The notes under the pieces were generated by a model that worked only from the letters and a program-made list of their open reading frames with translations, made no database searches and was not told the DNA's origin. This document shows, piece by piece, positions 1 through 64,000 of a stretch of DNA of 64,000 bases (positions within the stretch are counted from its first letter, which is position 1; every line of letters begins with the position of its first letter). The position numbers and the translations under genes were made by a program. Origin of the DNA: Macrostomum lignano (taxonomy: Eukaryota); the NCBI GenBank assembly GCA_002269645.1, contig NIVC01000037.1:1335121-1399120 (forward strand). Reading direction: 5' to 3'.

Positions 1-582
1 CAGCGTGCGAGCCTGTTCGTCTGCCCGTCTGCGCCGCGGCACGTCAGGTCCGCTGGGATGTCGGCCGGCACAGTCAGCACCTTGGTCTTCAGCGTGTTGA
101 CGATCAGACCGACGCTCGATGCCACCTCGACCAGCCTGTCGATCTGGCGCTGGGCGCCTTCAACGGACGAGGACAGGAGGGCGAGGTCGTCGGCGTAGCC
201 AAGCACGCTTAGGCGCTTTTCGCCGTGGCGGTGACCGATGCGTCTGCGCAGCAGGAAGCCGTCGTCAGCCGAGGGGAGTGCGGTTCGAAGCACCCAGTCC
301 AGCAGCAGCGATAAGAGGAACGGTGCTAGCGTGTCGCCCTGTAGAACTCCTGATGAAGTGTCGAATAGGTCAGACAGGCCGTTCGCCGTCATCACAGCAG
401 CTCGAGTGTCGCAATACTGCAGCGCCATGACAGCGTCGATTAGCTGCTGGGGTACCCGGTAGGCTCGAAGGACGAAGGGAAGCGTGGTTCTCAACACCGA
501 GTCAAACGCCTTTCGAAAGTCAACGAAGACAATGATCATAGACTGGCGGATGCGCGCCTCCTCGATGACACGGCGGAGTGCG
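1..582 (-). mobile_element. Non-LTR retrotransposon (RTE-like) reverse transcriptase fragment, runs off window start
   Basis: Minus-frame translation ALRRVIEEARIRQSMIIVFVDFRKAFDSV...SSGVLQGDTLAPFLL...LGYADDLALLSS; YADD at 197-186. Homologous to the copy at 10406-12140. Homology stops at ~582 where a 30-bp array begins. Confidence 0.92.
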
Positions 583-591
583 CCCCCACAC

Positions 592-720
592 CTCAGTGTT
601 CCACTGTCGCCCCCACAGTCCCTCAGTGTGCCACTGTCGCCCCCACAGCCCCTCAGTGTGCCACTGTCGCCCCCACAGTCCCTCAGTGTGGCACTGTCGC
701 CCTTCACCACAGCCCCTCAG
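592..720. repeat. 30-bp minisatellite (CCCCACAGTCCCTCAGTGTGCCACTGTCGC), ~4 copies
   Basis: Direct reading of the periodicity; explains ORFs 484..768 and 520..723. Confidence 0.9.
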
Positions 721-1397
721 CATGCCATTATCACCCTACAAGCGATATTAATAAATATCTGTGACTAACGATTCACGCATTGCAGAACACATTAGATTCA
801 ATTAACAGTTGCCTGGCAAACAAAAGCTGGAAAATGCTTGAATAAGCGAGATTTTGTATTCATGGGCCCTGCAAACTTGCAGGCGCACCAACAGGTCGCT
901 GACTGTAGCGCAATGTCACTGCTTGAGGCCTGCATTCAGTCTCTAACAGGCTATATAAATATGACTAACCGAACAAGGAGGAACGGCAGCGCGAAAAAGT
1001 GAAGATGCAAACTGCAGTTCCTGCCTAAAATTTTGTTACACTTCACATTTGTCGAGAAATTCAATATAAAAATAACACTGAGTTCGCTTTTTTGATTCCT
1101 GGGCAATCTGTGTGGTTGGGGTCTGGGGGAGGGGGCTTTTGCATTTTGGATATTTCTATTTCCTATACTGTGGAAACTTGATTCAAGTTCTCTCAGTCAT
1201 TTTTCCTTATTTTGCGGGGGCAGAGTTTATCGAGAAACTGAGCCATAGTGTTTAAACAAGCTAAGAAACAGTTTTTTTTCCGGAAAAGCATGACTCTGTC
1301 ACTTTCTACAAGTATCTTTAGTCTTAAAGTTCTGTTTTACGTAGGCGGATTGGAAATGGACTTGGGGTTCCTCCAGAGTAGATTCCACAGCTCCGTC

Positions 1398-2064
1398 CAT
1401 GGAGTAGATTGTGGGTTCCACAACAGCTCGGGTCATGGAGTAGATTGTGTGTTCCACAACAGCTCGGGTCAGGGAGTAGATTGTGTGTTCCACAACAGCT
1501 CGGGTCATGGAGTAGATTGTGTGTTCCACAACAGCTCGGGCCATGGAGTAGATTGTGTGTTCCACAACAGCTCGGGTCAGGGAGTAGATTGTGTGTTCCA
1601 CAACAACTCGGGTCAGGGAGTAGATTGTGGGTTCCACAACAGCTCGGGTCAGGGAGTAGATTGTGTGTTCCACAACAGCTCGGGTCATGGAGTAGATTGT
1701 GGGTTCCACAACAGCTCGGGTCTTGGAGTAGATTGTGGGTTCCACAACAGCTCGGGTCAGGGAGTAGATTGTGGGTTCCACAACAGCTCGGGTCAGGGAG
1801 TAGATTGTGGGTTCCACAACAGCTCGGGTCATGGAGTAGATTGTGTGTTCCACAACAGCTCGGGTCAGGGAGTAGATTGTGTGTTCCACAACAGCTCGGG
1901 CCATGGAGTAGATTGTGTGTTCCACAACAGCTCGGGCCATGGAGTAGATTGTGTGTTCCACAACAGCTCGGGTCAGGGAGTAGATTGTGGGTTCCACAAC
2001 AGCTCGGGCCATGGAGTAGATTGTGTGTTCCACAACAGCTCGGGTCATGGAGTAGATTGTCACT
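1398..2064. repeat. 36-bp minisatellite, ~18 copies, internal hairpin TTGTGG-GTT-CCACAA
   Basis: Unit CATGGAGTAGATTGTGGGTTCCACAACAGCTCGGGT, head-to-tail with no spacers; explains the HGVDCGFHNSSG ORFs. Confidence 0.95.
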
Positions 2065-2452
2065 AAGATATTAGAACAGAGAAAACTACCTTCAAATTCA
2101 TAGGTTTAATTGAAAATCTCATTATAAGATTAACGCATAGTAGCTATCAAATTGTAATCTCCGAGTTCAGCAAAGTAATATATCTGGCTTTGAAATCTTC
2201 AGAGTCGTGGATTATTCAAATGTAAAATATTTCATAACAGATTTTGGTGTTTTTATTGAACTTCACAATTATTTTCTGCTGATGTTTTTAAAACCATTTT
2301 TCATGTTTATTTCAGTATGCAATTTGATATTTAATTAAAGATTTAAAACGAACAAATTATGGAAAAACTTTAACCCGCAACAAATGGCAAGTGAGGAGGA
2401 CTTTCTCTTGGATTTCTTAGAATCCTTCATAGCAACAGGCCAGTTGCCAGGG

Positions 2453-2657
2453 TCAACATCTGCGACTTTGCCCGCCCCGCTGCTCTCGGTGCACATCGAA
2501 GCAGGCCAGGTTCTCCCCTGTCAGCGGGTTGCCCGGCACACCGTTTGGCGACGATGGAGGGCAGAGGCTGGAACGCTGCTTGCCGCCGAGGCTGAGGGTG
2601 AACTGCTGGCAGCCCTCGCCTGTCACCGGGTTGCAGCCACCTGGAATTGGAGACGCC

Positions 2658-2718
<61 letters not shown>

Positions 2719-2739
2719 GTCTGTCTGTCTGTCTGTCTC

Positions 2740-2828
<89 letters not shown>

Positions 2829-2871
2829 GTGTCTGTCTGTCTGTCTGTCTGTCTCTCTGTCTGTCTGTCTC

Positions 2872-2964
<93 letters not shown>

Positions 2965-2991
2965 GTGTCTGTCTGTCTGTCTGTCTGTCTC

Positions 2992-3024
<33 letters not shown>

Positions 3025-3025
3025 G

Positions 3026-3072
<47 letters not shown>

Positions 3073-3110
3073 CTGTCTGTGTGCCTGTCTGTCTGTCTGT
3101 CTACCTGTCC

Positions 3111-3160
<50 letters not shown>

Positions 3161-3245
3161 GTACCTGTCTGTCCGTCTGTCTGTCTGTCTGTCTGTCTGT
3201 GTACCTGTCTGTCCGTCTGTCTGTCTGTCTGTCTGTGTGTCTGTG

Positions 3246-3276
<31 letters not shown>

Positions 3277-3294
3277 GTGTCTGTCTGTCTGTCC

Positions 3295-3334
<40 letters not shown>

Positions 3335-6300
3335 GCCTGTCCGTCTGTCTGCCTGTGTGTCTGTGTGTCTGTGTGTCTGTGTGTCTGTCTGTCTGTGTGT
3401 CTGTCTGTGTGTCTGTCTGTCTGTCTGTCTCTCAGCCTAGCCTCCAATATTTAATTTTCCCGATAAGCAGCTCATCTTACCAATCGGTTGAGTCCGTCGG
3501 TGCTTCTCTTCAGCGCTAATCGCGAATCCCTGGCAGTTCTCCCCGGTCAGGGGATTTCTGACTGAATCTGCAGAGTCACAGTTGTGCCATTTTCAGAATT
3601 TCAGCTTTTACGCTGGCCATGCTGTAAATATGGAGACCCTCGAAAATCTCATATCCAGACTCTCCACTATCTAGTACCTCACGTAAAGACTCTAACCTAA
3701 ATTCTGTCACCAATTCTGTAAGATTCTCGTTCTAAAAACTTTCACTCTAGAGACTCCCATGCTGCAAAATGTCACTCTAGAGACTCCCATGCTGCAAAAT
3801 GTCACTCTGGAGACTCTCGGGCTGCAAAATGTCACTCTGGAGACTCTTGGGCTGCAAAATGTCACTCTAGAGACTCTCCATACTGCAAAATGTCACTCTA
3901 GAGACTCTCCATACCGCAAAATGTCACTCTAGAGACTCCCCATACCGCAAAATGTCACTCTAGAGACTCTCCATACTGCAAAATGTCACTCTAGTGACTC
4001 CCAGGCTGCAAAATGTCACTTTAGTGACTCCCAGGCTGCAAAATGCCACTCTAGAGACTCCCCATACTGCAAAATGTCACTCTAGAGACTCTTGGGCTGC
4101 AAAATGTCACTCTAGAGACTCTCCATACTGCAAAATGTCACTCTAGAGACTCTCCATACCGCAAAATGTCACTCTAGAGACTCCCCATACCGCAAAATGT
4201 CACTCTAGAGACTCTCCATACTGCAAAATGTCACTCTAGTGACTCCCAGGCTGCAAAATGTCACTTTAGTGACTCCCAGGCTGCAAAATGCCACTCTAGA
4301 GACTCTTGGGCTGCAAAATGTCACTCTAGAGACTCTCCATACCGCAAAATGTCACTCTAGAGACTCCCCATACCGCAAAATGTCACTCTAGAGACTCTTC
4401 ATACTGCAAAATGTCACTCTAGTGACTCTCAGGCTGCAAAATGTCACTCTAGTGACTCCCAGGCTGCAAAATGTCACTCTAGAGACTCTCCATACTGCAA
4501 AATGTCACTCTAGTGACTCCCAGGCTGCAAAATGTCACTTTAGTGACTCCCAGGCTGCAAAATGCCACTCTAGAGACTCTTGGGCTGCAAAATGTCACTC
4601 TGGAGACTCTCACCACTTGAAATGACGGCGGGTTGTCTCTCCCGAAATTCGGCGCAGTTATAGCTGTAAGTTGCGCAGTTTGCCCCTGTCACCGGGTTGG
4701 TCGCAACAACCCGCCGGTCGGAACTGGTGCCCACACTGGGGTCACTGGTGACGCAATTCTCACCTGTCAGCGGATTTCCACCTAGTTTTTTGGCAAAAAG
4801 CATTGTTTTATTATTGTTGCAATAATTCTAGACACGCTACTTTACGAGCGTAAGTAGTCTATAAAGCGCATTTTTTCATTCACCGGAAACACGTTTATTG
4901 CCAGATTTATATCGCCACTCGTTGAGCTTCTCAGAAATTGAGTAGCTGCTGCAGTTCTTTCCGGTCAGCGGGTTCGAAGCGGCATCTACAGTGTATGCGT
5001 GTTAATCGAAAATTAGTTGACGGTAACAGTACACTTGTATCCTGAATCTGCCATGTACATGTATTTTTCGAAAAACTTGTGCCCCAAAATCCAAAATCCA
5101 AAATCCCAAATCCTGAATCCCAAACCCTAAATCCCAAATCCTAAATCGCAAATCCTGAATCCCAAATCCTGAATCCCAAATCCTGAATCCTAAATTCTCA
5201 ATCCCAAATCCAAAATCCCAAATCCTTAATTCCAAATAATGAATCCCAGATACTGACTCTCAAATCCTAACCCTAAATCCCAAACCCTAAATCCAAAATC
5301 CTGAATTTCAAATCCCAAATCCTGAATCCCAAATCCTGAATCCCAAATCCCAAATCCTAAATCCCAAATCCTGAATCCCAAATCCTGAATCCTGAATCCC
5401 AAATCCTGAATCCTGAATCCCAAATCCAAATCCTAAATCCCAAATCCTAAATCCCAAATCCTGAATCCCAAATCCTAAATCCCAAATCCTTAATCCCTAA
5501 TTCAAGGTCGGACCACCTGGTTAAAAAGACTACCACAACGTACCGCTCTCTGTCCGCCTCCCAGAGTTTGTTGTCTTCATCTCGTGATTGATTTCATAGC
5601 TGGAAACTCCGTCTCCGGTCAGCGGGTTGGCCCTGCTGTGTTGCCGCTCTGAGGGTCAGCCGCCAGTTGTATTTGACTCATGAAATCGACTCGCGTCTTC
5701 GATCGTGTTTCTCGTGACTTTTATTTATTGTACATTTTGTGTATTGATCAATCTCAACCCCTCACCATTCACCCGCTGAATATTTATTGTCAGAAAATTT
5801 AAATTCGCGCCAAGGCAAGGTCAGAGGGCGAAATCAGGCAATCGCAACCCGATTCATCAACCAAACCCCAAACTCTCAGCCAATCGCAACCCTCATCAAC
5901 CGAACCCCAAACTCTCTCAGCCAATCGCAACCCCTCATCAACCGATCCCCAAATTCTCAACCAATCGCAACCAAATTTATCACCCAAACCCCAAACTCTC
6001 AGCCAATGGCAACCCTTCACCAACCAAACTGCAAACTATCAGCCAATTGCAACCCTTCATCAACCAAACCCCAAACTCTCTCAGCCAATCGCAACCCTTC
6101 ACGAACAAAACCCTCAGCCAATCGCAACCCAATTCAACAACCAAACCCCAAAGTCCCAACAAATCGCAATCCTTCATCAACCAAACCCAAAACTCTCAGC
6201 CAATCGCAACCCCTCATTAACCGAACTCCAAACTCTATGCCAATCGCAACCCCTCATTGTAGTGCTCATGCGAGCCCAATTTATATGTACATCGGCCTTG

Positions 6301-9300
6301 CGTACAATTCATGCACTTCAAGTGCGGCGATTCTCCACCCCCCACTCTGGTGGCGTGATTTTATTCCATAGTCTGAAAATAAATAAATATCGATCAGCCC
6401 ACCTAGCAGGGCTTCACCTTTCGTCTCAGCACACTCCGGCTCTTCTTACTATAGCCATTACACTTATCAACCAGACCTAAACTCCCAGCCAATCGCAACC
6501 CCTCCAATCTCACCATTGGTCAGCGGCCTCTGCCTGTCAGCATATCCGTATATCGGATCCCACTCAACTCCAAAATCGCCACTCCCAGATATGATGTCTC
6601 TATGAGCTGAAATGGGAAATTAGTTGCTGCGCAAATTTGTTCTTTTTCGTTTTTTTCTCTGCACCTGCCCAACCCCGTCCCCCTGAAAACACACCTTGTT
6701 GGATCCGTGTCTTCCCAGGCCGCCCGTTGGGCCGCAGATCTTCGGGATAATCCGCAGAGCCGCCACTCAGATTCAGCGGGCTGTCAGCTGCGAGTCGGAG
6801 AGGGTGGATAAAATTATGGGTTTCACTGGCCCATTCTCAATGCTCTTGAATTTATGGGAACTCTAAGTAGAGATTTTAGATACTTTTTTGAGTAGCTCTC
6901 TTGGGAAACCGCAAATGGGATCTTCGGTAACCAACAGATGGCATCTTCGGTAAGCAACAGATGGCATCTTCGGTAAGCAACAGATGGGATCTTTTGAAAC
7001 TACAGATGGAATCTTTGGAAACAACAGATGGGATCTGCGGAAGCTACAGATCGAATCTGCGGGAACTACAGATGGGATCTTTGGAAACAACAGATGGGAT
7101 CTGCGGAAGCTACAGATAGAATCTGCGGAAACTACATATGGGATCTTTGGAAACCACAGATGGGATCTGCGGAAGCTACAGATAGAATCTGCGGGAACTA
7201 CAGATGGAGTCTTCGGAAACCGCAAACGGGATCTTTGGAAACCACAGATGGGATCTTCGGTAACCAACAGATGGGATCTATGGAAACTACAGATGGGATC
7301 TTCGGTAACCAACAGATGGGATCTTTGGAAACTACAGATTGGATCTGCGGAAGCTACAGATAGAATCTGCGGAAACTACAGATGGGATCTTTGGAAACCA
7401 CAGATGGGATCTTGGAATCCCCAAATTTGGGAACCGGCAAAATGACCCCTCGCCTGACTCACAGTCCTTCCTTTTCGAATCCACCCGAGAGAACAGCTTC
7501 ACCTCGGCTCCAAGATTTCCCTCTCCCAGAATAGGATTCCGATCGTCTGCAAGTTGAAGAAATGTTTGGTTACCTCTTTCAGTTGACAATTGGAAATTTT
7601 AGGTTGAAGCATTCAAAATTTTAGCAGATGAAGCCATAAGAGCTTGGGCAATCAAAAACACCCTTGCCTCATACTACTAAGTAAGTAGCTTAAATGTTTT
7701 ACTTTGAATTTCTTTCAAAAGTAGACAGGGGGCTAGCAGGGGACAACAGGGGGCTAGCAGGGGACAACAGGGGGCTAGCAGGGGACAACAGGGAGCTAGC
7801 AAGGGACAACAGGGGGCTAGCAGGGGACAGGGGGGCTAGCATGGGACAACAGGGAGCTAGCAAGGGACAGAGGGCTAACAGGGGACAGGGGGCTAGCAAG
7901 GGACAGGAAGCTAGCAGGGACAACAACAGAGGGCTAGCAAGGGACAACAGGGGGCTAGCAAGGGACAACAGAGGGCTAGCGGTGGACAGGGGGGGCTAGC
8001 AGGGGACAGGGGGGCTAGCAGGGGACAACAGGGGGCTAGCAGGGGACAACAGGGGGCTAGCAGGGGACAGGGGGGGGCTAGCAGGGGACAGGGGGGGGGC
8101 TAGCAGGGGACAGGGTGGGCTAGCAGGGGACAGGGGCTAGCGGTGGACAGGGGGCTAGCAGGGGACAGGGGGCTAGCAGGGGACAGGGGCTAGCAGGGAA
8201 CAGGGGGCTAGCAGGGGACAGGGGGCTAGCAGGGGACAGGGGGCTAGCAGGGAACAGGGGGCTAGCAGGGGACAACAGGGGGCTAGCAGGGGACAGGGGG
8301 CTAGCAGGGAACAGGGGCTAGCAGGGGACAACAGGGGGCTAGCAGGGGACAGGGGGGCTAGCAGGGACAGGGGGGGGGGCTAGCAGGGGACAGGGGGGCT
8401 AGCAGGGGACAGGGGCTAGCGGGGACAGGGGGCTAGCAGGGGACAGGGGGCTAGCAGGGGACAGGGGCTAGCAGGGAACAGGGGGCTAGCAGGGGACAAC
8501 AGGGGGCTAGCAGGGGACAGGGGGCTAGCAGGGAACAGGGGGCTAGCAGGGGACAACAGGGGGCTAGCAGGGGACAGGGGGCTAGCAGGGAACAGGGGCT
8601 AGCAGGGGACAACAGGGGGCTAGCAGGGGACAGGGGGCTAGCAGGGAACAGGGGCTAGCAGGGGACAACAGGGGGCTAGCAGGGGACAGGGGGCTAGCAG
8701 GGACAGGGGCTAGCAGGGGACAACAGGGGGCTAGCAGGGGACAACAGGGGGCTAGCAGGGGACAGGGGGCTAGCAGGGGACAGGGGGCTAGCAGGGGACA
8801 ACAGGGGCTAGCAGGGGACAGGGGGCTAGCAGGGGACGGGGGCTAGCAGGGGACAACAGGGGCTAGCAGGGGACAAGGGGCTAGCAGGGGACAACAGGGG
8901 GCTAGCAGGGGACAGGGGGCTAGCGGGGACAGGGGCTAGCAGGGGACAGGGGGCTAGCAGGGGACAGGGGCTAGCAGGGGACAGGGGGGCTAGCAGGGGA
9001 CAGGGGGCTAGCAGGGGACAGGGGGCTAGCAGGGGACAACAGTGGGCTAGCAGGGGACAGGAGGGGGGCAATGAGTAGAAAATAAAAAGCAAGGAAACGA
9101 GTCAGTCAGTTGAAGAAAACATTGAAACTACATAAAACTGCAGTGTCGCAGAAGTGAGAATTTCTCTCAGCATATTTTATTGTATTATCGCCCGCGCGCT
9201 CACCCCGCTCTCGAGTGGCCCTTTTTGTCCGCTCCTGCTGATAGCCAAGTGTCAAACCGTTTTCCTCAGAAGGAGTCGCTGTCGCTTTCTTGTTGGTTAG

Positions 9301-9579
9301 GCCGGTGATGGGATTCCGATCCTGATCGATGGCTGCAGAGTTTAACGAGTAAAGGAATTAAAGAGAACTCTTGCTAATAAATATGAAAATGGGGGAAAGA
9401 CACATCCACATTGTAAATGCATATTTAATCTTTAATATTTAGCTTTCGTCAAAAGTTAGTCCAGTTTTAGTATATATTAGAGCTGCATAAGTAATATTAA
9501 TTACTATATGAAGCGGCTGTTTCTTATAATTAAACGCAATAAAAGACAAATGATTTAATTTACCTCGAGATCGGTTCAT
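2453..9579 (-). CDS. 10-exon gene encoding a ~354-aa NP[LIV]TG-repeat protein (putative microtubule-associated, Jupiter-like motif)
   Basis: Exons (minus): 9579-9564, 9332-9204, 7546-7463, 6787-6695, 6606-6514, 5648-5544, 4985-4884, 4781-4614, 3567-3481, 2640-2453. All introns GT-AG and phase 1; 1065 nt splices into one open frame: [16 protein letters not shown]...RNPILGEG...ANPLTGDG...SNPLTGKNC...GNPLTGENC...TNPVTGANC...RNPLTGENC...CNPVTGEGC...GNPLTGENL...RRC*. The function call is inference. Confidence 0.8.
2657..3432. repeat. (TCTG)n microsatellite in last intron of the NPxTG gene
   Basis: Direct reading; source of the SVCL/DRQT ORFs. Confidence 0.97.
3742..4610. repeat. 30-31-bp minisatellite (AGAGACTCCCATGCTGCAAAATGTCACTCT), ~28 copies, intronic
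   Basis: Direct reading; on the minus strand it starts immediately after the donor at 4613. Confidence 0.93.
5085..5495. repeat. 7-bp degenerate satellite (AAATCCC/GAATCCC/AAATCCT)
   Basis: Direct reading; intron between NPxTG exons 5648-5544 and 4985-4884. Confidence 0.9.
5830..6260. repeat. Degenerate ~45-50-bp array containing CAGCCAATCGCAACC
   Basis: Recurrent CCAATCGCAACC core followed by CATCAACC and AAACCCCAAACTCT; one extra copy at ~6485. Confidence 0.85.
6915..7412. repeat. 21-23-bp minisatellite (GGAAACTACAGATGGGATCT..)
   Basis: Direct reading; intronic. Confidence 0.9.
7729..9066. repeat. G-rich 18-22-bp minisatellite (GGGGGCTAGCAGGGGACA[ACA])
   Basis: Direct reading; two G-runs per unit (G-quadruplex potential) and a GCTAGC palindrome in each unit. 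Confidence 0.95.
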
Positions 9580-10345
9580 TTTCAATATCAGCGCGATGAT
9601 GGTTGTAAATGAAAAATTTACGAAGTATAGAACTTTTATACTGTATGGGGTCTTTTACAATTCTCTAAAACTGACACCTAGTAGTCTAGAAATTCTTATT
9701 TTATAGAGTTGAACCTCTAGCTCGTATATAAAGTATACACTTGGAAATAGTTCGTTTTTTTACAAAAATGTGCCGCTCTCTCGATTAATATTGGCTCACA
9801 ATTGGTTAGAGGTGAGAAAGGAGAAGTGTGAAAAAAAGCCTCATGCGGAGCACAGGGGGGGGGGGCGGCAGCAGTTGGAAAACTTTAACAGTGTGGCTTT
9901 GAGAGTGAGCTTCGCGGGAAACAGCTGGAGAGCAGGCTCTTACATGTACATGCGGTAATAGTGGTCTAGTGAAGGTACATGTTAGTTGGAGGAAGTGGAG
10001 ACTGCATGGGGAAACAACTAAATTATATGAGCTGCTACAGGCTTGGTATAATTGCTAGCTGCAATCGTGTCATTGAGTATAGTGAGTATAAAACTTTGAG
10101 CTCAGCTTTTCAGAATGTATATGTACATGTAAATACGCGCATGTAATACATGCAGATTTTGCTTTAAGAATTAAACATATTTATATGGCATGTTGAGTGC
10201 ATTTTCTTCCTAAAATTTTAAATTAATACACAGATTTTAGATTGTGTACATAAGTTCGTTCGGACATGTACATATATTTAGCCGCCTATTTTTAGTTCGA
10301 CAGCATTAATAACCTCAGATGCTTTTACGTACATCAAATCACCGG

Positions 10346-10346
<1 letters not shown>

Positions 10347-10405
<59 letters not shown>
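10347..10405. repeat. (CAA)n tract = (TTG)n 3' tail of the adjacent RTE-like element
   Basis: Lies directly downstream (minus sense) of the RT ORF stop; short-repeat tails are typical of RTE-clade elements. Confidence 0.85.
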
Positions 10406-12140
10406 GAATACGCGTTCAGCGTCACAGGGCGCGCTTCAAAGCCAGGTCGCGAATGAATGCCACGCCGCCGGCCGAATCCGGGGCGCCGGCGTCAGCCAGC
10501 AGGCAGTCGACGAAACGCCGAGTGCGCGTCTGCCCCCGCCGGTAGGGTGCCTGCAGCGTTAGCAGCAGCACCTCCTGCACCGGCTGTGGGCAGTACGACT
10601 CGGCGCGGATGATGTGGCCTGCCAGCTGGAGTCGCCGACGGCGCAACAGGTCGCTTGGACGGACCAGGCCGGCGCGGCGATATAAAGCCGCGCTGGTCAC
10701 TCGCTCGTAGCCGATCCTGAAGGCGGCGCGCAGCAGGCCAGCATGCGCCGCGTCAACTTGTTGTTCGAGCGACTCCGTCAGCGTCCAGGTCTCGACGTTG
10801 TACAGCAGGTCGGTCTCGATTACCGCCTGGAACAACGCTGCCTTCTGGCGGTCAGGTACCTGCAGGACTGCAGGACTGCCCTCACAGAACGAAAGGCAGC
10901 CCAGGCAAGCCCGCGGCGAAGCCGCAAATCCTCGCGGACGCCGGGAACCAGACTGCCGAGGTAGACGAACTGCTGACAACGCGGAAACTGTGTCGCCTGT
11001 CCATCAGCACCTCGACACAAAATCGCAGCCTTGATGTCGTCCGGCACGCAGAGCACGACGGTCCTCTGCGTGTTGACCACCAGGCCGACACTCGCCGCAA
11101 CAGCAACTAGCTTGTCCAGTTGTCGCTGGGCGCCATCGACAGTTGAGGACAGCAGGGCGGGGTCGTCGGCGTAGCCAAGCAGGCTGAGCCGACTCTCCGG
11201 TTGACGTCGACCCACGCGTCGCCGCAACAGAAAGCCGTCGTCGTTGGTAGGAAGAGTGGTCCGCAGCACCCAGTCAAGCATCAGAACGAACAGGAACGGC
11301 GCAGGCGTATCTTCTTGAAGCACTCCGGAGGATGTCTCAAAGAAGTCCGATAGGCCGTCCGGTGTTGAAACAGCAGCTTTCGGATCACGGTACATCGCCA
11401 TGATGGCAGAAATCAGCTACTCTGGCACGTTGTACGCACGGAGCATCTTTGGGAGCACAGATCTGGCGACCGAGTCGAATGCCTTGTTGAAATCTATGAA
11501 GATAACAATCAGGATCGACTGGCGTATCCGTACTTCCTCAATTACTCGCCGAAGAGCCAGGATCTGCGTCACTGTGCCGCGATGGGGCCGGAAGCCGTTC
11601 TGCTCAGGACGCAGGTACTGATTCAGCACGGGCTGCAACCACGATAGCAGAATCCGGTTGAATAACTTCGCAGCGCAGGACTGAAGGCAGATACCTCGAT
11701 GCTCCTCAAGCCTCGTGGTGCTCGGCTTCTTAGGAACTGCGACGATATGTGCGCCGTGATCCATTTGTTGGGTGCCTCCTCACCGAAGAGTACGCGATTC
11801 ATCACTCTGGCGACCTCACTGGCCACATAGTGGATGCACAGCGCCTCAATGGGCACCTCGTCCGGATTCAGCGCTTTCCCGCCCGGTGACTGTTGGGCGA
11901 GCCTCTCACAACGTTGGGTGTGCTGACTGGTACTAGGCTGAAGCTCTCTTCTGCCGGCAACGGCACCTCCGGCGACAGCGTCAGACTGTCTGGCAGCGGA
12001 TGTGGCGGCGTGTTGACAATGGCGGCGAAGAACTCACGCAGCTCGTTCCTGCGTTCGTCCGCGGTGTCGCCTGTCAGGTTTAGCGGAAAGCTTTCGCCCC
12101 GTCAAAGCATTGATAGCCGACCAGGCCACGCGGCTCTTAC
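10406..12140 (-). mobile_element. 5'-truncated, decayed RTE-like non-LTR retrotransposon (RT plus C-terminal region)
   Basis: Pieces in ORFs 11417..11764, 10820..11401, 10422..10979: VAVPKKP, EQNGFRPHRGT, FIDFNKAFDSV, SSGVLQEDT, LGYADD, YNVETWTL. Stop near 11417 and several frameshifts. Homology extends 5' to VRAAW..AINALTGRK at ~12140. Confidence 0.93.
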
Positions 12141-12386
12141 GCTCTAACTAAATCACGAACGTGATGGGTTTCGGCCTTTTCGGCCACCTTGCGGGAAGCC
12201 TTCGGGCCTCAGGTCTCAGAAATAAATCAATTAGAGTCCTGGCCCCCCACTCCTGTCAGATGGTCAGCCCCATGGTAGCTTGATCTGTGGCGAGCAGTCT
12301 AGGTCCTATAGCTAAGAGAGGGACAACGAGAGACATGCAGGGAGAATTTTGAAAGTAGAGATCAGCTATTCCGCAGATTAACTAAC

Positions 12387-12398
12387 CCGCTGCCACCA
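12387..12398 (-). other. Primer-binding-site-like 12-mer TGGTGGCAGCGG (complement of tRNA-Leu 3' end incl. CCA)
   Basis: Plus strand reads CCGCTGCCACCA, the 3' end of eukaryotic tRNA-Leu(AAG-type) as I recall it. It is not directly preceded by a canonical LTR ...CA end. Confidence 0.45.
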
Positions 12399-12904
12399 GC
12401 CCGTGCGACCTGGCTCACCAAACCGGGACTTTCGAAATCGGGCTTCCGACTAGAAGGGGCTTAGCGCTTACCTGCCAACTAGTGTCTTTTTGCTGTCAAT
12501 CTCGAAGTCATAGCCGATGATAAGGGACATTGCTGGGACTCGATCGCATTGGCCATGCAGGTACAGAGGGGGACTTGTGCAGGGGATTCTTGCAGTAGCG
12601 AGACTATGGGGTAGCTACATGTACTATTATATTGCTAAATACGAGGAATTGTAATCCACAGTGACGGAATCGGCTTAGTGCTTCGCAGCTGTAGGCCCGG
12701 GATGATGCTGTCACAAACTTGGTAAATAACTAGCAGGTGCGATGATCTTAATCTTGATGATCGTAGCTGTCGACCGGGGGAATTCGTCCTTGATGATGAT
12801 GGGGGAAGTCGCGATCCGGGGATCAAGAGACGACGTAGAGCTCCGGGAACCAGAAGTTGTGCACATGACTCGAGCAAGTGGTTGGCTGGGTGACAGGTGA
12901 CCGG

Positions 12905-13080
12905 CCAAGTTGAAGTCCGAGCGGGCCCAAAAACGCCGGTTTTATAGCCGCCAACTGGACCGCAATTTGTTATAATGGAACACCTCGACGCTGATTGGCT
13001 GAGCCGATTTGTTATAACTGACGTCAAATTTTCTGATTGGCTGAGCTTGTCTGATTGGCCACTCAAACTCACGTGACCAG
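12905..13080 (-). promoter_or_regulatory. Pol II promoter of LTR-U3 type: 3 CCAAT boxes, CRE, E-box, TATA
   Basis: Minus strand: AGCCAATCAG at 13000-12991 and 13042-13033, GGCCAATCAG at 13060-13051, TGACGTCA 13019-13026, CACGTG ~13070, TATAAAA 12946-12940. Contains a ~42-bp internal direct duplication. Confidence 0.6.
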
Positions 13081-14206
13081 AAGATCCTATCAGTTCCCTC
13101 GGGGCCCATAGCCTGCTGTTAGTAGGCTAGCAAGTTTGGAGCCCATGTGCGAGCGTGAAATTTGGAAAAAAATTGCCTCCTCATTGTAGCGAGCAACTCT
13201 AGCTGGTTGTTGCGAGTGTTAGTTAGCCACTCAAAAAGGTGGAGAAATAGAATGTGGCTGTGCCTGTATATTTATTGTCTGGTAGAACACTGATTCCCGG
13301 TTCATTGAGTGCGCGTTGGGATGTGCTCGAGCAGAGGGAAGTGGATAAGCTGGATGGCGGTCACGGAGTGCAAACTAGGTGCCCGAACTGCCTGCTGCGC
13401 ATGCTACACTCATCATACGCTCTAACTAAAACGTGTATAAGAACTAAAATTACGCGTCAGCTAATTTAACTAATCGTACTATATATTAGCCTTGTACTTG
13501 TATACAACAGTATAGACATTCTAATTGACCGCAATCGCCAAGGATCACTCTTTACGCTACCCCTAAACCCCATGTAGACGTAGGATACCATAACTTAAGT
13601 TCTTACCCAGATGGTACATGTGGCTTGCTGAGCCAAAAGTGAGCCGATTTTTTTCGACTCAAGGCGAGTAGTGAGTGCTTTACGATAGAAAAGGACAAGG
13701 CGTGTATGTAAAAACTGTGATCATAGCATCCTCTCTAAGGCTAACTGCATTAGTTTACGCATTTTTCAAGCATTAAACAAAAATGAACGTTTATAGACTT
13801 TGTTGTATTTTTCCGGCTTTGAGACGTAATGTACGAAATTAATTGCGCGACTTTAAAGTCTCGAATTATGTATATTTCCGGCCGATATATGTCGATGTGA
13901 CCGCGTCGTAGCTAATTCCTTCAAATTTAGTACGACTTTATATCAAAAAAGCTAGTACTAAAATAATAGTACTACTAGACTAGGGTAAAAAAATGTTTCT
14001 TAGTTTAATTGCTGCATACTTTAGTTAGGCTACTTACGCTTCTAGTGCTATGTATGCTATGCCATCCCATCTAGTTGCGATTTTTTAATTTTATAATTTA
14101 CTGATCTTGTTCACTACAAGTATTTTTTTTGTTTATCTTGCTGAAAGTGAAAATTGGAAATAAGTTAGGCCTACTAAATTCATTTATTTATCTCTGGTCT
14201 TAGTAT

Positions 14207-15631
14207 GGTATAAGACCAAGATGGCCACACACCAAGATGGCCACAACATTGAATCTCTTTGGCTCTGCTCTCTTTTTATCATTAATTAGCAACATAGTAG
14301 CTATTGTTATATTAATTAATATGTTTAATCAATCATATTCATAAATACTGATGCAATAATAGATTTGAAACTAATTACCTATAATACAAAAACTTTATTT
14401 TTTCAGTGTTTATGCCAATTTATTCCCTATCATTGATTACATCTATCAAATCTATCACTATCTGTTTATTAATGATATAGTGCCTAAGAAGTACTTAAGT
14501 AATAACTATTTTTATGCACAAATACTGTATTTCTTAGAAAAGCTTATGAAAACTAAATATTTTGTTTAAACGTTGTGATCTATGACTATAAAAATTATTT
14601 TTGGGAATTATTATTTTGGTAAAATTATGCCAATTCATAGTATAAATAGGAGCCCAGATTGGGCCAGGAAAAATAAATCGTGTCCGTTTGCTGCCTCTTG
14701 GTTTCAAATAAGCAAACCTAGTTCGTTCAAACATTGAAATCATTATTCACAGTATTCTAAACACTTAGTTATTTGCTAGAGATTGAAATCCTCACATTGA
14801 GAGCATTAAGATCCGCTAAAAAGCGAGAATCGCCTCAGGGCAGGAAAACATTAGAAAATAGTGAATTCACCTCAGGGCAGAAAAACCGCTTCATAGCGAG
14901 GGAAAGTCGCCTTAGGGCAGGGAAAATATAAAGCTGTGACCCTCTAATCCTGGGAATGCCAGGACTAAGAGATATATTTAAGAGTAGACAGTGCCAATAG
15001 ACTGCTCAGGCAAAAGGTACAGTATATGTACAACCGCTACCATTAGATAAGTAGATGCTACCAATATAAGTAGTACATTTATGCAAAAATACATTAAGTA
15101 GAAAGACAGAATTAATACACCTGTAACAGCTTGGTGGCAGCGAGTAAAGCTAAACAAAAGAATAATTAAGAGCCCTGGGACAGCTTTTAGTAACAGCAGT
15201 GGGGTATTATTAAGAAGGAAGAATCCCCTTGTTACAACTTTGGTAGCATAACGGTAGAATTCTCATAGAGAGCCAAAAGGCCTAGTATATTAAGAAACCA
15301 TTGCTTGCTACTAGGGCCTAATGCTATACAAAAATTAAGATAAATATACAACAAGGCAAGGTATTTATTTTGTGTTAGGCTACTTGCTTGGTGTAGTGAA
15401 TAAATATATATAGGTCAAGCTATAATAAAAGCTAAAGCCAAAGGAATGACTATAATATAGGGCATAGGGGCCTAATATAATACAATTCCAATATAGCATC
15501 TTTTTAGCATCTATTTCTCTAATTATTACCAATAGGAAATAAGTGAAATATATAGACCTAGGCTTATTATTATCTATTTAGACACTTAGAGCTATGGCCA
15601 TCTTGGTATGTGGCTATCTTGGTCATGCACC
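14207..15631. mobile_element. Non-autonomous DNA transposon, 37-bp imperfect TIRs beginning GG, 8-bp TSD CTTAGTAT
   Basis: Left GGTATAAGACCAAGATGGCCACACACCAAGATGGCCA vs right (revcomp) GGTGCATGACCAAGATAGCCACATACCAAGATGGCCA (5 mismatches); CTTAGTAT at 14199-14206 and 15632-15639; AT-rich non-coding interior. Confidence 0.8.
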
Positions 15632-15814
15632 CTTAGTATCATTTATCATCTTTGACTTTTAGTATTTTAAGGGTAGGCCTAGCTATGCCAGAAATTTCTA
15701 GCATATATATTTGGGTTGGCAATTGAAAGTTGACATTTAGTTGGTGTAGCATATCATATTCAATATAAGAAATCATAAAAACTTGGCATATAGGCCTATT
15801 GCAGTAGGCCTAGG

Positions 15815-16364
15815 GGTCACCAATCACTTCGTCTTCAGCAATAGGTCACTTCAGCGACAATCACTTTGGCAACAAGTCACTTCGGCGACAGTCATTTTGG
15901 CGACACATTTGGATCACATCTGAATTAACTTATAATTTGTATCTTATTTTGACAATGCAAAGCAATACCCATAATTGCCCATTTGTTTTGAGCTTGTCTT
16001 TGTTTGACATTTTAATGCATGTTTATTTCGCTTTCTTTATTTCTGCAATGGAGTGACACAGTGTATGTGCCTGTATATGCCAAATAAATTTATAACAATA
16101 CTTATAGTACTATATAATGCAAGTCAATTCGTTTTGTACTTTATTGTATTTATCGTAAGCGTTAATAACAAAATACTGAAAATTTGTATTGCTTTTTTAA
16201 TAAATCTAGATAAATCACACTTTTTAATTGTGAAGTTTCATTGGCAAAAAATACATCCTTTAGCTGTTATTAATTGTTGCCAAAGTGATCCAAATATGTC
16301 ACTGAAATGACTGTTGCCAAAGTGACTTGTCGCCAAGTGATTGTTGCCGAAGTGATTGTAACTT
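15815..16364. mobile_element. MITE-like TIR element with subterminal repeats, 8-bp TSD GGCCTAGG
   Basis: Left end has repeated CAATCACTTCGG/AAGTCACTT motifs mirrored at the right end (CCGAAGTGATTG); GGCCTAGG at 15807-15814 and 16365-16372. Confidence 0.7.
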
Positions 16365-16594
16365 GGCCTAGGCCCTTAGTATTTAACTTCATATATATAA
16401 AAAGCTTTACAAAAAGCATTCAATTTAACAAAGATTTTCTCTAGGCTCTAGCCCATTGTCAAGAAGGTGTCCAGTATAAGCCAGAGTTTTTTAGTCAAAA
16501 TTTTAGGTTTATGCCAAGAATGCATGCCAAAAATTAGAAATTTAATTTATAATTAGGTATAGGCCTAGCCTAGCCCATTTCAATTAAAAAAAAT

Positions 16595-17130
16595 TGGCAA
16601 AACACTTTGGGAGAGTGAATTTTAAGTTTAAATAGATGTACATTTTGGCAAAAGAAAATTAAGTTTGGCAAAAAGATGGACTATAGATGTATATAAATTG
16701 CAAATATACCACTTTGGTGATTGAAGCTTTTAAGAAACTGTTCATTGCTGTAAATTATTGGCAATTAAAAAATTAAAACTCATGACTTAGCTCATAGCTA
16801 TGTTATCTATGCAATCAATAGATTAAGGATGATGATAATATAGATTTTTTAATTTCTAGTTTCTAAAATTGTATTTTGAAATCTTGCCATAATAGAATGG
16901 CAACTAATAAAACAAGTTAATTAAACTACAATAGAACAAAAATATGTCACAATAAAATTTGTCTTTCTAAAGTTTCTCATTTTTCTTTTTAGCTTTCTTC
17001 TAAGAGAAAAATTCTTTAGCAGAACTTGGAGCAAATCTTTGGTCAAAATGGTCAACTTTAGACAAATAGTCACTGAAAGTATTTTTTGCCATTATTGACT
17101 TTTGCCAAAAATTCTTTCACCAAAGTGGGT
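16595..17130. mobile_element. Decayed TIR element (CACTTTGG...TTTTGGCAAAA mirrored as TTTTGCCAAAA...CCAAAGTG)
   Basis: Imperfect inverted similarity of the two ends; no clear TSD. Confidence 0.4.
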
Positions 17131-17789
17131 TGAAACCCTATAATTTAATGTATGCCAAAATTTCAAAATTGTGACCTTACTGTTTTGCACTGCAAAAATG
17201 AAGGGCCTTTTTGTTTCAATAATCAAGGACCTTTTTCCCTTGTTATATTTGGCGTTTATATACATTATAACAAAATAAGTGTTGTGTCTATTATTTTAAA
17301 ATTTATATCAATTTATAATCATACAAAAAGCTATTTCTTTCGTGTGATTGTGGTCCTATATTAAGTTAATGCCATGTATTTTTGTAACTTGTTTTTTTAT
17401 AGGTTTTATATACTATTGTTTGCTTTAAAGATTTCTATGGTAGTATAGTTAATGTTTTTTATTTTAGTTTCAGCTAGTATATTAAGGTTTTACAAATCTG
17501 ATAGGAAATTAGCAAAATGTTGAAGTTAGCCAGCCAAAGATGGTAGTTATAGTACCCTATATTTTATATCCACATGATATAACAGGTGGAACAACAAAGT
17601 TAAATGGCCTATGAATAAGAATGATATCCAAAGATATCCCTTTGACTTTGTGCAATAATAAGAACATTTCCGAGTAGCTTTGTTTTGTTTGGTATTTGGC
17701 ATTTTTTAAAGCTGCTTTTTGGTTCAAAAATGACTTCTAAGTGCTTAAATTCATGCACTGTTTCTATGTTTTGCTAAACATTTATTAGT

Positions 17790-18370
17790 GACTAGCAGCA
17801 AGTCAATAGTAGTTTCTTTAACTTTGAAGACACTATCAGCTCTGTCTAGTGATTGTATAATACCAGTGTCCTCATTTCATCCATTTGCAATGAACTCTGG
17901 GATCTGGTATACCTTGCATGTCTTCTGCCTAGTGGTCTCTTGTTGCCCCTCTTTCTCATCATTAGACCAACATAATCAGCAACTCACCAGGCTTTTTCTG
18001 GGGCTTAGTCTTCTTCTGAAACTTGTTAACTTCCGCTTGTAACTGGGCAGCCTCCTTGTGCAGTTTTAGCAGACATAACTGCTTCTCTACCTCCGCTAGC
18101 TCATTGTCCAGGCTGCCAGCTGCACCAGATGCTAATCCACCAGGTCCCAGAGTGCCCACAAGCATCCTACTTGGTGTGTGCCAATTGGTGTGTTGCCAAT
18201 AGAAATGGCTGGGTGAATCCCTAGGTTGTGCCCAAGCATGTTCTGAAAGGTATCATACACTTCACAGTCAAAAATCTGTATTCTCCTTATTTTGGGATGT
18301 AAAAAATGCACAGACACCCTGTTGTTTGTATTGTCTGTATTATTTCCTGGGCGTATCATCTCAGTGTCCA
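17790..18370 (-). pseudogene. Possible decayed ORF1-like remnant (coiled coil plus KVYQIPEF), perhaps from a DIRS/Ngaro-type element
   Basis: Broken frames LDNELAEVEKQLCLLKLHKEAAQLQAEVNKFQKK.. then a GTGAG donor-like site and ..KVYQIPEFIANG*; family assignment rests on remembered resemblance only. Confidence 0.25.
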
Positions 18371-18589
18371 CAAGCTGAAAAAGCCTGGAGAAGCCCCCAA
18401 GAAATGCTCTAAAGCTGTTTTCAGAGTTTTTTTTTTCAAATTTGTCCCAACATCAGCAATGCCTACCTTTTTGTGCGAACCATATTTTCTGTACAGTTTT
18501 ATACAGGTGTTAAAAACTATACTTTTCTATCTGGAAAAAGTCGAAAAAAATTGCGCAGGAGCCCTGTTGTTTGCACTTTTGAATTACTT

Positions 18590-19115
18590 AACTTGGCTGC
18601 AGGAAACAGCGAGGAGGCGTTGCCGCCCATTTTGCTAGCCCCTGGCTGCCTAGTGCTGCGGTGTCGTGCAGGGAGTTCCGGTGGCGCCGGTGTCCGCAGC
18701 GCGGTCCCCCTCCGGAGGGTCCAGGAGGTGGACTGTCGCTCGCCCGGTAGCCCTTAGGTAGCGGACGAGCTGGCAGAGATTCTCGGGCCTGAAAACGTCG
18801 GAGAGATCCGGGTTTGGGCCGAGGTGGGTGAGCCTGACCTGAGTAAAGGCGGGGCATTCACAGATGAAGTGCTCCGCATTCTCGACACCGGAGAGGCAGA
18901 ATGGGCATTCCTCACTGCGGATTTTTCCTGGCAAAACGATGACGATGACGATGACGATGACGGTGACGATGCCTGGCAAAACAGCCATGACCCGAGAGGG
19001 CCATGATCACCATCCTGATGTCCCTGCGGTTGAGTCCAAGCAGGGCCCTGCGCAGGGCGGAGGAAGGACAGGGGACAGCCGCGCGGGATTGCCAGCAGTC
19101 AGGGGCGTTAGCCCA
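18590..19115 (-). mobile_element. 3' fragment of a non-LTR retrotransposon (Loa/I/R1-group-like) with C-terminal CCHC zinc knuckle
   Basis: [12 protein letters not shown]...[26 protein letters not shown] / [32 protein letters not shown] = Cx2C-x7-H-x4-C; frame broken at a (CATCGT)n expansion ~18936-18972. Confidence 0.85.
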
Positions 19116-19914
19116 CCTCTCCCTGTTTGCACTTTTACTTTCTGTTAACATTTGGCGCTAGGATTTTTAAACATAAAACTATGCACACGTGACTGTCGGC
19201 TTCAGTTCATGCTGGCCATCCCGATAATACAGGAAGTCCATTCTGTCTGTCTGGTTCCTAGTACCAGTCCTTTAAGTGACCGCTAGATCTGCTCGCTTGC
19301 TTTACTACTAGTCAGCTGTTGCTGTGCCGTCACGGCTAAGCGGCATTGGGCAATATGCAAAAGAATCTTTTACGACAGAACCGGGTCTGTGGGCTCGACT
19401 AAGATGCTTCCTTTCAGTTCTAGCCCTCGCTCTACTGTAAGGACTGAAAACATTTTGCTTTTGAAATCTGCTGTTCTTTTCAGTCGACTTGTCTGTAGAA
19501 TCCCTTGGCATTTTTGTCCAGGCCTACTATATGAAAGGTCTTGCGATCGTTTCTCGACCAGTAATTCGGTGGCGTTTCATTTCTTTGTTGTTGCACTATT
19601 AGCTTCAATTTTTTACTTATTTGCCTTGTTTAATTGCTATCTGATTCGTGAGAACATCGCTATTATCCATATGGAAGGTATTGCCTACTCATTTATCTTG
19701 AGTAGCTATCAAAATCATCCCATTATCTGTGCCTATATGGGCATTGCTTTTTAGCGCTCACAAATTACTTGCCTCTAATCGCCATCGATTACCACCTCCA
19801 CTAGCCTCCATTATCATTCATTGACATTATACTAACTAATCATCCACTACATTAGTCTGTAAGATTCGTTTCTAATCGGAGCATTTACTAGATTCTCTGA
19901 TACTCTGATCTGCT

Positions 19915-20390
19915 CTGGTCTATAATGATCCACTATATTAATCTCTAATGATCCACTAGTTTCGTCTCTAATTATCCACTTGATTCGTCTCTAATGATCC
20001 ACTAGATTAATCTCTAATGATCCGCTAGATTAATCTCTAATGATCCGCTAGATTAATCTCTAATGATCCGCTAGATTAATCTCTAATGATCCACTAGTTT
20101 CGTCTCTAATTATCCACTAGATTCGTCTCTAATGATCCACTAGATTAATCTCTAATGATCCGCTAGATTAATCTCTAATGATCCGCTAGATTAATCTTTA
20201 ATGATCCACTAGTTTCGTCTCTAATTATCCACTAGTTTCGTCTCTAATGATCCACTAGATTAATCTCTAATGATCCGCTAGATTAATCTCTAATGATCCG
20301 CTAGATTAATCTCTAATGATCCACTAGTTTCGTCTCTAATTATCCGCTAGATTAATCTCTAATGATCCGCTAGATTAATCTCTAATCTTT
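19915..20390. repeat. 23-bp minisatellite (CTAGATTAATCTCTAATGATCCG) with palindrome AGATTAATCT
   Basis: Direct reading; two interspersed unit variants. Confidence 0.92.
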
Positions 20391-22773
20391 CTGTAGATTC
20401 ATATTTAATCGTTCACTAGATTCGTCTCTAATCCTGCACTAGATTAGATCTGGTCTTTGAATCGCCCAGGAAAATCACCGAATCTAAAAATATTCCCATC
20501 TTTAAGTTGACCACGTGAATCGCATTAATATAGGCTTCAAGGCAATATTATGCCATTTATAGTTTAGTAAAGTTATGCCATATTTAGTATAGTTAATTAC
20601 AGTTTTACGCTGGATTAGGGATTTATATAGTTTAGAAACTCGTGCATACGAGCGTACTGGTGTGCCAATTTCAGCACCAAGTTTAGTCTATTCTAATTTG
20701 ACCAAGCTTATTTCCTCAGTTGGAATGCCTCTGGAAGGCGGCTTCTTTGGGACATTAAGATTTTTAGGGCCTAGACGTGTGCTTTTTCTCTTGAATTTAT
20801 TTCTATTTGTTTATAGGCGACCAGTCTGGCGAGTCGAAGGCCCTATATAATAAATTGCGCAGCTCTGAGCTCTGATTGGAGTCTGAGTGCGTTGTGATTT
20901 TTTTTGAAAACCAAGTTAAAGTCTGAAAAAGTTTACTGTTGAAGCTTATTGAACTTTTTTTAAATTAGCTAATTTAATTACATTTCAACTAAGCGAGCAA
21001 AATACTCAGCGCGTGTTCTATAGCATGATTTAGGAGTCTTATTTAGGAGAATGGCAGGCAGGCAGACCACACTACTCTTACATTAGTTTCGTGGGATTTT
21101 ACTCTGTCGGCGGCGGGTAACTAACTGGTGTGAGGACTTAGAATGTCGGGGGGGGGGCAATGGGGAGCGAGGTGGGCAACCCATGCTGCCCCGCCACCGT
21201 GCAATTTTATTTGCCTTCTTGGCTTCTGGCTTGCCTGTCTGTCAGCGGCAGGGGCAGGGCTGTGCGGGATGGGAGAGTGTGTATATATATTATATATATA
21301 CCGGTATAGAAGCAGAGGGGAAGAGAGGTCTGTATGGTCAATTTTTTCAACTCCTCGCTCATGCATCTCGCTTGGGTGTGGCCTTACTATCGCCCGTAGC
21401 TTTATTATCTCTCTCTCTCTCTCACCCACTCCTACTTTCTCCCTTCTCCCCATCCTAGTTCCCAATCTCGATCCCAATAGATGATTGTGTTGTGAGCTAC
21501 TGACCGATGTTAGCGCCCCTATAATGCTAGGCTTCTTATATCTATATATCTATTTCTGTTGCTTGAATTGGTACTGGTAGGCTAGCTGGGATAGAAAGAA
21601 CTACGAAGGAAACTGTCTTAGGGTCTGCTGTCGCCGCCGCTTCTGCATGTTCTGACACTTCTAATCTCTCTCATCTGCGATTTCTGTGCACCATTTGACC
21701 CTTCCTTCTCTCTGCAGCCCTCTCCCTCTCTCTGTAGACCCCCCACTTCGCGTTCCATGCCTTCAGTTCTTTTTCTCTCTCCTTTTTTAGGCAATGGATG
21801 GATAGAAGCGCTTTCCTGCCAGTTGAAGTCGGGCCGAGCGCTATTTCGAAGCCTGTTTTTTAGCATTTTTTTCGTCTCTCGTTTTCTGCTTTTTAAGGCT
21901 CCTCTTGTCTTCCTTACCCGTCGTATGGGCGGTTTTTTTAGTCTTGGTCTCTTGTATTTCTTCTTCTTTTTTGCACGCCAGATTTTTCTTGGTTTCTTTA
22001 GATTCTGCTGGTTTGGCGTGCATTTATTGCTGGAGAGAGAGAGAGAGAGTTTTCTGATCTCTTTAGCAGAACCCTGCAAGCCAATGGGAGTGCTTTGGTT
22101 AACTTATTACCTAATGCAATATTCGCCTACGCACACAGTTGGAAGTGCCCGATGACAACTAAAACTGGCGCTATTATATAGAGTATGACCAGCAACACAC
22201 AACCTTGGCATCGAAAGCGCACGAAAGTTTTCTTTTTAAATAAATGTGCTCATCAAAGAAGATCAGTTTGATACACGACAGCTACATACAGGCGTGTATC
22301 GTTACGTGTATGCAATCCCATCGTTAACTGCTTGTTAAAAGCTCGTCGGGAAGACATTGTCGGTAGTGTGTAAGTAGGAAATCAATGGGATTCAGTGCGC
22401 GCAGTATGGGAACATTTTTAGTCGATTTCGCTTCTATCTAGACTTTTCCTCCCTTTTTTACCTTGCCCCTTCATCCTCATTTTGTTCCTAGCTAACCTAA
22501 CGTTCTTCTTTCCTAATTGCTTGCTTCTGCTTTTCCCCAACCAATTGTAACCGTGTGTCTGACTGACAGTCTCTCTGGGTTGGCGGTTGGCTGGCTCTTT
22601 ACAACTAAAATAAGTTATAAATTCCCAGCACTTGTTCCAATCTGTCCATTCCAGCTGCTTGTCCAACGCCTAGTTAGCGACAGGAAGGCGCAGATAAATC
22701 GAGAGTAAAGTGAAGGGGGGCAATCTCTATCACCTGCCCGCTAACAACAGCTACAATAACAAAGAAAGACAAG

Positions 22774-25700
22774 ATGCGGCCGCTTCTGCTGCCGCTGCTA
22801 CTATCGCTACTGCTGCTGCCTGTCCGGCCGACTGACGCCGCCGCCACACCGGCCACCTGTCAGTCCGTGTCGGCCGTTTACGCAGCCAAGAATCTGGACG
22901 TACTGCAGGTGCGATACCAGGCCTCGGGCAGTCACCTGGCCGTCTGTCCGGCCCGGCCGGGTCCCTCCTGTTGCAGTCGGGAGATGGAAACTGCTCTAGA
23001 GAATCGGGCCAAGACTGACATGTACCAGGATCTGTACCAGCATCTGGTGCCTCAGAGCACCTCGTTGGCCTCTCTGCTGACTAGCTTTCAGTCTCTGGCC
23101 CTACAGATGGTTAACAATTCCTACACGAGACTGGACACAAGTTTCAAGAGCATCTACGGCTACTCTTATATTGAGAATAAGCAGCCGTTTCTGCAATTCT
23201 TCGAAGGCTTGCGAGCCTACTTGTCCGGCGGACCGGATACTGTGGCCGGAGTTGCCAAGGCCCTGTTCGAAAGCATCTCCTCTCGGGTGTACGTACTAGT
23301 CATGACCAACTATGACATTGATGAGGCCTATCTGACCTGCGTCCGCAGCCGCCTGGACCAGCTAAAGCCTTTAGGCAACATGCCCGAGCGTATTAGCCAA
23401 GAACTTATCCGGGCATTCGTGCCCGCTCGCCGATTCCTGGCCGGGTTGGCCGCGCTGCAGGACGCCGTTCAGATGTCCCCGGCCACTCCGCTGCCCGCTC
23501 AGTGCCAGAAATCGCAGTTGCGCTCTCGATATTGCGCCTGGTGCGACGGGATTACAAATCTGCAGCCGTGCTTTGAGCTGTGCTCAGCCTCTATGGCCGA
23601 CTGTCTCACCCAGTTGGACTCGCTGGCCGAACCATTCGACCAGCTTTTGGACGAGTTGGTCAAGCTGTCCAATAAGATCCGGGGTCCAAATAACCTCTAC
23701 CAGGTAATGGGTTGCTGTAGGCTATCTAGACTTACGGTTCTGCAACGGGGTGTTGTATTGAGTCAATTGTATTGAGTTTCTATGGTGTATTAAGATTCTG
23801 GATTGTCAAGATTCTAGGGTGTGAAGATTCTTGGGTGTGAAGATTCTTGGTTGTGAAGATTCTGGGTTGTGAAGATTCTTGGGTGTGAAGATTCTGGGTT
23901 GTAAAGATTCTTGGGTGTGAAGATTCTAGGTTATGAAGATTCTGGGTTGTGAGGATTCTAGGTTGTGAAGATTCTTGGGTGTGAAGATTCTTGGGTGTGA
24001 ATATTCTGGGTTGTGAAGATTCTGGGTTATGAAGATTCTTTGGCGTGAAGATTCTGGGGTTGTGAAGATTCTGAGTTAGGAAGATTGTAGGTTGTGAAGA
24101 TTCTGAGTTAGAAAGATTGTAGGTTGTGATGATTCTGGGTTGTGAAGATTCAAGATTGTGAAGATCCTGGGTTGTGAAGATTCTGGGTTGTGAGGATTCT
24201 AGGTTGTGAAGATTCTGGGTTGTGAAGATTCTAGGCTGTGAAGATTCTGGGTTCTGAAGTTTCTTAGGTGTGAAGATTCTGGGTTGTGAAGACCTTGGGG
24301 TGTGAAGATTCTGAGTTAGGAAGATTGTAGGTCGTGAAGATTGTGGGTTGTAAAGATTCTTAGTTGTGGAGGAGATTCAGGGTGTGAAAATTCTGGGGTG
24401 TAAAAAATATAATGTAAAGATTGCGGAGGTTTCAGCCGCTTATTTATATAAGCTTCGCGGACACAGTCGTCAACTTTAAAATTTGATTATTTTTTGTCCA
24501 AAAACCAACGCGCAGGTGCTGGAAAACCTGGGCCTGCGCATCAGCGCCGGCATCATGGACATGCAGGAGCGCAAGGACCACATCCAGACTGAGGTGGCCA
24601 AACTGTGCGGCCCGCCCAAGCTTAAAGCCAATGGCTCGCCTTCCATCGTGCCGCCGCCGCTGCCTCGGCCCGGCCGAGGTCGCCGACGTCGCCGCCGCGC
24701 CTCCATGTTCGGCTGGAACTACCGCAACAGCGATGATGCGCCAGGGCCCAGCAGCCAAGCCCAGGAGCGGCTGGACGAGCTGGCCCTCACCGCTAAGCGA
24801 AGCCTGCCCGCCAGCCGGAGCCTGTTCAGGCCCAGCAGCCTGGCCAAGCGCTTTTGCAAGGCCGACCCGGCCCCGCCTGGACGCTGCTGGAACGGCACCG
24901 ACTCCGCCGCTGGCTACACGGCGCCAGCGTCGACGGTAGCGTCGCCAGTAGAGCCGCCTACACTGGCCGTGTCTCAGCGGGTGGCCAATCTGCGCGCCGC
25001 TCACCGGCTTCTAGCCGAGCTGCCTAAAAGCGAAAGCTTTGCCGGCTTCGTCGAGCAGCCGCTGGATCCAACGCTTAGGGGCCTGCTTAATAAACGCGCC
25101 AGAGTGGCGTCTAGCATTGGCAGTTCCGGCCCCAGCCTGACAGACGCTTTGCCTATCGGCGCCGCTACTGGTGGCGCCGGCCTCGGTTCCGGCAGCGGCG
25201 CCGCTCCTCCGCCCGTGCCGGTGGCCCCTCGGCCTCGCCCACCCGCCGGCGGATTTCCGCGCCGGCTTTCAACTCTGCCTCCGCTGACCCGGCCGCCGCC
25301 TGCTGGCGTAGTTGATTCTTGGCGTCCGTTGCCGCCAATTCGGCCGCGCCCAGACACGGCCGGGTCCGGCGATGCCGCCGGTCCGCCGCCAAGGCCAGGG
25401 GTCTGGGTACCCCCGCCTGCAGCCACCCGGGAGCCACCGGCGCCGCCTGCAACCCGCTGGCCACCGCTGCCGCCTGCGACCCGCTGGCCACCGCTGCCGC
25501 CTGCGACCCGTTGGCCACCGCTGCCGCCTGCGACCCGTTGGCCACCGCTGCCGCCCCCGCAGCCGCCCGTTGTTGACGGAAGCTCCACAGTTGCTCCGCT
25601 GCCTTGGCGGCCGCCACCCGTTAACCCAGGCCTCGGCTCCGGCGACGAAGAGCGGCCGCCACCCCGTCCGGGGATGTTCGTCCCGGCTCTGCCCACCGCC

Positions 25701-26270
25701 AGCTCTTCCTCTTCATCCACATCCGGCCCACTCGTGCCCGGCGGCGTCTCTTCGGGCGACGGCGAGCCAACCGGGCCTCCGCCGCCGCCTCGGCCGGTTC
25801 CGTCCGGCTGGCCGTGGCCGCCTATCGTCGACGTCGGCGGCGGCGAGACCTCCGGCGACGGTGAATTGCCGCCCCCAGTGGCGCCGCCTCAGCCACCGTC
25901 ACCGCCAACCGAGTCCTGGTGGACGCCCCGGCCGCCGGTACAGCCGCAGCCGCCCCGGAAGCCGGCCACCCGCTGGCCGCCGCAGCCGCCCCGCCAGCCG
26001 CCCCGCCAGCCGCCCACCCGCTGGCCGCCGGTCATCCCCGGCCCGCCGCCCGGCGGTGACCTGTGGCTGCCCAAAGAGCCGGACGATCAAGGCGGAGCGG
26101 AGCGCGGCCGCGGCGAAGGCTCCATCCACGGCCCGATGAAGATGACCAGCGCCAAGCGGGCCTGCCCGCCAGGCTCCCCGGCCTGTCCGGCCTGCCGCCC
26201 GCTGGCCGCCTCGGCCGGGACTCTCCTGCTGCTGGCCGGTCTGCAGCGGCTGCTTATGCTGCTGCGCTGA
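22774..26270 (+). CDS. Glypican (GPI-anchored heparan sulfate proteoglycan), 2 exons, ~894 aa
   Basis: Exon 1 22774-23703 (CAG|GTAATG), exon 2 24516-26270 (CGCAG|GTG), phase 0. Signal peptide MRPLLLPLLLSLLLL; 14 Cys in glypican spacing (TC, VC, SCCSREME, TCV, QC, YCAWC, PCFELC..DC, LCG, FC, RCWNG); ISAGIMDMQE motif; Ser-Gly sites; hydrophobic C-terminus. Confidence 0.93.
23790..24400. repeat. 16-17-bp minisatellite (GTGAAGATTCTGGGTT) in glypican intron
   Basis: Direct reading. Confidence 0.92.
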
Positions 26271-27222
26271 TTTAGCATCGCATTACTCGAAGCCCCGCTG
26301 TGTCTCTCTCTGCCTACTCAAATCTCTCTAATTCTCTCTCGCAGTAATTTCGCTAACTCTCATTCCCTATTCGCTTAGCTGTTCGTCTTTTCAAAGTAGG
26401 CCTCACCGTCACCCCCTACTCCTCAAATCACTTTTGCATTATTGTGTCTTTGTTTTGGTGAGAATGAGCCTGTCTCTCTCTGTCGCTACCTCATCTGCAT
26501 CGGATCTAGCTCTGATCCTTTTCATTTTGTTAATTGCTTATTGTTGTTATTATTATTATTATTGTTAAAAAATACCTTCAAAAAGATTGCAATCTCCCTC
26601 TTCCCCTTCGTTCCCTGCTGCTGCAACTCTTTATACAACACCCTCTCTATCTGTCTGCCTTCATCATGTAACTGACACCGAGAGACATCAGATTTAGGGA
26701 CAGAAAGGATACAACAATTAATAAATAGCGATTAAATTTTCTAGCTGCTGAAGACAGAAGGTTGGCATAAATTTACTTTTTCAATTAAATCCTTCTGTCT
26801 TGTTGCTATAATCTGATCATGCTTGTACAGTACTGCAGACTACCATTCTCGCACGCTTTTTTACTATAATTATTTGTTGTTTTTTTCACTCTAGTAGTTC
26901 ATAGCTAGCTGCAAAGTAGTAACCGGCCTGTCTGTTTGATATTGTGTGTTTTGTTTGTTATATTTGTATTTTTCTATTAAATTATTGTATTAATACGTAA
27001 ACAACGACAACAAGAACAAACAGATAAATGCCTAAGTGCAATATTTGTCTGGCTCTCAGCGTAGTTCCTCGTGTATAATTTCACTTTTTCGTCTTTTTTG
27101 TTACTGTCCCATCCCTTTCTTCTCCTTCTCCTCCTAGGTCTCGCAGAGTTTTGAATAACTTACAAAATTTGTTGCATTTGCATTAGTTGATTCAACCTAT
27201 TGGTCCTGTCTCCCCGTTGTCA

Positions 27223-27563
27223 CCCCCATGGTCCTTCAGCGGGAGCCGCTGCCTCCCCCCCCCATGGTCCTTCAGCGGGAGCCGCTGTCTCCCCCCATGG
27301 TCCTTCAGCGGGAGCCGCTGCCTCCCCCCCATGGTCCTTCAGCGGGAGCCGCTGTCTCCCCCCATGGTCCTTCAGCGGTAGCCGCTGTCTCCCCCCATGG
27401 TCCTTCAGCGGTAGCCGCTGTCACCCCCATGGTCCTTCAGCGGGAGCCGCTGTCTCCCCCCATGGTCCTTCAGCGGGAGCCGCTGCCTCCCCCCCATGGT
27501 CCTTCAGCGGGAGTCGCTGTCTCCCCCCAATGGTCCTTCAGCTGCAGCCGCTGTCTCCCCCCG
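27223..27563. repeat. 31-33-bp minisatellite with hairpin CAGCGG-GAG-CCGCTG
   Basis: Unit CCCCATGGTCCTTCAGCGGGAGCCGCTGTCTC, ~10 copies. Confidence 0.93.
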
Positions 27564-28085
27564 GTCAGTCACAATTCTTTTCCATTTGGCCTTGTTGTGA
27601 CCTCCCAACAGAATTCCTGTATGCATTGGATAGGGCAAGGACAGTCTTTATACAGACTATTTGGACTCAGACATGAATCGCTGTAGTCATTGGCGAAAGT
27701 ATACGATTCGTTTTCGAACAGAGCACTCGCTGATGTAAGAAGTCTGCACGCGAATAAACGAGCTTGAATGAGCAATTAAGTTGAGCAGAATAGGTATGCC
27801 ATAAAATATTAAATGCAGACAGAATTGCCTATAATGTGGTAGGGTTGGCTTATTTAGCTCGTGAGCTTTAGAAAGAATGTGTGCAAACTCTTGTTGATGG
27901 CACTGGCCATTCTTTGCTGCTTTTGTGGACAGGGGCTCTTAATGACTGTTAAAAGGTTTTAGTCTTTTTTTCTTGTGTCTTCTGCAAGTTTTACAGCGTC
28001 TGCAATAGTTTCTCTTAAATTTGAATCTCTGCTGGCATTCCCTTCATAATAAATTCCATCGTAGTTTATCCAATGTAGCTTACGA

Positions 28086-28432
28086 GTAGGTAGAGTAGGG
28101 ACTGCCCCTGAAGAGTCTGAGGTAGAGTAGGGACTGCCCCTGAAGAGTCTGAGGTAGAGTAGGGACTGCCCCTGAAGAGTCGGAGGTAGAGTAGGGGCTG
28201 TCCCTGAAGAGTCGGAGGTAGAGTAGCGGCTGCCCCTGAAGAGTCGGAGGTAGAGTAGCGGCTGTCCCTGAAGAGTCGGAGGTAGAGTAGCGGCTGTCCC
28301 TGAAGAGTCGGAGGTAGAGTAGCGGCTGTCCCTGAAGAGTCGGAGGTAGAGTAGCGGCTGTCCCTGAAGAGTCGGAGGTAGAGTAGCGGCTGTCCCTGAA
28401 GAGTCGGAGGTAGAGTAGCGGCTGTCCCTGAA
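28086..28432. repeat. 32-bp minisatellite (GTAGAGTAGCGGCTGTCCCTGAAGAGTCGGAG), ~11 copies
   Basis: Direct reading. Confidence 0.93.
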
Positions 28433-29451
28433 AGGCACAGAGGTTCCATTGATTTTGCTGAAAGCAACACGGAAATTCAAGCTCAGTAAGGCTTAGGGAG
28501 AAGAGAAGAAAGTGTTTCATTGCTGTAGGGATTTTCTGTGATGCCTCTGCTTTGTCGATCGCTTGCTAATTATTTATTGCACTGTCGAGTTTTTTCTTCG
28601 AGTTGTTTTTGTTTTAATTTTACAACGTGCTCGTCTTTTTAAACTGCTGCTTTAACTGATTCTTTGAAACGAAGCTTAGTTTGTACTATTATAAATAACT
28701 GAGTTCCTTACAACGCGGGGTTTTCGAATATCATTCGAATCTAGGTCTGTTTTTAACTGTTTGTTTAAACACGTTTTTTGAATTGAGCATATTTGACTGC
28801 AGAACAATGGGTCCGATAACTTATGAAATTTTATGGCTGCTTTTTCACAAGTATTTTTACAATACTTTCCTCAGCTCTCTTTTACTAACTTTATATTATA
28901 TGCGTACTTCTTGCTAAATCGCACCTTAATTCTATACTGATTATTAATAAAAATAATTGCTAATCTTTAGTCTTCGAAGCGACTTCATTGTGCGACTTAC
29001 AATATTGAATTATGTAGGCTACAGTTGATATTGCTGCCTTTTAGTTTCTTTTTATCACCTTGTTTTGCACAGGTTTTTCTGTTTTTACTATCGATATGAT
29101 TAGTAATCATGTGCTTTTTGCTATTCTATCTAGCAACGAAGGGTCACTGCGTATATTATTATTAAAATCTAGCGTATCTTGCTTTGTTTTATTACAAAAC
29201 AACTTTTTTTAAACATTTTTCAAACTTGCAAACACGAGCAAACAAAACAATGAACCTGCAGCGCTTCGTCTGTAGTGCTTCAAAATAGTAATTCACATGC
29301 GGTCAAGCTATATTTTGTTGTTTTATAAACGCCTATTAACTACAAATATATTATTACTATTATTATGCATATACCGTCATCCGTTGCGAACAAATATGAA
29401 AAAATAAGCACTTTGTTATTACTGATAATTGTTTTCCTTTTAAGAAGAGCC

Positions 29452-29915
29452 CATAAGGACTGATAAAGAGCGGATAAGAACTGATAAGGAGCCGATAGGA
29501 ACTGATAAGGAGCCGATAAGAACTGATAAGGAGCCGATAAGAACTGATAAGTAGCCGGTAAGAACTGATAAAGAGCCGATAAGAACTGATAAAGAGCCGA
29601 TAAGAACTGATAAGGAGCCGGTAAGAACTGATAAGGAGCCGATAAGAACTGATAAGGAGCCGGTAAGAACTGATAAGGAGCCGATAAGAACTGATAAGGA
29701 GCCGGTAAGAACTGATAAGGAGCCGATAAGAACTGATAAGGAGCCGGTAAGAACTGATAAGGAGCCGATAAGAACTGATTAAGAGCCGATAAGGAGCCGG
29801 TAAGAACTGATAAGGAGCCGATAAGAACTGATTAAGAGCCGATAAGGAGCCGGTAAGAACTGATAAGGAGCCGATAAGAACTGATTAAGAGCCGATAAGG
29901 AGCCGGTAAGAACTC
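29452..29915. repeat. 21-bp minisatellite (GAGCCGATAAGAACTGATAAG)
   Basis: Direct reading. Confidence 0.93.
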
Positions 29916-30545
29916 AAAGGATAGTACGCTCGTAGCTTCGCTATGAAAGCCAATCGATAGGCTTTCTTAGGCTGGGGTTCTTGCTTGGCGAATTCCTGCC
30001 AAAATGGCATGCACGCACTACTCGTATAAACTGCGTGGTACGAGTGTATATGCTGGTTAAGTCTCCCAGAGAGGCAACAAGAATCGGAAAGAAGTTTCTT
30101 TTCACAGCAGTATCGTCAGTTGATCCGCCTAGAGATACTTGTGCGGCCGGCTTAGCCGTTATTGCATTGGGGGGATAAGTGCAGCCGTGTTGCATGGTAA
30201 TGGCATTTCTCTTCAGTGCAGACTGGTCGCGCATTCCTGATACTCTCTATCCGGCTGGATTCTCTCCCCCCAATTCCTCTGATCCTCCAGTCTCCCTCCA
30301 CAGGAATCTGCATCTGCACTCAAGGCACGCCAGTTTCCTCTCCTTATTAATTCTTGAATTCTTTCCTCGCAGCTCCTTGGGATTGGAACAAGCCCAAGAC
30401 AAGCAAAGGCGGGCCGGTATTCGTGGCAAACTTGGCAACCATTTTTTTGGCGCTCTAAGCCTCTAAAACATCATTGGTGTTCATTTTGGCGAAATGTCTT
30501 CAAGTCCTAAATGCGTTCCTGCGATTCGGATATCCTATTCGGCTT

Positions 30546-31012
30546 TCCTGACACCCATATCAGCCCTACTGACACCCATGTCATCCCCACTGACACCCAT
30601 GTCATCCCCACTGACACCCATGTCAGCCCTACTGACACCCATATCAGCCCTACTGACACCCATATCAGCCCCACTGACACCCATGTCAGCCCTACTGACA
30701 CCCATGTCAACCCTACTGACACCCACGTCATCCCTACTGACACCCACGTCATCCCTACTGACACCCATGTCAGCCCCACTGACACCCATGTCAACCCTAC
30801 TGACACCCACGTCATCCCTACTGACACCCACGTCATCCCTACTGACACCCACGTCATCCCTACTGACACCCACGTCATCCCTACTGACACCCATGTCAGC
30901 CCCACTGACACCCATGTCAACCCTACTGACACCCACGTCATCCCTACTGACACCCACGTCATCCCTACTGACACCCATGTCAGCCCTACTGACACCCATG
31001 TCATCCCTACTG
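30546..31012. repeat. 21-bp minisatellite (CCCTACTGACACCCATGTCAG)
   Basis: Direct reading; source of the PTDTHV ORFs. Confidence 0.93.
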
Positions 31013-31464
31013 TAAAGGGTTTGGCGTTCCTGATTTATTATTTAGGCGCGGCTTTCATTTTTACATTTTTGTTTTACATGAGTTTTCACATTGCAGTGCA
31101 GCAATAGATTAATGCCTGAGGATGGAGTCCAAAGAATCGACAATTTATTTATCGAAATTCTTCAAATAGGAACCATTCGGCGATTGATACGAGTGTAAAC
31201 GCTTATTTATTTCCAATATTTCCAATTCCACTCTTATAGAGACTGGGTCTCCCATATCTTTATCGACGGCTATACAATTGCTACGAGTATTGGAATTTGA
31301 TTTTCGCAGCTCAGCCTCATTCACTCGAAGATTTTCCCCATGGTTTTCATCTGTCCAACGAGGGTTGATAAGGATAGTGCAGCAGACACAATATTGCGTT
31401 TAGCCTCCTCTTCAATATGAGTAGAAAAACCCTTAAACTTCAGTGGAATACTGCCCTTTTATCA

Positions 31465-32235
31465 ATCAGCGGGTGTTGATTCCCCTCTCCTTGTACACCA
31501 GCGGGTGCTGCTTCCCCTCTCCTTGTGCACCAGCGGTGCTGCTTCCCCTCTGCATTGTACACCAGCGGGTGCTGATTCCCCTCTCCTTGTACACCAGCGG
31601 GTGCTGCTTCCCCTCTCCTTGTGCACCAGCGGGTGCTGCTTCCCCTCTCCTTGTACACCAGCGGGTGTTGATTCCCCTCTGCATTGTACACCAGCGGGTG
31701 TTGATTCCCTCTGCATTGTACACCAGCGGGTGCTGATTCCCCTCTGCTTTGTACACCAGTGGGTGCTGATTCTCCTCTGCATTGTACACCAGCGGGTGCT
31801 GCTTCCCCTCTCCTTGTGCACCAGCGGGTGCTGCTTCCCCTCTGCATTGTACACCAGCGGGTGTTGATTCCCCTCTGCATTGTACACCAGCGGGTGCTGA
31901 TTCCCCTCTGCATTGTACACCAGCGGGTGTTGATTCCCCTCTGCATTGTACACCAGCGGGTGCTGATTCTCCTCTGCATTGTACACTAGCGGGTGCTGCT
32001 TCCCCTCTCCTTGTACACCAGCGGGTGCTGATTCCTCTCTGCATTGTACACCAGCGGGTGCTGATTCTCCTCTGCATTGTACACCAGCGGGTGCTGATTC
32101 CTCTCTGCATTGTACACAAGCGGGTGCTGATTTCCCTCTGCATTGTACACCAGCGGGTGCTGATTCCTCTCTGCATTGTACACCAGCGGGTGCTGATTCC
32201 TCTCTGCATTGTACACTAGCGGGTGCTGATTCCCC
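31465..32235. repeat. ~32-bp minisatellite (CACCAGCGGGTGCTGATTCCCCTCTGCATTGTA)
   Basis: Direct reading. Confidence 0.93.
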
Positions 32236-32809
32236 TCTTATGGCAGCTATAAAGAAAGGCCGCCTACGAATAGCAGATCATTTGAAATATAGGAGCGTAT
32301 TTTACCAGGCAATAAGACGGCCATTGGAATTCACCGTTGGGATCGTTAAGGTTTACAACCTTGGCCGCTAAAAATTGACGCAAGCGTAAACTGTCTCCCT
32401 AGACGGCCCGCAGAATGTGCAATGAATTCGTTCAATAATAACGTTGCCGTAGTCTTTCGAAGCGAAGTAGACCTCTGAAGATTTGCATTTGTAATGAGAC
32501 ACATCTGGATGCCTAAGCTTAAGCTGCATACTTGAAAGTTATTGGCTTTTTAGCTGTTGCCCTGTTTTGCCACGGCTTTGAACTTTATCGAAGTTTGCTA
32601 AGAATTCCTTAATCCAGCATTATACAGATAATAAGAGCTTACCCTGCCATTACTGCCATCGCATCAACAACTCTTGGCGTGTATGAAGCGGTAAGACTGG
32701 GTACGGACTATAATGGCAAATAAATTGGACCTAGTCCGTGTGTTTACCGCAAAACATGTCATGCATGCTACTGTATATCAGTAGAGCAATAAGTCTTTGG
32801 GGGTCCTAT

Positions 32810-33085
32810 TTCATTTTTGAGCGGCGCCATTTCATTTGAGTGGGCGCCATTTCATTTGAGTGGGCGCCATTTCATTTGAGTGGGCGCCATTGCATTTGAG
32901 TAGGCGCCATTTCGTTTGAGTAGGCGCCATTTAATTTGAGTGGGCGCCATTGCATTTGAGTAGGCGCCATTTCATTTGAGTAGGCGCCATTTCATTTGAG
33001 CGGGCGCCATTTCATTCGAGTGGGCGCCATTTCATTTGAGTGGGCCCGCCGTTTCATTTGAGTGGGCGCCAGTTCATTTGAGTAT
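32810..33085. repeat. 20-bp minisatellite (GGGCGCCATTTCATTTGAGT)
   Basis: Direct reading. Confidence 0.9.
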
Positions 33086-33424
33086 ATTGGAGTGTAGTGA
33101 AGGGAGATAGTTTTAAGTCTCAATCCCACGATCAGGTATTTGGTCACCCTCCCCTCTCCACTCTATCCTACTACCCTCTTTCTCACCCCCTCACACTGTA
33201 GTGTATTGTAGTTGTTCAAATATCAAAGATCAACACAGTGCTGACTACTAAAGTTTATATCTTGAGTTTAGGTCTGGTTCAGCTCTTCCGATCCTTTTCA
33301 AATAGCTTGTACTAGTAAGATTGAAGTTAATCAGCTCTCCTGTGCCATTATTACAAAAATGATTTGACAGTGACGTCTAATCTTTCCCTTCTCCAACTCT
33401 CATCCTCTCTTTCCCAACCTTTTT

Positions 33425-34362
33425 AACACACACTTTACCACCCTTTTACCACCCTATTTACCACACTCTATCTACCACACTCTTTCCCACCCTTTTTACT
33501 GCAATCTTTATCGAACTCTTTACCACACTCTTTACTACACTTTATCACACTCTTTGTCACACTCTTTACCACACTCTTTACTACACTTTATCACACTCTT
33601 TGTCACACTCTTTACCACACTCTTTATTACCCTCTTTACCACACTCTTTACCACACTTCATCACCCTCTTTGTCACCAGTGGCGGATCCTGGGGGGGGGC
33701 AAGGGGGCCATGGCCCCCCTCAGCTGCCTCGAAAAAAATTCTGCTCTTGGCCTTTGGCCCCCTTCTAAGTAAAGAAAGGGCTTGGGCCTTGGGGTGGGTT
33801 CCTACTCGGGGCAGTATGAAAAAATTTGGCCCCCCCCTCAAGAAATTCCCGGATCCGCGCCTGTTTGTCACACTCTTTATCACCCTCTTTACCACACTCT
33901 TTATCACCCTCTTTACCACACTTTTTACCACACTCTTTACCACACTCTTTATCACCCTCTTTACCACACTCTTTAATCACCCTCTTTACCACACTCTTTA
34001 TCACCTTCTTTACCACACTCTTTATCACACTCTTTACCACACTCTTTATCACCCTCTTTACCACACTCTTTACCACACTCTTTATCACCCTCTTTACCAC
34101 ACTCTTTACCACCCTCTTTACCACACTCTTTACCACACTATTTACCACACTCTTTATCACCCTCTTTACCACACTCTTTACCACACTCTTTACCACACTC
34201 TTTACCACCCTCTTTACCACACTCTTTACCACACTCTTTATCACACTCTTTACCACACTCTTTACCACACTCTTTACCACACTCTTTACCACACTCTTTA
34301 CCACACTCTTTACCACACTCTTTACCACACTCTTTACCACACTCTTTACCACACTCTTTCCC
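33425..34362. repeat. 12-bp satellite (ACCACACTCTTT) interrupted by a MITE
   Basis: Direct reading. Confidence 0.93.
33677..33863. mobile_element. 187-bp hAT-type MITE
   Basis: Termini CAGTGGCGGATC...GATCCGCGCCTG (inverted), poly-G/poly-C subterminals, perfect 8-bp TSD TTTGTCAC at 33669-33676 and 33864-33871. Confidence 0.9.
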
Positions 34363-34930
34363 ACCCTTTCTCTTTCTCACACTCTTTCTCATTTTTTGCC
34401 ATCCTCTGTTTCCCACCATCTCCTCAGCCTCTCTCCCACCTTTTTTCTGTCGCCCTTGGTTCCTATTTTCACTTCTTGGCCAATTGTCGCTAGCCTGCAA
34501 TGTACATGTACGAGGGCAATATTAATTTTTAATCTAGTTTCTCTTTGTACTACTTCGATGTCTTTCGGTTTCCATCCATTCACCGCAATGAAAGCTAAAC
34601 AATAAAAATCTCATACGCTAAATTTTGTCTCTATATTTCACAAGATTGCTCAGCAATGAACTCCCTCCATGGCGAGTCAAGGGCCGCTCTCGTGAGCCTG
34701 CTGCAGGTCGGGCAACCCCCTTTTGTTAGACTGAATTGTTCTCAGCGTTGTAACTCGTACACCAGCCAGCAGAGACTTTAAACAAACCTGTAGCTTTAGT
34801 CTCTGCAGCCACCCCTGCGCTCTCTTCTCACACCCGAGACTGCATAGTTATAACAGATTGTTTAATTTTCGGAGAAATCAACTTCAAATAATGAAATCTT
34901 TTGACAACTGAAAACCGTTTACCGGATCTG

Positions 34931-34940
34931 ATGACGTCAT
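34931..34940. promoter_or_regulatory. Perfect CRE palindrome ATGACGTCAT upstream of the first SLC6 gene
   Basis: ~330 bp upstream of ATG 35270; a candidate 5'UTR intron 35105-35214 (GTAAGC...ACTGCAG) follows. Confidence 0.4.
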
Positions 34941-35269
34941 TGACGAGAAAGAAATGATTTCGTAGGAAATTATAGTAGGACTTTTTTACCAGTTTCCAAT
35001 CCAGATCTCTGTTAGCCTCTATTAGTAGTCCATAAATAATTCGCGCGTGCGCCAGGCTCGGAGACGAGAGATAGGACGGGGCGGTCCCCAGCTGCAGAAT
35101 ACAAGTAAGCTTACGGAGAGAGGCAAAGTTAGACAGAATGAGAACGCTGGGGTCGGACGGGACCCCCCTCTTGGCCAGTTTATTGCTTAAAATTATTACT
35201 TTTTACTACTGCAGACGATAATGGAACTCCGCTTGAAGAAGTTCATTAAAGATTGAAAATTTATTTAAA

Positions 35270-47984
<12,715 letters not shown>

Positions 47985-48475
47985 GCTGTCATGGATATGA
48001 AAGTGTCCGAGTGCTTTTTGGGGAATGAGACGGCTTCCCATTGTCGTTTTGGGGAATGAGACGGCTTCCCAGTGTCGTTTTGGGGAATGAGAAGGGACCC
48101 CGAGTGTTTATCGGTGATAAGATCTAAACGCGTTTTGTAGAATAACATTTTATTTTTAAAGAGCTGTTTGTTACAAAGGCTGAGAAGAAATTAGGGAGCA
48201 TGCTTACGAAGCAAGTACCGCCTTGGGCATGGGAAAATCTCATCAATACAGCGCATGCAGCACTGCCCATTGCTGCCTCAAAGCAGTTTATCCGAAATCA
48301 ATGAAAACTCAATAGGGGCCTATTCAAAGCAGAAAAAGCAGTTCGATAGAAATTCATATAAATTTCTGCTATACCTGTAGAAGCACTGCTTTTTCTCATT
48401 CAAGATTTTTTCACAAACCTTCGATATTTTGATTACAAGATAGGGCAGGAGACGTTAAAGCAGCAAATTTGAGTA

Positions 48476-48840
48476 ATGAGTATGAGTGTGAAAATGAGTA
48501 TGACTCATCACACAATGAGAATAACTCATCAACCCATGGGTATTACTCATCACCTCATGAGTATGACTCATCAACCCATGAGTATGACTCATCAACTCAT
48601 AAGTATGACTCATCAACTCATAAGTATGAATCATCAACCCATGAGTTTGACTCATCAACCCATGAGTATGACTCATCAACCCATGAGTATGACTCATCAA
48701 CCCATGAGTATGACTCATCAACCCATGAGTATGACTCATCAACCCATGAGTATGACTCATCAACCCATGAGTATGACTCATCAACCCATGAGTATGACTC
48801 ATCACCTCATGAGTATGACTCATCAACCCATGATTATGAC
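48476..48840. repeat. 21-bp minisatellite (ATGAGTATGACTCATCAACCC) between the two SLC6 units
   Basis: Direct reading; each unit carries ATGACTCAT. Confidence 0.93.
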
Positions 48841-48954
48841 TTGTACTTTATACATGTAAGCGTAATTCATCACCACATTCGAATGTGACTCATCTCCAAT
48901 AATTGTGCCTCATCATCCCAAAAGTGTCACCCAACCAAACCGCTCCCTTGTCAG

Positions 48955-64000
<15,046 letters not shown>

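What the first reader, a model, noticed from the sequence alone, without database searches (positions are those of the whole stretch)
2453..9579. Hidden exon-per-repeat gene: ~11 NP[LIV]TG modules in symmetric phase-1 exons
Seen: short unique islands between satellites each translate to an NP(L/I/V)TG(E)N(C)..Y/F motif or a variant (NPILG, DIISG, DPIYG, SPLNLSG). Every island has an AG..GT boundary in phase 1 and all internal exon lengths are multiples of 3 (129, 84, 93, 93, 105, 102, 168, 87). A Kozak-like aaaATG exon at 9579-9564 completes a 354-aa frame. Motif spacing of ~28-35 aa in a low-complexity, apparently disordered protein is typical of microtubule-lattice-binding repeat proteins (MAPs, ciliary MIPs). 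I recall a single GNPVTGEG motif in Drosophila Jupiter; a protein built almost entirely of it would be unusual. Symmetric exons would allow repeat number to be tuned by skipping. Function is inference.
Basis: partly seen in the sequence, partly recalled or inferred. Interest (0 to 1): 0.8.

Follow-up and report, generated by a model that had tools for sequence, protein, structure and literature searches.

The report
Flatworm Jupiter-like microtubule-repeat protein gene
The islands between the satellites form a real 10-exon gene for a disordered protein of about 12 NP(L/I/V)TG modules, from an unstudied flatworm and ribbon-worm family that looks like a repeat-expanded relative of the microtubule protein Jupiter; microtubule binding is inferred, not shown.

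Summary
Ten minus-strand exons (9579-2453) have canonical AG/GT sites. All eight internal exons are phase 1 and multiples of 3, and they give a 354-aa ORF. NP[LIV]TG occurs 8 times, only here in the window (0.13 expected). The gene is real: homologues at 26-43% identity exist in Macrostomum, cestodes, trematodes and nemerteans. The Macrostomum and Echinococcus genes share the one-module-per-exon, phase-1 layout. No Pfam or PDB match exists, source names such as "surface protein PspC" are unsupported, and AF2 predicts disorder.

The Jupiter link is real but is carried by the repeat module alone. Pfam JUPITER does not hit the family, and hhalign of family against Jupiter fails. A beetle protein with four RNPVTG repeats bridges them: it matches the flatworm profile at E=1.6e-9 and passes the JUPITER threshold. 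Its repeats are also 87-nt phase-1 exons. Drosophila Jupiter carries RNPITGLG and GNPVTGEGY.

Two published precedents suggest a mechanism. JPT2's PPGG repeats are needed for its microtubule localisation. The GYNPITGEY loops of the ciliary inner protein CFAP213 plug β-tubulin's taxane pocket. My best reading is a multivalent microtubule binder, possibly luminal. Nemertean isoforms drop single modules in frame. Function is untested.

The parts
9564..9579 (-). Exon 1: ATG plus 5 codons (MNRSR), then G|gt, a phase-1 donor.
   Evidence: There is an A at -3. 'NR' lines up with the KNR that ends the corresponding exon in M. lignano and E. multilocularis. This is the least secure exon.
9204..9332 (-). 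Exon 2, 129 nt, phase 1/1. Module 1 reads DRNPITGL.
   Evidence: It aligns to RDPI[AT]GLG of the homologues. RNPITGL is identical to the motif in the long isoform of Drosophila Jupiter.
7463..7546 (-). Exon 3, 84 nt, phase 1/1. Module reads [15 protein letters not shown].
   Evidence: tblastn with M. lignano P0001 gives 74% identity. The intron position matches M. lignano.
6695..6787 (-). Exon 4, 93 nt, phase 1/1. Variant module SPLNLSG...LRPNGRPGK.
   Evidence: It aligns to RNPIALTG..LR.T.RPR of the homologues.
6514..6606 (-). Exon 5, 93 nt, phase 1/1. Reads [21 protein letters not shown], the best-conserved block of the family.
   Evidence: tblastn gives E=3e-7 to 6e-7 against the M. lignano proteins and 3e-4 against trematode and cestode proteins. 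The window has I where the family has a nearly invariant P (RDPISG).
5544..5648 (-). Exon 6, 105 nt, phase 1/1. Module reads [14 protein letters not shown].
   Evidence: It aligns to RNPVTGEGVSSWDC of the beetle JUPITER-domain protein.
4884..4985 (-). Exon 7, 102 nt, phase 1/1. Module reads [14 protein letters not shown].
4614..4781 (-). Exon 8, 168 nt, phase 1/1. Double module: GNPLTGENC plus [14 protein letters not shown].
   Evidence: The same two-module exon exists in M. lignano and E. multilocularis.
3481..3567 (-). Exon 9, 87 nt, phase 1/1. Module reads [14 protein letters not shown].
   Evidence: Its size, phase and motif offset match the 87-nt repeat exons of the beetle gene L004.
2453..2640 (-). 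Exon 10, 188 nt including the TGA. Double module: [12 protein letters not shown] plus [14 protein letters not shown].
   Evidence: There is a matching two-module exon in M. lignano and E. multilocularis. Those genes continue into further C-terminal exons, which the window gene lacks.
9633..9640 (-). TATAAAAG, a putative TATA box 61 nt upstream of the ATG. This is an inference.
   Evidence: Read directly. No functional test was done.
2306..2311 (-). AATAAA, a putative poly(A) signal about 145 nt after the stop codon. This is an inference.
   Evidence: Read directly.
2657..9067 (.). Six intronic satellites, one kind per intron: (CTGT)n at 2657-3430; 30-bp unit at 3742-4611; 7/14-bp unit at 5087-5501; 40/82-bp unit at 5834-6257; 22-bp unit at 6899-7417; 18-bp unit at 7724-9067.
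   Evidence: They are non-coding filler and are not specific to this gene, because 40% of the whole window is tandem repeat.

Best explanation
Gene and protein. This is an intact protein-coding gene that is absent from the protein collections searched. It encodes a 354-aa, mildly basic (pI 8.8) protein rich in G, S, R, N and T and predicted to be disordered. The protein has no signal peptide recognisable by eye (no predictor was run). It is a string of about 12 modules of 26-40 aa. The consensus core, taken from 115 units across the family, is N-P-[LIV]-T-G-E-N-(C)-x-[ST]-[YF]-x-[VI]-x-x-E-E-[RK].

Family. The protein belongs to a family so far seen only in Platyhelminthes and Nemertea. Its repeat module, and the phase-1 intron just upstream of that module, are shared with the microtubule-associated protein Jupiter (Pfam PF17054). 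The family is therefore best read as a divergent, repeat-expanded branch of the Jupiter/JPT group.

Inferred mechanism. The protein binds microtubules multivalently, with each NPxTG turn docking on one tubulin subunit. The most specific version is that each turn plugs the luminal taxane pocket of beta-tubulin. Cryo-EM shows this for the GYNPITGEY loops of the inner protein CFAP213, and it has been proposed for the PPGG repeats of JPT2. About 30 residues of extended chain (roughly 10 nm) could reach the next beta-tubulin along a protofilament (8 nm) or on the neighbouring one (about 5 nm).

Splicing. Every module sits in a symmetric phase-1 exon, so exon skipping changes the number of binding modules without breaking the frame.

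Shown versus inferred. Shown: the gene structure, the family, the conserved exon layout, predicted disorder, the motif-level link to Jupiter, and module-wise isoforms in a relative. Inferred: microtubule binding, the binding site, and splicing in this species.
For: Gene and family:
- One search gives the gene model and the motif enrichment (8 observed, 0.13 expected).
- One search found 28 homologues, with E down to 3.5e-73, in Macrostomum, cestodes, trematodes and Tubulanus. One search shows the alignment running across the predicted junctions.
- Searches show that the M. lignano and E. multilocularis genes have the same one-module-per-exon, phase-1 layout, including both double-module exons.
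- AF2 gives mean pLDDT 42 and pTM 0.15.

Link to Jupiter:
- real Drosophila Jupiter carries SRNPITGLGLNGDG and EGNPVTGEGYK.
- Beetle protein P0059 (four RNPVTGxGVSSWDCK repeats) is hit by the flatworm-family profile at E=1.6e-9 among 1.84 billion proteins.
- P0059 passes Pfam JUPITER at 31.9 bits against a cut-off of 27.
- hhalign of the family against P0059 gives 95% probability. hhalign of Jupiter against P0059 gives 85%, with two units in register.
- BLASTP of the window protein against P0059 gives E=8e-8 (E-value for that single pairwise comparison), with three successive repeats in register.
- P0059 repeats are 87-nt phase-1 exons, like window exon 9. D. sechellia Jupiter has a phase-1 intron two codons upstream of NPVTG.
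- Unit HMMs built from the flatworm family score the Jupiter motifs at 9-16 bits, against a maximum of 7.6 in 3000 shuffles.

Mechanistic precedents:
- PMC12773733: JPT2's imperfect PPGG(K*S) repeats are required for microtubule localisation, and LNPPGGKSSISFY localises to microtubules. The authors propose the luminal taxane site as the binding site.
- That peptide shares a register with this module: N1, P2, G5 and an aromatic at position 11, which is present in 86% of 115 family units.
- bioRxiv 10.1101/2024.12.02.626492: two GYNPITGEY loops of CFAP213 sit in the taxane pockets of beta-tubulin on protofilaments 12 and 13.

Splicing:
- the Lineus isoforms differ by in-frame blocks of 30, 32, 39, 63 and 102 aa, each holding one to three modules.
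Against: - The window protein and every flatworm or nemertean member tested fail Pfam JUPITER, even at E<=10.
- hhalign of the family against Jupiter gives only 20%. BLASTP of Lineus against Jupiter shows only motif-level matches at E about 0.04.
- The whole chain to Jupiter rests on one short repeated motif, which could be convergent.
- The window protein has no PPGG motif, and PPGG is the element actually shown to matter in JPT2. Only the Lineus homologue has one, and it scores 7.4 bits against a shuffle maximum of 7.1.
- In the papers read here, nobody has tested whether Jupiter's NPVTG or NPITG motifs bind microtubules.
- JPT2's pocket contact is an AlphaFold3 model. Its luminal location rests on proximity labelling, super-resolution imaging and paclitaxel interference.
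- CFAP213 is a helical protein of protists with no detected metazoan homologues, so its similarity to this family is six residues.
- No expression or localisation data were found for any family member.
- The window gene lacks the family's conserved N-terminal exon and the C-terminal YNI[IL]TG exon. It also has I in place of a nearly invariant P. It may therefore be a divergent copy.
Confidence: 0.55

Rival explanations
1. The protein binds microtubules as a classical outer-surface lattice MAP of the tau/MAP2/MAP4 type. Each ~30-aa module would contact successive tubulin subunits along a protofilament ridge, not the lumen.
For: The modules are 26-40 aa, the protein is basic and disordered, and each repeat has its own exon. 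From my own knowledge, this resembles the 31-32-aa tau repeats, including a 93-nt alternatively spliced repeat exon. Drosophila Jupiter colocalises with cytoplasmic microtubules when expressed in HeLa cells.
Against: Pfam gives no match to a tau/MAP repeat. The only structural precedent for an NPITGE motif is luminal. The JPT2 study also argues for a luminal location.
Confidence: 0.2
2. The protein is a disordered multivalent scaffold unrelated to microtubules. It might drive phase separation, bind a small ligand as reported for JPT2 with NAADP, or carry a short linear motif for another partner.
For: The protein is predicted to be fully disordered. A 2026 preprint listed reports phase separation of JPT2 in NAADP signalling. 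The PPGG motif that is needed for JPT2's microtubule localisation is absent here.
Against: The strict spacing and the conserved N-P-x-T-G...aromatic register across about 12 modules and across phyla fit a periodic polymer partner better than a soluble ligand.
Confidence: 0.18
3. The gene is a decaying or non-functional copy, or a chance set of ORFs among the satellites.
For: The conserved N-terminal and C-terminal exons of the family are missing. There is a P-to-I change at a nearly invariant site. No protein more than 43% identical is in the databases.
Against: All 10 exons are open, and all 18 splice sites are canonical and in phase. Motif enrichment is about 60-fold over shuffles. Intron positions match distant homologues. 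There are TATA-like and AATAAA signals.
Confidence: 0.04
4. The protein is a secreted or surface cysteine-repeat protein, as the database name 'surface protein PspC' suggests.
For: The name is given by sources for several trematode and cestode members. Many modules contain a Cys.
Against: No member shows a signal peptide or hydrophobic N-terminus by eye, and no predictor was run. The Cys is present in only 46% of units and is replaced by V, L or A. Pfam finds no PspC-related domain. The names given to family members are mutually inconsistent (MBD, SH2, Ig-like, Shugoshin_C).
Confidence: 0.03

Closest known systems
Microtubule-associated protein Jupiter / JPT1 / JPT2 (Pfam PF17054)
   Same: Both are small to mid-sized disordered proteins built from short G/P-centred motifs. 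Jupiter has RNPITGLG and GNPVTGEGY, and a phase-1 intron lies just upstream of the NPVTG motif. Its cassette exons are in phase 1: the short isoform joins ...SGSRS directly to EGNPVTG. A beetle JUPITER-domain protein with four NPVTG repeats bridges the two groups. The register N-P-x-x-G-x5-aromatic is shared with LNPPGGKSSISFY of JPT2.
   Different: There is no PPGG motif and no Jupiter N-terminal or C-terminal block. The JUPITER HMM and profile-profile comparison do not detect the family. The NPxTG module occurs about 12 times here, against 1-2 in Drosophila Jupiter. The family also has extra conserved blocks (RDPISGxGDFGxEWDPI) that were not seen in Jupiter.
Unnamed Platyhelminthes and Nemertea family (for example M. 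lignano BOX15_Mlig011212g1, E. multilocularis 'surface protein PspC', Lineus LOC135494118)
   Same: The homology is significant over 57-98% of the query. The order of module types is the same, and so are the intron positions and phases.
   Different: Identity is only 26-43%. The window protein is shorter, at 354 aa against about 400-470. It lacks the LPHVD-ETG-KNR N-terminal exon and the C-terminal tail ending in YNI[IL]TG or NPITG.
CFAP213/FAP213, an arc-shaped inner protein of the central-pair C2 microtubule (Tetrahymena, Chlamydomonas)
   Same: The core of its conserved loop motif GYNPITGEY is N-P-I-T-G-E, which is identical to the module core here. In CFAP213 this loop sits in the taxane pocket of beta-tubulin.
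   Different: CFAP213 is described as having long helices. It has two loops, not twelve. Its authors found homologues mainly in protists and none in higher eukaryotes. I had no CFAP213 sequence, so homology was not tested. The resemblance is six residues.
Tau/MAP2/MAP4 microtubule-binding repeats
   Same: There are tandem modules of about 31 aa in a disordered protein, with one repeat per exon and repeat number set by skipping a symmetric exon. This comparison rests on my own knowledge.
   Different: There is no sequence similarity and no Pfam match. The motif differs: PGGG there, NP[LIV]TG here.

Membership tests
Jupiter / JPT (Pfam PF17054) | A match to the JUPITER profile at or above the gathering score of 27 bits. 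| tested here: not met
   There was no JUPITER hit at E<=10 for the window protein or for 12 family members. As positive controls, Drosophila P0108 scored 618 bits and beetle P0059 scored 31.9 bits.
Jupiter / JPT (Pfam PF17054) | An N-terminal (V)LRPPGGGSSxxFG block and a C-terminal NRIPPGGxSSGLW block. These PPGG motifs are the elements required for JPT2's microtubule localisation. | tested here: not met
   A regex scan found no P[PG]GG in the window protein or in any flatworm member. Only the Lineus isoforms have RVLNPPGGRVSINLFGG. That motif scores 7.4 bits with a Jupiter N-terminal HMM, against a shuffle maximum of 7.1.
Jupiter / JPT (Pfam PF17054) | NP[IV]TG motif(s) in the C-terminal half. 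| tested here: met
   Jupiter has RNPITGLG and GNPVTGEGY, and the window protein has 8 strict copies. Flatworm unit HMMs score the Jupiter motifs at 9-16 bits, against a maximum of 7.6 in 3000 shuffles.
Jupiter / JPT (Pfam PF17054) | Detectable homology by profile methods, either direct or through an intermediate. | tested here: inconclusive
   Direct hhalign gives 20%. Through beetle P0059, the family profile gives E=1.6e-9, hhalign gives 95%, Jupiter against P0059 gives 85%, and P0059 passes Pfam JUPITER. All of these links rest on the same short repeat.
Jupiter / JPT (Pfam PF17054) | A shared gene architecture around the motif. | tested here: met
   A phase-1 intron lies 1-6 codons upstream of NP in the window gene, 4 codons upstream in the beetle gene with 87-nt exons, and 2 codons upstream in D. 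sechellia Jupiter.
Jupiter / JPT (Pfam PF17054) | Binding to microtubules. | not testable with these tools
   This needs co-sedimentation or localisation experiments. AlphaFold with tubulin could not be run here.
Platyhelminthes and Nemertea NPxTG-repeat family (unnamed) | Significant full-length sequence similarity. | tested here: met
   E=3.5e-73 to M. lignano P0001, at 40% identity over 95% of the query. There are 28 hits. One search gives the alignment.
Platyhelminthes and Nemertea NPxTG-repeat family (unnamed) | One module per phase-1 exon, with two conserved double-module exons. | tested here: met
   window; M. lignano; E. multilocularis.
Platyhelminthes and Nemertea NPxTG-repeat family (unnamed) | The conserved N-terminal LP(H/Y)(V/C)D-ETG-KNR block and the C-terminal tail motif. 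| tested here: not met
   They are absent from the model. tblastn did not find them anywhere in the window.
CFAP213 / FAP213 | The GYNPITGEY loop motif. | tested here: inconclusive
   The core NP[LIV]TGE is present in the consensus. The flanking Y residues are not conserved, although Jupiter has GNPVTGEGY.
CFAP213 / FAP213 | A helical arc-MIP fold, and sequence homology. | tested here: not met
   For the fold, the AF2 model of the closest homologue has almost no helix and a pLDDT of 42. Sequence homology could not be tested, because no CFAP213 sequence was on hand and PDB probes found nothing.
Tau/MAP2/MAP4 repeat family | A tubulin-binding repeat profile match. | tested here: not met
   Pfam gave no such hit.

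The most novel reading that the evidence does not exclude
The family is a metazoan luminal microtubule 'staple'. In this reading it is a disordered chain carrying 8-12 copies of the same NPxTGE loop that cryo-EM shows inside the taxane pocket of beta-tubulin in protist CFAP213. Each copy would plug one pocket, and the number of plugs would be set by skipping symmetric exons. NPxTG(E) and Jupiter/JPT's PPGG would then be two versions of one ancient taxane-pocket-binding motif. This would answer the question left open by the CFAP213 authors, who asked what plays that role in animals.
Probability: 0.3. Interest if true: 0.85.

Novelty: new variant of a known kind. Interest (0 to 1): 0.6.

Why it matters
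Endogenous ligands of the taxane pocket, and proteins that live inside singlet microtubules, are only now being found. If the mechanism holds, this family offers a natural multivalent array of a pocket-binding loop, with the number of loops tunable by splicing. It would link three things that have been treated separately: Jupiter/JPT PPGG repeats, the NPVTG motifs of Jupiter, and the GYNPITGEY loops of CFAP213.

The family occurs in parasitic flatworms (Schistosoma, Echinococcus, Fasciola, Clonorchis) and was not detected in vertebrates in the searches run here. It is therefore also a lineage-restricted cytoskeletal candidate worth localising. The family is testable in Macrostomum lignano, a flatworm in which (from my own knowledge) transgenesis is established.

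At the least, the work corrects misleading names such as 'surface protein PspC', 'SH2 domain-containing' and 'MBD domain-containing'. It also shows that the gene is missing from the protein collections searched for this genome.

Tried and rejected
- Pfam on the window protein and on family members gave only sub-threshold or motif-level hits (2C_adapt, TagH_SH3-like, DUF7043). I judge these to be chance matches to the 'NxITGENCxxY' string.
- PDB sequence searches found nothing relevant. I used the family profile, the Jupiter profile, the window protein and an artificial GYNPITGEY probe.
- Direct hhalign of the family against Jupiter gave 20%.
- The third homologue search, using the PPGG-bearing N-terminus of the Lineus protein, returned nothing. 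That motif's link to JPT therefore stays visual.
- The spliced protein itself could not be submitted to the exhaustive search or to AF2, because only contiguous window sequence is accepted. M. lignano P0001 and alignment A2 were used instead.
- Literature searches for 'surface protein PspC', Smp_055220 and the Mlig gene ids found one microarray listing. There, Smp_055220 is mildly higher in paired male schistosomes. I could not verify that this gene is the orthologue, so I do not use it.
- The supplements of the miracidium single-cell atlas held no hit.
- The Schistosoma locus L002 was too large to reach the script machine, so E. multilocularis was used for the exon map instead.
- Rfam found nothing in the window.
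- No search for upstream N-terminal or downstream C-terminal exons succeeded.
- The source organism was not identified. The best hits suggest a flatworm, with M. lignano the closest at 40-43% identity.

Full report
**Observation.** I read the minus strand of 2000-10200 and rebuilt the model by script. The ten exons are 9579-9564, 9332-9204, 7546-7463, 6787-6695, 6606-6514, 5648-5544, 4985-4884, 4781-4614, 3567-3481 and 2640-2453. Each is bounded by AG and GT. All nine introns are phase 1. The eight internal exons measure 129, 84, 93, 93, 105, 102, 168 and 87 nt, all multiples of three.

A six-frame scan of the whole window found 8 strict NP[LIV]TG motifs plus NPILG. All are on the minus strand, inside the gene and in exon order, with none elsewhere. 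200 shuffles gave a mean of 0.13 and a maximum of 2. Six of the nine introns each hold a different satellite. Tandem repeats cover 61% of the gene span and 40% of the window. The satellites are therefore a property of this genome, not of the gene.

A TATAAAAG lies 61 nt upstream of the ATG, and an AATAAA lies about 145 nt after the stop. Both are read from the sequence and untested.

**The gene is real.** The spliced protein finds 28 homologues. These include five Macrostomum lignano models (E=3.5e-73 for the best, 36-40% BLASTP identity), cestodes, trematodes and the nemertean Tubulanus. Nothing closer than about 40% identity was returned, so this gene's product is not in the collection searched.

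The alignment runs without breaks across the predicted junctions. I mapped M. lignano P0001 and Echinococcus multilocularis P0008 onto their own genomic loci. Both show the same design: one module per exon, phase-1 introns, and the same two double-module exons as window exons 8 and 10.

The window gene is shorter than its relatives. It lacks the conserved N-terminal block (LPHVD-ETG-KNR) and the C-terminal tail exon(s). tblastn finds neither anywhere in the window. It also has RDIISG where the family has a nearly invariant RDPISG.

**Family and distribution.** An exhaustive profile search of 1.84 billion representative proteins gave only 52 hits at E<=0.001. Those that carry names are flatworms (Macrostomum, monogenean, cestodes, trematodes), the nemertean Lineus, and one beetle. 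A few are evident chance matches: a bacterial protein, a mollusc Cys-repeat protein and an unnamed metagenomic protein (ENA).

Neodermatan flatworms also have a second, paralogous set with the motifs TDPITHS and RNPITGEGM and a long P/K-rich tail. No member has a genuine Pfam domain. The names given by sources are 'surface protein PspC' and SH2, MBD, Ig-like and Shugoshin_C 'domain-containing'. They are mutually inconsistent, and Pfam finds no such domain in the members scanned. No relative has a solved structure. AF2 on the closest homologue with the family alignment gives mean pLDDT 42 and pTM 0.15, which indicates disorder.

The window protein has pI 8.8 and is rich in G, S, R, N and T. No signal peptide is evident by eye; no predictor was run. 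Across 115 units the module consensus is N-P-[LIV]-T-G-E-N-C-x-[ST]-[YF]-x-[VI]-x-x-E-E-[RK]. An aromatic residue sits at position 11 in 86% of units. The Cys is present in only 46%.

**Relationship to Jupiter.** Real Drosophila Jupiter sequences contain EGNPVTGEGYK. The long isoforms also contain SRNPITGLGLNGDG, which matches RDPITGLGLLG in M. lignano and DRNPITGL in the window protein.

The standard membership tests fail:
- The Pfam JUPITER model does not hit the family.
- hhalign of the family against Jupiter gives 20%.
- BLASTP of Lineus against Jupiter shows only motif-sized matches.
- The PPGG motifs that define Jupiter/JPT are absent, except for one in Lineus (RVLNPPGGRVSINLFGG). That motif is statistically marginal.

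The link comes from a bridging protein, Dendroctonus ponderosae LOC109543605 (P0059, 169 aa). It has four RNPVTG[QE]GVSSWDCK repeats about 30 aa apart.
- The flatworm-family profile hits it at E=1.6e-9, database-wide.
- It passes the JUPITER gathering score, at 31.9 against 27 bits.
- It aligns to the family profile at 95% and to the Jupiter profile at 85%, with two units in register.
- It aligns to the window protein over three successive repeats, at E=8e-8 for the pairwise comparison.

Gene structure agrees. The beetle repeats are 87-nt phase-1 exons, the same size and phase as window exon 9. D. sechellia Jupiter has a phase-1 intron two codons before NPVTG. Unit HMMs built from the flatworm family score the Jupiter motifs at 9-16 bits, above every one of 3000 composition-matched shuffles (maximum 7.6).

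I conclude that the repeat module is probably homologous to Jupiter's NP[IV]TG units, and that the family is a repeat-expanded divergent branch. All of this evidence rests on one short module, so convergence is not excluded.

**How it most likely works (inference).** Two published results bear on the motif.

First, in human JPT2 the imperfect PPGG(K*S) repeats are required for microtubule localisation. The 13-residue peptide LNPPGGKSSISFY localises to microtubules. The authors place JPT2 in the lumen and model the motif in the beta-tubulin taxane pocket, with mutual interference with paclitaxel (PMC12773733). That peptide shares a register with the module here: N1, P2, G5 and an aromatic at position 11.

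Second, cryo-EM of the Tetrahymena ciliary-tip central pair shows the inner protein CFAP213. It inserts two conserved loops, motif GYNPITGEY, into the taxane pockets of beta-tubulin on protofilaments 12 and 13. The authors found no homologue in higher eukaryotes and asked what replaces it there (bioRxiv 10.1101/2024.12.02.626492). The core N-P-I-T-G-E is exactly the core of this family's module.

I therefore propose a multivalent microtubule binder in which each NPxTG turn docks on one tubulin, most specifically in the luminal taxane pocket. From general knowledge of the lattice, 26-40 residues of extended chain (about 10 nm) can reach the next beta-tubulin at 8 nm along a protofilament or about 5 nm sideways. 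No step of this was tested here.

**Module number and splicing.** Every module exon is symmetric in phase 1, so skipping any of them keeps the frame. In the nemertean Lineus, the 14 RefSeq isoforms of the homologue differ by in-frame blocks of 30, 32, 39, 63 and 102 aa. Each block holds one, two or three modules. The M. lignano models also differ by whole modules. Drosophila Jupiter's short isoform joins ...SGSRS directly to EGNPVTG across phase-1 exons.

**Rivals.**
- An outer-surface, tau-like lattice MAP fits the periodicity equally well. It differs only in the binding site.
- A scaffold unrelated to microtubules, acting through phase separation or ligand binding as reported for JPT2, cannot be excluded. 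The element proven necessary in JPT2 (PPGG) is missing here.
- A decaying copy is unlikely, given ten open exons and eighteen canonical in-phase splice sites.
- A secreted surface protein is unlikely: no signal peptide is evident by eye and the Cys is not conserved.

**Novelty.** The window gene is a new member, absent from the protein collections searched, of a family that sits in databases without characterisation. Seen as a kind, it is a new variant of the Jupiter/JPT type. In it the NPxTG unit, present once or twice in Jupiter, has become the whole protein. I found no paper describing this family, its link to Jupiter, or the coincidence with the CFAP213 pocket-binding motif.

Noticed in passing
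window 22774-26270 (+): A glypican gene. ORF 22774-23775 matches Pfam Glypican positions 2-304 (E=7e-60), and ORF 24483-26270 matches positions 301-425. The second ORF runs on into a very G+C-rich (64%) proline-rich repeat ('ATRWPPLPP'), which is unusual for a glypican C-terminus.
   Followed up: partly
window 38754-38960 (+) and 49834-50100 (+): Two exon-sized ORFs match the sodium:neurotransmitter symporter family (SNF/SLC6). The upstream ORF matches profile positions 204-250 and the downstream one matches 46-129. They therefore cannot belong to one gene in this order, and probably represent two tandem SLC6 genes.
   Followed up: partly
window 10422-11401 (-): A reverse-transcriptase fragment (RVT_1, 26 bits, below the cut-off) lies just upstream of the gene's putative promoter. 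It is probably a degraded LINE.
   Followed up: partly
whole window, for example 1387-2060, 30494-31107, 46134-47448, 51737-52994, 57713-59412, 61490-62749: About 40% of the 64 kb is tandem repeat of many different unit types. The long 'ORFs' listed in these stretches are repeat artefacts. A 36-bp satellite (1387-2060) starts about 250 nt after the gene's putative poly(A) signal.
   Followed up: partly
related proteins P0035, P0039, P0043, P0058 (Sparganum, Paragonimus, Heterobilharzia, a Logan assembly): Parasitic flatworms have a second paralogous family. It shares the N-terminal RDPI.G modules, but has TDPITHS and RNPITGEGM motifs and a long P/K/E-rich tail.
   Followed up: partly
database names of P0002, P0007, P0008, P0022, P0025: Source names of family members are inconsistent ('MBD', 'SH2', 'Ig-like', 'Shugoshin_C domain-containing', 'surface protein PspC'), and Pfam finds no such domain in the two of them scanned (P0007, P0008). 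The TagH_SH3-like hits at 27-29 bits on cestode members cover only 17-18 residues of the NxITGENCxxYDV string. They look like false positives at the gathering threshold.
   Followed up: partly
P0042 (M. lignano, 1906 aa, 'Reverse transcriptase domain-containing'): This protein matches the family profile only at residues 1384-1504. It is probably a chimeric gene model that fuses a retroelement with a family member.
   Followed up: no
L004 (Dendroctonus ponderosae, JAFETF010000011.1:2346348-2351404): This beetle gene has four 87-nt phase-1 NPVTG exons and an N-terminal 'FQRLFGP' resembling Jupiter's 'SRLFGEP'. It may be an unrecognised multi-repeat form of Jupiter in insects.
   Followed up: partly
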